From an uncultured virus (IMG/VR IMGVR_UViG_3300020500_000003) (Duplodnaviria; Heunggongvirae; Uroviricota; Caudoviricetes): DNA of 64,000 nt. The DNA lies in the IMG/VR virus record IMGVR_UViG_3300020500_000003. One strand, given 5' to 3'. Position numbers and translations under genes: made by a program. Of this stretch, positions 1-64,000 are shown piece after piece. Positions within the stretch are counted from its first letter, which is position 1. Each line of letters opens with the position of its first letter. A model generated the notes under the pieces. The model did no database searches. It worked only from the letters and a program-made list of their open reading frames with translations, and had not been told where the DNA came from.

Positions 1-117
1 TTCAATAGCAAGATTTTTACAAGAAGTTAATACAGCTTGAATGTTTTTTTCAGCTTCATCTTTTGTCAAACCTGTAACTTCTTGTACAGCTTTTGTTAGT
101 TTTGCATTATTATTCAT
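1..117 (-). CDS. HU/IHF-like DNA-binding protein, N-terminal part (runs off window edge)
   Basis: Manual translation from ATG at 117: MNNNAKLTKAVQEVTGLTKDEAEKNIQAVLTSCKNLAIE, which resembles the two N-terminal helices of HU. Not in the ORF track. Confidence 0.65.
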   Translation of the reverse strand, partial: MNNNAKLTKAVQEVTGLTKDEAEKNIQAVLTSCKNLAIE

Positions 118-138
118 AATAAAGATTAGAGGTTTCCT

Positions 139-729
139 TTACTCCTCAAGGTTCTTATAATTAAAAAATTCTTTTTGTTTTTCAGGAGGGAAGTCATATT
201 CTATTCCTTCTCCTTTCAAGTCATTATGTGTCAAAAGTGTACCAAATGAATCATTTACTTTTTTGATAAATATGTCTCTCATACTTAAAGATTTAGTTAA
301 AACTTTTTTAGCTTCCGAATCTTTTGGAAAAAATTGTTCTAATTCATCTTTACAATACATTTTACTGTATTTACCTTCATTGAATTTATCATAAACATCA
401 CTATGACTTTCTGGAAATTTAATAACAACCATGTGTTTTCTACCTCTTTCAATATCATCATAAGCATAATCAGTAACATAATATTCCTGATGTTTAAGAT
501 AATTTAGAAAGTTTTGAAATTTTGCAGGTTGATACAACTTGTCTGATAAAATATAAATCAATCTTTGTTGTTCAAAATCAGTACCATCTAATAGACAGTC
601 ATGTATTCCAAATGCTAAATTAAAGACAGAATTTAATTTTACTACAAATGTTGGACCATGCAGTTTTAAACAAGGTAATAAATATTTATAAGTTTTATTT
701 ACATATATTTTTCCTAATTCTATTTGCAT
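139..729 (-). CDS. hypothetical phage protein
   Basis: 196 aa ORF packed tightly in the operon; no recognisable motif. Confidence 0.75.
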   Translation of the reverse strand: MQIELGKIYVNKTYKYLLPCLKLHGPTFVVKLNSVFNLAFGIHDCLLDGTDFEQQRLIYILSDKLYQPAKFQNFLNYLKHQEYYVTDYAYDDIERGRKHMVVIKFPESHSDVYDKFNEGKYSKMYCKDELEQFFPKDSEAKKVLTKSLSMRDIFIKKVNDSFGTLLTHNDLKGEGIEYDFPPEKQKEFFNYKNLEE

Positions 730-732
730 AAT

Positions 733-1971
733 TTATACATTTATAATACCATTCCAATCAACAATTAAATGTTCATTTTTTTCATCAGCTTCTATAATAT
801 CTTTATCCATTTCCCATCCTTTTTCTGTATGGTATATAAATAAATCAATTAATTGGTCAAAACCATCAATTTTAGACAATATAACATATTGTTCTGGAAT
901 ACTTGTTGAAAATGAAGTATCAACAACAGTATAAGATGGTCTTCCCTCTTTACCTATTTTCAATAATGTTTCTGACATTTGATAAATAAGTGGTTTTCCA
1001 GGATTTATAGTAGATTCTACTATGAATTTGAAAGGTTTTAGTACATCAAGATTATTTTGTAAAGCATAATAATCAATTAATGCAGCAGAATACCAAGCAC
1101 CTTGAATATCATATCTATAAGATTTGATACTACTCAAGAAATCAACAGTATTTCCAGACATTGTTTTTAAATCAATACCTTCAACACTAATAATTTTACC
1201 TTGTTCATCTCTAACTACAACAACTAAATCTAATAGAGCTTTACATTCTACACCTTTATAATTAAAATATATAGGCATTTGATAAATAAATGTTACATTC
1301 TCAAATTCTGATTGTGATTCTCTATCAAAATATTTAGCTGTTCTCCAATGTGTTTTCAAAGAAGAAGTTATATTCAATATTTTATTATGAGTAGTAGAAT
1401 CAATAATAGTTTTACCAAAAGATTTTGATAAATCTTGAAAATACTCTGTTCCTGGTTCACAAATAGCTTTTATTTTTGCTTCTGCTCCCCATCTTGATTG
1501 ATAGTTTACTTCTGCACAAGCATCAAGAATATATGCTTCCCAATCATGTAAATAACCAGCAAATTCAGGAAAAGATTTTTGTAATTCAGGAAATTCCAAA
1601 GTATCATTTTCAATACTAATATGGTCTCCATTATCTTTAACTTCAACAGCATCTTTTACAGGATAACTATTTATCAAATTATCATAATCCTCTTTTACTC
1701 TATTAAATACTGACAAGATTATTCCAGCAACAGCATCAGAAGGAGCTTTTTCTAATGAAGAAACATAGAATGCTTTTTCAAATTCTCCTTCTTCTCCTGT
1801 TAGTATGGTATCTACAGCTTTACCTAAAATAATATGAGGTTTATCACTAATGTTTTCATCATAAGTAAATAAATCTACTCCTTTTGCAATTTTTTTTAAT
1901 TTAGATTGCCCTAAACTTTCTGATACATAATAAGCATCAATTTCATTCTGTGGTGTTATTATTACTCCCAT
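733..1971 (-). CDS. PD-(D/E)XK exonuclease (RecE/ExoVIII, DUF3799-like)
   Basis: Motifs LGKAVD, CKALLDLV, IDLKT and YRYDIQGAWY are typical of RecE-like nucleases. Confidence 0.75.
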   Translation of the reverse strand: MGVIITPQNEIDAYYVSESLGQSKLKKIAKGVDLFTYDENISDKPHIILGKAVDTILTGEEGEFEKAFYVSSLEKAPSDAVAGIILSVFNRVKEDYDNLINSYPVKDAVEVKDNGDHISIENDTLEFPELQKSFPEFAGYLHDWEAYILDACAEVNYQSRWGAEAKIKAICEPGTEYFQDLSKSFGKTIIDSTTHNKILNITSSLKTHWRTAKYFDRESQSEFENVTFIYQMPIYFNYKGVECKALLDLVVVVRDEQGKIISVEGIDLKTMSGNTVDFLSSIKSYRYDIQGAWYSAALIDYYALQNNLDVLKPFKFIVESTINPGKPLIYQMSETLLKIGKEGRPSYTVVDTSFSTSIPEQYVILSKIDGFDQLIDLFIYHTEKGWEMDKDIIEADEKNEHLIVDWNGIINV

Positions 1972-2476
1972 TTTCGATGTAGTGTTTTAATATTATTTCA
2001 TTTTTAAAAACTTCAAATGTCATACTCACAATAGTTTTAAATTCAGAGTTCATATCAAATTTAAAATCTTTCAAAGTATCATACTTTAAAAAAGGACTTT
2101 TTGTCTGAAATATATCGAATTGTTGTAATGACATGTAAACCTTTTCATGTTCAGGAAGTCTTTTATGACCTCTTCCTACTTCTTCGTAGTGAACTAACAA
2201 TAAAGGTTTCTTAAAAACTTCATCTTCTTTTGGGAACATTGCTTGAATACAGCTATACATAGCAAACAACTCTTTACCTACATTCATGTTTTTTTGTTTA
2301 CCAGCTTTGATTTGCAAATTAAATGGAATATACATTAAATCTATCTTTGCATTATCATGTTTTTTGCTGACAAAACGAGAAGTTTCACAAAAATTAAAAC
2401 CTAAATCTCTAAATTTTATGGCATATAATCTTTCTGCATTACTTCCTTTTCTTTTATTTGTCTTTCCTATTCCCAT
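1943..2476 (-). CDS. putative Holliday junction resolvase (PD-(D/E)XK fold)
   Basis: N-terminal NKRKGSNAER, then DNAKIDL and NLQIKAG. Confidence 0.65.
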   Translation of the reverse strand: MGIGKTNKRKGSNAERLYAIKFRDLGFNFCETSRFVSKKHDNAKIDLMYIPFNLQIKAGKQKNMNVGKELFAMYSCIQAMFPKEDEVFKKPLLLVHYEEVGRGHKRLPEHEKVYMSLQQFDIFQTKSPFLKYDTLKDFKFDMNSEFKTIVSMTFEVFKNEIILKHYIENGSNNNTTE

Positions 2477-2522
2477 TAAGGTTTTTAATTTAATTAAACA
2501 ATTAAAAACTTTATGTTACAAA

Positions 2523-3599
2523 TTAGAAGGGTAAATCTTCAACTTGTGGCTCTTCTGTATCATCAATTAAATTGATTACAGTTCTTCTTCTTGTAGTTGG
2601 TTCATCTAAAGGTTCATTTCCTAAAACACTATTAACAAATGCTTCTGCTGGAGTTACTGGATATTCATTATAAGAATCAGTAAAACTATTCAGAAGAGTA
2701 GAAGGATTAATTAAATTCTCATTTATCAATCTTCTTGATTCTTCTATATTAATAGAATTAAGATAATCAGCACTAATAGGATTAATAGGGTCAATAGCAC
2801 CTCTTCTTCTCATTTGAGCTACAATACCTTCCATTTTAGGAATTTCTTCTTCCCATATAACCTCATCAGTTTTAATAGGAACAAATTTTCTTTGTCTATC
2901 CTCAATTTTACTACCTATTCCAGGATTAAAAGTTTTGAATTGTTCATTACTTTTAAACATAATATTACCTACATTATCTCTTAAATGATTTTGTAATTCA
3001 TCTACAGTATTGAATTTCAATTCAAACTCATTAGAATAAGTTAATTTTTCAATTTTAGAAGTTGTGGTAAATACTACTGGAATTTCAGCTTTGTAAGCAT
3101 CTAAAATATATTCTTTTTCTAATTTTTTATAGAAATTTGAATATACAGGATTAGTTAGTAATTCAGTAGAAATTAATAAAGTTAAATGTTTAGCATTTTC
3201 TTTAGGAATTGAAACATTTGAATACCTTGATTGATAATGTAAACTTAATCTATCAGGTTTAGTAGTCAATACCATAAGAAGTTCATCTTTTTCATTAACT
3301 ATATAACCTTTTGCTACATGAATTATTATCTTTTCTTCTCCTACACCTAAATTAAAAGGATATAAACCAACAGATTCATTTATCATTCCAAGAAAATCTC
3401 TTAAATTAAATTTTTTTGGTGAATTTTTATTTAATGCTGGTCTATTATAAATTATAAAGTCTCCTTCATAAATTCTTTGATGTCGAGAACCTTCTCTATG
3501 ACAATTAATTATAGGTATAAAATAAGAAGTAGCTGATGAACCAATTTTAAACTCATTACCAGAGAACTCACTACTATAAGTTTCAGTTAATTGTAACAT
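2523..3599 (-). CDS. hypothetical protein immediately downstream of the E1 gene
   Basis: 358 aa ORF with an acidic tail ending EDLPF; starts 3 nt from the E1 stop. Confidence 0.75.
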   Translation of the reverse strand: MLQLTETYSSEFSGNEFKIGSSATSYFIPIINCHREGSRHQRIYEGDFIIYNRPALNKNSPKKFNLRDFLGMINESVGLYPFNLGVGEEKIIIHVAKGYIVNEKDELLMVLTTKPDRLSLHYQSRYSNVSIPKENAKHLTLLISTELLTNPVYSNFYKKLEKEYILDAYKAEIPVVFTTTSKIEKLTYSNEFELKFNTVDELQNHLRDNVGNIMFKSNEQFKTFNPGIGSKIEDRQRKFVPIKTDEVIWEEEIPKMEGIVAQMRRRGAIDPINPISADYLNSINIEESRRLINENLINPSTLLNSFTDSYNEYPVTPAEAFVNSVLGNEPLDEPTTRRRTVINLIDDTEEPQVEDLPF

Positions 3600-3601
3600 A
3601 T

Positions 3602-4288
3602 TTAAAACTTATTAGTGGTTAAAGCTAAAGGAATAAAGAACTCGTGATAAAAGGGAACATCTCTCACAACTTCTCTTTCATATATGTTTGTCATGTGATT
3701 AGTGAAAAAAGCAGTCATTAAAGTAGCTATCATAGCTGCTGCATGTGAAGTTTGTTTCATTGTGCAAGGTGCATCTTCAACTTCTTCATCAGTAAATAAT
3801 GTTTTTTCATAATCTGCAATTCTGTCTGGAGTTACACAGAAAATTTGCAATTGTTCCATTTCTAATCTACCATCAATTAAAATAGGTGTTACTGCACAAT
3901 TTTCAATACTTCTTTTCCAGTTTTCAAACATATTTTTTCTTGCTAACATATTGTCAAAACCAGAAAACATAAAATAGTGAGTTGGAGAGTTTTCATCTAT
4001 TCTATTGTTAAATCCTGACATTGAATCATTAGCAAATTCCTTAATAATTTCAGATAAGGCAGAAACTTTATGTTTCCCTACATCTGAAAGTCTAAATAAT
4101 TGACCTCCTGTATTATGTTCTTCAATAATATCAAAGTCATATACAATTGGTTTAAATCCTGCTCTTGCAAGAAATAATGTGAGCCAAGAGGAAATTCCTC
4201 CTGCTCCACCTACCATTACAGTTTCATTTTCTTTTGGAAACCAAGGGGCATCTTTAAATCTATTATACTGTTGTGTCATTTTTCTCAA
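3602..4288 (-). CDS. ThiF/MoeB/E1-family ubiquitin-like activating enzyme
   Basis: Nucleotide-binding loop VGGAGGISSW, DFDIIEEHNTGGQLF, KHKVSAL, GFDNMLARK, IDGR, and a candidate catalytic Cys in DAPCTMK. The start may be M at 4279. Confidence 0.9.
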   Translation of the reverse strand: MRKMTQQYNRFKDAPWFPKENETVMVGGAGGISSWLTLFLARAGFKPIVYDFDIIEEHNTGGQLFRLSDVGKHKVSALSEIIKEFANDSMSGFNNRIDENSPTHYFMFSGFDNMLARKNMFENWKRSIENCAVTPILIDGRLEMEQLQIFCVTPDRIADYEKTLFTDEEVEDAPCTMKQTSHAAAMIATLMTAFFTNHMTNIYEREVVRDVPFYHEFFIPLALTTNKF

Positions 4289-5519
4289 ATTCTACAATCA
4301 TAGCTTTAATAGCTTCAATTGTTACATTAATAAATGGAAATTGCATAACTTCGTCTTCTAATAAATCAATTACAGTATATGTATCTTCAATAAATTCTTC
4401 ATCAGTAGAATCAGGAAAATGTTTGTCATACAAAAATGTGTAATTTTCAATAACAGAGGAAGCAATTTGATAAGCATGTACTTCTAAATCTTCTAATAAA
4501 ACTAAAGCATCTTCAAGATTTTCATCAGGTTCAATAGGAGTAGTAAATTTCATTAACTCTACCAAGAATGTATCAATTGGACTTAATTCATCAATTTCTG
4601 ATAAATCATCAAAAGTTCTAAAATCAATCATAGAAGCAATATCTTTTATTTTTTTACCTCTTTTTGATAATTTACTTTCATCTATTTTATAATGCTTGAT
4701 TTTGTTAGCTAATTTAGCATTTTCTAAATTATTTACTACTGGAATAGCAGTAGGAGTATTAGGAACAAATTTACCATTAATCCATTTACCATTACTAAAT
4801 GCTGTATTAACAGCAGGATATGTGTGAGGAGTAAATTGTTTAATAGGTTTAGGTTTCATAATTTCCTTAACTCTATTATCAAATCCCTCTTCCACAATTA
4901 CTTGTTCAAATGGAGAAATAATTTCACAATCATAGACAAACATTTTATCTTTTTTCAAAGTAATATTTGGTCTATCAATTATGTATTTAGTTCCATCTTC
5001 ATCATTTGCTAAATATGGAATTTCTTTAATTTCTTGTTCTAAACTTGCTACAAAAGCAACTTTAGCCATAAAATCCATATAATTATTAACAATTAATGAT
5101 AAATAAAAGTTGTGTGATGGAGAATTATCATTTAATTCAGCCATATCAGTACCAGAGAAAAACACAGCCATAGTATTATGACTATGAATATGACCTACAT
5201 ACCAATCCATTCTTTTTTCATCTTCCATTAGATAATCAAGGTATCTATCATCAAGCTCATATTCTGTATAAGCTGATGTTCCTTTATCTAATGGTAAAAT
5301 ATCTTCCAGTTTTATTTTGAATGTTAGTGGGTCTTTAATACTACCTTCAATAGAGTAGAATAAAGCACCAGACCATTCATCTTTGTTTATATTTTTACAA
5401 AGGTACTTGATTTTGTTCAGAATCTCTTCTGACATAATTACTGGAAGTTTCAATGTAGTTAATTCCGCTACCTCTAACACAGGCTTTGTAAATTTCGGAT
5501 TCGAGTTGTTTACAGACAT
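4263..5519 (-). CDS. JAB/MPN (JAMM) metalloprotease-domain protein with acidic C-terminal region
   Basis: DEWSG (catalytic Glu) followed by GHIHSHNTMAVFFSGTD, i.e. the JAMM motif E...HxH-x7-S-x2-D. Confidence 0.88.
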   Translation of the reverse strand: MSVNNSNPKFTKPVLEVAELTTLKLPVIMSEEILNKIKYLCKNINKDEWSGALFYSIEGSIKDPLTFKIKLEDILPLDKGTSAYTEYELDDRYLDYLMEDEKRMDWYVGHIHSHNTMAVFFSGTDMAELNDNSPSHNFYLSLIVNNYMDFMAKVAFVASLEQEIKEIPYLANDEDGTKYIIDRPNITLKKDKMFVYDCEIISPFEQVIVEEGFDNRVKEIMKPKPIKQFTPHTYPAVNTAFSNGKWINGKFVPNTPTAIPVVNNLENAKLANKIKHYKIDESKLSKRGKKIKDIASMIDFRTFDDLSEIDELSPIDTFLVELMKFTTPIEPDENLEDALVLLEDLEVHAYQIASSVIENYTFLYDKHFPDSTDEEFIEDTYTVIDLLEDEVMQFPFINVTIEAIKAMIVEFEKNDTTV

Positions 5520-6651
5520 AATCTAAAAAATTAGGATAAATTCCATATTCGGAAATATCAATTGTTGTTATTTGTTCAATAGGTAATATATTGAAAGATA
5601 ATTTCTTACCTTGAATATATAGGAAAGGCATTTCACCAGAACCTTGTTCTTTTATTCTATTTGTGATTAATTGTGGACCAGAAATCATTTGTCCTATTTC
5701 AGGATATGTGTAAAATTCACCATCACTTCCTTTTTTGCAAACAACTTTTACAATATAATCTTTAAGATTTTCATTAGATAAAAATGCTTCTCTTAAATAT
5801 TCTGTAAAAACAGAATCTTTTTTAATTTTATATATATTATCCATATATACAAAATTAAAAGGTAGTTTTTGTGAAACAGATAATTCATAATTTTGAAATT
5901 CTCTATAAATACCTATAATATCAGATGTTTGAGTAGTAACTCTTATAGCTGCATATTCTACTGTTATTTCTCCTATTCTAAAATGAGGACCTCCTTCTAA
6001 ACTTTCCCAAGCAACAAGAGAATCAATAGTATAAAGCATTAATTCAAATTTATCTGAATCAAATTCAGCAGATAATTCAATATCTAATTCTGATAAATCT
6101 TCTGAACCAATACAAAAGTTATTTGTAGTTAAACATTCACTAAAACCAGTAATTTTTGATATACCAGGTAGATGACTATGCATATATCCTCTATTCCATT
6201 CATCCTGTACTAATGTTAATCTTGTACCTTGTACTCTTTTAGTATAAATACAATTATTATCAACACTAAAAGTAACAGGTAATACAACTACTAAATCTAA
6301 TAGATTTCTTGATTGTTCACTACTATTTGTAATTTCTAATTTAGGATAATGAAAAATAAAACTTATTTCATAGTAATTTTTATCACTTATTCTTCTATTA
6401 TTTAGATGAATATCCCACTTATCTACAAACTTTCTTTCAAAAACAGTAATTAATTCAAAAAGTTGTTCTGTAAAAATAGCATAGTTTCTTTTATGCAGAA
6501 TTTCAGGTCTATCATTTGAACTAATATAGCATATTTTACCTTTATCAATCATCTTTTTTAACCAATTTCTATTTCTGGTTAATCCTGATATTCTTGCTGA
6601 ACTAATATAGTTTTGAAACTTATTAGATGATTTATTAATTTTTAAATCCAT
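5395..6651 (-). CDS. prokaryotic E2-like (Ubl-conjugating) protein
   Basis: YMHSHLPG...NNFCIGS matches the His...F-C-x-G pattern of prokaryotic E2 families; it lies between the Ubl and JAB/E1 genes. Confidence 0.65.
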   Translation of the reverse strand: MDLKINKSSNKFQNYISSARISGLTRNRNWLKKMIDKGKICYISSNDRPEILHKRNYAIFTEQLFELITVFERKFVDKWDIHLNNRRISDKNYYEISFIFHYPKLEITNSSEQSRNLLDLVVVLPVTFSVDNNCIYTKRVQGTRLTLVQDEWNRGYMHSHLPGISKITGFSECLTTNNFCIGSEDLSELDIELSAEFDSDKFELMLYTIDSLVAWESLEGGPHFRIGEITVEYAAIRVTTQTSDIIGIYREFQNYELSVSQKLPFNFVYMDNIYKIKKDSVFTEYLREAFLSNENLKDYIVKVVCKKGSDGEFYTYPEIGQMISGPQLITNRIKEQGSGEMPFLYIQGKKLSFNILPIEQITTIDISEYGIYPNFLDYVCKQLESEIYKACVRGSGINYIETSSNYVRRDSEQNQVPL

Positions 6652-6665
6652 TTTTTGAAGTAATT

Positions 6666-6698
6666 AAAAAAGCTCTTTACTTATGTAAAGAGCTTTTT
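6666..6698 (-). terminator. intrinsic terminator between the Ubl and E2 genes
   Basis: Perfect inverted repeat aaaaagctctttac-ttat-gtaaagagcttttt with A/T tails on both sides. Confidence 0.8.
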
Positions 6699-6716
6699 GT
6701 TATAGAAATGAAAAGA

Positions 6717-7589
6717 TTATCCAAACATTTTAGCTTCAGCAGCTAATCTGTCATCTTCTTCTTTTTCAAGTCTTTTTTGTTCTTCTTTTTCAGCTTTTTC
6801 AGTAGCAATTTTTTCTTGCTCTTCTTTTTCAGCTTTTTCTCTTGCAATTCTTCTACCTTCATCTTCAGGAGATTCATTATCTTTTGAAGCAGCAACAGAA
6901 GCTACTACATCTGCAACAGTTGTTACAGTAGCAGTATCATCATTTTCAACTTCTTCTTTTAAACCAGGTAAATAATCATCAAGAATTTCATTTGCTCTAT
7001 CAGAAACATCTTCATTTTCTGTATTATCACAAATTTCTTTTAATAAAGTTTCAACTTGTTCAACTCTATCAGCATTTGTAATAGTTCTTACAGGAGTAGA
7101 AGGAGTTTCTGTTACTGTAGTAGTTTCAGTAGCTACAGGAGCAACTTCTTCTTTAACATCTGCTTTTGCAGCACCAGAAGGAGCAACAAAAGTGTTTAAT
7201 AACTCTCTCAAGATTTCAGTACCTTTTGTAGTATAGTTTTTTTCTTGATTATAGTGAGCATCTGCTGCTTCTTTAAAAGAAGTAAAATCATCTTTGATAA
7301 CAGCTTTAATATCTTTATAAGATAAACCATCTCCTCTACCACCAGATTTAACTTGTTTAGGTCTCATAAAAACAGTAAAATCACCTGCTGGTAATACTGC
7401 TGCATCATTAACAAGGTCTGTTTTGTTAATGTTTTCTGTAGCATGTAATTTGTCAAGGTCATAACCTTCACTTTTAATCAGAGATTTTAATTCACCCCAA
7501 GTTGAAACTTCTGTTTCCAATTTTGCTTTTTTTGCTCCTTTTGTAGCATAAAGTGTAATAACTCTTGCTGTACTTGTTTGTGTACTCAT
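6717..7589 (-). CDS. ubiquitin-like (beta-grasp) domain precursor: Ubl aa 1-84 ending GG, fused to an acidic/coiled-coil extension
   Basis: RVITLYAT-KAKLETEVSTWGELKSLI...AVLPAGDFTVFMRPKQVKSGG shows a strand-strand-helix-strand pattern with di-Gly at aa 83-84 (7338-7343); it is adjacent to E2, JAB and E1. Confidence 0.65.
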   Translation of the reverse strand: MSTQTSTARVITLYATKGAKKAKLETEVSTWGELKSLIKSEGYDLDKLHATENINKTDLVNDAAVLPAGDFTVFMRPKQVKSGGRGDGLSYKDIKAVIKDDFTSFKEAADAHYNQEKNYTTKGTEILRELLNTFVAPSGAAKADVKEEVAPVATETTTVTETPSTPVRTITNADRVEQVETLLKEICDNTENEDVSDRANEILDDYLPGLKEEVENDDTATVTTVADVVASVAASKDNESPEDEGRRIAREKAEKEEQEKIATEKAEKEEQKRLEKEEDDRLAAEAKMFG

Positions 7590-7609
7590 TTTTTTAATTT
7601 TTTAAAAAT

Positions 7610-8359
7610 TTACCAATTGATTTTGTTTAGAGATTTTTTCTCTAATATTGTATTAACATAACTGAAATGATTACAACCAAAAAAACCAGCATTTGAAGAA
7701 TATGCTTCTGCTGCTGGATGTGCTGCTCTTAAAATATAGTTCATATATGGACTATTAGGAACATCTTTTATAGTTTCTTTACTATAATTTTTTACATCAA
7801 AGAGTGTTTTTTTTGGCATATTTGAAATAAACATTTGTGCTTTCTTTCCCCACAATAACCATATACATGGATTAGTGGAAGCAATATACCAAATAACTTT
7901 CTTTGTAAAATCTTCCCAATATTTAAGATGACTTCCAGGTTTTCCTGATTCAACTGTCAAAGCTGTATTTAGTAAAAATACACCTTGTTGTTCCCAATGT
8001 TCTAAAGTTTTCCATTCAGTATTATATTCATTTAAAGTATGAGATAATGTTTGATTTAACAATTTTTCATTTTCTAACTCTTTATAAATATTTTTTAAAC
8101 TTACAGGAACTTTTACATCAGAATTTACAGCAAATGCTAATCCATTTGCATTTCCTTTTGTAGGATATGGGTCTTGACCCAAGATAACAACTTTGATTTC
8201 TGAAACAGGTTTTTGAAACACTCTAAAAATATTCTGTTTTTCTGGGTAATATATAGAAGTAGGTAATACTTCTTGATTTAATCTTAACATTTCTTCTTGA
8301 TTTAACAACCCTGTTAATAAGGGAAGCCAAGAAAAATGAATTTTGTCTGTGGGTTTCAT
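7610..8359 (-). CDS. ung: uracil-DNA glycosylase (family 1)
   Basis: VILGQDPYP, GLAF, LLNTALTV, WLLWGKKA, HPAAE. Confidence 0.95.
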   Translation of the reverse strand: MKPTDKIHFSWLPLLTGLLNQEEMLRLNQEVLPTSIYYPEKQNIFRVFQKPVSEIKVVILGQDPYPTKGNANGLAFAVNSDVKVPVSLKNIYKELENEKLLNQTLSHTLNEYNTEWKTLEHWEQQGVFLLNTALTVESGKPGSHLKYWEDFTKKVIWYIASTNPCIWLLWGKKAQMFISNMPKKTLFDVKNYSKETIKDVPNSPYMNYILRAAHPAAEAYSSNAGFFGCNHFSYVNTILEKKSLNKINW

Positions 8360-9390
8360 GTGAATTTGATTAAAAACTCTTCTAAAGATTCTTTTCCTTT
8401 TCTGTGTAATAAATCAGAAGGGTCTGATATACCAATAACATTTAGTTTTTCTGGTAGCCACAAAGAATTACATTTATTAGGAAAATAAGAATTGATTAAA
8501 TTACTGATTTTTTGAGAACTCTCAATCCCTTGAGTATCATTATCAAACCATACAATAACTTTATTAAATCTTTTAATTATAGGAATTAAAATTGTAGAAT
8601 CTGGTATCATACCTTCATTCTGAAACCATATTGCATATTTACCATTATTTATAAGAACTCTCCAGTCCTTATATGATTTAGTAATAATTAATTGATTTCC
8701 AAAAGGAGGTAATTTATTTAAACCACCAATATCATCTTTTGTACAAGTAGAAACAAATCTACCTTTACCTTCTCTATAAGGAAAATAAAGTTTTTTTCTA
8801 CCATTATTAAAATCTGTATATCCATAGCAAATATCATAACATCTACTACTGAAATCTCCTTTTTTTGAATTTGATATATGATATTTGTTAATCGCAAAAA
8901 CTTTATCTTCTATCAAATTCTCTTTAGTTATTCCATATCTATTTTCCCAAAATACACCATCTTTTTTTAAAAATGGTCTTGAATCAAAATTAATTATTAC
9001 TTCTTTTCTTTGTATGATATGTTGGATTCTTTTTTCTGCAATTACATTCTTATTCTTTATTAGTCTGTTATACACATATTCAAGTGTAAGGTAGAAATTA
9101 GAAATTTTAAAGTATTGCTGTACAGCATCAAAACAATCCATAGGTTTATTAACTCTGCTATTAGCATAATCAATAAATCTTAATTTTCCAGTATGAGATG
9201 TAGTTCTTTCAAACCAACAACCTGGATTTCTATCATTTCTAAAAGGAGAAGTAACATAACTATATTCTTCTGGTTGAAAACCAAAAACTAATTCAAAAAT
9301 CTCTTCTTCTGTAACATATTCAAGAATAACATTTTGATTAATAAAACCTCTTCTATCAGTATTGTCAGATGTAAAAACATTCTTATTCAT
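8356..9390 (-). CDS. DNA primase (TOPRIM, crAss-type)
   Basis: SPFRNDRNP, IITKSYKD, VWFDNDTQG, DPSD. Confidence 0.85.
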   Translation of the reverse strand: MNKNVFTSDNTDRRGFINQNVILEYVTEEEIFELVFGFQPEEYSYVTSPFRNDRNPGCWFERTTSHTGKLRFIDYANSRVNKPMDCFDAVQQYFKISNFYLTLEYVYNRLIKNKNVIAEKRIQHIIQRKEVIINFDSRPFLKKDGVFWENRYGITKENLIEDKVFAINKYHISNSKKGDFSSRCYDICYGYTDFNNGRKKLYFPYREGKGRFVSTCTKDDIGGLNKLPPFGNQLIITKSYKDWRVLINNGKYAIWFQNEGMIPDSTILIPIIKRFNKVIVWFDNDTQGIESSQKISNLINSYFPNKCNSLWLPEKLNVIGISDPSDLLHRKGKESLEEFLIKFT

Positions 9391-9409
9391 ATAATATTTT
9401 TAAAGATGG

Positions 9410-9417
9410 CAAATATA
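9410..9417 (-). promoter_or_regulatory. Bacteroidota sigma70 -7 element (TATATTTG) upstream of primase/ung/Ubl
   Basis: Reverse complement TATATTTG matches TAnnTTTG, about 20 nt before the primase ATG. Confidence 0.6.
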
Positions 9418-9445
9418 ATAAAAGAGGTTTATTGTTTAATGATTT

Positions 9446-10204
9446 CTACCAAGTAGATTTTTGAGCAGCACCATTTCCAGGTTGCATATTAGCTGCTTGA
9501 GCTAAAGTATTATTTGCTGTCTCTTGACCTTCAATTTGTTGATTAGCTTTAAATCCTTCCATAAAGTTTTTATCTTTATCAATAGGATGTACTTGACCAT
9601 TTTGATTTACATAAGTAAGAGAACCATCTTCTCCTCTTTTTTCTAACCAAACACCAACTTGTGCAGGACAAGTGAAATAACCACCAGTCATATTTTTAGG
9701 TACTTGAAGATAAGTTCTATCCTGACCTTCTGAAATTTGCCATTGATATTCCAAGAATACATCTACAGGTTTTGTAGCAAAATCAGCAGGAACAAGACCT
9801 ACTAAAGATTTAATACCAGCAACAATATCAGCAGGATTGATAGTTGCAACTACAGCATCAATTTGAGTTTGTACTACACCTACTGCTTTTAAACAATGTT
9901 TGATAACAGCAACTTTTTGACCCATAGAATCAAAATACAAATCTTCATATCCAGCCTCACCAGGATTTACTTTAGTATTATTTTTACCAAATAAAGCTCC
10001 TGTATCTTCATACAATCTTCTTCTGTATTCTTTTTCATCTACTTTGAACCAAATATCTACTGCATTTGCTGGACCATTATTTGCTCCACCATCAGTAATA
10101 AATTCAAACTTTGAGATAAAACCTTGATTTAAACCAAATTTACCTGATGCTTTACTTTTTAATGATTCATCTGTATCATTAACTGCGAAAATGTTTTTAG
10201 TCAT
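9446..10204 (-). CDS. hypothetical replication protein (possible ssDNA-binding/annealing protein)
   Basis: 252 aa with a flexible tail ending in Trp, located between the AAA ATPase and primase; function inferred from context only. Confidence 0.5.
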   Translation of the reverse strand: MTKNIFAVNDTDESLKSKASGKFGLNQGFISKFEFITDGGANNGPANAVDIWFKVDEKEYRRRLYEDTGALFGKNNTKVNPGEAGYEDLYFDSMGQKVAVIKHCLKAVGVVQTQIDAVVATINPADIVAGIKSLVGLVPADFATKPVDVFLEYQWQISEGQDRTYLQVPKNMTGGYFTCPAQVGVWLEKRGEDGSLTYVNQNGQVHPIDKDKNFMEGFKANQQIEGQETANNTLAQAANMQPGNGAAQKSTW

Positions 10205-10235
10205 AACTATTTTAAAATTTTAAATGATTAATTAA

Positions 10236-10592
10236 TTACCAAGTACCATTAGCACTTGTAGGAGCAGTAACAGCTTCTTCTGCTGTTTCACCTACAATTA
10301 CATCATCTTGATTCTCTTCAACTGTATCAATTACTTCTTGTACAGCTTCTTCTTCAAAAGCTACTTCTTGAGTAGTATTTGCTTCACCATCTGTATCATC
10401 AATTAAGTTGATAGCAAATTGTTTTTTTGCTTTACGATTTTTCAATTTTGGATGTTGCCATACAGTTGCTTTCATAGCACTTACAGTTTCTCCGAAATGA
10501 GCAGCAATTTCTTCTCTGCTTTTACCTTCATCTAATAAAGCTAATACTGCTGATACAGTAATATCTTTTTTAACTTCTTGTTCTACTGACAT
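10236..10592 (-). CDS. small HTH-like protein with acidic tail
   Basis: Likely start MSVEQ at 10592 rather than the TTG at 10628; LDEGKSREEIAAHFG is HTH-like. Confidence 0.6.
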   Translation of the reverse strand: MSVEQEVKKDITVSAVLALLDEGKSREEIAAHFGETVSAMKATVWQHPKLKNRKAKKQFAINLIDDTDGEANTTQEVAFEEEAVQEVIDTVEENQDDVIVGETAEEAVTAPTSANGTW

Positions 10593-10605
10593 AATATAAA
10601 CTAAT

Positions 10606-10773
10606 TTAATTTTTAAATGTTTTTTCAAGCTCTTTTGCTTCTTGAGCTAATCTTTTGTTTTCTTCCTCTTCATAAGAAGTTTCTTTTGCTGTTTTAGATA
10701 AAAACAACATTAAAATGAGACCTATATTTAAGAGAATACTAACTACAAGAAAGAATATTAGTAATTTTTGCAT
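10606..10773 (-). CDS. small membrane-anchored protein (55 aa)
   Basis: Manual translation MQKLLIFFLVVSILLNIGLILMLFLSKTAKETSYEEEENKRLAQEAKELEKTFKN*; it fills the gap and is below the ORF-track cutoff. Confidence 0.7.
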   Translation of the reverse strand: MQKLLIFFLVVSILLNIGLILMLFLSKTAKETSYEEEENKRLAQEAKELEKTFKN

Positions 10774-10780
10774 AATATTC

Positions 10781-11461
10781 TTAATTATAATTCATCAATG
10801 CTTCTAATATGAATTGATAATCATTACTGATTTTTGGTTCAAATAGATTCTGTGGACTTCTTGCTGTATTAAAACCATTATTTTGAGTTTCTAAAATGTA
10901 ACTCAAACCTTCTGTTGATTTTTCAACCATACTATAAAATACAGATTCAAGTTTACCTTCTAACTGCATTTTAGTAGCCATGTTACCAAGAACTTTTAAC
11001 CTTTGCATTGTTTCATTTCCAGATTTGAAAGTTTCAATATGTCCTGTAATAAAAGCATATCTTTCTTGTTCAAATCCATTGTTAGCTAAACCAGCATCAA
11101 TATGGTTAATGATTTCTTTGTAACTACTCGGAATAACATGAAATCTATCTCTTGGGTTAGCTTTCTTACCATATTCTTTGTTACCACCTTCCCATACAGG
11201 ATTCTTGTTATCAGCATTATACCAAATATTAGTATCAGGTAATAAAGTTCTCATACCAGAAGATTTTCCTGTACCAGGTTCACCAAGAATTAAGATTAAT
11301 TCAAATCCTCTTCTTTGTAGGTCTCCAATGAAAGTATAGATGTCCATTCCATAATCTTTCCACTTGTCATGCCCAGCTTTTTTTTTATCTCTCATGTATT
11401 CTTCATTCTGAATACCAGTAAGAGTATCAACACAAATTGTTCTTATTTTTGTATCTGACAT
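10781..11461 (-). CDS. AAA_24 / Sak4-like P-loop ATPase with permuted motif order
   Basis: Walker A GEPGTGKSS, Walker-B-like ICVDTLT at the N-terminus, FITGHIE and TARSP. Confidence 0.8.
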   Translation of the reverse strand: MSDTKIRTICVDTLTGIQNEEYMRDKKKAGHDKWKDYGMDIYTFIGDLQRRGFELILILGEPGTGKSSGMRTLLPDTNIWYNADNKNPVWEGGNKEYGKKANPRDRFHVIPSSYKEIINHIDAGLANNGFEQERYAFITGHIETFKSGNETMQRLKVLGNMATKMQLEGKLESVFYSMVEKSTEGLSYILETQNNGFNTARSPQNLFEPKISNDYQFILEALMNYN

Positions 11462-11463
11462 AT

Positions 11464-12675
11464 TTATTTAATTATTAATTGTTTAAATTTCTTAATTCCT
11501 CCTAACATATCTACTCTAAAATGTTTAGGATAGATAGTATGCCTACTTTCTACAAGATGAATACTTCTCATATAAGGATATAGTAAATTGTTTGCTCTGT
11601 CCTTAATCATTTTTCCAAAATGTTTTGTTAGATTATATCTATCATCATTTGGATTAAAAATTGTAAGCATAACATCACAATCTTCTGCTAAATTACCTGT
11701 TTCTTTGACATCATCTGAATTTGGATATAACATATCATCCTGCTGTTTAATTCTATTAGTGTCTGTCATAGACCTATTTAGATGTATAATATGAACAAAA
11801 CTATACTTAAAAGAAATTTTCATTTCTACAGCATATTCTGAAAATTTATCAACAGTTTGTTTTGCAGTAAATCCTCTTTCAGGAATAAGTTTTCTTAAAT
11901 GGTCAGTAATAATAAAAGTATATTTTTCAGGATTATTTGGTTCATATTTCATAATTCTTTTATGAATTTTACCATCAGCTCCTGTAAACTTACTATATGT
12001 AATTTTACCATTTAATTCAGCATGTTTTATTAGATAGTTTCTGATACCTGTAGGATTGTCTTTATTTTCAAAAAAACTAATTATACCTTTTTTTATAAGG
12101 TCTCCTTTGACATCATATTCTCCAAATAAAGGAATTATTCTATTTTCATAAACAGTTTTAATTGCTTCAAAAATAGCAGGTTTGACTTTAATCATCTTAC
12201 CATTATCATCAGATAAAATACCTCTTAAATAATTAGAAGATAATTCAATGATATTTTTTCCTTCATACAAAACACCTTCATCCAAACTAATATTCTGAAT
12301 ACCAAAATCATAGTTTAAGAAATGAGCAACAAAATCAAACTCTTTACTAATCCTGTCTATTTCATAAGAATAATAGATTATTTCTAAATCTATATGAGAA
12401 ATATTATGAATAGATTTTATTTGTTCTTTTGTAAAACCATCACTCAAGAGTTTCAAATATTTGAAATTATTATTAATAACAAATAAACAAGGACCTATAA
12501 CAAAACCAGCATCAACAAGTGTTGATTTTCCACCTTTAGCTGCACCAGCAACAACATAAATCATTGCTCTTTGTAAATCATTAATAGCAGCAGAAATGTT
12601 TTCTAAACCTTCTCCCATAGGAAGACCTTTATTTGCTCCTTCTTGTCCTTTTTTATATGCTTCAATAAGATTCAT
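11464..12675 (-). CDS. replicative DnaB-like (SF4) helicase
   Basis: AGAAKGGKST, YYSYEI, IITDHLRK, IIHLNR, DVKETGNLAEDCD. Confidence 0.85.
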   Translation of the reverse strand: MNLIEAYKKGQEGANKGLPMGEGLENISAAINDLQRAMIYVVAGAAKGGKSTLVDAGFVIGPCLFVINNNFKYLKLLSDGFTKEQIKSIHNISHIDLEIIYYSYEIDRISKEFDFVAHFLNYDFGIQNISLDEGVLYEGKNIIELSSNYLRGILSDDNGKMIKVKPAIFEAIKTVYENRIIPLFGEYDVKGDLIKKGIISFFENKDNPTGIRNYLIKHAELNGKITYSKFTGADGKIHKRIMKYEPNNPEKYTFIITDHLRKLIPERGFTAKQTVDKFSEYAVEMKISFKYSFVHIIHLNRSMTDTNRIKQQDDMLYPNSDDVKETGNLAEDCDVMLTIFNPNDDRYNLTKHFGKMIKDRANNLLYPYMRSIHLVESRHTIYPKHFRVDMLGGIKKFKQLIIK

Positions 12676-13211
12676 TACATCATTGTATTATTTGAACCAC
12701 TTCTACCATTTTCAGAAACAGTCATCTCTTTGTATCTATTTACCCATTCTAATAAATGTGATACTTTTTCAGCACCTTGACCTTCATAAATAAATTTATG
12801 AGAAGTCTTTAAATACATAGGTTGTGTAACTGTTCTTAAATACATTTTAGTAGCTTCCATTACTTCATCTTGTCTAATTGCTGGATTATTGATAAAGAAG
12901 GTTTTCATTCTTGCAGCAACATTTCGATAAGTTCCTTTTCTGTCCTTATTAATATTACTAAATTCTTCCATCCAATCTTTAACCCATTCAAAACCAGTAA
13001 CTTGTTCTTCAAACAAAGGAACATTCCAATCAAGAGTTTTAGATTTTTCATCTAATACTAATATTCTTGTTCTATTCATTTTTTCTACTAAAGCTAAAGG
13101 AGTATAAGAAGGTTTTACATCATAATAAATAGATAACAAATAAGCTATCCCATCATTTACAGGAATACCAAAGGTTTTCAGTACAACATTTATTTCTGGA
13201 TTTATTAGCAT
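12675..13211 (-). CDS. hypothetical protein (possible helicase loader/initiator)
   Basis: 178 aa, translationally coupled to the DnaB-like gene. Confidence 0.6.
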   Translation of the reverse strand: MLINPEINVVLKTFGIPVNDGIAYLLSIYYDVKPSYTPLALVEKMNRTRILVLDEKSKTLDWNVPLFEEQVTGFEWVKDWMEEFSNINKDRKGTYRNVAARMKTFFINNPAIRQDEVMEATKMYLRTVTQPMYLKTSHKFIYEGQGAEKVSHLLEWVNRYKEMTVSENGRSGSNNTMM

Positions 13212-13408
13212 AATTGTTTTTCTTTTTGGATTAATAATTCTATCTCAACAGTTTCTTCATAAGAAAAAGTCCTATTTTCATCATTAATTACAGTAATCTG
13301 TTCTCTGGTAAACATAGCACCAGGATTATCTGTTTTAGATAAAATAGCATTTCTTTTTAATGTAGTAATCTTATTGAGTTTCCCATCTTTATACAATCTT
13401 ACATTCAT
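13205..13408 (-). CDS. hypothetical protein
   Basis: 67 aa, overlaps its neighbours within the operon. Confidence 0.6.
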   Translation of the reverse strand: MNVRLYKDGKLNKITTLKRNAILSKTDNPGAMFTREQITVINDENRTFSYEETVEIELLIQKEKQLC

Positions 13409-14648
13409 TACTTTTTTGTTTTAAAGATTCATAACTAATATGCTCTATTTTAGATTGGTCAAAATTAGCTAATGCTGTATTAGACCATACCTCATCTTGT
13501 GTTTCATCACAGACAATTATCCAAATATGAGCTTCATGTCCAGGTCTAAATCTAATCAATCTTCCTATTCTTTGAATCAAATCTTTTTCTTTTGAATTAA
13601 GTTGAAGAATTAATCCTCCATCTAATCCAATAAAATTATGACCTTCATTGATAGCTTTCACACAAGATAATTTTTTAATTTCATCTTTTTTAAAAGCATT
13701 ATAAAAAGTATCTCCTGATTTAGAGTGGAAAGTTTCTTTACAAATTTTCTCTGCTTTTTCTATACTACCACAAAATATCAGAGTTCTGTCCTCTTTATTA
13801 ATATGATTATTTAGAATATATTGAGCAGCAATGAATTTACTTTCAAGATTATAAATAAATCTCATTCTGTTAAAAGTAGAAATTTGTCCAGGTCTTGTAA
13901 GACATAAAGTAGATAAATAGTTATATTTAGCTAACTCTGTCTGAAAGAATGGTTTATCTTTACTACCAGATTGAACATTTTTAATAACATTGTCTAATTT
14001 TGTATGAACAACAGTAATCTTGTATGGAGCAACAAATCCTAACTTAACAGCATTATCTAATGTTAGACTATAAACAACATGAATACCCAATCTTTGAAAA
14101 ATAAGTAATTTTTCTTCATCATTTGGTACAGTAGCTGTTAAAGCTATAACATTTTCAATATGATTGTTACTAAACAATTCAGATGCTAATTCAGTCATAT
14201 TATGACACTCATCAAGAACACAAGTATTAAAATCAAAATCTTCAATTTTAGAACCAGAAGCATAACAAAGTTTTTCAGTTTTATCATATAGAGATAATCC
14301 TTTCCATTTACTAAATTCTTCTTTCCAATTTTCATCTCTTAATTTCTCTGTTGGTACAACTAAAACATTGTCATATTTAGAACCTTGAGGATTGTAATGC
14401 TTTAACAAATCAATAGCAACTTTACTTTTTCCACTACCAGTAGCCATAGCCACAAGACCTCTCCCTCCTGCATTTATAACTGCTTGAGTAGCTTCTTTTT
14501 GTACAATAGCTCTGACTTTATTAACAAAGATTGTTACATCTTCTTCTGTTGTTAATGCTTCTCTTAATGCTAAAACATCATCTACACAATCTAAAATAGA
14601 ATTGTGTTTTTTAAGTAGCAAATTTAACTTTTTTAAAACTTCTTTCAT
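13389..14648 (-). CDS. superfamily 2 DExH helicase
   Basis: MATGSGKS, LDECH, LTAT, QRIGRLIR. Confidence 0.92.
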   Translation of the reverse strand: MKEVLKKLNLLLKKHNSILDCVDDVLALREALTTEEDVTIFVNKVRAIVQKEATQAVINAGGRGLVAMATGSGKSKVAIDLLKHYNPQGSKYDNVLVVPTEKLRDENWKEEFSKWKGLSLYDKTEKLCYASGSKIEDFDFNTCVLDECHNMTELASELFSNNHIENVIALTATVPNDEEKLLIFQRLGIHVVYSLTLDNAVKLGFVAPYKITVVHTKLDNVIKNVQSGSKDKPFFQTELAKYNYLSTLCLTRPGQISTFNRMRFIYNLESKFIAAQYILNNHINKEDRTLIFCGSIEKAEKICKETFHSKSGDTFYNAFKKDEIKKLSCVKAINEGHNFIGLDGGLILQLNSKEKDLIQRIGRLIRFRPGHEAHIWIIVCDETQDEVWSNTALANFDQSKIEHISYESLKQKSNECKIV

Positions 14649-14878
14649 GTTAAAAACTTTTTTTTATACCTAAAAGGTAAGATTATAATTTCTGCTTTAA
14701 GATTATCAGGTAAATTCATATTTTGAAATATTGAATGTGTTTTATCAGAAATGATTTGTAAAGGATATACTTCTATATCATACAATTCACTAATTATCAT
14801 ACTCAATGATTTAGCATCAAATACAACAATTGGACCAAGTAATTCAAAATTAAATCCCATTATTTTTCTCAATAACAT
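14645..14878 (-). CDS. hypothetical protein
   Basis: 77 aa, fills the gap between the polymerase and helicase genes with overlaps. Confidence 0.5.
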   Translation of the reverse strand: MLLRKIMGFNFELLGPIVVFDAKSLSMIISELYDIEVYPLQIISDKTHSIFQNMNLPDNLKAEIIILPFRYKKKFLT

Positions 14879-16961
14879 TAATGATTTTATAAACTTCTGC
14901 TATGTAATAAGGATAATAAATAATTTTCTTTATTTCTTCATCTGTAATCATTTGATTGATAACAGTACAAAGAAAACCAGCTTCATAATTATTATGTCTT
15001 ACTTTTTTCACCAGTTGTTTAAAATCTTCAAAACTCCCCTCATAACCTTGTTCAACAGTAGCAAAAGAATAAGCATCTCTCAATTTCTTACTATCTTTAG
15101 GTTCTATAGGGGGCATTTGTTTTATTAGTGATATACCTTGACCTACATTATGATATTTTTTAGTTTCTTTAGTATATACTACTTCCCCTGTTATTAAATA
15201 TCTTGTAATTCTCTGAATCTCGTTATCAGATATTGAATTACCATCTTCATCATATACTACACTCAAAAGTCTATCAGTTTTATTAACTTTAGTTCTTTTA
15301 AAAAAGTCATATAAATCTGTATGATTGTAAATAAAAGTTTGAACATCTATTCCATGAACAAAATAGGCTTCAAGAGCTTTTGGAATCACTAACATAGAAA
15401 AGTTCTTATGTAATTCAAGTTCATATTCATAAGTACCTTTCCTTTTGACACCACCATAGTCATAAATTGCAAGATAATTATTTACATTACTTATTACCAT
15501 TTTAGAATAAAATGCTTCTTCTAAAATTAAACCTGTTAAAGATTCCCATCTCTTACAGATTAATCTGAACAATTCTAAATCTTTTTTCTTAATCTTCATA
15601 GTCAAACCATCAGTATTAATCTGTAACATTTCATAGAAAGATAATTCTATTGTCAATGTTTCAGCTAACATACATAAAAGTAATTGACCATTTACACAAG
15701 TTTGTACTACATATTGCTTATCACATAAAGGACTAAATTCACTACCTCCCTTACCATAAGAACCATTCCCTGCTAATTTCATTGATGTGTTTTCAGGAGT
15801 TTTCTTTGGATATAGTTTTCGTTCTTCTTTAATTTCTTTATGTACTTCGGCATAAACACCTTTAAGATGTTCAGGTTCAAAATTGAATTTTTCAGACATA
15901 CTTGGATAATATCCAGCTACATCTATATCAACAATCAATTCATCTTCTGCTGGTGTATAACAACCTGCATCAATTGAACCATGAATACCTCCAACTCCAA
16001 AATCATATTGAAAACCTTTATATACAATATTCAAATTTTTCTGCTTCCCAACAGTTTTATGAACAAAATAATAGGGTTCTAATGATTTCAAATCATCAAA
16101 AGGAATTTTACTAAATACTCCATTTAATTCTTTGATAGTTTTACTTTTAAACCAATTAAGAATTTTTTGAAATGGTTCTTCTCTGAACACAATAAAAGGG
16201 AGAATAGTATCTCCAATATTTATTGTTTCTCGAATAGTATTTCTTGGTAGTTTTCTGATTCCTCCTGATTGAGTTTCAAACTCTGTATAAACAAGATGTT
16301 CCCCTGCTTTCTGGATAATCTTACTAATAAAAATATGTTCTCCTATTTTAACATCATTGAAGTTTGTAAAATCAATGTTATATTTAGGTGAAAGTACCTC
16401 TCTTAATTCAATTCCAGGTAGAGTTTTGAAAAAGGTTAATTCTGTAGCATCAACATCATTATCACAATACTCAATAACTTTGTAAATTTCTTCTCTTGTT
16501 AAATATGTTCCTACAGGATATGGTAACTCTTGTATATTATTCAATCTCAAGTTAAATTGTAAAAGTTTTAAAGAAGTCATTTTTGCCTTATTATCAAAAT
16601 GATTAATTTTGAATAAGTCAATTTGCTTTCTTAATGGAGTAGTTGCTTTACTGAATCCACTACCTTGTGTTTTAATTTTTTTATCACCAAACTTAAATAT
16701 AGAAAGACAAGCATCTTGTGCTGACATATTCATACATTTAGTAATAAGATGATGTAAAACAGGATAATCATAGAATAAATTATTAAATCCAATCATATTT
16801 TCTACATCATTCAATAACCATTTTGCTAAATCACCTCTTTCATCTGCTAAACAACTGATTTGAAATTTCTTTCTTTCCTTTGTAAAAGGATTTTTAGCAG
16901 ATAGTAGAAATAAATTAGGATATGATTCTTCATCATATATCCATGTAGATTGTTGATTCAT
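14850..16961 (-). CDS. DNA polymerase family B with 3'-5' exonuclease
   Basis: Exo I YDEESY, Exo II GFNNLFYD, Exo III YCDND; polymerase motifs DIDVAGYYPS, KLAGNGSYGK, INTDG. Confidence 0.93.
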   Translation of the reverse strand: MNQQSTWIYDEESYPNLFLLSAKNPFTKERKKFQISCLADERGDLAKWLLNDVENMIGFNNLFYDYPVLHHLITKCMNMSAQDACLSIFKFGDKKIKTQGSGFSKATTPLRKQIDLFKINHFDNKAKMTSLKLLQFNLRLNNIQELPYPVGTYLTREEIYKVIEYCDNDVDATELTFFKTLPGIELREVLSPKYNIDFTNFNDVKIGEHIFISKIIQKAGEHLVYTEFETQSGGIRKLPRNTIRETINIGDTILPFIVFREEPFQKILNWFKSKTIKELNGVFSKIPFDDLKSLEPYYFVHKTVGKQKNLNIVYKGFQYDFGVGGIHGSIDAGCYTPAEDELIVDIDVAGYYPSMSEKFNFEPEHLKGVYAEVHKEIKEERKLYPKKTPENTSMKLAGNGSYGKGGSEFSPLCDKQYVVQTCVNGQLLLCMLAETLTIELSFYEMLQINTDGLTMKIKKKDLELFRLICKRWESLTGLILEEAFYSKMVISNVNNYLAIYDYGGVKRKGTYEYELELHKNFSMLVIPKALEAYFVHGIDVQTFIYNHTDLYDFFKRTKVNKTDRLLSVVYDEDGNSISDNEIQRITRYLITGEVVYTKETKKYHNVGQGISLIKQMPPIEPKDSKKLRDAYSFATVEQGYEGSFEDFKQLVKKVRHNNYEAGFLCTVINQMITDEEIKKIIYYPYYIAEVYKIINVIEKNNGI

Positions 16962-16963
16962 AA

Positions 16964-17197
16964 TTATTTATAATTTTTACCAGTACCTTTATATGATTTG
17001 TCTTGTTTAGAAGGTTTATGAATTTTAAAAAATCTTCTTCTATTAGACAACATTAGATTTTGTTGAGGTAATGGTTGTTTGTGTTTAGGATGTATTTTTT
17101 CTTTTTCAAATCTATAAAACTCTGGAGTATATATAGTATGATATTGAGGTATCAATCCAAGATAACCAATAAGATAGGTGAATTGTTTTACAGCCAT
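16964..17197 (-). CDS. small basic hypothetical protein
   Basis: 77 aa, in operon. Confidence 0.6.
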   Translation of the reverse strand: MAVKQFTYLIGYLGLIPQYHTIYTPEFYRFEKEKIHPKHKQPLPQQNLMLSNRRRFFKIHKPSKQDKSYKGTGKNYK

Positions 17198-17201
17198 AAT
17201 T

Positions 17202-17600
17202 TTAATATTCTATAATTCCTGAATCTCTAATTTTCTCATATAAATCCTTTTTTTGAGCAGGAAATAAAGCTGTATCATTTATAAACTCTTGTAGGTAGGT
17301 TTTTCTATCTGAAATGGTTGTTAAATTAGTAGTTTTTAGACTTCTATCAACTCTATTTATTATTTCCATTACATAAGTAGCTCCCTTTTTCATGTGTTCA
17401 GCATCTTCTGATTTTACAGCAAATACTTTATTTACATAATTTTCTAAATGAGGAATAGAACCTTTTACACTTTGTTTTGCTTTCAATGCTAAAAGTTTAT
17501 TCTCTTCCATAATTTGAAATCTTTCAATTAACATAGTTGCTAACACAAGACTTTCAATCATTATATCACTTAATTCTTCGGAACTCAATTTATTACTCAT
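17202..17600 (-). CDS. hypothetical protein
   Basis: Likely start MSNKLSS at 17600, overlapping the upstream stop. Confidence 0.65.
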   Translation of the reverse strand: MSNKLSSEELSDIMIESLVLATMLIERFQIMEENKLLALKAKQSVKGSIPHLENYVNKVFAVKSEDAEHMKKGATYVMEIINRVDRSLKTTNLTTISDRKTYLQEFINDTALFPAQKKDLYEKIRDSGIIEY

Positions 17601-17871
17601 TAGGAATAATTTTAGAAGCAATAATATTATTATATACTTTTTCTCCTTTGATTGAACCAGCAAAGTAATATTGAACAGAAACCTTTTCTCCTATTTTCCA
17701 TTGAGTATCTAAATCAATTCGTGATTCAAAAAATACTATTTGTTTTTCATTAGTTTCTACACCAATTGTCCTTTTGTTAAATGGATTACCATCTCTTCTC
17801 TCTATCTGAATTGCATTTGTTACTGCAATTATCTTACCTTCTAAACTATAAGTTTTTCGATTACTACTCAT
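17593..17871 (-). CDS. DUF3127-like small OB-fold (SSB-like) protein
   Basis: LEGKIIAV...FNKRTIGVET...GEKVSVQY...YNNI pattern typical of Bacteroidota DUF3127. Confidence 0.65.
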   Translation of the reverse strand: MSSNRKTYSLEGKIIAVTNAIQIERRDGNPFNKRTIGVETNEKQIVFFESRIDLDTQWKIGEKVSVQYYFAGSIKGEKVYNNIIASKIIPNE

Positions 17872-17873
17872 TT

Positions 17874-19178
17874 TTAAACATTGTATAAAATTAATAAATC
17901 ACTTGCTCTTGTGATACCTGTATAAAATAATCTTGTTTTCTCTTTTTGACTTGGATTGCGATTAATATTTCCAACATTAAGAATTGCTTGTTTATATGTA
18001 CTTCCTTGTGATTTATGTACTGTAATAGCATGATTATATTTTACTTTGGCAAATCTGTCTTCAAAAGCATTTTTGTATGTCCATTTTATTTTCTTATTAA
18101 GACAACTATATTTTAACAGAGTTAATACAGCATTTAATTGTTTTTCTGCATCTTCGTGTATAATAAAAACACCTTTCCATTGTAATTTTCCATCACCCCA
18201 TTCATCAACCTGTTTACCATTAACAATATAAGTTTTTAATACAACTACATTAATTTTCATAGGATTTTCTTCCATCATTACATTGAAAGAAATATCAGCA
18301 ATATCAAGTGTATTGACTTTGATTTCTTGATTTGTAAAATATGTTTGATAAGGTTCATCAAAGATAAGACTTTCTCCTAATTCAATCTTTGCAGGATTAG
18401 TATAAATTTTTTCTCTTACTAATGTATTAATTTTATCTACTTCTTTGTTTTCCCAAGCTAAATATTTTAACTCATCAGAACCATTTATAGTAGCTAATTC
18501 ATTAATAATTCTATCCTCATCTGTAGTATAAACAAAACCTTTATTATCAACTGTTCTTCCTTGTAAATCCCACATAGCACTCATATTTCTACTCAATGTT
18601 ATAATAGGATTACCTTCTCCTTGTCTGATAATTTCAGTTAATTCTACTTCTGGATAACCTTGTAAAAATACAGGACTTTCTTCTTCTTTTACTGGATTTA
18701 TTTGTTTATCATCTCCAATAAAAATAACAGTTGTTTTGTTTATTGTAGCATGTTCTTCAATCCAACCTAACATTTCCTCTCCTATCATAGATGATTCATC
18801 TATAATTAGTAATGCTACACCAACTAAAGGCATATATTTAGGATTATTAGAAATTAAAGGTTTAAAACTTTTTATACCTGTATTTTTATCAGTAACCATA
18901 CCAATTTTCAATGCAGAATGAATAGTAATTAAACTTAAATTTTTAGCATCTTCTTTTTCTGTAATTTTCCCAGCTAATACTGAAACAGCTTTGTTTGTTG
19001 GAGCAGAACAATAAATAGATTTGTATTTAGGAATAGCTTTAGATAAAACTTTTAATAATTCATCTACCATAAATGTCTTTCCTACTCCAGCAGAACCTTT
19101 AATCAATAACCTTTTAGAAGTTTCAAGTATTTCTAAAGATTCATTTAAAATGTCTGTTTGGTGGCTTGTTAATCCCAT
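17874..19178 (-). CDS. superfamily 1B helicase (Dda/RecD-like)
   Basis: GSAGVGKT, APTNKA, IIDESS, GDDKQINPV, AITVHKSQGSTY, YTGITRA. Confidence 0.93.
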   Translation of the reverse strand: MGLTSHQTDILNESLEILETSKRLLIKGSAGVGKTFMVDELLKVLSKAIPKYKSIYCSAPTNKAVSVLAGKITEKEDAKNLSLITIHSALKIGMVTDKNTGIKSFKPLISNNPKYMPLVGVALLIIDESSMIGEEMLGWIEEHATINKTTVIFIGDDKQINPVKEEESPVFLQGYPEVELTEIIRQGEGNPIITLSRNMSAMWDLQGRTVDNKGFVYTTDEDRIINELATINGSDELKYLAWENKEVDKINTLVREKIYTNPAKIELGESLIFDEPYQTYFTNQEIKVNTLDIADISFNVMMEENPMKINVVVLKTYIVNGKQVDEWGDGKLQWKGVFIIHEDAEKQLNAVLTLLKYSCLNKKIKWTYKNAFEDRFAKVKYNHAITVHKSQGSTYKQAILNVGNINRNPSQKEKTRLFYTGITRASDLLILYNV

Positions 19179-19221
19179 TTGAATAATTTTTCATATTAAT
19201 AATTTATTTTTTAACATTAGT

Positions 19222-19260
19222 AAAAAAACAGAAAGTGAAGAAAAAATCTTCACTTTCTGT
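19222..19260 (-). terminator. intrinsic terminator
   Basis: acagaaagtgaaga-aaaaa-tcttcactttctgt with a U-tract on the minus strand. Confidence 0.8.
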
Positions 19261-19279
19261 AAATAATTGATAAATTAGT

Positions 19280-19930
19280 TTAAAGAACTTTTTGACCAGC
19301 TTCTTCTAATTCATTTTTAATTTCTGCTGTTAGATATACATCTAATGGTTCAGCAGTTCTTGTGTCCATATCTCCAATAGAGCTTACTTTGAAGCAAACT
19401 TGACGATATTGACATTTTCCATTTTCATCCAATACCAAACTTCCTGCATCAGGATGATTGTCTGGGTATCTAACAACTTGTCTGTTACCAATAACATCCA
19501 TAGTAGTCAATCCAGCAGTAATAGCATATTTTTGACTATCATTTAAGATTGGTTTGTTAGACAAAACTCTGTAAAGAGTAGCATTAGGAAAACTTTTCAA
19601 TATTTCTGTTACAGATTCAATAGTAGAATCTACAGGAACATCAATCCAAGCAACTCTTGTTTCAACATTTTCATAAGGTTCATTTTCTTTAAAACCAAAA
19701 TCTTTGATATCAAAAATGTTGTCTTGCATGTCATTGCTTACAGACTTACTTGGGTAAAAACTCAAGGTTTTTACAGTCTGTTTAATTTCAGCAGATAATG
19801 TGCCTTCTTTTTGCCAAGCACTTTTATATACTCTTGTAACTTCTAAACCTGCTTTTGAGATTTCTTTTCTGATTCTTTCTTGTGCTTCTGCAACTGTAGA
19901 ATCAACTGGTGTTTGAACTGTTGTGTTCAT
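19280..19930 (-). CDS. hypothetical protein
   Basis: 216 aa ORF with an A-rich leader. Confidence 0.8.
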   Translation of the reverse strand: MNTTVQTPVDSTVAEAQERIRKEISKAGLEVTRVYKSAWQKEGTLSAEIKQTVKTLSFYPSKSVSNDMQDNIFDIKDFGFKENEPYENVETRVAWIDVPVDSTIESVTEILKSFPNATLYRVLSNKPILNDSQKYAITAGLTTMDVIGNRQVVRYPDNHPDAGSLVLDENGKCQYRQVCFKVSSIGDMDTRTAEPLDVYLTAEIKNELEEAGQKVL

Positions 19931-20466
19931 AATGTAAAAAATTAAATGTTAAAAAATAAATGAATAAAATTAATGATAAAAAAAATGAGAAATCCCCAAA
20001 ACTCATTTTACCGAATAATAGAAATAATAGTTTACAACAAATTTAAAACTTAATTTTAAAATGCTCTACTATCAGTCTATCAAAGAACTTATGGATTTTT
20101 TAATACCAACAAGAATATTTAACATAATATGTTTTGTGCTATGCATCTACATATTTAATAGGTTAGCTTTAACCTCGAACTTTATTTTAATTTACTGTTC
20201 TAATTTTGTGTAAAACTAAATGATTCTCAAACGGAGAATAAATATTGACTGAACTTACTGGCATATTGTCTTCATCATATATCTTGGTACAAGAAATTCA
20301 GATTACTAACTCACACAGGCTTGGCAGGATTGATTTATTCATTTGTTATATTATAAAAAAGTTTAGATAGAAATTATTTGTAGCCACATTATACTACCAA
20401 CTATGTATGTAGGGTTGCTCCCACTATGTCTAATTTCGCACTCTAAACTTTTAAGTTTTAAAAAGA

Positions 20467-20567
20467 ATGTAATTACAAAGAGATTTGAACTCTTATTCCT
20501 ATTTTTCAAGGTCTTAACCAATGATTATGAGAACTTCCCTCATAATTCTAAAATGATATAATTACAT
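20467..20567 (-). ncRNA. tRNA-like structure / degenerate tRNA
   Basis: Minus strand has a T-arm AAGAG-TTCAAAT-CTCTT, a D-loop-like TGGTTAAGA, a closing stem ATGTAATTA/TAATTACAT and an extra hairpin ATTATGAG/CTCATAAT; it is not a canonical cloverleaf. Confidence 0.4.
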
Positions 20568-20595
20568 CTTTAAACTGCTGATATACAGCTTGTTG

Positions 20596-21012
20596 TGGAG
20601 TGGCTGGGAATCGAACCCAGGTCTTACTTATTTCGATATTATAATTTTATACAGCTTTAGTAGCAGAACTTTACTTAAACCCTCATCTGGACTACCATTC
20701 AGGGTTACATCTCTTTCAATTCTTCATGTTAGAACAGGGTCAAACTGATTTCTCAATATGACGAATCCACCAGAGCATTTATTTATAAGGGTAACACACA
20801 AAACCCTACTGATGTTTAGGCAGCAACTGCAACATCTTCTCTAATTAAAGAGAAAACCATATTCATATTTGCTTCAACTTGTGCGTTATCTTCTAAAGAC
20901 ACTACACTATTATTTGTGTTTCCAATTACTTGATTTCACCTTAGTTTTAAACAGTTATCTCTCTGTGCTGAATTATAATACTTAACACAAGCAATCAATA
21001 CCAGACCACCCC
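20596..21012 (-). ncRNA. ssrA: tmRNA (phage-encoded)
   Basis: 5' GGGGTGGTCTGGTATTGA and 3' CTGGG-TTCGATT-CCCAG-CCACTCC-A; acceptor stem GGGGTGG/CCACTCC with the G3:U70 Ala identity pair; internal tag ORF ending VAVAA-TAA (stop 20816-20818). CCA is not encoded. Confidence 0.9.
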
Positions 21013-21190
21013 TTTTTTTAAAAAATGCTTGTCTTTCCAAGCTGTCAAGTTATCTTAACTATTGATTTTCCCCTATTTTGGAAATTTATTTTTCCGCCAT
21101 AAACCATTAGGGTTTGGTGTGTGTCCTATCTGCTTACTCCACACATTCACATACACAGATGAATATATTATGAAAATTATTAATGTAATA

Positions 21191-21236
21191 AAAAATACTT
21201 ATATAATAGAACCAAACTTATTATATAAGTATTTTT
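21191..21236 (-). terminator. intrinsic terminator-like hairpin
   Basis: aaaaatacttatataataag-aaccaaa-cttattatataagtattttt. Confidence 0.65.
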
Positions 21237-21942
21237 GTTAGTAAGAAATATGCATCTTTCTTTACCCTGTAATATTTCAATGTTAATCCTGACACATTTC
21301 TCTGATTTCCTTGAATAATTACTAACTGGAGATTGCTGAACTGATGATTCTGTATTTAATGTCTATTAATATCATCTGAAATGAAGACATGGTATTTTAA
21401 AATCTTTTGACCTGCCTTGTGTACAGGTAGTTTCTCTATAAGATTCTCACTAATTCTGAATGAAGAAAGCAAAAGATTTATAAGATAAATTAGTAATATA
21501 ATAAAAGCTGTAACATATTTAATAAACTGATACACTATTCCTAAAATAGAGGTTCTCAATTAACTCCTTACCGAAATTCAAGGTATTTATTATCATTTAC
21601 AATTTAAACATGAAGGACATCTGCTATATTTCATACAGTTGTAAGTTTTTCCTGTGGTAATTTTCCTCATGTACTTTTATTGCCCCACAGACCTGGACAT
21701 TTTTCATTACTAATTTAAAGGATAAATTTCAAGTTTTTATTATACATTAATTAAGCTGTCCTGCCAATTTAGAAGATTGGTGCTATGTCAATGACCTGGA
21801 ATATTATTGAGAGTTTCCAGAACTTTTTTCTCTCTACTTGAAATTTAATTTTTAGAAAAATGAATGAATCAAAACTTTAATTAAAGGATTACATGATTCA
21901 TTCATCTTCTGTTAATAAACCCAACTCTATCAACAATGTTTC

Positions 21943-22152
21943 TTACATAGATTCTAATTTAGCTAAATCATTAGTTAAAATATCTATTTGTTTTTTTCTG
22001 TCAGCTATAAGTATATTTCTCATTTCTATTAGAATATTTGATTGTTCATCAACATCAAATTCTTGTTGCATAAGAAATATAACTTTTTCTGCTTGACTAT
22101 ATGTTTTTTGTGCTTTGGTTGGAGCAAAGAAGTTTTTAATTTTTTCAATCAT
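21943..22152 (-). CDS. small hypothetical protein
   Basis: 69 aa, ATG start with an A-rich leader. Confidence 0.7.
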   Translation of the reverse strand: MIEKIKNFFAPTKAQKTYSQAEKVIFLMQQEFDVDEQSNILIEMRNILIADRKKQIDILTNDLAKLESM

Positions 22153-22220
22153 AAGATTAATTTTTAAAAAGTTATGAAAATAAAGTCCAAAATTAATTGG
22201 ACTTTAAATCATTTGATGTT

Positions 22221-22391
22221 TTAGTAGTGGAGACTTGCTCTTACACCAATTACATTTTGAGAGATTATTCTATTAGTTAAACCATTTTGAATGTATTTAA
22301 CTTCTACTTCTAATCTTTTTCCCATAATGTTTCTTATCTTATTAGAAGAAGCTACTAATCTTCCTACTAATATTCTGTTTCTCTTTGTCAT
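22221..22391 (-). CDS. small basic hypothetical protein (56 aa)
   Basis: Manual translation MTKRNRILVGRLVASSNKIRNIMGKRLEVEVKYIQNGLTNRIISQNVIGVRASLHY*; preceded by an ACCCAACA leader and a repeat-motif copy. Confidence 0.65.
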   Translation of the reverse strand: MTKRNRILVGRLVASSNKIRNIMGKRLEVEVKYIQNGLTNRIISQNVIGVRASLHY

Positions 22392-22482
22392 TGTTAATAA
22401 TTTTATGTTGGGTTAATATTCACACTCTAATGTCCTTGAACTACAATACTCTTAAAAGAGAAACTTTATTGTAATGCTACAA

Positions 22483-22498
22483 ATAAGTGAGGGTTTTG
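22483..22498 (-). promoter_or_regulatory. conserved 16-nt motif CAAAACCCTCACTTAT, candidate phage RNAP early promoter (copy 1)
   Basis: Exact repeat also at 28314, 28832 and 28974; intergenic, directly after a terminator-like hairpin. Confidence 0.6.
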
Positions 22499-22515
22499 AA
22501 ATAGGGTTATATAAT

Positions 22516-22549
22516 AAAAAAACATAAAGTAATATACCTTATGTTTTTT
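22516..22549 (-). terminator. terminator-like hairpin after the lipoprotein genes
   Basis: aaaaaacataa...ttatgtttttt inverted repeat just downstream of the stop at 22556. Confidence 0.55.
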
Positions 22550-22555
22550 ATATTT

Positions 22556-23122
22556 TTAATTTATTTTGTCCATTAAGACTTTTAAACTTGCTTGGTCCTT
22601 AACAGATATAATAGTTAATCTATTAACAGGATTTCTAAATGATAATGGAACAGTAGATACAACATATTTCATATTATGTTCTATATAAATATCTTCTGGT
22701 GTAAAACCAAATACTGCATCACCATTTGTACCATAACTACCATCTTCAGCAGGACTTGGTAAGACTGAATATGACCCAGCTTCATAAGAAGAATTTTTTA
22801 TAATTTGTTCAGTATTAGTTAATTGTGAATTAACAGAACTAATTTTATTAACTTGGTAATATCCAATTGGGTCTTGAACTCCTTCAATAAAAATATACAT
22901 ATAAAACATTACTGTTCTATCATTCTGAAGTTTGAATCTCTTAATAAGATTATCTCTTTCTAATGACCATGTAATTCTTGGAGCTGGTTGAACTTGATTC
23001 AATTGTTGTTGATTTACTTCAGTTTGAGCTTGTTCATGTAAAGCTGATTTATTATTTCTTCCTTGTTGTTCACAAGAAAATAATAAAAATGTTAATGCTA
23101 ATATTAAAAATATCTTTTTCAT
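22556..23122 (-). CDS. putative lipoprotein
   Basis: Lipobox signal MKKIFLILALTFLLFSC. Confidence 0.8.
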   Translation of the reverse strand: MKKIFLILALTFLLFSCEQQGRNNKSALHEQAQTEVNQQQLNQVQPAPRITWSLERDNLIKRFKLQNDRTVMFYMYIFIEGVQDPIGYYQVNKISSVNSQLTNTEQIIKNSSYEAGSYSVLPSPAEDGSYGTNGDAVFGFTPEDIYIEHNMKYVVSTVPLSFRNPVNRLTIISVKDQASLKVLMDKIN

Positions 23123-23127
23123 AATTT

Positions 23128-23514
23128 TTATTTGTTATAGTTAGAAAATTGATTTACATCTAATTGATATGGTAGTTCATTGGATTTCCATAAACTTCTT
23201 CCCCACATTTTAGATTTACCATTATAAACCTCTACCCAATGATTTAATTGAGTTTTTATAGTATTAACTCTTTGAGTTTTACTAAATTGTTCAAACATTT
23301 TATCAGTTTCAGGTAAACTTTGCATATTACCTAAATCAGTATTCAATTTTGAACAAGTATTGAATATCTCTTGATATTCTTCATAAACAATGGTTGCATC
23401 ATCTATGTGTGTAGCTTTTACACCTTGATTACAGCTTCTTACTGATAATCCAATTAAAAAGGATAATGATAATATAACTACCAATACTCCAAAAACTTTT
23501 AAGACTTCTTTCAT
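23128..23514 (-). CDS. membrane-anchored protein
   Basis: N-terminal hydrophobic helix followed by RSC. Confidence 0.75.
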   Translation of the reverse strand: MKEVLKVFGVLVVILSLSFLIGLSVRSCNQGVKATHIDDATIVYEEYQEIFNTCSKLNTDLGNMQSLPETDKMFEQFSKTQRVNTIKTQLNHWVEVYNGKSKMWGRSLWKSNELPYQLDVNQFSNYNK

Positions 23515-23541
23515 AATTATTTATTTAATTTTAATATTTTT

Positions 23542-24048
23542 TTAAAATTGCCACTCACTTTTTGTTATAGTATAAGTGTTTGTTTGAGTATTATATAACA
23601 ATGTACCATCATAAATAGTATCAATACAAATAAACAATTGGAAAGTTTGAGTATGTGTTTTATTTAAAACTACTTCTCCAGTTTGAACATTTATTATTTT
23701 AATTGTTACATATTGAACAGCTATACCTTTACCTGAATTTGCATTAGCATTATTGAATGCTGGTAATTTAAGTTTAACTCCAATAACATTACCACTTAAT
23801 ACTTTTTCATAATCAATTTGAGAAGGATTACTTCCTGTATTAGTAAATGTTTCTATATTGTTGTCAGATATAAATTGAGTATCAACAATATAAGGACTTG
23901 TAATTGTATTACAGTTATTGGTTGTAATACTTGCTGAAACAATTACTTTGAATTGATTTTCAGAAGAGGTTCTTGCAACTTCATCTGTTGAACAAGAGAA
24001 TATTACTAAACTTACTAAAGTTAGTAATAAAAATTTAAGATTTTTCAT
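23542..24048 (-). CDS. putative lipoprotein
   Basis: MKNLKFLLLTLVSLVIFSC-STDE is a Bacteroidota-type lipoprotein signal with acidic residues after the Cys. Confidence 0.8.
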   Translation of the reverse strand: MKNLKFLLLTLVSLVIFSCSTDEVARTSSENQFKVIVSASITTNNCNTITSPYIVDTQFISDNNIETFTNTGSNPSQIDYEKVLSGNVIGVKLKLPAFNNANANSGKGIAVQYVTIKIINVQTGEVVLNKTHTQTFQLFICIDTIYDGTLLYNTQTNTYTITKSEWQF

Positions 24049-24059
24049 CTGTGTTATTT

Positions 24060-24308
24060 TTAAGGTTTATAATTTTGATTTTTAAATAATTTTATTCTGA
24101 TAGAATAAGGATTATTTATTAATGAAGATTCATGCTCTAACAAAAGTTCATTAATATTTTTTGGTTCTTTATTATGTTCATCAAGCTCTTCCATCATGGT
24201 TTCCCAAGTTTCATGTTTTTTAAGAGTTCTTAATAATTCAGAATTTTTACCATGTATGACATCTATAATGTCATCATCACTATATATTACTACAGTTTCA
24301 AAGTTCAT
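24060..24308 (-). CDS. hypothetical protein
   Basis: 82 aa ORF. Confidence 0.65.
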   Translation of the reverse strand: MNFETVVIYSDDDIIDVIHGKNSELLRTLKKHETWETMMEELDEHNKEPKNINELLLEHESSLINNPYSIRIKLFKNQNYKP

Positions 24309-24326
24309 AATGTTTGTAAGGATTTG

Positions 24327-24740
24327 TTAATTACCAGCATCTAAAGAAGGTAATGGAATTATAACTAATTTAAGTGCTTCTTGAAGTCCAATTTCTAATA
24401 CTTCTTCATATTTTCCTTGAATAGGAGAATTATGTGAAGCTATATTGTTCAACCATATATTTTCATCAACAATAAAACACCAGACATTAATATTATGAAC
24501 TTCTCTTAACCACTTTTGCAATTGGCTTTGGGTAGGTGCTGATACATATTGTCTATATTTATCTTGAAAACAAGAATGATTCCAATTAGATATTCCACCA
24601 AATCTTCTTTCTCCCTGATTTAATATTGTACCCATTTCAGGATGTTCCCAATTAATAAATTGGTATTTATCTTGAGTTGATATATCAAATCCTTTATCTT
24701 TAGCTAATTTAGCTGTTAGATATGATACTAATTCTTCCAT
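24327..24740 (-). CDS. hypothetical Bacteroidota-phage protein
   Basis: LVSYLTAKLAKDKGFD...SAPTQSQLQKWLREVHNI...YEEVLEIGLQEALKL resembles a recurrent Bacteroidota phage family (from memory). Confidence 0.75.
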   Translation of the reverse strand: MEELVSYLTAKLAKDKGFDISTQDKYQFINWEHPEMGTILNQGERRFGGISNWNHSCFQDKYRQYVSAPTQSQLQKWLREVHNINVWCFIVDENIWLNNIASHNSPIQGKYEEVLEIGLQEALKLVIIPLPSLDAGN

Positions 24741-24899
24741 TTTAAAAAGTTGTTAATAAGTATTTTTATATTGATATGAAAATACTTGATTGTTAATTTT
24801 ATTTCTTATAACTTTGCTCACGAAGTTCTTCTTCGCTGCCATGCAGACAAGAAACAAAACTTCATCACTCTGTGAAAGACCTATAACTATGAAGTTTCT

Positions 24900-25499
24900 T
24901 TAAATATTTGGTTCTTTGTTCTTCAAAAAGTAAATTTCTTCAATTTCTTTTACATCAAATTCTGTTAGATTAAACCATTCTCCTCTTATTCTTTTATGTT
25001 TATATTTTTTATGTAAATAATTTTCTATATCTACATCACAAGTATAAATTAAAGTAATATTTGGTTGTTCAGCTTTTAAAGTTTTTTCTCTATTTAGAGG
25101 ATTTATACTTCTTCCTATTTTATAATAACCTGTTTGGTTATCTAAAATCAAATATGTTTTTTTACTATCAAAAGATTTTTCAAATTCTTTATGATGTGGT
25201 AATGGTTTTAATAATTTCTTATTTCTTACAGCTTTGAATTTAAAACTAATAAATGTGGCTAATGTAAAAGCAACAGTTTTACCTGTTTTAGTATAAATAT
25301 CATTTGGTGTTTTATCAATTAGTTCTTCAAGTTCTTTTATTACACTATTGATTTCATTAATATGAAAAAAATGAATGCAAATTCTCTCTCCAACAGAATT
25401 AATACATAATACTTTATGATAATCTAAACTTTTTAAATATCTTCTTTCATCAAGAGAAAGTAATTTTCTTCTTCTTAATTCTGCTAATGTTATAGTCAT
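24900..25499 (-). CDS. GIY-YIG-superfamily (T5orf172/MUG113) domain protein
   Basis: TYLILDNQTGYYKIGRSINPLNRE...ENYLHKKYKHKRIRGEWF; likely ATG at 25499. Confidence 0.8.
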   Translation of the reverse strand: MTITLAELRRRKLLSLDERRYLKSLDYHKVLCINSVGERICIHFFHINEINSVIKELEELIDKTPNDIYTKTGKTVAFTLATFISFKFKAVRNKKLLKPLPHHKEFEKSFDSKKTYLILDNQTGYYKIGRSINPLNREKTLKAEQPNITLIYTCDVDIENYLHKKYKHKRIRGEWFNLTEFDVKEIEEIYFLKNKEPNI

Positions 25500-25516
25500 A
25501 TTTATTTGTTTTAAAT

Positions 25517-25867
25517 TTAAGAACTCAATCTTTCTACTAACCAATTTCCTAAATTTTCTTGAATTTCAGAAGCTCTATTAGTATTAAATTGATAATTTGA
25601 AGTTAAATTACTCCATCCTCTAATCATAATGAATCTTTCTCCATGATTTCTTGTAATAATAGAAGTTGATGGATAATAATTTATAGGATTATAATCAGGT
25701 ATTTCTTCTGTATCTTTATTTATAGCATTTAATCTATATAATATCTTACCTTGTTCTTCTCTTGACACATTAATAAATTCAAAAGCAATATTTCCTTTCA
25801 TATCATATACTTTTGAATCATAATCAAGTGTATGGAATGGTCTAACATAAAAATCTGGTTCTTTCAT
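25517..25867 (-). CDS. hypothetical protein
   Basis: 116 aa ORF. Confidence 0.75.
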   Translation of the reverse strand: MKEPDFYVRPFHTLDYDSKVYDMKGNIAFEFINVSREEQGKILYRLNAINKDTEEIPDYNPINYYPSTSIITRNHGERFIMIRGWSNLTSNYQFNTNRASEIQENLGNWLVERLSS

Positions 25868-26206
25868 AATTAAATGATTAAATTAAAAATTCAATAGTAG
25901 TTTGAAGAGTAATTCTAATAGGAATTGTACATTCTATTTATTACTCTTCATTTTCTACTATCATTACAAGAGTTAATTAAGCCACTCTATAAAGCTATGA
26001 TAAAAAAATATAATAGGAAAGTGATTTCAACTTTCTTCGTAGTGTATTCCTTCATTTATGCCTGTACAAACAATAAATTGAGTAATGCTCACAACTATTC
26101 ACTACTACAGCATTTCTACATCTTATGATGAATCTATTATATTAAAAATATTAGGCTTACCAACAGCAAGAATTACAAATATCTTGTGATACCAACTAAC
26201 ATTTTA

Positions 26207-26524
26207 TTATTTTACAATTATATTATAATCTCTTGCCATTATTTTGATAACATTTTTAATGTTTAATGCAGAGATATAAATACAATGTGGTTTTTTAGTA
26301 ATTTTCTTTTGAGCAACAATATTACCTTTCATGGCATCTTCAAATTTTACTGCTGGTAATTCATCAAAGATAGCTTTTTCAATAGTTTGCTTCTCTAAAT
26401 TTACTTCAAATAGAGTATGATTCTTTTGAGGTCTCATTCTTCCCTCTAATACAGTTTGAATTTCCTGAACTTGTTGTTTAGTAATTTCAATCTTATCTGG
26501 CTTTTTTTCTTCTAATTCTTTCAT
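26207..26524 (-). CDS. hypothetical protein
   Basis: 105 aa ORF with an ACCCAACA leader. Confidence 0.75.
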   Translation of the reverse strand: MKELEEKKPDKIEITKQQVQEIQTVLEGRMRPQKNHTLFEVNLEKQTIEKAIFDELPAVKFEDAMKGNIVAQKKITKKPHCIYISALNIKNVIKIMARDYNIIVK

Positions 26525-26807
26525 GTTAAATGATTTTGTTGGGTTAATAAAAAATACATTATAAGATTTACTTTAAATATAAGACTTCTATCTATTATAC
26601 TTGTTTCAAAGGTTCATAATATTACATAAAGCAGGAATGTAATACTAACTCATAATGTATTTAATAATGAATACAGGCATAGCTACATCATAAATTATAA
26701 ATAATTTACAGTCTGAAAGTCATCATATTCATATAAGATAGAACAATCTATTCTTTATGGTTTGAATAGTTAGAGATACCACAATATTACTCTGTTGTTC
26801 TATTATT

Positions 26808-27050
26808 TTATTCTGTTTTAGTATATTTATCATAAGGACCAATATATATTGTATCTCCTTTAGTCATTTCTAAAGTAATCAATGAATTATCTGTTGGTAT
26901 AGATTCTTCATCATCATTCCAAATGAAAGTTGTTTGTTGTCTTTCATTTAATTTATTTTCAAGTTTAGTATAACCTCTATATAATTGAACATTAAGGATT
27001 ATAGATACTATAAATATAAATGCTATTGTAAATTGAATTGTTGATTTCAT
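26808..27050 (-). CDS. small membrane-anchored protein
   Basis: N-terminal transmembrane helix; ACCCAACA leader. Confidence 0.7.
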   Translation of the reverse strand: MKSTIQFTIAFIFIVSIILNVQLYRGYTKLENKLNERQQTTFIWNDDEESIPTDNSLITLEMTKGDTIYIGPYDKYTKTE

Positions 27051-27061
27051 TTTGTTGGGTT

Positions 27062-27364
27062 TTAGAACAAATTATTAATTATCCATTTTAATCCTGGTTT
27101 AATCCATTTATTTTCTTTTCTAATAAGTAATTTATTAGCTTTAGGAAAATAATCTAATATACCAAAATCTTGTGTTGTAATGGTATATTTGTGGTCTTGT
27201 GATATTACATCATATTTGATTGATAATGGTTCTAACCATCCATCAATAAATTTTTCACTTCTTGTTTCTCTTAATGCTTTACACAATAGAGAAAAAGATT
27301 TAAAGTCATTGTCTTCTAATTGTGATAATGACTTTAGTTTTTCCGATTCTTTTACAGATTCCAT
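27062..27364 (-). CDS. hypothetical protein
   Basis: 100 aa ORF. Confidence 0.7.
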   Translation of the reverse strand: MESVKESEKLKSLSQLEDNDFKSFSLLCKALRETRSEKFIDGWLEPLSIKYDVISQDHKYTITTQDFGILDYFPKANKLLIRKENKWIKPGLKWIINNLF

Positions 27365-27438
27365 ACAATATAATATAATGTAGTGAATATTAAAAATGTA
27401 TATAAATAATACATTCCTACTGATGCTTGTCTTTTCAT
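27352..27438 (-). CDS. 28 aa hydrophobic micropeptide
   Basis: MKRQASVGMYYLYTFLIFTTLYYIVWNL*; its ACCCAACATT-ATG leader is identical to that of 28508..28771. Confidence 0.55.
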   Translation of the reverse strand: MKRQASVGMYYLYTFLIFTTLYYIVWNL

Positions 27439-27457
27439 AATGTTGGGTATTAATGAA

Positions 27458-27742
27458 TTAATTTTTTAATGATTTCTTATATCTGATTTTAGCTGCTTGT
27501 TCAGCATCTTTATTAATCAGTCTTAAATTGTTTATATGAGTATATACAATTCTTTTAGTTTTTGGTGTTTGTAATATAGCTTGATTGTTATTACTAATAC
27601 CAATTAATATCCATACCATAGCAGAACTTGATGCCCAAGTACAATGATATTTTTGACCTATTTTAAGTTCTTTTGGAACTTTATCTGATTCTTGTAATGG
27701 AAGATAAGGTATATCTTTTAGCCAATTTTCTGGATATGACAT
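27458..27742 (-). CDS. hypothetical protein (SH3-like beta pattern)
   Basis: 94 aa; LKIGQKYHCTW...VWILIGI. Confidence 0.7.
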   Translation of the reverse strand: MSYPENWLKDIPYLPLQESDKVPKELKIGQKYHCTWASSSAMVWILIGISNNNQAILQTPKTKRIVYTHINNLRLINKDAEQAAKIRYKKSLKN

Positions 27743-28313
27743 AGTGATAGAATTTAAAGTTAAAAAAAAGAGTATCTCACAACTATTATAGGCTTTTATT
27801 TAGGTTGTGAATCTTATGTGTTCCAGCTTCAAGGATAATACTCTTTTATGTTTTTATATAAACTACCTATTCTATCATAATACTGTTCTCAAGCAATATT
27901 ATGATAGAAAATAACAATGTTCAGTTATTATTTGTCAGTAGTGAGATTATTAAATAATTAAGTTTTAGCTATTAAGATAATTGTTGTGAAATAGAGTGAA
28001 ATTAAAAAGAGTTCAAAAGAGGTTGTAAGGTGCTATGCCACGCTATCATTGAGTTCTATGCAATACCAAATACTATTTTCAAACTAATTTACAATCTTCT
28101 ATTTAAGTTTCTATTCATTTTACTATGAAAGTTATATGGAACACAATTAAAACACATTTTAAATGTTAATTTACTCTGCGTATTAGTCTCTTAAATAGAA
28201 AACAAACTCTTAATTATGATTTCAATATCATATTATGTTCATAAGAGTTTGTTTATTGTGCCTTCTTATAGTGCCATACAACACCTATTACACTATCCTG
28301 TGCAACTCTAATG

Positions 28314-28329
28314 ATAAGTGAGGGTTTTG
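28314..28329 (-). promoter_or_regulatory. CAAAACCCTCACTTAT motif (copy 2)
   Basis: Exact repeat, intergenic. Confidence 0.6.
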
Positions 28330-28507
28330 AAACAGTATAAGAGATAAAAAAAAGAAAGTATCAAACATAATCAATTTAAGTTTAATCATATTTGTAATAT
28401 ATAAATGTTCAAATAAAATTGAACTTGAAAACGGAACACAGTTTAAAGGAGAAAAAAAATAACTGCATACCTACTCCTTAATGGAAGCAAGTATGCAGTA
28501 TCTTTAT

Positions 28508-28771
28508 CTACAATGTGAATAACACATTATCAGCAGATGGTTTGATGTTAGTAAGACAACCATTTTCATAGTCATCTCCATCTACAAGAACTTTCATTTC
28601 TTTAGAGCCATCAATGTCTTGCTGACATTTGAAATTGGTAGAACCAATGCTCAAGAATAGTTTTCCTGTATTAGGATTTTTTACAACTTGTGCTTTTTCA
28701 GATGATAAAGCAACTCTTTCTTTAAATTCAGCAATTGTGTAGAATTTGATGTTGTTAGCTGTTGTACTCAT
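28508..28771 (-). CDS. hypothetical early protein (first gene of the minus arm)
   Basis: 87 aa; downstream of three motif copies and followed by a hairpin at about 28462-28499. Confidence 0.8.
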   Translation of the reverse strand: MSTTANNIKFYTIAEFKERVALSSEKAQVVKNPNTGKLFLSIGSTNFKCQQDIDGSKEMKVLVDGDDYENGCLTNIKPSADNVLFTL

Positions 28772-28831
28772 AATGTTGGGTAAGTATTATAATCCACTCC
28801 TGGCTTTAAAATGTTAGCATTATTGCTATTA

Positions 28832-28847
28832 ATAAGTGAGGGTTTTG
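28832..28847 (-). promoter_or_regulatory. CAAAACCCTCACTTAT motif (copy 3)
   Basis: Exact repeat about 60 nt upstream of ATG 28771. Confidence 0.6.
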
Positions 28848-28973
28848 CCCTATTGGTATTAGTACATTATATTATATTAACACATTAATATTAACTTTGG
28901 CTTCGCTCACAATCAAGTAGGAAGTTACAGATGAATATTTAATATAGTTAATATGAATATGTACATACTAATA

Positions 28974-28989
28974 ATAAGTGAGGGTTTTG
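28974..28989 (-). promoter_or_regulatory. CAAAACCCTCACTTAT motif (copy 4)
   Basis: Exact repeat. Confidence 0.6.
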
Positions 28990-29090
28990 AAATGTGCATC
29001 TGTTCTCAAGAGATACATATAGTAATATTAATATTCCGCCTTGAAAAATTTAGTGTTTAAAAGGTATAGGGGGATATTCGATTACTTAAA

Positions 29091-29106
29091 ATGAGTGGGG
29101 GTTTTG
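29091..29106 (-). promoter_or_regulatory. variant motif CAAAACCCCCACTCAT (copy 5)
   Basis: 14/16 match to the repeat, same orientation. Confidence 0.45.
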
Positions 29107-29199
29107 TTTCAAGGTAGCATACACACTCAATATTTTCTTCAAAAAAAATACCAAAAAATTTTTTTACAAACTCCTTTATCAACTTCTAAATTACTTTCA

Positions 29200-29207
29200 T
29201 ACCTTTG
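29200..29207 (+). promoter_or_regulatory. Bacteroidota sigma70 -7 element TACCTTTG
   Basis: TAnnTTTG upstream of the first plus-strand gene. Confidence 0.6.
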
Positions 29208-29238
29208 TCAAAATTAATATTAATTAAAATTTATAACT

Positions 29239-29568
29239 ATGAAAGATTATGTAAAACTTGTACAAGCTGAACAGTATCTTGGTGATAAAGAATCACTTAA
29301 AGAATTTGTAGGAGCTGAAAACTTTTTTGAAAAAGAAGATGTTATTTTCATTCCAGAAGTAATTGGAGAACCAAGTATGAAATGGAAAGTGTTACCAAAT
29401 GATTATATAGTTAAGACACATAAAGGTTTTGATGTATATAAACAAGAAAGATTTGAAAAAGAATTTGATGAAGTAACTATTCAAGAAAGTTTAGAAGCTC
29501 CTATAGCTATTACTAAACCAATTGAAACTAAAGCTACTACTAAAAAGAAAGTTGAAACTGAAAAGTAA
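29239..29568 (+). CDS. hypothetical protein (PGDYG-like motif)
   Basis: VLPNDYIVK...FDVYKQERFEKEFDEV. Confidence 0.75.
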   Translation: MKDYVKLVQAEQYLGDKESLKEFVGAENFFEKEDVIFIPEVIGEPSMKWKVLPNDYIVKTHKGFDVYKQERFEKEFDEVTIQESLEAPIAITKPIETKATTKKKVETEK

Positions 29569-29588
29569 TACCAAGTTATTTTATATTT

Positions 29589-29627
29589 AAGACCTATTAG
29601 ACTTTGTGTTTAGTAGGTCTTTTTTTT
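29589..29627 (+). terminator. intrinsic terminator
   Basis: aagacctattaga...tttagtaggtctt followed by a T-tract. Confidence 0.75.
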
Positions 29628-29695
29628 AGGTTATAAAATTTTTTATATTAATAGCCATTTTTTAATTTTTTATCTTAACTTTGCTTCAAATTAAA

Positions 29696-30100
29696 ATGAA
29701 TATGTTTTATAAAAAAATTCACAGACTTCCTATATATGATTCACACTTGTTTCAAGTAATTGTAGGAGATGAAACAGATAAAATAAATAAAGCTATAAAT
29801 CAAAATCAAGAAGATTATTTTGCTTCTTGCTGGAGAAATAGTCATGGACCAAGAAGACTTAAATGTATAACAATAGTTTTAGACCCAACAGATAAAAATA
29901 ATCCTATTACTGCTGGTATTATTACACATGAATGTGTCCATGCTAAAAATATGTTATTTGAGAAAATAGGTTTTAAACCTAAAACAAATAATGATGAAGC
30001 AGAAGCATATTTTATGGAGTATTTAGTAAATTATGTTACTGATTTTGTTAATAAAGTAAGAGAAAAAGAATCACTTTTAAAAACTAAAAAAGATGAGTAA
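29696..30100 (+). CDS. HExxH zincin-like protein
   Basis: ITHECVHA...DEAEAY. The TTG at 29681 is part of the TAACTTTG promoter element (29676-29683), so the start is probably ATG 29696 or 29702. Confidence 0.7.
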   Translation: MNMFYKKIHRLPIYDSHLFQVIVGDETDKINKAINQNQEDYFASCWRNSHGPRRLKCITIVLDPTDKNNPITAGIITHECVHAKNMLFEKIGFKPKTNNDEAEAYFMEYLVNYVTDFVNKVREKESLLKTKKDE

Positions 30101-30416
30101 AGAAACATTAAACCAACAAGAAGAAATTATTACTCAACAAGATGAGATTAATTTAGAATCATTTAAAGGGGAGTTACCTACTACCTTTATGAAAGAAGAC
30201 CTTCCTGCTCCAGATTATATAATTCTTTCTGGAAAAACATTGAGGAGAAATTTTATATATCAACAAAGAGATGAATATATAAATGAACATAAAGTAGCTC
30301 CTGATGAAGATAAAATGGAAGAGTTTGCAAACAATGCGAGAAGAAAATATATACAAGAAGGAGATTATTCTTTAAACAAAATAACAGGAGAAGCTGTTTC
30401 ATTAGGAAAATTTTAA
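30093..30416 (+). CDS. hypothetical protein
   Basis: 107 aa, in operon. Confidence 0.7.
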   Translation: MSKETLNQQEEIITQQDEINLESFKGELPTTFMKEDLPAPDYIILSGKTLRRNFIYQQRDEYINEHKVAPDEDKMEEFANNARRKYIQEGDYSLNKITGEAVSLGKF

Positions 30417-30426
30417 ATTAAATTAT

Positions 30427-30786
30427 ATGAGAATAATTCAAAAAACAATGATACTTGAAAAAGAAAAGTATTATGAAATGCATTTGAAGATAATAAATTC
30501 ACTTATACCAGCACCATTAAGTAATATGGAAATTAAGGTACTTGCAGGATTTATGTCTTTAAGTGGAGATTTAGTGGAAGTAAATAGATTCAATGGTGCT
30601 GCCAGAAAATTAGTGGCATCACAACAATCCCCACCTATTTCTTCTGCTGGTATGAGCAACTACATTAAATCTCTTGAACAAAAAGGAGCAATTTATTATA
30701 ATATTGATAATGTTTTAGAAATAGCTAAAATATTAGTTTGTGAAAATGAAGAGCAATTTTATCAATTTAAAATTAAGAAGAAGTAA
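30427..30786 (+). CDS. winged-helix DNA-binding protein (putative)
   Basis: LSNMEIKVLA...ISSAGMSNYIKSLEQKGAI. Confidence 0.6.
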   Translation: MRIIQKTMILEKEKYYEMHLKIINSLIPAPLSNMEIKVLAGFMSLSGDLVEVNRFNGAARKLVASQQSPPISSAGMSNYIKSLEQKGAIYYNIDNVLEIAKILVCENEEQFYQFKIKKK

Positions 30787-31106
30787 TGAAGATTGAAAGT
30801 CAAGAATTAATGATTGAATTTTATGAAAAGAACAAAGAATCTTTTCCAGGATTGACATTTGAACAAATGAAAGAATGTTGTGGAACTCAATATTTATATG
30901 CTAAAAAAGAAATAGAAAGTGGAAAGTTTCCTACTATTAGACTTAAATATTTTGGTACATTTTTAGTTTATCCTAAAAGAGCAGAAGCTATTTTAAGAAG
31001 ATTAACAGTTCAATTTAAAGAATTAAAACTTGATGCAAAAACATACTTTGAAAAAAAGACTTTAATTGAAAATTTTTTACAAGATGGTACAGAAGAAAAA
31101 ATTTAG
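30786..31106 (+). CDS. HU/IHF-like protein
   Basis: TIRLKYFGTFLV matches the HU beta-arm signature. Confidence 0.6.
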   Translation: MKIESQELMIEFYEKNKESFPGLTFEQMKECCGTQYLYAKKEIESGKFPTIRLKYFGTFLVYPKRAEAILRRLTVQFKELKLDAKTYFEKKTLIENFLQDGTEEKI

Positions 31107-31386
31107 TGATATATTTGCATATTTTCAGGGTTACTATAGATATAATTTGTATTATAGCAAACACTTTAAATGGTTAATTAGGAAGCATATCTTTGAACAA
31201 ATTGTTTGGAGAATAAGTGTAATGGATATTGAATGCTATGAGAAAGGAAGTTGTAAATTATGTGGTTGTGATACTACTGCTTTACAAATGGCTGACAAAC
31301 AATGTGGTAAACCTTGTTATCCAAATATGATGAATAAAAAAGAATGGTTAAAATTTAAACAAAATAATTATGGAAAATTGGATTAA
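31066..31386 (+). CDS. Cys-rich putative Zn-binding protein
   Basis: ECYEKGSCKLCGC...QCGKPCYP. Confidence 0.65.
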   Translation: MKIFYKMVQKKKFSDIFAYFQGYYRYNLYYSKHFKWLIRKHIFEQIVWRISVMDIECYEKGSCKLCGCDTTALQMADKQCGKPCYPNMMNKKEWLKFKQNNYGKLD

Positions 31387-31666
31387 TAAAGTAATCAAGG
31401 TTGGTAACATTAGACAAAATAAAATATTACCATTATCTTTTGTTGCTACCCCATATATAAAAGAAATAACTTTAATAGTTCCTGGTTGTGGGTGTACTAC
31501 CTGTGAATATGATGATAAAAAAAGAATGTTAAATGTAGTATTTAAAACAGGTAACATACCTAATCATATAATAGGAAATCAAGAATTTAGTAAAATAATA
31601 ACAGTTGTATATAAAGATGGTTCACAAGATGAATTATTTATAAATGGCATAAAATTAAGAGAATAA
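31370..31666 (+). CDS. DUF1573-like Ig-fold protein
   Basis: PGCGCT motif and a KIITV strand pattern. Confidence 0.65.
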   Translation: MENWINKVIKVGNIRQNKILPLSFVATPYIKEITLIVPGCGCTTCEYDDKKRMLNVVFKTGNIPNHIIGNQEFSKIITVVYKDGSQDELFINGIKLRE

Positions 31667-32247
31667 TGGGAGCAAAAGTATTAGTAAATGATTATGTAAG
31701 ATTAGCAAAAGCTAATCCAACAATAGAAAAAGAATTTGAATATTTTAAAGAATTTATATTCAATAGAACATTAGTTTGGGAAGGAGTATCTAATCCTAAA
31801 GCTGGAGGTAATCTTCACAATGTTGCTGGTGATACTGGTGGTTGGACATTATGGGGAATTGCTTATAATTCTAATTCTGGTTTATTTAAAAATTTTGATG
31901 ATTTTAAAGATACCACTTATGAAGAAGCAGCAGCTATTGCTTATACAAAATATTACAGAGCTATTAATGCTTTCATACTTCCTTTAGAAGCAAGACTTAT
32001 GTACTTTGATACTGCTTATAATATGGGTAATATGAGAGCAATTAAAATTATGCAATCTTGTGCAGGAGTTCCTCAAGATGGAGTTATTGGTCCTGTTACA
32101 AGAGAAAAAATGCAATATGTAACAGAAGAATGTTTGTTCAATAAAAGAAATACTACTTACAACAACATAGTAAGAACTAATATTAAAATGAATAAATTTA
32201 TTAAAGGTTGGTTGAATAGAAGTTTAGCAATATTTAAAATCAAATAA
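31666..32247 (+). CDS. endolysin, glycoside hydrolase family 108 with peptidoglycan-binding C-terminus
   Basis: WEG...DTGGWTLWGI, FDTAYNMG, DGVIGPVT, FIKGWLNR. Confidence 0.85.
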   Translation: MGAKVLVNDYVRLAKANPTIEKEFEYFKEFIFNRTLVWEGVSNPKAGGNLHNVAGDTGGWTLWGIAYNSNSGLFKNFDDFKDTTYEEAAAIAYTKYYRAINAFILPLEARLMYFDTAYNMGNMRAIKIMQSCAGVPQDGVIGPVTREKMQYVTEECLFNKRNTTYNNIVRTNIKMNKFIKGWLNRSLAIFKIK

Positions 32248-32248
32248 T

Positions 32249-32818
32249 ATGAGTTTATTATTTACAGTAGAAAATAAAATTGTAAGACCAAATGTTGAAA
32301 CTCTTTTGATATTTCCTTTTTCAGAGATATGGGATAGAGATGATTTACCTGGAAAACAATTAGCTATAGAAGATTTTGCTTATATAGAATTTGTTACATC
32401 AGCTAAAAAATCAAATCCTTATGCTGGTTATGCTGAAAATGTCAGAAGAGAAAAAGTTATTGCTGATATTATTACAAGACCAGACTGGATAGAAGATGAT
32501 TTGATTAAACTTGCAATTGAGAAAATGATTCAGTTTCAAAAAGAAGCATCTGTTACTTATAATTATTATATGTCAGCTAAAATTGCTGCTGAAAAAATAC
32601 AAGATTTTTTCAATACATTTGATATGAAACTTGTAAACTTGAAAACAGGTTTACCTTTGTATAAACCTAAAGAAATAACTTCAACTTTAATTGATACTTC
32701 TAAAGTATTAGAAAATCTTAATACTTTGAAAGATAAAGTAGATACAGAAATATTTGAAGAAGTAAAAAATCGAGGTCAAAAAGTGGTAAGTCCATTTGCA
32801 GACCCAAACAGTTTATAA
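32249..32818 (+). CDS. conserved protein upstream of TerL (possible terminase small subunit)
   Basis: Position directly before TerL; helical composition. Confidence 0.5.
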   Translation: MSLLFTVENKIVRPNVETLLIFPFSEIWDRDDLPGKQLAIEDFAYIEFVTSAKKSNPYAGYAENVRREKVIADIITRPDWIEDDLIKLAIEKMIQFQKEASVTYNYYMSAKIAAEKIQDFFNTFDMKLVNLKTGLPLYKPKEITSTLIDTSKVLENLNTLKDKVDTEIFEEVKNRGQKVVSPFADPNSL

Positions 32819-32821
32819 TGT

Positions 32822-35047
32822 ATGGATATTTATGATGATGGTAAATTAGATGGTATTAGAAATCCAGATGGTATTTGGATTAACTCTCAAGTATTTAGAG
32901 AAGAAGCTCTGAATTTCAAGAAGTATAATATGTACTGTTCATCACCAGCTAATTCACCTGATTGGTTAAAATATTGGACAGAACAAAGAAGAAGATGTTT
33001 AAATGGTTATTCTGTTGGAGGAGTAAGGATTACAGGAGACCATTATTTTTATTTGAACTTCTGTCCTATTATGAAAACAGAAGAAGATGATAATGGTTTA
33101 ATTAAAAATAAAAGAGCAAAGAAAGGTAAGAAAGAATTAGATTTTCCTGACTTTTGGGATGGAGATTATAATTATTATTGGTGTAGAGAAATTGCAAGAA
33201 ATGGTATATTAGATTCAGGTTTAATTTTACCAGAAGAAGCAGATGAAATATACAGTTTACCTGATTTAGAACAAGCACTTAAAATGAAAGAAGTGTTTGA
33301 TTCTCTACATCTTGATGTTAAAATTGAACCAAATTATCTTTATGGTGGATATAATCTTATAGTAGGTAAATCTCGAAGAAAAGGTTATTCATTTAAGAAT
33401 GCTTCTATTGGGGTAAATAATTATCTTACAAAACCTAATAAACTTACTATATTTGGTGCAGAAGATAAAAAGTATTTGTACCCAAAAGGTATATTTACTA
33501 TGGCAAATAATTACCTTAACTTTATTTCTCAACATACTCCTTGGGTATATCCAAGAGATGTTATTAATCAGATAAGTAAAGGACATATCAGAGCATCTAC
33601 TTTAGAAATAAAAGCAGGTGTACCTATTGAGAGAGGATTTATGTCAGAAATAATGTCTTTAACTTTTAAAGATAATCCCGATTCTGCAAGGGGAAAAGAT
33701 GCTTATGACTTAATATTTGAAGAAGCTGGTTCTTTTGGTACTCCTGGTTTATTAAAAGATAGTTATGTTGCATCAGAAGATTGTGTAATGGATGGTGATA
33801 TTAAAACTGGTCTTATTACAATATTTGGTACATCTGGAGATATGACTGGTGGTACAGCAGATTATGCTGAAATGCATAGTAGTCCTTTAGCATTTGGATT
33901 ACTTCCTTTTCAAAATGTTTGGGATAAAGATAGTGAAGATATGAAGTGTGGTTTCTTTCATCCTATATCTTGGAATATGCCAGGACACTATGATGAACAA
34001 GGAAATTCAAATAAAGCATCAGCTATTTCATCTGAATTAGCTACAAGAAAATTTCGTGTTGATAATGGAGCAACTAATGCTGCTATGCAAAAGAGAATGC
34101 AAGAAAAACCTCTTGGTCCTTTTGAAGCATTTGGTATGGTATCAACAAATAATTTTCCTATCATTGAATTGAAAAGAAGATTAGAAATTGTTAGAAGTAA
34201 AAATTTACATTTAATAAAAGGAACACCTGTTAATCTATTTTTTGATGCTGGTAAAAGTAAAGTGGTAGCAGAACCTATTTTAGATGGTAGTGCTAATCCT
34301 GTATATAAGATGAAACCTGATAATATTTCATTAGAAGGTTGTCCAATTATATATGAATATCCATCAGAAGTTCCTGTTCCAGGAGCATATAAAATAGGTT
34401 ATGACCCTTATAGGCAAGATAAAGGTACTTCGTTAGCAGCAATAATTGTATATAAAACTATTATAAAAGGTTCATTTACAAGAAGAAAAATAGTTGCTGA
34501 ATATATAGGAAGACCAGAAAGTGCAGATGATGTAAATCATATTGCTAAATTGTTTGCTGAACTTTATAATACTCAAGTAATGTATGAAAATGAGGTTACT
34601 CATGTAAAAGATTACTTTAGAAGAAGAAAATGGTTACACTATTTAGCATTACAACCTGATGCTGTAATATCTAAAAATGTTAAAAATAGTAGAGTAGCAA
34701 GGGTATATGGTTGCCACATGAATGAACAATTGAAAGATGCAGGAGAAAAATATATCAAAGATTGGTTAAATGATGTTCAAGATTTTGATGAAGATGGTAA
34801 ACCACAAACTACTATAGACCAAATTGATTCAATTGGTTTATTAGAAGAATTGATTGCATATAATAGAAAAGGAAACTTTGATAGAGTTATGGCATTGATG
34901 CAAGTTATGTTTCAAGAACAAGAATCTTTATTAGGTAAAGAATATGATGAAAAAGCTACACCAAATAAGAATGCAAAAAAACTTGTATCAATGATGGGTA
35001 ATATGTATAATAAAAATAGTAGTGCATTTTATAAAAGATTAAATTAA
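32822..35047 (+). CDS. terL: terminase large subunit
   Basis: ITGDHYFYLNF, Walker A GKSRRKGYS, Walker B IFEEAG, nuclease motifs IGYDPY, YENE, GNFDRV (crAss-type). Confidence 0.93.
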   Translation: MDIYDDGKLDGIRNPDGIWINSQVFREEALNFKKYNMYCSSPANSPDWLKYWTEQRRRCLNGYSVGGVRITGDHYFYLNFCPIMKTEEDDNGLIKNKRAKKGKKELDFPDFWDGDYNYYWCREIARNGILDSGLILPEEADEIYSLPDLEQALKMKEVFDSLHLDVKIEPNYLYGGYNLIVGKSRRKGYSFKNASIGVNNYLTKPNKLTIFGAEDKKYLYPKGIFTMANNYLNFISQHTPWVYPRDVINQISKGHIRASTLEIKAGVPIERGFMSEIMSLTFKDNPDSARGKDAYDLIFEEAGSFGTPGLLKDSYVASEDCVMDGDIKTGLITIFGTSGDMTGGTADYAEMHSSPLAFGLLPFQNVWDKDSEDMKCGFFHPISWNMPGHYDEQGNSNKASAISSELATRKFRVDNGATNAAMQKRMQEKPLGPFEAFGMVSTNNFPIIELKRRLEIVRSKNLHLIKGTPVNLFFDAGKSKVVAEPILDGSANPVYKMKPDNISLEGCPIIYEYPSEVPVPGAYKIGYDPYRQDKGTSLAAIIVYKTIIKGSFTRRKIVAEYIGRPESADDVNHIAKLFAELYNTQVMYENEVTHVKDYFRRRKWLHYLALQPDAVISKNVKNSRVARVYGCHMNEQLKDAGEKYIKDWLNDVQDFDEDGKPQTTIDQIDSIGLLEELIAYNRKGNFDRVMALMQVMFQEQESLLGKEYDEKATPNKNAKKLVSMMGNMYNKNSSAFYKRLN

Positions 35048-35053
35048 AAATGT

Positions 35054-35061
35054 TACTTTTG
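35054..35061 (+). promoter_or_regulatory. Bacteroidota -7 element TACTTTTG
   Basis: TAnnTTTG in the TerL-portal gap. Confidence 0.55.
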
Positions 35062-35094
35062 CAATAATTTAATTAACAATATTAAATATAAAAA

Positions 35095-37521
35095 ATGGCT
35101 GAATTAAATACAAATTTTGATACTCATAGACTTACTCGTAAAGAGAAAGAAGCTAATGATTTTCAATGGTATAAAGAAAAGATAGACAGTTATGACAAGG
35201 AAGCTAATAATACTGCTTCTGGTTATGGTGGTATTTCTGAATACAAAAGAATGAAAGTCAATTGTGATTTATATAATAATATTATTGACTTGGCTGATTT
35301 TGCTTATGTATGTACTCCTTTTGGAGCAGAAGTAGGAGAATTACCTGCAAATATGGTCAATAGAGATATTAGTTCTTATAGAATTAAAGCTCTATTAGGT
35401 ATGGAGATGAAAAGACCTTTTGGTTATAAAGTATTAGCTACAAATGTAGAAGCTACAACAAGAAGAGAAGAAGAACAAAGTAAAAGAATTAGAGATTATG
35501 TAATTGAACAAATAATGTTGCCAATCAAACAACAAGTTGAATTACAATATCAAGAACAAACAAAAGGGCAAGAATTAACCCCTCAAGAAAAAAAAGATAT
35601 ACAAGACCAAATTGCTCAAGCTATACAAGCTCAAACTCCACCAGAAGTTAAGAGATATATGGAAAGAGACCATCAAGACCCATCAGAAGTTCAAGGACAT
35701 CAGATAATGGAATACTTGATGAAAGAGCAAGATATTAAAAGAAAATTTAATAATGGTTGGAAATATGGTTTACTTACAGCTTATGAAGTATATTGGGTAG
35801 GTATTGTAAATAATAAACCTGTATTAAAAGTAGTTAATCCTATAAGATTCAATTGTGATAAATCTCCTGATTTAGATTATATTGAAAATGGAGAATGGGC
35901 AGTAGCAGAATGGAGAATGTCTCCTTCTGATGTAGTTAAAACTTTTAAATTAACTGATAAAGAAATTGATGATGTATATAAAAATCATCATAACTATAAT
36001 GAAACTTATTTAAGAGAGAACTTACATGATTTCAGTAATTCTCATGTAGATATAAATCATCATACTGTAAAAGTAATTCATGTTCAATTTAAAGGATTAA
36101 GAAAAGTTGGTTGGTTAGATTATATTGATAAAGATGGTAATTTACAAACAAGATTTCTTGTTGATGAACAATATAAATTAAATAAAGAAAATGGTGATGT
36201 AAAAATTGAGTGGGAATGGATTCCTGAAACTTATGAAGGATATAAAATAGGTGCAGACATATATAAAAATATGCAACCTGTTCCTGGACAAACTAAAGAT
36301 GTAGATACTATTTATGAATGTAAACTTTCATATCATGGTGTAATATATGATAATACAAACTCTCAACCTACTTGTCCTATGGATAGAATGAGAGTGGACC
36401 AATATTATTATAATATTATATGGTATAGAATAGAATTACTTATGGCATCTGACAAAGGTAAAAAAGTATTAATGAATATTAATGCTATACCTGAAAGTGC
36501 TGGTATTGATGTTGAAAAATGGCAATACTTTTTTGAAAGTACACCTTTTATGTGGTATAATCCTGATGAAGAAGGAATGACACAACAAGATGTAAATACT
36601 ATTGCTAAAACTATAGATTTATCGTTAGCTTCTGATATAAATAATTATATCAATTTAGCTATGGCAATAGATAATAGATGTGGTAAATCTGTTGGTGTTA
36701 CTGACCCTGTATTAGGACAAACTTCTGCAAGTGAATCAGTTGGGAATAATCAACAAAATTTAATTCAAACTTCACATATATTAGAACCTTATTTTGATTT
36801 ACATGCTTCTGTTAAAAAGAATGTTTTAAATTCTTTATTGACTGTGGCTAAAATAGCATACACTAATTCTAAATTAGAAGTATTAAATTATGTACTTGAT
36901 GATATGTCAAGAAGAATACTTGATATAGATGTTAATTTACTTGATAATTCTACTTTAGGTTTATTTATTGAAGATAGTGGAGAAGCACAAGAATCTCAAG
37001 AATTAGTTAGAAATCTTGCTCATGCTGCAATGCAAAATCAAACTATTGAATTATCTGATGTTTTAGCTGTTGTTAAACAAAAAGGTACTCAAGAAGCAGA
37101 AGAAGCTCTTAAAGCTGCTGAAAAAGCAAGACATGAAAGAGAAGATACTAATGCTCAAAAACAAAGAGAATTTGATTCTGAACAAGCTGATAAAGCAAGA
37201 GAGCATGAAAAAGAAGTTTGGGCAAATGAAAAAGATAATATTATTCTTAAAGAAGAAGAAAGAAGAAAAACTGTTGTTCAAGCACAAGCTATGATGTCTA
37301 TGGGATTCAATGAAAACAAAGATGTTGATAATGATGGACAATTAGATATTATTGAAGTAATGAAAAATGCTAATGCTGTTCAAATCCAAATGGAAAAAAC
37401 TCAATTAGAGAATAGAAAATTAGACCATACTATAGAAAATGATAAAGAAAAAAATAGTATAGAAAGGTCGAAAATAAATATGAATAATAATTTACCTAAA
37501 AAAACAAGTCCTAAAAAATAG
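35095..37521 (+). CDS. portal protein
   Basis: 808 aa following TerL, with a coiled-coil C-terminus; matches crAss gene order. Confidence 0.85.
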   Translation: MAELNTNFDTHRLTRKEKEANDFQWYKEKIDSYDKEANNTASGYGGISEYKRMKVNCDLYNNIIDLADFAYVCTPFGAEVGELPANMVNRDISSYRIKALLGMEMKRPFGYKVLATNVEATTRREEEQSKRIRDYVIEQIMLPIKQQVELQYQEQTKGQELTPQEKKDIQDQIAQAIQAQTPPEVKRYMERDHQDPSEVQGHQIMEYLMKEQDIKRKFNNGWKYGLLTAYEVYWVGIVNNKPVLKVVNPIRFNCDKSPDLDYIENGEWAVAEWRMSPSDVVKTFKLTDKEIDDVYKNHHNYNETYLRENLHDFSNSHVDINHHTVKVIHVQFKGLRKVGWLDYIDKDGNLQTRFLVDEQYKLNKENGDVKIEWEWIPETYEGYKIGADIYKNMQPVPGQTKDVDTIYECKLSYHGVIYDNTNSQPTCPMDRMRVDQYYYNIIWYRIELLMASDKGKKVLMNINAIPESAGIDVEKWQYFFESTPFMWYNPDEEGMTQQDVNTIAKTIDLSLASDINNYINLAMAIDNRCGKSVGVTDPVLGQTSASESVGNNQQNLIQTSHILEPYFDLHASVKKNVLNSLLTVAKIAYTNSKLEVLNYVLDDMSRRILDIDVNLLDNSTLGLFIEDSGEAQESQELVRNLAHAAMQNQTIELSDVLAVVKQKGTQEAEEALKAAEKARHEREDTNAQKQREFDSEQADKAREHEKEVWANEKDNIILKEEERRKTVVQAQAMMSMGFNENKDVDNDGQLDIIEVMKNANAVQIQMEKTQLENRKLDHTIENDKEKNSIERSKINMNNNLPKKTSPKK

Positions 37522-37573
37522 CTAAAAGCAAGAAATGGCTATTACACATCAAATGATAAAAGTTCATTTTTTA

Positions 37574-37606
37574 TTTGATTAATATAAATAAATAATATTA
37601 AATTTG
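37574..37606 (+). promoter_or_regulatory. Bacteroidota sigma70 promoter (TTTG-N21-TAAATTTG)
   Basis: -33 TTTG at 37574-37577 and -7 TAAATTTG at 37599-37606. Confidence 0.7.
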
Positions 37607-37613
37607 TACCGTT

Positions 37614-38759
37614 ATGAGTAAAGAAACACAAAACAACGAAGAAATTGCAAACAATCAGTTTGCTGAATGGGAAACAGGAGAAACTGCTTTTTTTGAAAAT
37701 ACAGCAGTTGTACCTGAAACAGTAGTAGAAGCAGCATTAAAAGATGATGTTGTAACAACTACAGAACCAAAAGAAGTTCCTGAAAAACAAGAAACACCAG
37801 CAGCTAAAGAAGATTATGTCTTTGATTTTGCTGGAGAAAATACTCCAGAAGAAGAAGTACCAGCTACTACAACTGATGATAAAACAGTCAAAGTAAAAAG
37901 TAAAGATACTTTAGAGTTCTTAAAAGAAAAAGGTCTTGTAGATTATGAACTTGAAGAAGGTACTGAATTAACAGATGATTTAGCTGATGAGATTTTAGAA
38001 GATAATTGGGATGCTTCTATTATTGCTGGTGTAGAAGAAACTATTAAAGACCTTCCAGATGCTTTAAAAGAATTGATTAAATATTCTGCTAAAGGAGGAG
38101 ATTTTACTGAATTGCTTTCTAAAATGACAACTCAAACAGTATCAGGTATTAATAAAGATACTGATATGGAAGTTGAATCAAATCAAGTTTTAGCAATATC
38201 TTTAGATTTAAAAGACCAAGGTTATGACCAAGAATATATAGATACTCAAATTGAGTTCTTAAAAGAGAGTGGTAAATTAGCAGGAATTTCTAAAAAAGCA
38301 TTTGAAAAGAAAATAGCTAAACAAGATAGTGATATTCAAGAAACTATTAAACAAGCTGAAAAAAGAAAAGAAGTTGAAAAAGAAGCACAAAAAACTTATA
38401 AAAAAGATATAACTGTGCAAATAAGTTCTTTAAATGATATTAAAGGATTAGTGTTAAATAAGCAAGATAAAGAATCTTTACCTTCTTATATATCAGATGC
38501 AAATATAAAACTGCAAGATGGTAGAACAGTAACTAAATTTCAACAAGAATTGTTTAGTATATTTGGAGACAAAGAACAAACAATATTGTTAGCTAAACTT
38601 GTAAAAGATAAATTTGATTTTTCAAGTATTACTAATAAAGAAATTACAAAATTCTCAAAAGGAATTAAAGAAGAAATACAAAATAATCAAGTTATTATAA
38701 AAGGGTCAAAAGGAAGTTCACAACAACCAAAGAAATCTTTAGCAGATTTACTTGACTAA
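37614..38759 (+). CDS. acidic scaffolding-like protein
   Basis: Very acidic 381 aa ORF between portal and MCP, as in crAss-like phages. Confidence 0.7.
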   Translation: MSKETQNNEEIANNQFAEWETGETAFFENTAVVPETVVEAALKDDVVTTTEPKEVPEKQETPAAKEDYVFDFAGENTPEEEVPATTTDDKTVKVKSKDTLEFLKEKGLVDYELEEGTELTDDLADEILEDNWDASIIAGVEETIKDLPDALKELIKYSAKGGDFTELLSKMTTQTVSGINKDTDMEVESNQVLAISLDLKDQGYDQEYIDTQIEFLKESGKLAGISKKAFEKKIAKQDSDIQETIKQAEKRKEVEKEAQKTYKKDITVQISSLNDIKGLVLNKQDKESLPSYISDANIKLQDGRTVTKFQQELFSIFGDKEQTILLAKLVKDKFDFSSITNKEITKFSKGIKEEIQNNQVIIKGSKGSSQQPKKSLADLLD

Positions 38760-38788
38760 TATTAATTAAAATTAATCTATAAACAATT

Positions 38789-40246
38789 ATGGCTACATTA
38801 GGAAATAAACTTATTACCAAAGAAATGGAGTGGATGTCAGGAATGACAGAGCAAAACCATTTAGGTAGAGCATTGTTAGCAAAACCTGCAAGGTTAGCTG
38901 GAACAATGGACAAATTATTCTCTTCCGAAAACTACTATGCTGATAACCCTATTAGTTCTACCTTGATGGGTAGTCCAAGAACAGAGGAAACTATCACAAG
39001 TACCTCTTGGGAATGGGAAATGAAAGGTGCTAATACAAGACCACTTGTAGTAGTAGAGAATGTTGAACCTGTTTCAAACTTGACACCAGGTAAATTCAAG
39101 AAAACTTTCAGAATTAAATTGGATGAAAATTGGTATTTACCAGGGGATGTTTTAAGTCCAGGTACTTCTGATAAAAGATTCCAGGTTCGTGTACAAAATC
39201 AAGTTCAGAAACATGGTGATGGATTTGTTTATGTAGTAAGAATGAACTCTGATGACCCTCAAGCATTTATTCCTGCTAAATATTTATCTCCAGGTTCTCA
39301 ATGGGGTAAATTATTTTCTCAATATGAAGAAGCTGCTGAACAATCTGGTTCTACTACTTTCAGTACACCAATTGCTTTCATCAACAAGATGTCTAAATAC
39401 AGAAAAGAATACAGAATTACTGACTATGCTTCTCAAGAAGTTTTGTCTGTAGCAATTCCAGATTCTAAAGGTGGTTATCACAATTCTTGGATGAAGTATG
39501 CAGAAGTTGAATATTGGTTACAATGGTACAGAGAAATTGAAAGAGGTTACTGGTATTCAAGAAGTGCTGAAACAGTTCTTGGTGCAAATGGAAGACCTGT
39601 AAGAATGGGTGCTGGTATTCAAGAACAACTTGAAGATTCACATGTTCACAGATATTCTCACTTGACTGCTAAATTGATTGAAGAGTATCTTCAAGATATT
39701 TTCTATTCAAGAGTTAAACCTGGACAAGGAAGACAAATCAAAGGATATACTGGGGAATATGGTATGATTCAATTCCACAGAGCTATTCAAGATTGGCAAA
39801 ATAAATCTGGTTTCATTAAAAATGTTGAGGTTTATACTGATAAAGTAAAATCTGATGTTCATACAAATGCTTTACAAGCTGGTTATCAATTTGTTAAGTA
39901 CAACATGGCTAATGGTGCTTCATTAGAGTTAGTTCACAATCCTCTTTATGATGATAGAGAAATTAACTTTGAAATTGACCCTGTAACTGGTTTCCCTATG
40001 GAATCTCAAAGAATTACATTCCTTGATTTCTCTGGAGAAAACAAAGCATCAAACATTAAAATTATGAAGAAAAAAGATTCTTCTACATTTACTTATGTTT
40101 GTGGTACTCAAGGTCCATGGGGTCCTGTTAATGGAGGTATGTCAGCTCATGCTGGTGATTACTATGAAATGCATGTTGGTATTTCAGCAGGTATTCACAT
40201 TCAAGATGTTACTAAATGTGGTGAATTGATTTTATCAAGAAACTAA
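38789..40246 (+). CDS. major capsid protein
   Basis: 485 aa, position after portal and scaffold, GAGIQEQL motif, biased high-expression codons, followed by a terminator. Confidence 0.88.
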   Translation: MATLGNKLITKEMEWMSGMTEQNHLGRALLAKPARLAGTMDKLFSSENYYADNPISSTLMGSPRTEETITSTSWEWEMKGANTRPLVVVENVEPVSNLTPGKFKKTFRIKLDENWYLPGDVLSPGTSDKRFQVRVQNQVQKHGDGFVYVVRMNSDDPQAFIPAKYLSPGSQWGKLFSQYEEAAEQSGSTTFSTPIAFINKMSKYRKEYRITDYASQEVLSVAIPDSKGGYHNSWMKYAEVEYWLQWYREIERGYWYSRSAETVLGANGRPVRMGAGIQEQLEDSHVHRYSHLTAKLIEEYLQDIFYSRVKPGQGRQIKGYTGEYGMIQFHRAIQDWQNKSGFIKNVEVYTDKVKSDVHTNALQAGYQFVKYNMANGASLELVHNPLYDDREINFEIDPVTGFPMESQRITFLDFSGENKASNIKIMKKKDSSTFTYVCGTQGPWGPVNGGMSAHAGDYYEMHVGISAGIHIQDVTKCGELILSRN

Positions 40247-40256
40247 CATAGGAAAT

Positions 40257-40289
40257 AAAAACCTACTCTATAAATTTAGAGTAGGTTTT
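40257..40289 (+). terminator. intrinsic terminator after MCP
   Basis: aaaacctactcta-taaatt-tagagtaggtttt. Confidence 0.8.
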
Positions 40290-40305
40290 ATTTAAAATTT
40301 AATCT

Positions 40306-40313
40306 TATATTTG
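40306..40313 (+). promoter_or_regulatory. Bacteroidota -7 element TATATTTG
   Basis: TAnnTTTG directly after the terminator. Confidence 0.6.
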
Positions 40314-40338
40314 CACAAATAATTCAAAAATAGAAATT

Positions 40339-41175
40339 ATGGCAGAAAAACAAATAGCTAAAACATTTAGCTTACCAAAAACAAAAACATTGGTTGAAGT
40401 TAGACCAATTGAAATTAAAAAATGGCATGGTAAATCAGGACAAGAAAGTTTTACAAGACCTAAAAGCTCACAAGCATTAGTAAATGGGGAATCAATGACC
40501 TATGATACAGGCTTGACAAAAGAAGAAATTGAAGCATTAGAAAAAGTAGTTAAGTATGATTTAACTAATCATTTTAATACAGAAGAACCACATCCTTTTT
40601 GGGATTCTCCAATGAGTAAAGTAAAATTGGAAAACAATACAATGTTCTTTGATATATCACAACCTTTAAATTACATTAAAGTAAAAGTGATGAAAGCAAG
40701 TAAATATGTAGCAAACTCAATGACAGATTATGAAAATGGTTTGTTTCCAGAAGCTACACATGTTATATTTGATGAAGCTGAACAAGCAGAAGTTTTAGCT
40801 ACTAAAGTACAACAAGAAGAAGATGCTATTATTGCTGCATCAAGTATGAGTAAAGATAGAAAAATAGAATTAGTATTAGCTCTATCTGGTAAAAATTTAA
40901 AAGGTCAAAGTGATAATTTTGTTAAAGTAGAATTAAACAAAGTAATCAAAAAAGATACAGCAGAATTTTTAAGACTTAATACAATGGATAAAGAAGAATT
41001 ATCTAACTATTCATTAGTATTAGAAGCATTACAAAAAAGTGTTTTAAGAAAAGATGGTCATAAAATTCTTTACCATGATTCTATTTTAGGTATGGAAGAA
41101 TTAGAAGTAGCAAAATATTTGATGCTTGATGACAATCAAGAGTTGAAATTAAGAATAATGGCTCAAGTAAACTAA
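40339..41175 (+). CDS. conserved crAss-like protein downstream of MCP
   Basis: 278 aa; synteny. Confidence 0.7.
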   Translation: MAEKQIAKTFSLPKTKTLVEVRPIEIKKWHGKSGQESFTRPKSSQALVNGESMTYDTGLTKEEIEALEKVVKYDLTNHFNTEEPHPFWDSPMSKVKLENNTMFFDISQPLNYIKVKVMKASKYVANSMTDYENGLFPEATHVIFDEAEQAEVLATKVQQEEDAIIAASSMSKDRKIELVLALSGKNLKGQSDNFVKVELNKVIKKDTAEFLRLNTMDKEELSNYSLVLEALQKSVLRKDGHKILYHDSILGMEELEVAKYLMLDDNQELKLRIMAQVN

Positions 41176-41181
41176 TATATT

Positions 41182-41889
41182 ATGTCAATCAAAAATATGC
41201 ACTATGACTTCAAAATGAAGTTTAATAAGATTGATAGTCAAAACAATAGGAATTTATTAGTTCCTGAAATTGATTGGCTACTTAATCAAGCTGCAAATTT
41301 GTTTGTAAGTATAATAGCAGAACCAAGATTAAAAAAGCAATTAGGATTTGAAACAAATCAAAGAACAATTGATGATATAAGAGCAATAGTAGTCAGTAAT
41401 GACAATAACTGGCTACCTGTTGCTTCTAATTCAGTTGCATTACCTATAGATTACTGGTATTTCGTTAAAGGAAATGTTAGAATGACAAAAGGTACATGTA
41501 ATAGAATTAAAGCCAGAGTTCACATTAAACAACATGATGATATGTTTGAAGAAAGTTCTTTTAACAATTCATCTTTTGAATGGAGAGAAGTTAATGCATT
41601 ATTTTATGATGGTGGTTTAAAATTCTTTACAGATGGAACTTTTACAATAAATGATTTTTGTATTAACTATATTCGCAAAATGACTTATATGCACAATGCC
41701 GAAGCATTTCGGGTTGGAGGTTATAAGTTACCAAATGGTCAGATATTAACAGGTTTTAGTAATTGTGAACTTCCTGAAACCACCCATTCTGAAATTGTGG
41801 ATATTGCAGTATTATTAGCTGCTGGTCAAATACAAACTTCAGATTACCCATTGAAAATGGAAAAATTAAACATTAATCAAATAATTTAA
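41182..41889 (+). CDS. putative head-tail connector/ring protein
   Basis: EIDWLLNQA...CELPETTHSEIVDIAV pattern seen in crAss ring proteins. Confidence 0.6.
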   Translation: MSIKNMHYDFKMKFNKIDSQNNRNLLVPEIDWLLNQAANLFVSIIAEPRLKKQLGFETNQRTIDDIRAIVVSNDNNWLPVASNSVALPIDYWYFVKGNVRMTKGTCNRIKARVHIKQHDDMFEESSFNNSSFEWREVNALFYDGGLKFFTDGTFTINDFCINYIRKMTYMHNAEAFRVGGYKLPNGQILTGFSNCELPETTHSEIVDIAVLLAAGQIQTSDYPLKMEKLNINQII

Positions 41890-41900
41890 AACTTATAATT

Positions 41901-43115
41901 ATGAGTAATAGAAACAATGATGTATTCCAAGTTCTTGTAACTAAAGGAAATCAAGCTGTTTTACCTGCTGGACAAGCAGTAGAAACTTTAGCTGTTGGTC
42001 AAATTGGTGTTTTTGATGCCAATACAAACCTTTCTGTTGCTACCGCACCAAGAGAGTTCTACTTCGCAGTAGGAGTAAACAGAAGTGGTGGTACAGCATT
42101 GGAAGATATTAAAACATCAGCAGGACAACTTATACAAAAGAAAGGTATTGTAAATAACTCTTTTGTGGCACACACAGCATCACAACCTATGATTGTGAAA
42201 GTTGGTGATTACAATGCTGAATGTGAAACTGATTATGCTGTAAAAATTGAATTTAGAAATTCAAGAATTTATAGAACACAAGGTTTCAATCAATTTAGTA
42301 AAACCTATGGAATAACAACTTCTTGTTGTGATTGTGAAGTAGGTTGTGGTTCAGGAGATGCTAATGAAATAACTAAACTTTTAGTTAATGAAATTAACAT
42401 GGAAAAAGATGGATTGGTATTGGCTCAACCAATAGCAAGACAAGCTATTACTGCTGCTACACATGGTACTTCTGTAAACTATGCTGTTGGTGAGGTAATG
42501 ACTATAGCAGATGTAATTGCTTTAATTGCTTATAATGCTGTTCCAGCTAACAATGCAACAAAAGTATTTACAGATATTAGTTTAACTGCTGTACCTTTAA
42601 AATTGAAACAATTCTGTGATATTAATTTAGGTTTCCACAAATTTGTAGAAACTGTATTAGTAGTATCATTAGTAGATGGTTTTGCTTGTACTGGGAAAGT
42701 AACAACTACACAAGAAATTGTGTTTGAAGAAGGAACTGGAAACAATATTCGTCAAAAAGAATATCATGCTTCTGGTTGGAATGGAGCAGGTCCTTATCCT
42801 GTTTCTGCTGTAACTGGTATGAGTTTAGGTAATATTAATTATGATGCAGATGTTAATGGTAAATATGACCAATTTATTTTGGAATATAATCAAAAATCTG
42901 AATCAGGTTGGTTAGAGTATGAAAATACTTTAAGTACAATTTTTGCTATCCCTGAAACTGATGTAACAACAAGAAATGGTTTAGCTACTGTTTTAGATGT
43001 ATTAACAAATGGTGGTAATTTTGAAGCTCTTGCTGATGATGCTGCTGTAGCAAATGTTAATCCATTAGCTGTAGAACCTGTAGTTGCAGATGTAACTAAA
43101 GATGGTATAGCATAA
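41901..43115 (+). CDS. abundant structural protein (possible auxiliary capsid protein)
   Basis: 404 aa, Ala/Val/Thr-rich, MCP-like codon bias, own terminator. Confidence 0.6.
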   Translation: MSNRNNDVFQVLVTKGNQAVLPAGQAVETLAVGQIGVFDANTNLSVATAPREFYFAVGVNRSGGTALEDIKTSAGQLIQKKGIVNNSFVAHTASQPMIVKVGDYNAECETDYAVKIEFRNSRIYRTQGFNQFSKTYGITTSCCDCEVGCGSGDANEITKLLVNEINMEKDGLVLAQPIARQAITAATHGTSVNYAVGEVMTIADVIALIAYNAVPANNATKVFTDISLTAVPLKLKQFCDINLGFHKFVETVLVVSLVDGFACTGKVTTTQEIVFEEGTGNNIRQKEYHASGWNGAGPYPVSAVTGMSLGNINYDADVNGKYDQFILEYNQKSESGWLEYENTLSTIFAIPETDVTTRNGLATVLDVLTNGGNFEALADDAAVANVNPLAVEPVVADVTKDGIA

Positions 43116-43128
43116 AAAATAAATTTAT

Positions 43129-43157
43129 AAAAGGGTTATGTAATGTAACCCTTTTTT
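43129..43157 (+). terminator. intrinsic terminator
   Basis: aaaagggttat-gtaat-gtaacccttttt. Confidence 0.75.
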
Positions 43158-43179
43158 ATTAACTTTGCTAAAAAATAAT

Positions 43180-43896
43180 ATGAACTATACAATATTAAGA
43201 GAAAATAACTTATTTACCATTACTAATACTGGTGTAGATTTGATATATATAACTGTATATGTTCAAACTTTTTGTGGTTCTAATCAATGGGATATATTAA
43301 TACCAGAACAATCTACAGATGATGTATTACAAATAACATTACCTAATAAAGATAACTTATATAAAATAGTTATAAGTGATAAAAAAAATTCAACAGAAAC
43401 AATTTATGTTTCTATATATAGTGAATTTTTAAAATCTTTTGTTGATAGTGTAAATAATATATTATGTGGTTGTCCTTGTGAAGAATGTGATGATTGTGAT
43501 AAAAAAGAAAAAGATTATCTTTCAGCTATAACTAAATTATTATCTTATAATATCATTAATAATGGTATATATAATCAATATTTAACAGCTACAAATGATT
43601 GTATAAAATGTAATATACTTGATTCAAATCAATGTGTATTAATGAAAGAAACAATCCTTGGTAATGCAGATAATACATTGTTGATGAAACAATTAATAGC
43701 ATACTATTATTTAGTATTTTATTATACAGATTTATCTTTAAACAATGGTTCAAATATTGTTACTGAAAAATATAATTTCAATAATATAGTTAAGTGTATA
43801 AAAAAATTAGGTTTAGATATAGATTGCATTAAAGATGCTATACATATAGAGCCACAAGGAATATATACTTTTGAATTTAATAATACCTTTATGTAA
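43180..43896 (+). CDS. Cys-rich structural protein
   Basis: CGCPCEECDDC. The TTG at 43165 lies in a TAACTTTG promoter element (43160-43167), so ATG 43180 is the likely start. Confidence 0.7.
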   Translation: MNYTILRENNLFTITNTGVDLIYITVYVQTFCGSNQWDILIPEQSTDDVLQITLPNKDNLYKIVISDKKNSTETIYVSIYSEFLKSFVDSVNNILCGCPCEECDDCDKKEKDYLSAITKLLSYNIINNGIYNQYLTATNDCIKCNILDSNQCVLMKETILGNADNTLLMKQLIAYYYLVFYYTDLSLNNGSNIVTEKYNFNNIVKCIKKLGLDIDCIKDAIHIEPQGIYTFEFNNTFM

Positions 43897-43897
43897 G

Positions 43898-44719
43898 ATG
43901 ACAAAGCAAGAAGTAAAAGATAATATTGACCAAGATATAGCATTAAAATCAACAGCTAATAGTATTTCTCCTACTAATGTAGGAAAAAATATGAAAGACA
44001 TTGTTGATTTAATACCTGATTTATCAAATCAACAATTAATTGATTCAATGAATTTAAAAATATCTTGGAAAAATGGAGATACTACAAAAACAAAAACTCC
44101 ATCTGAATATTCAATAGGGGTTCAAAATGCTTGGGTATTTACAAGAAATGGTTTTCTTTATTCTAATAAGCAACAAGCTGGTTTACAATATGATGGTGTC
44201 AGAATTAAATCAATAGAAAAACCTATTGTTAATATTGATAACATTAAGAATTTACTAATTAATGTAAAAGATTTTTCTAAAATAAAAGATTTTAGTCCTA
44301 AATTAGTTATTACTAAATATAAACCAAGTAAAAGTAAAGGAGTAGGTAGTGAAAATAATGATTGGAGAATTGCTGGTTTTAAAGATAGCAAACAAAATAA
44401 TCCATTTAAACCTTCAAGAATAACTCTATTAGGTATAGATAATATAATTGATTTTGGACAAGAATATTATTTTTATAAGTCATCAAATAATAGATTAGAA
44501 GCAAAAGGTGTAGGAGGAAGATACAGTATAGATAATAGAAGAACAAGCAGATTAGATACACCAAGTGCCTACATATACATACAATTAGGTTTAAGTATAA
44601 CTATTAATGGAAAAGAATATATAAGTAAATATTCGACAACTTTAAAAATGACTTTAGATGGTATAAGAGATAAGTCAGGTTTCTTTACAACTTCAACAAT
44701 AAATTTTAAATTTGCATAG
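43898..44719 (+). CDS. putative tail fibre/appendage protein
   Basis: Likely start MTKQEVK at 43898; NSISPTNVG anchor-like N-terminus. Confidence 0.55.
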   Translation: MTKQEVKDNIDQDIALKSTANSISPTNVGKNMKDIVDLIPDLSNQQLIDSMNLKISWKNGDTTKTKTPSEYSIGVQNAWVFTRNGFLYSNKQQAGLQYDGVRIKSIEKPIVNIDNIKNLLINVKDFSKIKDFSPKLVITKYKPSKSKGVGSENNDWRIAGFKDSKQNNPFKPSRITLLGIDNIIDFGQEYYFYKSSNNRLEAKGVGGRYSIDNRRTSRLDTPSAYIYIQLGLSITINGKEYISKYSTTLKMTLDGIRDKSGFFTTSTINFKFA

Positions 44720-44868
44720 ATATATATAAATAAGTGGAACAAGTAGAAATTTACCCTATATGAAACTGGGGGTATAAGTAGAAACAACCTTGAAAAAAAT
44801 TGATTGGTTTATTAGAAATATTCCATCTATTATATATATTTATGTAAATTTTTTAAAAAAGAATTGAA

Positions 44869-46308
44869 ATGAAAAAAATATTATTTGTAACAAAAGATTT
44901 AAAATCACATTGTGATAAAGATTGCTCTCCAGTAGAGGGAACTTTAGCTGTTGGTAATCTATTTAATACTGCTGTTACTATAATAAAAAGAAAAATTAAA
45001 TTTTTATTATTTAATAAATTACAATTTAATGTTAGTAATTATACAGGTAAATGTGATACAGCTTATGTAGAATTAAATCCTGATTTCATTGAAACTTTAT
45101 TAGATAAACAAAATAATAAATTCATAAATGTAGAATTAGGTAGTGATTATAGTGGTACACCATTAGAACAATTAGTAAGTGTTATAAATGATACAAATGG
45201 TTTTATTGTTAATAATGATGAAAATTATATTTTTACTTTATCACCTGATGAACAAATTCATAAAATTCAATACTTATTCAAATTAGGTAAAGGAACATGG
45301 GGAGATTCAGGAGTACCTATTACAGTAAATGATTTTATAGAAATCATACAACCTACTTTAATTACTGGTTCAACAGATAATCCATTAGCAGATAATGGAA
45401 TACAAGTTATTACACCAAATGTAAAAAATATTCTTGTATATAATCAACAATTAGAATTTGTAAATTCAGTAGTTGAACCTAATACCAGCACATTAAAACT
45501 TAAAGATTCTTTTGTTGATTCATTATTAACACAAGAAGAAGACCCTGTTTTTACAGCATCTCCTGCTGCTTCAATAGAACAAAATGATATAGATAATTGG
45601 AATAATAATAACATACCTGCTGCAACTTCTATATCAATAGGACTTCCTCCAAACATAAGTAATGCACCTGCTTTTTTCTATGACCCAAGTAATCTAAATC
45701 ATTATTATAGAGATAGAAATGGTAACAGAATGACTTTTTGGTATTTACAAGGTATAAATGGAATAACAACGGCTAATAATAAGACAGAATTAGGGGGTGT
45801 TCTATATAAAAATACAGAAATTAATACTGCTGGTTTTACTTTTAAATTATCAAATTTAACAAATGCACAAGGAGATTCTACATTTACAAAACAAGTAGTA
45901 GCTAAACCAGATGGAACTTTTGGAGTTGAAGATAAATCATCAGCTTCAATAACTCAAACTATTTTAAATCTAAATGATGGTTTTAATAAAAATGATGCTA
46001 TTAAAGTAATAAAAACAGGAAAGCAAGTAACTTTTAACTTCAATAGATATATAAGTTTTACAGAATTAACAACTGCTTTAGCTGGAAGTGGCTATGTAAT
46101 TCTTTGTACATTACCTGTTGGTTTTAGACACAATATGGTACAATCTGAAATTAGAACTACAATGAATGGGTATCATGGTGTTTATTTAGCAAGATTTATA
46201 GATAGTGGAGAAGTTTATATTTATCCATCAAGTTCTGGATTAATATCAGGAAATGTTCCAACAGGAGATTCACAATTTAACCTAAATATAAGTTACCAAG
46301 TAAATTAA
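44869..46308 (+). CDS. tail fibre / receptor-binding protein
   Basis: EEDPVFTASPAASIEQNDIDNWNN motif and C-terminal KTGKQVTF...TLPVGFR typical of fibre tip domains. Confidence 0.65.
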   Translation: MKKILFVTKDLKSHCDKDCSPVEGTLAVGNLFNTAVTIIKRKIKFLLFNKLQFNVSNYTGKCDTAYVELNPDFIETLLDKQNNKFINVELGSDYSGTPLEQLVSVINDTNGFIVNNDENYIFTLSPDEQIHKIQYLFKLGKGTWGDSGVPITVNDFIEIIQPTLITGSTDNPLADNGIQVITPNVKNILVYNQQLEFVNSVVEPNTSTLKLKDSFVDSLLTQEEDPVFTASPAASIEQNDIDNWNNNNIPAATSISIGLPPNISNAPAFFYDPSNLNHYYRDRNGNRMTFWYLQGINGITTANNKTELGGVLYKNTEINTAGFTFKLSNLTNAQGDSTFTKQVVAKPDGTFGVEDKSSASITQTILNLNDGFNKNDAIKVIKTGKQVTFNFNRYISFTELTTALAGSGYVILCTLPVGFRHNMVQSEIRTTMNGYHGVYLARFIDSGEVYIYPSSSGLISGNVPTGDSQFNLNISYQVN

Positions 46309-46314
46309 AAAATT

Positions 46315-46797
46315 ATGATAGCAATACAATCAAATAAAAAATTACAGTTTCCACCTGCAAATGTAGGGTATGTAAAAATGGAAATAGATTTAATTCAAAA
46401 CAAACCAAGTGAAGAAGTTTATGAATTAAGAATTATAGATACTTGTTTTGACAAGGTAATAGAAAAACAACTTAAAAAAGATTATATTTTACAAATAACA
46501 CCTGAAAAACCTATAAATTTAATAGAACCAAAAGAAGAAGATTATGAAGATGTAGAGGTAATTAAAATACTTGGAACTAATACAAGATTAAAAAAATACA
46601 CTTATGCACAATTAAAAGAATTATCTATACAATTAAATGTGGATTTTTCAGATAATTCATTAACTTTGCAAAACATTAATGAATTATTTCAAAAAGGTTT
46701 ATTAATTATCATACAATTAGAATGCCAACAAGGTATTTCTGGAAAAGATAAAGGAATGTATTTTAGTAAAATTGAAGATTGGCAAATTTTAAAATAA
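46315..46797 (+). CDS. hypothetical protein (possible fibre chaperone)
   Basis: 160 aa following the fibre gene. Confidence 0.65.
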   Translation: MIAIQSNKKLQFPPANVGYVKMEIDLIQNKPSEEVYELRIIDTCFDKVIEKQLKKDYILQITPEKPINLIEPKEEDYEDVEVIKILGTNTRLKKYTYAQLKELSIQLNVDFSDNSLTLQNINELFQKGLLIIIQLECQQGISGKDKGMYFSKIEDWQILK

Positions 46798-46804
46798 TAT
46801 TATT

Positions 46805-47647
46805 ATGGGATTAGATAGTGAAATAAAAAATTCTGATTTCAGTCAGAAACAATTAAGGTATTTAAAAAACTTAATTAGCAGAATCAAAGTTGGTTTTGAC
46901 AATTTAACAAATAGTCAAGCTAAACAAATAGCTAATGCTATTGGTAATATTACAGGAGGATTTATTAGAATATATAGATATAATAATGGTAATGGAATTG
47001 TTCCAAGTGTACCTTTATTAATTAATAATACTGAAACTATTGTATTAAGAAGCACAAATAGTACAGAAGCTAAATTTTATCTAAATTCTGAATACCCTCT
47101 ACAAATTAAAACAAAAGAAGATATGAACTTAAACTTACCTAATGGTAAGTATTTAAGAATATATACTCAAGTTGATAACATATATGGAGTTGGTAAGTTA
47201 TTTAAGAATATTACTAAAGATACTCTAATAGGAAACTTTGCAGTAGATGCTTATTTTCAAGTTGGTATAGAAAATTATGGTAATGATTTAATACAAGCAC
47301 AACCATATAATATCACAATTGAAAATAATACATCTGTACTTCCTAAAATTAGAATGGAAGCACAATATGCTGGACTATCTGATGAAGTGGCAACTAATGG
47401 TAAAGTATTAACTGTTATTCCTTTTCAAAATTGGGATTATACTTATCCTTATTGGGGAGGTTTAGATATGACAAATCAATCACAAGGTATTAAATTACAA
47501 TTATTTACTAATGATGGTAATAATAATTTGTTAGGAACAGGTTATGCTTATGCAGGGAATAACTATTCAAATACAAATAACTGGATAGGACAAATACAAA
47601 ATGGGTATGGAACAAGAAATTTTAAAATAGTAATTTCTAATATTTAA
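46805..47647 (+). CDS. hypothetical Asn/Gly-rich structural protein
   Basis: 280 aa, beta-rich composition. Confidence 0.65.
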   Translation: MGLDSEIKNSDFSQKQLRYLKNLISRIKVGFDNLTNSQAKQIANAIGNITGGFIRIYRYNNGNGIVPSVPLLINNTETIVLRSTNSTEAKFYLNSEYPLQIKTKEDMNLNLPNGKYLRIYTQVDNIYGVGKLFKNITKDTLIGNFAVDAYFQVGIENYGNDLIQAQPYNITIENNTSVLPKIRMEAQYAGLSDEVATNGKVLTVIPFQNWDYTYPYWGGLDMTNQSQGIKLQLFTNDGNNNLLGTGYAYAGNNYSNTNNWIGQIQNGYGTRNFKIVISNI

Positions 47648-47651
47648 TAAT

Positions 47652-48245
47652 ATGAAACTAAAAATATTTAAACATAATCCTTGGTTAGAAACCAAACATC
47701 CAGAAGAAATAATGGCTACTCCAGTAGAAGTATTAAATGGTATTACTAAAGGAGACCCAGAATTTGTTAAAGGTGTAAAGATTAAAACAGAATTTTATTC
47801 TGATGAAAAAGATAATGTGGTAGTTAGACAAACTTATACAGATGTTTTAGATAACAATGGATTTCTTATAGGTATTAATATGAAAATAGAATGGTTAGAT
47901 GAAATGGGAAATCCTGCTTTGTTTAAAACTGTTACTAATTCATTACCTATTTCAAGTGCATCAGAAGAAATTAGAAGTAGAAGAAAAAGACAAATTAACT
48001 ATTTACAAGAAGCAGGTACAAGATTGGGTATTAAACAATATATTGATATGTTGTTTGGATTTTATTCTGCAAGAGTAATTAGTGGAAAAACTTTAAATTT
48101 CCTAAATAATTATATTGAAAATGGTTCAAAAGAATTTGAAAATGCAATTAAGTCAGAAACCAATGAACAAATATTAGCAATATTAAATGCTAAATTACCT
48201 GATAATGTAACTGTTAAAGATTCAATCTTAAATCAAATTGTGTAA
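47652..48245 (+). CDS. hypothetical protein
   Basis: 197 aa. Confidence 0.7.
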   Translation: MKLKIFKHNPWLETKHPEEIMATPVEVLNGITKGDPEFVKGVKIKTEFYSDEKDNVVVRQTYTDVLDNNGFLIGINMKIEWLDEMGNPALFKTVTNSLPISSASEEIRSRRKRQINYLQEAGTRLGIKQYIDMLFGFYSARVISGKTLNFLNNYIENGSKEFENAIKSETNEQILAILNAKLPDNVTVKDSILNQIV

Positions 48246-48757
48246 TGGAAAATACAAAAGATGTTAAAAGATTAGAAGTATTAGTAGCTTTTTTATTAAT
48301 ATTTATTCCAATAATATTAAGATTATTTGATGGTAGTTGGAGACCAAGTATAAGTGATTATGCTTATAGTGAATTTAATTATTTATTTGCTTTCTTATTA
48401 ACATTAGCTGGTTCAATGTTTCTATACAATGGAGTTGGTTATAAAAGACATTGGTATAATGGTATATTAGGTATATCATTATTTGGTGTTACTTTAACTC
48501 CTCATTTGGATTATCCCTTTTTTCATTATATATTTGCAAGTATATTTTTTATTGGTAGTATTTTATCAATTGGATTAAGTTCTAATATTGCATTCAGAAG
48601 TTTTAAATATTTTGTATCAGGAATAGTTCTAATTGGACTTACATTACATTTTGTATTTAATCTGTTTAGTTTATTAGTAGCTGAATGGATTGGAATTGTA
48701 CCAATAGCTACACATTTTATAATCAAATCACAAGTTACAAGTAAAGTTTTAAAATAA
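48245..48757 (+). CDS. polytopic membrane protein (DUF998-like)
   Basis: Five to six hydrophobic helices, SISDY motif, His in helices, AEW. Confidence 0.7.
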   Translation: MENTKDVKRLEVLVAFLLIFIPIILRLFDGSWRPSISDYAYSEFNYLFAFLLTLAGSMFLYNGVGYKRHWYNGILGISLFGVTLTPHLDYPFFHYIFASIFFIGSILSIGLSSNIAFRSFKYFVSGIVLIGLTLHFVFNLFSLLVAEWIGIVPIATHFIIKSQVTSKVLK

Positions 48758-48764
48758 CACTAAT

Positions 48765-49352
48765 ATGAAATCCCAACTAATGACAGATTTATTTATATAC
48801 TTACAATATTTTGGAAAAATAATTGTAAACGCAAAAACTTTATTGACAACTAAAACAGGAGCAACAATTTTAGTACCAACTGTAAGTTATTATGCAATAT
48901 CAAATGACTTAACAAATGCCTGGAAATTATTAGGTATAGTTTTTTTTATAGACTTTGCTACAGGAATATATGCTTCTTTTATAGAGAATAGGAATCTCAA
49001 AAAGAAAAAAGGAGAATTGAAGTTAGGTTTCTTGAACAAATGTCTTTTACTTATTGAAACAATTACAAGTGAAAAGTTGAGAAAATCTATAGTTAAGGGA
49101 ATCGGTTATATTATTTTTACATTGCTGGTATATGGAGTAGAAAAAGTATTTTTAATTAAATCTTTTACATTCTTTAATATATCTGATAAAAATTGGACAA
49201 TCACATTAGTTACTTTAGCTTTTTGTACAGCTATTGAAATATATTCAATTGTATTTGAAAATATTAAAAGAGCAGGTTATGATATAGCAGGGTCATTTGT
49301 AAAAATGCTTACCCAATATAAAACAATTAAAGAAGAAGTTAAAGATATATAA
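48765..49352 (+). CDS. holin (phage holin family 4-like)
   Basis: IDFATGI, ITSEKLRKSIVK, EIYSIVFENI; three TM segments. Confidence 0.75.
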   Translation: MKSQLMTDLFIYLQYFGKIIVNAKTLLTTKTGATILVPTVSYYAISNDLTNAWKLLGIVFFIDFATGIYASFIENRNLKKKKGELKLGFLNKCLLLIETITSEKLRKSIVKGIGYIIFTLLVYGVEKVFLIKSFTFFNISDKNWTITLVTLAFCTAIEIYSIVFENIKRAGYDIAGSFVKMLTQYKTIKEEVKDI

Positions 49353-49362
49353 AATTATTTTT

Positions 49363-49370
49363 TATCTTTG
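49363..49370 (+). promoter_or_regulatory. Bacteroidota -7 element TATCTTTG
   Basis: TAnnTTTG 4 nt before ATG 49375. Confidence 0.55.
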
Positions 49371-49374
49371 TGGC

Positions 49375-50085
49375 ATGGAACAAATGATAAAAAATATAAA
49401 ATCAAACTTTGAAAAACTCACTTTTGATGAAGATAAACATCAATATAGTGTAGATTCTATTAAACTAAAAGGTTCTGTATCATCAAAAATTGATAAATTT
49501 GTTGAGAAGGTAAACTTTGATGAAAAAGCTGAAAATAAAGCTATAAGATTAGGAATATCAAAAGAATCTCTTTTAGCTCAATGGGAAGAGGAAAAAAATA
49601 TAGCTTGTACTACAGGAAACAGAGTTCACTTATTTGGTGAACTCTACCCATTTAATAGAACTATGAAACCTTCTTGTCCTCAAGAAGTTGCTGTAACAAA
49701 ATTTTGGAATGACCTTCCTTCTCATATAGTTCCTGCTTGTTTAGAATTAAGAATGTATCATTTATATTTTATGTTTGCTGGTACATCAGATATATTATTA
49801 TTTGATACTATAAACAAAACTTTTATCATTGCTGATTATAAAACTAATAAAGACTTATTTAAAAATTTTAAGAAAAAAACTTTATTAGCTCCTTTTGAAA
49901 GATTATTAGATTCTCCCTTTAATAAATATCAAATACAACTTTCTTTTTATCAACTTCTATTTGAACAAACAGGATATAAAGTTTCATCAAGAAAAGTTAT
50001 TTGGTTATTAAAAACAGGAGAATATATTATGTATGATTGTGAAAATCTTACAAAAGAATTGCTCCAAGAATTAAATAAAGAATAA
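49375..50085 (+). CDS. PD-(D/E)XK nuclease (Cas4/RecB-like)
   Basis: GNRVH, AGTSDIL, IADYKT, YQIQLSFY. Confidence 0.85.
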   Translation: MEQMIKNIKSNFEKLTFDEDKHQYSVDSIKLKGSVSSKIDKFVEKVNFDEKAENKAIRLGISKESLLAQWEEEKNIACTTGNRVHLFGELYPFNRTMKPSCPQEVAVTKFWNDLPSHIVPACLELRMYHLYFMFAGTSDILLFDTINKTFIIADYKTNKDLFKNFKKKTLLAPFERLLDSPFNKYQIQLSFYQLLFEQTGYKVSSRKVIWLLKTGEYIMYDCENLTKELLQELNKE

Positions 50086-50086
50086 G

Positions 50087-50800
50087 ATGGCAAATACAAT
50101 AGGAGAATTAATTGAAAGAGTACAATCTGCTTATTCTAAAGGAGTAAGGAGTGATGATTCTCGTTTATCTAATAGACATATTTACAGTAAACTTAAAACT
50201 GTAAGAAATAAATTAATTTCTCAACAGCTTAAAAAAAGACAAAAGATAAGTGATTGGAATTTTGTTATACTGCCTTGTGTTGAATTAATTCAAGTTGAAA
50301 AACATGATTGTCCTTGTTTACCTCCTATTGGTTGTAAAGTGTATAGAACAAAAGAAAAATTACCTAAAGTTTTAACTGATTTGGATAAACATATCATTCA
50401 ATGGGTTATGACTATTGAAAGTAGTAAAATCATTACTGAAACAACAAGAGAAGCATATTTATATTCAGATGGTAATAAATATACTAAAAAGAATATGAAT
50501 TATATTTTAGAAAATGGATATATTTATGTTTATGGAGAACATGTACCAAAATTAATTAAAATTAAATTATTACCTGAAAATCCAATTGAAGCATATAATT
50601 TTCCATCTTATTGTAAACAAGATTGTACAGATTGTGAAGATGATTGTGGTAGTATGTTAGACAAAATATTTCCTATGGATGGAGATATGATAGAAACATT
50701 ATTAGAAATGTCTTTTCCAGAATTAATAAATATTTTTTCTCAAATGACAGAAGATATAACAAATAACACATCTGACACAAATGATAAAAACAGACAGTAA
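50087..50800 (+). CDS. putative tail ring/structural protein
   Basis: Cys clusters; synteny with the crAss tail block. Confidence 0.6.
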   Translation: MANTIGELIERVQSAYSKGVRSDDSRLSNRHIYSKLKTVRNKLISQQLKKRQKISDWNFVILPCVELIQVEKHDCPCLPPIGCKVYRTKEKLPKVLTDLDKHIIQWVMTIESSKIITETTREAYLYSDGNKYTKKNMNYILENGYIYVYGEHVPKLIKIKLLPENPIEAYNFPSYCKQDCTDCEDDCGSMLDKIFPMDGDMIETLLEMSFPELINIFSQMTEDITNNTSDTNDKNRQ

Positions 50801-51266
50801 TATTAGAAAAAGTTATAGATTATATAAACAATTACATACTAAAGAAGACAATCATTTAATAGTAGATATTAAAACTTACATAGATATAGCAAATAAATAT
50901 AATAAATTTTTACTGGATAAAGTTTTAGATGGAGAAGAAGTAACTTTACCTGCTAAAATGGGTACAATTTATATCAGAGGTAGTAAACAAAAAATCAGAT
51001 TTGATGAAAATGGTTTACCTTTGTTAGCTCCTGATTGGACAAAAACATTAGCTTATTGGAAAAATAATCCTCAAGCTAAAGAAGATAAAAAATTATTATA
51101 TTGTACTAATGAACATACTGATGGAGTAAGATATAAAATTATTTGGTCTAAAAAAAGAATTATGGTTGAAAATAAAACTCTTTACAGTTTAAGATTAACC
51201 AGAACTAATAAGAGAAATATAAGTGCTACTATTAAAAAAGGAAAAGAATATCTAATTAAAAAATAA
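50781..51266 (+). CDS. IHF/HU-like protein (crAss tail-block type)
   Basis: VLDGEEVTLPAKMGTIYI; PDWTKT...NEHTDG. Confidence 0.7.
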   Translation: MIKTDSNIRKSYRLYKQLHTKEDNHLIVDIKTYIDIANKYNKFLLDKVLDGEEVTLPAKMGTIYIRGSKQKIRFDENGLPLLAPDWTKTLAYWKNNPQAKEDKKLLYCTNEHTDGVRYKIIWSKKRIMVENKTLYSLRLTRTNKRNISATIKKGKEYLIKK

Positions 51267-51271
51267 ATATT

Positions 51272-51553
51272 ATGTCAGCATTAGAAACAAGTAAAGCAAT
51301 TGAATCAGCAGAATTTGAAGGTAAAAGAGAATTTAAGTTACCAGAAGGAGCAACTATTATTAAAAATAGTCATACCATAAGTGTAAGAGAAATCGAAAAT
51401 GGTTTTATATTGAGAAAATCTTATGATATAAAATGGATGTTAGGAGATGATTCAAACTATGAATATTTCAGTAAAGAATGGTGGTCTAAAGAAAACCCTT
51501 TAAAAATAACAATGCCTAAAGAAGAAAAATCTTTAGCTGATAAATTAGATTAA
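51272..51553 (+). CDS. hypothetical protein
   Basis: 93 aa; ISVREIENGFILR. Confidence 0.7.
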   Translation: MSALETSKAIESAEFEGKREFKLPEGATIIKNSHTISVREIENGFILRKSYDIKWMLGDDSNYEYFSKEWWSKENPLKITMPKEEKSLADKLD

Positions 51554-51554
51554 T

Positions 51555-52523
51555 ATGCAAAAATTTCAGTTTGTAAAAATAGATTCAATCCTTGCTAAAT
51601 TTCAAAGAGATTTTAAAGGTCTTGATATAAATGAAGATGATGCTATTGAATGGATAGGAGAAGCATTAGGTTTTATGAAAATAGTTAGTGCATCAGAAGA
51701 AGCTATTGCTTTCATTGAAGTAAAAAACTATCATGCTTCTATACCACCTGGTCTTCATTATATAACTCAAATAGCAAGAAATAATGATTGGGAAAAACCA
51801 GAAGACACAAATAGTTGTGCATCTAATACTATTGCTCAAATTGAAACAGAAATTAATTGTTGTAATGAACAACCTAAACATTTATCAAATGAACAAGTTT
51901 CAGTTACATGGGATGAAGAACAATCTCAATATGTAGTGGAATTAAATTTACCATTATCTTTTCAAAATTGGATTGGTTCAACATATAAAAAAACTAAATA
52001 TACTCCTGTAAGATTAGCTAATCATTCTTTTTTAAATACATTAGTTTGTAAAGAAAAGGATATGGAAGATGTGTATTGTAGAGATTGTGATGATAGAGAT
52101 GAATATACAATAGTACAAGACCAATTGAGATTTAATTTTAAAAGTGGTCTTATAGCTTTAGCATATATTAGACAAATGATTGATTCTGAAACTGGTTATC
52201 CAATGATACCTGATGATGAATCAGCAAGAGCAGCTATTACTTATTATCTTGGTTGGAAAGTAAAAGAAACAGAAGCATGGAATCATAGAGAAGGTGCTAT
52301 GCAACTTGCTCAAATAGCTGAACAACATTGGTTAAAATATATTAAGCAGTTTAAAAATAAAGCTAAAATGCCTACAGGTGTGGACCAATATCAAAATTTA
52401 ATGGAACAATCAAATTATTTGATTCCTAATCATAATAGATATTATGGTTTCTTTGGTAAATTAGGTACTGCTGAAAATAGAACATTTAATGGTTCAAGAA
52501 AAATAACAAACTATGCGAGATAA
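51555..52523 (+). CDS. tail tubular/ring protein (P22 gp4-like)
   Basis: EWIGEAL...ETGYPMIPDD; precedes the muzzle gene as in crAss-like phages. Confidence 0.7.
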   Translation: MQKFQFVKIDSILAKFQRDFKGLDINEDDAIEWIGEALGFMKIVSASEEAIAFIEVKNYHASIPPGLHYITQIARNNDWEKPEDTNSCASNTIAQIETEINCCNEQPKHLSNEQVSVTWDEEQSQYVVELNLPLSFQNWIGSTYKKTKYTPVRLANHSFLNTLVCKEKDMEDVYCRDCDDRDEYTIVQDQLRFNFKSGLIALAYIRQMIDSETGYPMIPDDESARAAITYYLGWKVKETEAWNHREGAMQLAQIAEQHWLKYIKQFKNKAKMPTGVDQYQNLMEQSNYLIPNHNRYYGFFGKLGTAENRTFNGSRKITNYAR

Positions 52524-55500
52524 TAATACAGTAATTCAACCTGGAGGATTAAGTACAGATACCTCTTATGTAAATCAACCTCAAGGAGCAACTACATTTG
52601 TTTTAAATGGAGTAAATGAAACAGTTGAAGGAGATAAAGGTTTCATTGCTAATGAAGAATCTAATGAACCATGTTATCCTATACCTCAAGGTTTTACACC
52701 AATAGGTAAAGTTTATATTGGTAATGATGAAACATTATTGTTTTTATGTTCAACTAATGGTGATTCAATGTTAGCAATAGTTGATAGAGAATGTAATTTT
52801 TCTATTCAAGTAAGTGATGTAAATCAAACTGAAAAATTTGGATTTAAAATAAGTCAGCAAATTGATGCAACTTTTAGATTGAGAAAAGGTTGTGAAAGAG
52901 TTATATATTGGATTGACCCTAAACCAAGAATATTTATATTAGAAAAACCAGAAAAGTTTCAAGATAATAATACAGGAGATTGGGATATTTCAAAATTCAA
53001 TTTATTTAAAATTTATAAAACAATACCTAATTTTGATGAAATTGAAGTATTAAATAATGGAGGTAACTTATTATCAGGCAGTTATAATTTTTCTATTCAA
53101 TATTTAGATGAGGATTTGAATCCTACAGAATTTATAACAAGTAGTGAAACAGTTCAAGTATATAATAGTGATTTTACATTACCTTTTAAAGATATAAGAG
53201 GTTCTACAAATACAGTAACAGAATATCAAAATTTTGGAAGGTCAGATAAAGCTATAAAAGTAGTATTATCTAATTTAGATGAAACTTTTCCTTTCTATAG
53301 ATTAGCTATTACAGAAGCTACAGGTGGTACAGGACAAATTACTGATACTAAATTTACACAAGAAATTTCTACTCAAAATAATGTGTTTACATATACAGGA
53401 AATAATTTTGAATCTTCTGGTACACAATCAGATGTATTAGTATTTAAAAATATTATAGAGAAAGCAGAAAGTATTGAACAAGTAGAAAATACATTATTAT
53501 TAGGAAATGTAAAAGGTAAAGAAGTAAATTTATGTAATCTACAAAAATATGCCAGTAAAATCTGTGCTGATATGGTTACAAAAAAAGTAGCTTTAAATAA
53601 CTTAATAGAGGGTAATAGTAAACATGCTTCTGTTAATTTAGAAGGATTAGGTTACATGCCAGGAGAAATATATTCTTTTGGTATTGTATATATATTTGAT
53701 GATAATACTTTAACTCCTGTTTATCATATACCAGGAAAAAGCAATTTGATTGCAGCAGATACTATATTTGATGCTGGTCAAAACATATATCCTATGGCAC
53801 TTAATAACACAAGTGCTGATAATGAATATACTGATAATGATAGTTGTGGAGGAATTAATTATTGGGGAGTAGATTCAGAAGGTACACAATTAACAGGTCA
53901 ATTAGTAAGACATCATAGATTTCCATTAAGAACAGATGTTAATATACCATTAATAGAAAGAATTAGCTCAAACTCAACAACAAATGTATTTAAAAGAATA
54001 AAGGTAAATATTGCAGGAAGTATTCCTACACCTACAACTTGTCCATTAGAAGATGAACCAGGATATGACCCAGCTTGTGTACCTATAGTTGCTAATACAT
54101 TTCAGTATCAAATTAATTATACTAAAGATGGTGCAACAGAATTAAATGAATTTATAGGACAAGTTAGACCTTCTGATTATGCAAGTAGTAATCCTTCATA
54201 TATAATATCTGAAAATGATTATTCTAATATAATAGTTGCTGCATTAGTAACTTTTATAACTCTTGATGAAAGTCAAGAGAATGGAGATATATTAAGAATT
54301 ACTGGTACACTTTCAGGAGGAGTTTTTACAGCTACTTCTACAAATGGAGATTTATTAAGTCCTACAACAGGATTACCTACAGGTACTATAAAACCAGGTA
54401 GAAATTTAACTTATACAATATCATTATCAAATGATGTAGTTGAAACTAAAGATGAACAATTTACTTCTGATATTTTTGGTATTCATTTTTCTAATATAGA
54501 AATTCCTTCTGAATTGGAATTAAATGGTAATAAAATAGTAGGTTATTACATTGTAAGAAATGAAAGAATTGAAGATGAAAAAACTATATTAGATAGTGCA
54601 GTTTTAACTTCAACTATACAAAATGCACAATTTGTATCTTCTGGTTTATTGATGCCAGAATTGAGTAATGATGCAAGAGTTAAAAAAGATATAGTAAGTT
54701 TAATTAATCCAGAGTTTAAATTCAATGATAAAAAATATAAAAATGTAACTAAAATAATTCAACAAGGTAGTTTTACAAGACATGAAGCTATTCATAGTAG
54801 AACAAAAATCATTGATGTTCAAGATGGTAATTCATATCAAAGTGGTATGAAAGATGCTGAAAATGGTAGATTTCAAGGTAATGGTAATAATGGTCCTGAT
54901 GGATTTCTATTACAAATAAAAACAAGAGATAATATTACTGATTTTGCAAATAAAAATTCTTTTGAAATTGATGCTTCAAAAATCAAAGAAATATTTTATT
55001 TACCAGCTTTAGGAGATAAATTAATACAGGATTCAAATGATGTAGGTGTAGATGTATTTAATCTTGGTTGTGATAACAAAGTAGGTATAATGTCATTAAA
55101 TGAAAATATTACCTTTCCTATTGTAAATGATGTACCTTATGTGTATTTGATAAAAGATAATGCTAATCCATATAATAATTTTAGATTAACACCTTATTAC
55201 AAAGAAACAAAAAATCCTATATATTTTACTTCCACAGAATCAAAATGTGATGTATTTAATGGGGATAGTTATATAACACCTTTGAGATATACAAATAGTA
55301 TATTTTATAATAATAGATTAAGAAAAAGAGCTGCTAAAACTTCTGTATGGAATTATATAGTAGCAGGATTACTTGTTATAGTTGCTGTAGTAATTGCTAT
55401 CTTTACTTGGGGAGCAGGAACAGCAGGAAGTATAGCTTTAATTGGTGTAGCAGCAGCTATGGTAGGTGGAGCAGCAGCACTTGTAGCTTCTGGTATAAAA

Positions 55501-58398
55501 CAAGATGCTTGGGCAAGAGCATATAGTGATTTATATGATAAAGGTTTAAGAGAAACAATAGTAGATAATTATATTCTATATGATTCAGACCCTAATAATG
55601 GAGAACAAAGAGGTTTTGCTAAAAATCCACCAGATGATGAAATTCAATGGTTAGGAGAATGTTTAAATTTATGGTTTGAATCTAATGTAAATATGAATTT
55701 AAGACAAGGTGCTACTGATAATACACCTGACTTTCTTAATGCTCCTGGTAATAGAGAATTAGGAACTTCTTATGGAGAATGGGATGAAGAATACTTTGGA
55801 ATACATTCAGTTGGTTCAAGAGAAATTGCTCCTACAAATTCTTTAGATATTCACATGGTTAAAAAATTAACTTATTTAAATAGTGGTAGAAAAGGAGGTA
55901 AATCATATATAGGATTAGCATTAGCTGAAATATATCAAATCAATCAAGATTATAAAAGAAGAAACAAAGAAAAAATATATAACCATTTACCATTAGAATA
56001 TGATTGCTGTTCAGATTGTACTGAAACTTTTCCTCATAGACTACATTGGTCTCAACAAGCATTTCAAGAAGAATTAACAGATAATTTTAGAAACTTTTTA
56101 CCAAACAATTATAAAGATATTGAAGGAGAAACAGGAGTAATAACTGATTTATTCAGAATACAAAATAATCTTTATATTCATACAGAAGAAGCATTATGGC
56201 ATCAACCACAAAATTTTCAAGAAAGAGTAACAGATAATATCATTTCTTTCATTGGAACAGGAGAATATTTTAATATACCACCAAGAAAAATTGTTGATGA
56301 TAATAATAGTTCTTCTGGTAATACTCATAAATGGGGTAGATTGAAAACAAAAAATGGAGTATTGTTTCCTTGTCATAAAGAGAAAAAATGGTACTTGTTT
56401 AATGGGCAATCTCTTCAACCAATTTCTGATACATACAACTCTAATTATTTTAGAGAAAATATGAAATTTAGAATGGCTGAAAGTTATTATAATGCTAATC
56501 ATATTAATTATCCATATAATAATAATCCATCAAATCCTATTGGTGTTGGTTATATATCTACTTATGATACTAAAAAAGAAAGATTGATTATAACTAAAAA
56601 AGATTTTGATATTGCTGGTTTACCTGATGGAGATTATCAATTATGCAATGAAGGTTTAGGAACAGTAATATTTCCTAACTTGTCTCAAATTATTGCTAAT
56701 AGATTAGCTAATGGTTGGAATTATATTGGTGTAGAGAATTGTAAATTAAAATTTGAAAAAACAGTAATAGAAACAAGAATAGAAATAAGAACAATAACTA
56801 CTAATGTTCCTAATAATAGTGATATAGTTATACAGTTTGATAGGTCTGGTAGTTTTGGTAATGCAGGAGTTGCTAATGTCAAAGTAGCTGTATTAGCTTG
56901 GTTTACTCAATTTAAAATTGATAATCCAACATTTACAGGAAGATTGATTTATGTTTTAGCTGTTGAAAGATGTAGTGGTCAAGCATGGTTGAGTGTATTA
57001 AGATGGTTACAAAACAGTCAGCAAATATTTTTAGTAGATAATTCAGCAAATCCTTTAGTTGGTGTAGAAACACCAATAACTAATTTTAATACTATAAGTA
57101 GAAACATAATCATAGTTTCTACTGTAAATGAAGCAGCTATTAATAATTGTGGAGGTACTGGGGAATATCATACAAGTGGTATTAGTAATCCTACAGATGC
57201 TCCTTCTACAGAATATATTAATGATTTTAATGATTACAATACAAGATATGATGCATTAATTGCTGCTGGATATAGTATTCATGGATTACAATACCCTATT
57301 GTTTATACAAGTATTCCTGGTCCTACAAGAGGTATGTTACAACATAGTATATCTGCTATTACAGGTAGAACATTAAATGCAACGGAATTAGCTTTTTTAA
57401 CAGCTAATATTAATCCTTTTGTTCCAACAGGAGATTATGCTTTATTATTAACAGCATTAGCAGGAGTAAATCCATATCCATCAGGTTTAAGTCAAAGAAA
57501 TTGGCAATATAAACATACAAGGGGTTGGGATGGTACTGGAGATATAATTACTCCTTTACAATTTGCTACCGATATAAATGGTTTTCTTGGAAGTTTAACT
57601 ACAACAACACAAGTTGAAGTAGAAGTACAAGTACCAGTAATGACTTATGAATATGAGAATGGTATTCCATTAGAAACTAATTTATTAAACAATAGTTTTA
57701 CAATGAGTTATTCATTGAAAGATACAAAATGGATTTCTTGGCATTCATATTTACCAAGTTTCTATATGCATGTTCAAGAGAAGTTTTATTCTTGGAGAGA
57801 AGGTTTATCAAATATTTGGAGACATGGTAGAAAGAATCATTATCAGAATTTCTATGGAGAAAGACATCCTTTTATAATAGAGTATGTTGATAATTCAAAT
57901 GCTTTGATTAGTAAAATATATGATGCAATCAAATTTCAAACAGAAGCAAAACAGTATGATATTGCTACAGATAGTTATGTTGATAAAAGATATATAACTT
58001 TTAATAAAGTGATGGCTTATAATACCCATCAAATAAGTGGTATTCTTGATATGCTGGTAAAAGATGTTGATTTAGAATATATGAACAATCAAGTAGAAAA
58101 TTCAGCAGGATTTATTAATCTTGATAGAAATGAAAGAGATTGGTGCATTAATGATTTAAGAGATTTGTCTGTAAATCCTAATGTATCTATATTCAATAAA
58201 AACTTAACAAGTTTACAAGCAGATTATTTTATAGATAAAATAGTTAATAGTAATAGAATTGACTATAATAAAGATTGGACTGAAATGGAAAGTTTTAGAG
58301 ATAAATTCTTGGTGGTTAGATTGATATTTGATACCTTTGACACCACAAGATTAATTATGAACTTCTCTGTACAGGATTCAAAAGTATCTGAAAGATAG
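52513..58398 (+). CDS. tail stabilisation / muzzle protein (P22 gp10-like), 1961 aa with insertions
   Basis: GGLSTD N-terminus, PGEIYSFGIVY, RHHRFP, FRNFLPNNYKD, WISWHSYLP, FRDKFLVVRL; synteny. Confidence 0.8.
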   Translation: MRDNNTVIQPGGLSTDTSYVNQPQGATTFVLNGVNETVEGDKGFIANEESNEPCYPIPQGFTPIGKVYIGNDETLLFLCSTNGDSMLAIVDRECNFSIQVSDVNQTEKFGFKISQQIDATFRLRKGCERVIYWIDPKPRIFILEKPEKFQDNNTGDWDISKFNLFKIYKTIPNFDEIEVLNNGGNLLSGSYNFSIQYLDEDLNPTEFITSSETVQVYNSDFTLPFKDIRGSTNTVTEYQNFGRSDKAIKVVLSNLDETFPFYRLAITEATGGTGQITDTKFTQEISTQNNVFTYTGNNFESSGTQSDVLVFKNIIEKAESIEQVENTLLLGNVKGKEVNLCNLQKYASKICADMVTKKVALNNLIEGNSKHASVNLEGLGYMPGEIYSFGIVYIFDDNTLTPVYHIPGKSNLIAADTIFDAGQNIYPMALNNTSADNEYTDNDSCGGINYWGVDSEGTQLTGQLVRHHRFPLRTDVNIPLIERISSNSTTNVFKRIKVNIAGSIPTPTTCPLEDEPGYDPACVPIVANTFQYQINYTKDGATELNEFIGQVRPSDYASSNPSYIISENDYSNIIVAALVTFITLDESQENGDILRITGTLSGGVFTATSTNGDLLSPTTGLPTGTIKPGRNLTYTISLSNDVVETKDEQFTSDIFGIHFSNIEIPSELELNGNKIVGYYIVRNERIEDEKTILDSAVLTSTIQNAQFVSSGLLMPELSNDARVKKDIVSLINPEFKFNDKKYKNVTKIIQQGSFTRHEAIHSRTKIIDVQDGNSYQSGMKDAENGRFQGNGNNGPDGFLLQIKTRDNITDFANKNSFEIDASKIKEIFYLPALGDKLIQDSNDVGVDVFNLGCDNKVGIMSLNENITFPIVNDVPYVYLIKDNANPYNNFRLTPYYKETKNPIYFTSTESKCDVFNGDSYITPLRYTNSIFYNNRLRKRAAKTSVWNYIVAGLLVIVAVVIAIFTWGAGTAGSIALIGVAAAMVGGAAALVASGIKQDAWARAYSDLYDKGLRETIVDNYILYDSDPNNGEQRGFAKNPPDDEIQWLGECLNLWFESNVNMNLRQGATDNTPDFLNAPGNRELGTSYGEWDEEYFGIHSVGSREIAPTNSLDIHMVKKLTYLNSGRKGGKSYIGLALAEIYQINQDYKRRNKEKIYNHLPLEYDCCSDCTETFPHRLHWSQQAFQEELTDNFRNFLPNNYKDIEGETGVITDLFRIQNNLYIHTEEALWHQPQNFQERVTDNIISFIGTGEYFNIPPRKIVDDNNSSSGNTHKWGRLKTKNGVLFPCHKEKKWYLFNGQSLQPISDTYNSNYFRENMKFRMAESYYNANHINYPYNNNPSNPIGVGYISTYDTKKERLIITKKDFDIAGLPDGDYQLCNEGLGTVIFPNLSQIIANRLANGWNYIGVENCKLKFEKTVIETRIEIRTITTNVPNNSDIVIQFDRSGSFGNAGVANVKVAVLAWFTQFKIDNPTFTGRLIYVLAVERCSGQAWLSVLRWLQNSQQIFLVDNSANPLVGVETPITNFNTISRNIIIVSTVNEAAINNCGGTGEYHTSGISNPTDAPSTEYINDFNDYNTRYDALIAAGYSIHGLQYPIVYTSIPGPTRGMLQHSISAITGRTLNATELAFLTANINPFVPTGDYALLLTALAGVNPYPSGLSQRNWQYKHTRGWDGTGDIITPLQFATDINGFLGSLTTTTQVEVEVQVPVMTYEYENGIPLETNLLNNSFTMSYSLKDTKWISWHSYLPSFYMHVQEKFYSWREGLSNIWRHGRKNHYQNFYGERHPFIIEYVDNSNALISKIYDAIKFQTEAKQYDIATDSYVDKRYITFNKVMAYNTHQISGILDMLVKDVDLEYMNNQVENSAGFINLDRNERDWCINDLRDLSVNPNVSIFNKNLTSLQADYFIDKIVNSNRIDYNKDWTEMESFRDKFLVVRLIFDTFDTTRLIMNFSVQDSKVSER

Positions 58399-58432
58399 TA
58401 AATATTAATTTGTAAAAAAATTCATTTTCATT

Positions 58433-60235
58433 ATGAAAAAAAAATGTGCTACAAAAAAGAAATATGGTTATGGTTCAAGTGGAGTTGGTAGTAACTATAT
58501 AGAAAATCCTGCTACAACTATAGCTAAAGGAGATATAATGAATGCAGAAGCAGAAAGAAAAGCTGCTAACAATCCCTGGATTCCTATTACTTTAATGGCT
58601 GGTCAATTGGCTTCTACAGCTATTTCTGCTGGAGCAGGAAAAAGTGGTAGTGCATCAAGTAAAAGTCCTCAAATATCAGGAGAAGGATTAGCTCCTGATG
58701 CAATACCTGCTTCTAATAATTTTAATTCAGGAACTTTTATGTCTCCACAGCAACAATCTGTATTTGAAGATAGAACTATAGCAGCTATGGGAAATAACAA
58801 TGCTTCTGGTCCTATTGAAGTAGAAGGTGAAGAAGTTATTGAAACACCAGCAGGAGAAGTAGCAGAAGTCAAAGGTGCATCACATGAAGAAGGAGGAGTA
58901 GATATGAATGTTCCAGAAGGAACTAAAATATACTCTAAAAGAATTGAGAAGTTTGGTGAAACTATGGCTGAAAGAAAAAAAGTCAGAGAAAAAAAACTAA
59001 CCAATCTTAATAAATTATTAGAAAATTCTAAAGGGGATATTGCTGTAAAAAATGCTCATGCAAGAAGTGTTGAAGCACTTAATGAACAAGAACAAGCTGA
59101 TTTACAAACTCAAGAAATGTATGGAGTTATGGCTGCTGTACAAGAGTATGCTTTTGGTACAGATGAGAATGGTGTTAGAAAATATTGGAATGGAGGAGAA
59201 GTGGAATTTGATGAATTTGGTAATCCTATTCCAAATAAAAATATTTTCAACATTAAAAATCAAATTATTACTCCAGGTGTAGTTGGTACTGGAAAATCAG
59301 TAAATAAAAAATATGCTACTGTTGAGAATAAACCAAATTCACCATTACCAACTTTTGCTAATAACTTTGGAGAAAGTTTACCAGCAAGTAAAGATTATGG
59401 TGCAGGAGATTTTATAAAAGGATTTGATAAAGGTGAACCTGATACAATATCTTTAACTGATGAACAAGTATTAAACAAGAATGGTAAATATGATGGTTAT
59501 TCTCATCCTGAATTAGCACCAGAAAAACAAACTGTAGATAAACCAGGTAGTGTAGCAAGTAGATTTATAGATGGTGCTGGAAAATTTGTAGATAAATCAG
59601 GTTTTGAAATGCCTGGTACTGGAGATTTAGTTGGTATTGCTGGAGATTTAATATCTACATTTAGTCCAATGAAAAATACTTTAGAAAATAGAGCAGGAGA
59701 TACACCTAATATAAATGCTTATAAAGATTTTGGTAAAGATGCATTAGAAGCCAATTTAGCTGCTATGGAAATGAGTGCTGGTCAAAAAGCAGAATCATTA
59801 AGAAAAATAACAGCAAGTGCTAATGGTGCTAAAAGAATTGGTAGAAATTCAGCAAGAGGTATTAACCAAATGAGAGCATTAGATTTAGCAACTGATATAA
59901 ATGCTAATGAAGCAAATCAAGGTGCTGTTGATAGTTTTCAAAGAACAATGCAAGAATTACTTGGACAAAAAGCTGGTTTAGAAAACCAACAAGACCAAGC
60001 TGTAATGAGTGGAGAACAAGAAAGAGATTTGAATGATAGAAAAGATAGAGATAATTTTTATACTCAATTAGGTAAAGATAAATCTACTATGGGAGAAGGA
60101 GTTCAAAATATTGGTAAAGATTTGAATGCTATGAAGCAAAATAAAATGATGACAAATGTTATCAATCAATTATCTAAATATGGATTAGCTTTTGATGAAA
60201 AAGGTAATCTAATTGAAAAACCTAAAACAACATAA
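58433..60235 (+). CDS. putative internal virion (cargo/ejection) protein
   Basis: EVEGEEV...GASHEEGG motif, Ala/Gln/Asn-rich helical C-terminus; follows the muzzle gene. Confidence 0.6.
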   Translation: MKKKCATKKKYGYGSSGVGSNYIENPATTIAKGDIMNAEAERKAANNPWIPITLMAGQLASTAISAGAGKSGSASSKSPQISGEGLAPDAIPASNNFNSGTFMSPQQQSVFEDRTIAAMGNNNASGPIEVEGEEVIETPAGEVAEVKGASHEEGGVDMNVPEGTKIYSKRIEKFGETMAERKKVREKKLTNLNKLLENSKGDIAVKNAHARSVEALNEQEQADLQTQEMYGVMAAVQEYAFGTDENGVRKYWNGGEVEFDEFGNPIPNKNIFNIKNQIITPGVVGTGKSVNKKYATVENKPNSPLPTFANNFGESLPASKDYGAGDFIKGFDKGEPDTISLTDEQVLNKNGKYDGYSHPELAPEKQTVDKPGSVASRFIDGAGKFVDKSGFEMPGTGDLVGIAGDLISTFSPMKNTLENRAGDTPNINAYKDFGKDALEANLAAMEMSAGQKAESLRKITASANGAKRIGRNSARGINQMRALDLATDINANEANQGAVDSFQRTMQELLGQKAGLENQQDQAVMSGEQERDLNDRKDRDNFYTQLGKDKSTMGEGVQNIGKDLNAMKQNKMMTNVINQLSKYGLAFDEKGNLIEKPKTT

Positions 60236-60238
60236 GAA

Positions 60239-62437
60239 ATGGGAAGATTTTATCAAACATCAGATGCCAAATTTGTAGATGACAAAATGTTTGAAGCACC
60301 ACATCAATTGATGGCACAGGTACTTCAAAATAAAGATAAGGAAATTGATACAGAAATTACTTCTGCAACTGCTTATTTGGATAAACTTAAAGCTGATGTA
60401 TTAACTCAAGATAGTCCTGAATTACAGCAAGAAATAAAAAATTATGAAGCTAAAATTACAGGTATTGTAGATAATATAAAATCTAATCCTTTAGAATATA
60501 ATAAATACAGTTCAGATATAATGCATTTAGGTAGAGATATAAATGCTAATTGGACTACTGGTAAAATTGGAACAATGCAACAATATAAAAAAAATGTTGT
60601 TGCTGAATATGATAAATTAGATGAATTAGCAAAGAAAGACCCTTCTAAATATGATGCTGCTTACATAGCTGCTGAAAAAGCTAATATACTTGCTAAATAT
60701 CAAGGTATTAATTGGAATGCTGATATGAATAAAGCAGGTGCATCACCTGATATTCAAAATGCTTATTATGCTGCTGATTTTGATGATAAGTTTTTACAAC
60801 ACATGAAAGCAAGTGGTTATTCTGTAGAAAAAGATACAAGAGGAGGAAATGGTTATATTTATAGACATAAAGAAGGTGGTAAACAATTAACTAAAGAAGA
60901 AATAGCTAATGCTATGTATTCTCAATTAACAGCAGATAATGATTATCAACAAGCTGTTGAAAGAAGAAAACAATTAGGTATTAGTGGTTATGAAAATGCA
61001 GATTTGAGTAAAGCCTATGTTTATGAGAAAAATGAAAAAGGTATTCCTCAATTTAAAGGATTTAATACTGACCATTATGGTAAAATGATAAATGCTGCTG
61101 CTCAAACTTATTCACATAAAGAAACAGAAGTATCAGATACTATTCATAATGATGAAGGATATTGGAAAACTTGGGATAGAGCTAATAAATTAGCTGATGA
61201 TGCTAAAGAAGAAGCTGAAAATGTAAATACAAGTTATGAATCTGTATATCAAGTAGGTACTAACTCTTCATCTAATTTTCAAAAAACTCTTACTCAAACT
61301 AACCAAAATCTTGGTGCTATTCAAGATAATATTAATACTCAAATTAAAAACTTAAAAGTTAAGCCTGGTAGTGATATGGAAAAACTTATCAAAAAAGGTA
61401 ATGTTCAAGCTATGGTTGCTGCTGGTATGTCAGAAGCAAGTGCTATAGAATTATCTTCTCAATATAAGTCAGAATTAACTAAAAAGAATCTATTAAATGC
61501 TCAAGCTCAGGGATTTATAGAATATGCTAAAAAGACAGGAAGAAAATTTGATACTACTAAAAATGGTTGGTTAAATGACCCTAATGCTCAAAAAGCATAT
61601 AATGAATATTTGACTGTAAATGGCACTAAAGAAAAAAACAATATTAAAGAAAATTTAGTAACTTTAAATGGTATAGGTTTAAATAAAAATACAATAACAG
61701 AATTGAAAGGTGTTATAGAACAAAGATTTGATGATGTTGCATTTAATATAGACCAAACAGTAAAAGGTTCTCAATTAAAATTTGAAGATAAAAATGGTAA
61801 TGAAATAGTTTATGTTGCTGCAAATGATAAAAGAGCAGGTAAAACTGAAAAAGTCAAAGCAGGAATAAAACCTGCTGTTGAAACAGGTTACTTTGATTTC
61901 AAATTAGATAAACCAGCAGAACAATTATATAAAACAAGAATTTATAAAGTTGCTCCTGGAGGTAAATTGTCTGTATCTCAATTAATTAGTGAAGGTGGTA
62001 TAGAACAAAGAACTAATAAAGAAGGTAAAAAAATATATATCACAAGACAAAATGGTAAAGAAGTTGGTTTACAAGTAGATGAAAAAACAGTTGGTTTAGA
62101 TATGGCATTGGATAATGCTGGTCAAAGTAATTTAGGTATGAGTGTACAGATTGGAGATTATAGATTACCAGCATTGGTTTCTACTAATCAAATCAGTACA
62201 CCAAGTATAGATAATTTTGTTTCTAAAAATAGACCAGAAATGGAATGGAGAAAAACAATGAATCAGACTAATATTAAAACATTAGGTAGAAGAACTGTAC
62301 CAGCTATGAATGGAGAATCTTATGAAACAGACCATGGAAAAGCATATATTATTCATAAAGATGGGAGTAGAACACAATTACTTAAATCAGAAGAAATAGA
62401 TAAAGTACATCAAATTATTTATTCTGAACAAAATTAA
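60239..62437 (+). CDS. putative internal virion (cargo/ejection) protein
   Basis: 732 aa, helical, in the cargo block. Confidence 0.6.
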   Translation: MGRFYQTSDAKFVDDKMFEAPHQLMAQVLQNKDKEIDTEITSATAYLDKLKADVLTQDSPELQQEIKNYEAKITGIVDNIKSNPLEYNKYSSDIMHLGRDINANWTTGKIGTMQQYKKNVVAEYDKLDELAKKDPSKYDAAYIAAEKANILAKYQGINWNADMNKAGASPDIQNAYYAADFDDKFLQHMKASGYSVEKDTRGGNGYIYRHKEGGKQLTKEEIANAMYSQLTADNDYQQAVERRKQLGISGYENADLSKAYVYEKNEKGIPQFKGFNTDHYGKMINAAAQTYSHKETEVSDTIHNDEGYWKTWDRANKLADDAKEEAENVNTSYESVYQVGTNSSSNFQKTLTQTNQNLGAIQDNINTQIKNLKVKPGSDMEKLIKKGNVQAMVAAGMSEASAIELSSQYKSELTKKNLLNAQAQGFIEYAKKTGRKFDTTKNGWLNDPNAQKAYNEYLTVNGTKEKNNIKENLVTLNGIGLNKNTITELKGVIEQRFDDVAFNIDQTVKGSQLKFEDKNGNEIVYVAANDKRAGKTEKVKAGIKPAVETGYFDFKLDKPAEQLYKTRIYKVAPGGKLSVSQLISEGGIEQRTNKEGKKIYITRQNGKEVGLQVDEKTVGLDMALDNAGQSNLGMSVQIGDYRLPALVSTNQISTPSIDNFVSKNRPEMEWRKTMNQTNIKTLGRRTVPAMNGESYETDHGKAYIIHKDGSRTQLLKSEEIDKVHQIIYSEQN

Positions 62438-62440
62438 TCT

Positions 62441-62448
62441 TATATTTG
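62441..62448 (+). promoter_or_regulatory. Bacteroidota -7 element TATATTTG
   Basis: TAnnTTTG 17 nt before ATG 62466. Confidence 0.55.
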
Positions 62449-62465
62449 TAAAAAAATAAATTTAT

Positions 62466-64000
62466 ATGTTACCACCTAAAAGAAAGAGTGCAAGTTTAGA
62501 TTTTTTAAACCAAAGTATAGAAAATAAAAAGAAAACATTTTCTTCACAAGTAGTTAATAATCAGCAAAATAATACTGCTAATGTATCACAAGAAGAGCTT
62601 ACCTCTCAAGATATGAGTTTAGGTAATGTATCTGCTGGTACATTGGATATGATGTATAAATCTTCTACTGAAAGAGAAACAGAAGATTTTTTCAATTCTA
62701 AAGCTAAAAAAGAAGCTGAAAAATTAGCTAAAGCTAAAACTCTTGATGATAATGGTGTTCTTGCTGAATTAAAAAATAAGGTAGGAGAAGAAAAAGCTAT
62801 TGAATTTTTAGATATTGATGAAAAAATAAAAGAAAAAAGAAAGAAAAGTATTGATTTCATTGATGATAATGGAGTTAATATTTTTGCTCCTATTTATAAA
62901 TTACATGATTATTTTGCTGATGATGAAAATAAATGGGGTAAAACAGCTAAAGAAGAAAAAGAATACAATGATTTAATTACATACAGAGATAATAAAATTA
63001 TGCCTGTAATGAATGAAGTTAAAGAAAGTTTTAAAAATAGATTTAAAGAAATTGAAGAGAAAGCTAAAAAATATAGAGATGCTAAATTAAAAGATGATGC
63101 ACAAATAGTATATCATAAAGATGGTAGTGTTGGTCCAAAAGCATCTGTTCCAGATAGACTTACTGGTTATCAAAAAAATACATCAGAAGATAATTATACT
63201 CCATATCAAGAAGAGGTAAATTATAATATTGCTAAAAAAAATTATGAAGAAGTAATAGAAACTTTAGAAGATTATACTACTGGTAATACAGGATTTTGGT
63301 CAGGATTTGGTACACAAAGTAAAGACTTAAAATCATTAGGGTTATATAGTATAGCTAAAGATATTAAGAGTATTCCTATTATTGAAAAACAAAATAGGAT
63401 AATAAATGAAGTAACAAAGAATACAGATAAAAATGGTAATGTAAAAAAAGGTTATGTTCCTTCTGAAACACTTACTGATAGTGAACAAGCTGTTATAGAA
63501 TCTATTGCTAAAAAACAAAATATTGAAGCAAGAGATTTAATGCATGATAATAGATTATACAGAACAGGTAAAGGTGTTGCTACATCTGCTGTTATGATGG
63601 AGCAAATGATAGCTACTGCACCAATAGGAGGTCCTATAGAAACTGCTGTGGGTAAATTTGTTGCAAGAGATGCTATAGGATTAACTCTTAATACTGCTTT
63701 ACAACAAGGTGGTAAGAAACTTGCTTTAAAAATGATAGGTGGAGAATTAGCAGGAGGAACAGCAAGTTTAGCTGTACAAGGACTTGTTAATCCTATGACT
63801 TATGGTGGTTATGCAAAAGACCAAATTGGTAATGTAGAAATATCACATGATGAAAATGGTAAAGAAATTTATCTAACAAGTCAAGCAATCTATAACAAAT
63901 ATAAAAAAGACTTTAGTTTAAAGAATGTTCAAATAGATAGTCAAATAAACAAATTATCTAAAAATAAAACAGAAGAAAATTTAGCTAAAATAGAAGAATT
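62466..64000 (+). CDS. N-terminus of a large cargo protein (truncated by the window edge)
   Basis: MLPPKRKSASLDFLNQSIENKKKTFSSQ... appears open to the window end. This is the position of the giant cargo/virion RNAP genes in crAss-like phages, but no catalytic motif is visible in this part. Confidence 0.7.
   Translation, partial: MLPPKRKSASLDFLNQSIENKKKTFSSQVVNNQQNNTANVSQEELTSQDMSLGNVSAGTLDMMYKSSTERETEDFFNSKAKKEAEKLAKAKTLDDNGVLAELKNKVGEEKAIEFLDIDEKIKEKRKKSIDFIDDNGVNIFAPIYKLHDYFADDENKWGKTAKEEKEYNDLITYRDNKIMPVMNEVKESFKNRFKEIEEKAKKYRDAKLKDDAQIVYHKDGSVGPKASVPDRLTGYQKNTSEDNYTPYQEEVNYNIAKKNYEEVIETLEDYTTGNTGFWSGFGTQSKDLKSLGLYSIAKDIKSIPIIEKQNRIINEVTKNTDKNGNVKKGYVPSETLTDSEQAVIESIAKKQNIEARDLMHDNRLYRTGKGVATSAVMMEQMIATAPIGGPIETAVGKFVARDAIGLTLNTALQQGGKKLALKMIGGELAGGTASLAVQGLVNPMTYGGYAKDQIGNVEISHDENGKEIYLTSQAIYNKYKKDFSLKNVQIDSQINKLSKNKTEENLAKIEE

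Follow-up and report, generated by a model that had tools for sequence, protein, structure and literature searches.

A predicted ubiquitin-like precursor with a capped glycine beside JAB, E1 and E2-like genes in the replication module of a crAss-related Flavobacterium phage

Gene content and distribution of the locus

The window, that is, the whole stretch of DNA analysed here, comprises the first 64 kb of a 72.7-kb virus record. Its phage is an Fpv3/FpV4-like Flavobacterium phage related to the crAss-like gut phages, and among its genes are PHROG matches to primase, helicases, polymerase, terminase, portal and major head protein. Within the replication module lies a cassette with the gene order ubiquitin-like protein (Ubl), E2-like protein, JAB peptidase and E1, as claimed in a preliminary description of this DNA. 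That description also reported a 206-aa acidic C-terminal extension, an internal Gly-Gly at aa 83-84 and a perfect 14-bp hairpin between the Ubl gene and the three enzyme genes, all of which are present in the window, as is the 290-aa open reading frame itself. The features of the locus are:

6717..7589, minus strand: gene of the Ubl precursor, 290 aa (homologous proteins in 29 Flavobacterium phage records, homology to crAss001 gp79)
7341..7589, minus strand: predicted ubiquitin-like (beta-grasp) domain, aa 1-83, ending in K81-S82-G83
7341-7343, minus strand: codon after which the protein is predicted to be cut (G83; from its conservation and from relatives with one residue past the Gly)
7185..7325, minus strand: small helical tail domain, aa 89-135, with an N-[Y/W]-T motif (conserved residues)
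6720..7184, minus strand: variable acidic tail with T/A/E linkers, a helical segment at about aa 169-212 and a C-terminal E..L..EA..L..G[F/Y]-like helix
6666..6698, minus strand: terminator-like hairpin with arms 6667-6680 and 6685-6698 and a U6 tract at 6666-6671
5395..6651, minus strand: E2-like protein of 418 aa (UBC/RWD-like fold in the model of its core)
4263..5519, minus strand: JAB/JAMM peptidase (weak Prok-JAB match, E 0.007; conserved motif)
3602..4288, minus strand: minimal ThiF/UBA5-like E1 (ThiF, E 4e-12; invariant C175)
2523..3599, minus strand: fifth gene, usually after E1 (synteny; match only to an unnamed PHROG)

The four genes and the fifth gene lie between primase and resolvase/exonuclease genes, with replication genes also downstream, and the Ubl gene starts 20 nt after an upstream uracil-DNA glycosylase (UDG) gene. 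The same order recurs in environmental loci and among gut phages of the Steigviridae, cr128_1 and crAss001 (gp79-gp75) included, and the window Ubl is a homologue of crAss001 gp79, linked via cr128_1. At the protein level, the Ubl is 87-92% identical to its homologues in the 29 Flavobacterium psychrophilum phage records, which are of the Fpv1-4 type (genus Fipvunavirus). In a cultured-phage collection, the cr128_1 Ubl and the window JAB matched 74 records each, with the same breakdown by name, while E1 matched 79, five more, all from jumbo phages of Xanthomonas and Erwinia. A search for plasmid relatives of the Ubl found none. Moreover, the E1 profile gave four close matches in cellular genomes. 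In three of them, probably phage contigs that were mis-binned, a phage primase adjoins the cassette; the fourth match is a fragment of 3 kb. Among the relatives (numbered L), L208, L210 and L211 are cassettes in cellular genome bins, one of which is labelled archaeal, and phage primase genes flank them, so that mis-binning of phage contigs is probable for all three.

The fifth gene has no match in Pfam or NCBIfam. Its product consists of a conserved N-terminal part of 200 aa and an acidic tail ending in VEDLPF. This ending resembles the partner-binding tails of SSB proteins, and the product is a candidate targeting factor. In crAss001, the replication genes are described as middle genes that are switched on at 10-30 min (PMC8375218).

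An invariant and always capped glycine

The gene is a real, conserved phage Ubl precursor. Its sequence at the domain junction reads ...KQVKSG83-G84-RGD, with 207 residues past G83 and 206 past G84. We aligned the window protein with 170 homologues, which were collected with residues 1-140 and hence favour long forms. K81 is present in 171/171 and G83 in 170/171 of the aligned proteins, and the family motif is K-[S/A]-G83. Position 84 (n=170) is most commonly Ala (62), followed by Gly (21), Leu (20), Ser (15) and others, and only 7 of 70 distinct Ubls from E1-anchored loci have Gly there. The preliminary description had noted an internal di-Gly and expected conservation among homologues to end at SG(G). 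The first of these glycines is conserved as predicted; the second, judged from the alignment, is incidental and without conservation. G83 is also invariant across 52 diverse domains, whose ends were set at this Gly.

The E1-anchored set comprises 84 loci, three of which ended before the Ubl position, and provides the 70 distinct Ubls. All 70 have a JAB gene in the same locus and none ends in a free Gly. Their tails range from 1 to 252 aa, the shortest caps being a single extra residue in four Ubls and three residues in one. Short homologues were also collected with a domain-only profile, which found 87, with the motif in 81. A free Gly occurs in 0/81 of these, and 18 have 1-5 extra residues, although some of them may be contig fragments. 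On a quick tree built from joined JAB and E1 segments (59 rows, with five partial loci and near-copies excluded), the one-residue caps need at least 3 changes. Stop-codon read-through as an origin of longer products from the short forms was rejected, since more in-frame stops follow within a few codons.

The domain thus ends at G83, and this Gly stays capped even where the tail has been lost, as would be expected if processing were obligatory. The capped invariant Gly together with the linkage to JAB strongly implies JAB cleavage after G83, not G84, and we consider a cut at this position very probable from the sequence data. Of the earlier proposal that JAB cuts after G83 or G84, the need for JAB processing is thus retained and the cut after G84 is dropped. 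As for the fold, the Ubl has no family match in searches of Pfam, NCBIfam and PDB sequences, and its Atlas model compares with ubiquitin domains at TM 0.51-0.53, which is below the Atlas naming bar. In L169, a second Ubl-like ORF of 95 aa that lacks the K-S-G motif lies directly upstream of the normal Ubl gene at 2308.

JAB, E1 and E2-like enzymes

By their sequences, the JAB and E1 motifs are intact. The window JAB carries E48 ... H112-S-H114-x7-S122-x2-D125, and this motif is complete in 132-133 of 135 relatives, the rest being gaps. E1 is a single 228-aa ThiF-like domain with C175 in 134/138 relatives (again, the rest are gaps); its best family matches are ThiF models, at a score of 51.9 against a cut-off of 159. 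The E2-like gene always adjoins the Ubl gene, and S159-H160 and C180 of its product are invariant apart from gaps. Searches of Pfam, NCBIfam and PDB sequences gave no family match for this protein, a Prok-E2_D search of the window's genome found nothing, and an Atlas search returned no usable matches. Its predicted structure matches UBC-fold chains, and a UBC-like fold is predicted on this basis. Apart from the precursor gene, the cassette has no constant Ubl gene.

A set of genes with some resemblance was seen in the Xanthomonas jumbo phage PhiXhv-15 (L047:1751-5630). It encodes a 141-aa protein ending in a free Gly-Gly, one of 892 aa that carries an E2-like HPH...LCLG motif, and a related small E1, which likewise lacks the usual Arg. 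No JAB gene was seen in 10.5 kb of sequence that includes this set, which could possibly represent a natural contrast, with a free Gly where JAB is absent. In profile comparisons with the cassette, the Ubl was non-significant and the E2 Cys motif marginal (E 0.019), and another E2 profile comparison gave nothing.

The C-terminal tail

The tail contains 52 D/E against 29 K/R residues. It is made up of a helical segment (aa 89-135), T/A/E-rich linkers and an E/K-rich end, which bears out the earlier reading of its composition. In the helical domain, N118 is found in 153/171, T120 in 162/171 and L127 in 152/171 of the aligned proteins, and in the C-terminal acidic helix L282 is found in 129/171 and E285 in 138/171. 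Both elements are kept across lineages that are only about 30% identical, and the helical domain was detected in 50/70 E1-anchored and 70/72 gut crAss-type Ubls. It has no match in Pfam or among PDB sequences. A likeness to SAP/HeH/Rho-N nucleic-acid-binding folds was considered; the Pfam and PDB sequence searches did not support such a fold.

The conservation of the helical domain argues for a function of the tail, and lineages that lack this domain, with tails down to one residue, argue that the cassette needs no tail in cis. A second functional polypeptide, as suggested in the preliminary description, is plausible from the conserved domain, but with one-residue tails in several lineages it is not something that the cassette requires in cis. 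On sequence conservation, the released tail probably has an accessory job; overall, we would put the odds of a job for it at about even.

Small acidic ORFs lie between a short-cap Ubl gene and the E2-like gene at L198:3181-3366, L210:3250-3483 and L204:2365-2529. In L198 and L210, where the Ubl has a one-residue cap, the ORF is coupled by TAATG and precedes the hairpin. Against a tail-end profile, the L198 and L210 ORFs ranked 107 and 35 of 554, which establishes no homology; by their position after short-cap Ubls, these small ORFs are possible split-off tails. In L161, L162, L163, L166, L167, L168, L174 and L175, a conserved coiled-coil-like ORF of about 100 aa lies just upstream of the Ubl gene, and the Ubl tails of this clade are 64-72 aa long and lack the helical domain.

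A conserved hairpin after the Ubl gene

The inverted repeat after the Ubl gene has perfect 14-nt arms and a 4-nt loop, and 14 nt separate its end from the start codon of E2. In five of the 14 pairs, all A-U, one partner belongs to the U tract, which leaves a core stem of 9 bp, four of them G-C, and then U6 on the coding strand. With its stable stem (folding z = -5.5; as stable in 0/200 shuffles) and a U tract just past the Ubl stop codon, it has the form of an intrinsic terminator. A consensus terminator scanner did not list this site, and Rfam gave no match there.

After the Ubl stop, a hairpin with a T tract is present in 33/34 Ubl-anchored loci, compared with at most one after any other gene. 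Under a strict test in the E1-anchored loci, it is present after Ubl in 64/70, compared with 0/72 after E2, 1/73 after JAB, 1/71 after E1 and 5/58 after the fifth gene. Only 6/72 gut crAss-type loci passed this strict test, owing to bulges in the stems. A bulge-tolerant test, applied in the same way to all genes, detected the hairpin after Ubl in 62/70 E1-anchored and 68/71 gut crAss-type loci, with controls of up to 14/71 and 14/73. The position of the hairpin is conserved, usually ending about 7-30 nt before the E2 start; although these loci are related to one another, their stem sequences differ. A covariation count on a sequence-only alignment gave 45% paired, no better than in shuffles; it is uninformative, since sequence alone does not bring the stems into register.

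The codon usage of the Ubl gene is the second most capsid-like of 29 window genes, while E2 ranks 27th, and the share of ATA codons is lower in Ubl than in E2 in 62/70 and 69/69 loci. Similar hairpins also stand after the major capsid gene and the gene at 19280-19930, which apart from Ubl have the strongest bias. Taken together, the conserved hairpin and the capsid-like codon bias make it likely that the tag is produced in excess over the enzymes, in agreement with the preliminary description. The gene at 19280-19930 encodes 216 aa. Of the genes tested, its codon usage is the most capsid-like; it is followed at 19228-19260 by a strong hairpin and T tract, and its product is probably abundant.

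Whether the hairpin belongs to a stand-alone Ubl transcription unit is a separate matter. TAnnTTTG is the -7 promoter element of Bacteroidota. This host-type element is absent from the coding strand at 6053-8753, and no promoter was found at the Ubl gene. The 20-nt gap to the UDG gene, the lack of a promoter element and the replication genes downstream are easier to reconcile with partial termination or stabilisation of the message than with a stand-alone unit. From the sequence context, the hairpin thus probably ends or stabilises a longer upstream transcript, and from the earlier claim of an own terminator we keep the conserved terminator-like hairpin and give up "own". Alternatively, the hairpin could be no terminator at all and instead stabilise the 3′ end of a processed message or slow E2 translation. 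Its closeness to the E2 start in most loci, the missing promoter element and the replication genes lying downstream would agree with this. We regard it as the less probable reading, since nearly all loci have a U tract behind the stem, and like hairpins stand after the major capsid gene and the gene at 19280-19930.

Proposed pathway and alternatives

We propose that the Ubl gene gives rise to a blocked ubiquitin-like pre-protein, which the cassette JAB would cut after Gly83 into an 83-residue tag and a separate tail protein of 207 residues. The small E1 would adenylate the tag and pass it as a thioester from its Cys175 to Cys180 of the E2-like protein, and the tag could then be joined to proteins during the DNA-replication phase of infection. 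By lowering transcript levels past the Ubl gene, or by stabilising the upstream message, the hairpin would keep the tag in excess over the enzymes. The released tail may serve an accessory role that is dispensable in some lineages. The capped invariant Gly, the JAB linkage, the intact catalytic residues, the conserved hairpin and the codon bias are features of the sequences, and from them we infer cleavage, conjugation, a transcript step and a tail function. We give the pathway as a whole (blocked pre-protein, JAB cut after Gly83, E1/E2 relay and excess of tag) a probability of about two in three; attachment of the processed Ubl to proteins is, by itself, fairly likely from the gene content.

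Several other explanations were considered. The tail could be a mere disposable cap or expression aid, with JAB cutting after G83 and no later job for the released part. Tails of only 1-3 residues in 5/70 Ubls, the length variation from 1 to 252 aa, and coupled small ORFs that do not score as tail homologues (ranks 35 and 107 of 554) are in line with this idea. We find it unlikely in view of the N-[Y/W]-T domain and the C-terminal helix, which are retained across the distant lineages, the domain in nearly all gut crAss-type Ubls (70/72). It would be improbable, furthermore, that the processed Ubl is a sulfur carrier with a ThiS/MoaD/CysO-like thiocarboxylate that serves DNA, tRNA or a cofactor and is no protein tag. 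JAB trimming of capped sulfur carriers is known, and such trimming is also proposed in PMC1779556. The ThiF models as best family matches of E1 would fit a sulfur relay. Against a carrier stand the UBC-like protein with its invariant Cys, which is always adjacent, the ThiF equivalog score far under its cut-off (51.9 vs 159) and the absence of the linked thiamine, molybdopterin and rhodanese genes among 17 neighbouring proteins scanned. Finally, the protein could act uncut as an adaptor with an integral Ubl domain, JAB having its substrate elsewhere. Most members do have a long tail with conserved elements, and a free-Gly form is absent from the family; an invariant Gly at the domain end and repeatedly arisen one-residue caps would, however, be purposeless in an adaptor, and the cassette contains no other constant Ubl gene, which makes this very improbable.

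Within the proposed pathway of JAB cleavage and E1/E2 relay, the tail could even have a specific role. JAB would release a conserved helical partner in a 1:1 ratio with the tag, and this partner would steer the tag, in an E3-like manner, to the replication machinery or to host defence proteins, as part of a thioester pathway run by crAss001-type gut phages and their aquatic relatives. This extension is doubtful at present. If it were true, the cassette would be a virus-run counterpart of the Bil defence and a parallel, in the bacterial world, of ubiquitin fusion genes.

Relation to known systems

In eukaryotic ubiquitin-ribosomal protein fusions, a deubiquitinase cuts the product of one gene into a tag and a second protein, in a 1:1 ratio. 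For the Ubl precursor this is an analogy only, as here there is a single Gly, an unrelated tail and no sequence match. The PRTRC system (NCBIfam TIGR03734-03742) resembles the cassette in having a stand-alone Ubl, an E2-like protein, JAB and E1 on Bacteroidota mobile DNA. It differs in that the cassette Ubl has a long tail, that the cassette proteins score far below the cut-offs for PRTRC_A (13 vs 102) and PRTRC_ThiF (30 vs 145), and that there is no Prok-E2_D match.

Like the phage cassette, the Bil system (BilABCD) has separate Ubl, E2, JAB and E1 genes and no E3, and a single reactive Gly that is capped and exposed by JAB, with a Cys on both E1 and E2 (PMC10557695, PMC11601596). The cassette shares with Bil the capped Ubl with a separate intact JAB and the stand-alone E2 with a predicted catalytic Cys. 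In contrast to the cassette, which is phage-borne and lies in a replication module, Bil is a host anti-phage defence; its E1 is a large IAD-AAD-CYS protein instead of a single 228-aa domain, and its caps have up to nine residues where the cassette cap is usually a protein of 100-250 aa. Cleavage after one named Gly is likewise described for both Bil and Bub: BilC cuts BilA at Gly97|Ala98 (PMC10557695), and in the BubAB pre-protein the cut made by the JAB domain of BubCD falls after G229 (PMC11601596). In Type I Bub (BubAB, BubCD, BubE; PMC11601596), the released part is the E2, which the cassette tail is not. There, Ubl-E2 and JAB-E1 are fused, whereas the cassette has four separate ORFs, and catalysis proceeds through Tyr and Ser oxyesters, whereas the cassette keeps E1 C175 and E2 C180. 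Bub also includes the BubE/DUF6527 serine protease; for the fifth gene of the cassette, Pfam and NCBIfam searches gave no match. Tail assembly protein I of Lambda/T1 is likewise a phage Ubl with a C-terminal domain beside JAB, for which Gly cleavage has been proposed; it has neither E1 nor E2 and acts in tail assembly, not replication (PMC1779556). The cassette lacks defining features of Bil, Bub and PRTRC and yet would work like them.

While processing of a precursor has already been proven for Bil and Bub, what is new here is the phage setting, together with a long tail that is not an E2. In the openly available literature searched, we found no description of such a cassette in these phages. 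A term search for ubiquitin or ThiF gave no mention in PMC7886860, PMC10136315, PMC10354031 and PMC10028833, and PMC12135933 mentions only a host Bil-like system. The parts of PMC11601603 and PMC1779556 that were used contain no crAss-type case. So far, bacterial ubiquitination has been characterised as host defence against phages. Parts of the same kinds, which are currently annotated as hypothetical or "thiamine biosynthesis", are core genes in a wide phage group; it includes the cultured human-gut phages crAss001, DAC15 and the crAssBcn isolates and also phages that are applied against a pathogen of trout. With a single predicted cut site, two catalytic cysteines and natural variants lacking the tail, protein tagging by phages, and the identity of the tagged proteins, can be tested directly.

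Insertions in the JAB and E1 genes

The JAB gene of Fpv2 (NC_031931, L220:680-1700) is interrupted by an insert of about 1 kb between H110 and I111, at a site that corresponds to window positions 5187-5190; the window lacks the insert. The insert carries a LAGLIDADG endonuclease gene on the opposite strand, follows a T and ends in a G, and the reading frame can be restored by its removal. Such T/G boundaries are found in group I introns. Rfam detected no group I intron in this insert, which is nevertheless likely, from its boundaries and content, to be one that Rfam missed. A two-piece JAB match occurs in about 22 of the 29 Flavobacterium records, a figure taken from the pattern of search matches, with one record examined itself. 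Intron-like inserts in the motifs of JAB and E1, with a restorable frame in the examined case, are as expected for needed genes and, if spliced, would point to such a need. In L204, a gap of about 1.2 kb lies in the JAB metal motif (L204:3922-5079), and an Rfam-confirmed group I intron (89 bits) lies in the E1 gene of L170 (L170:5715-5995).
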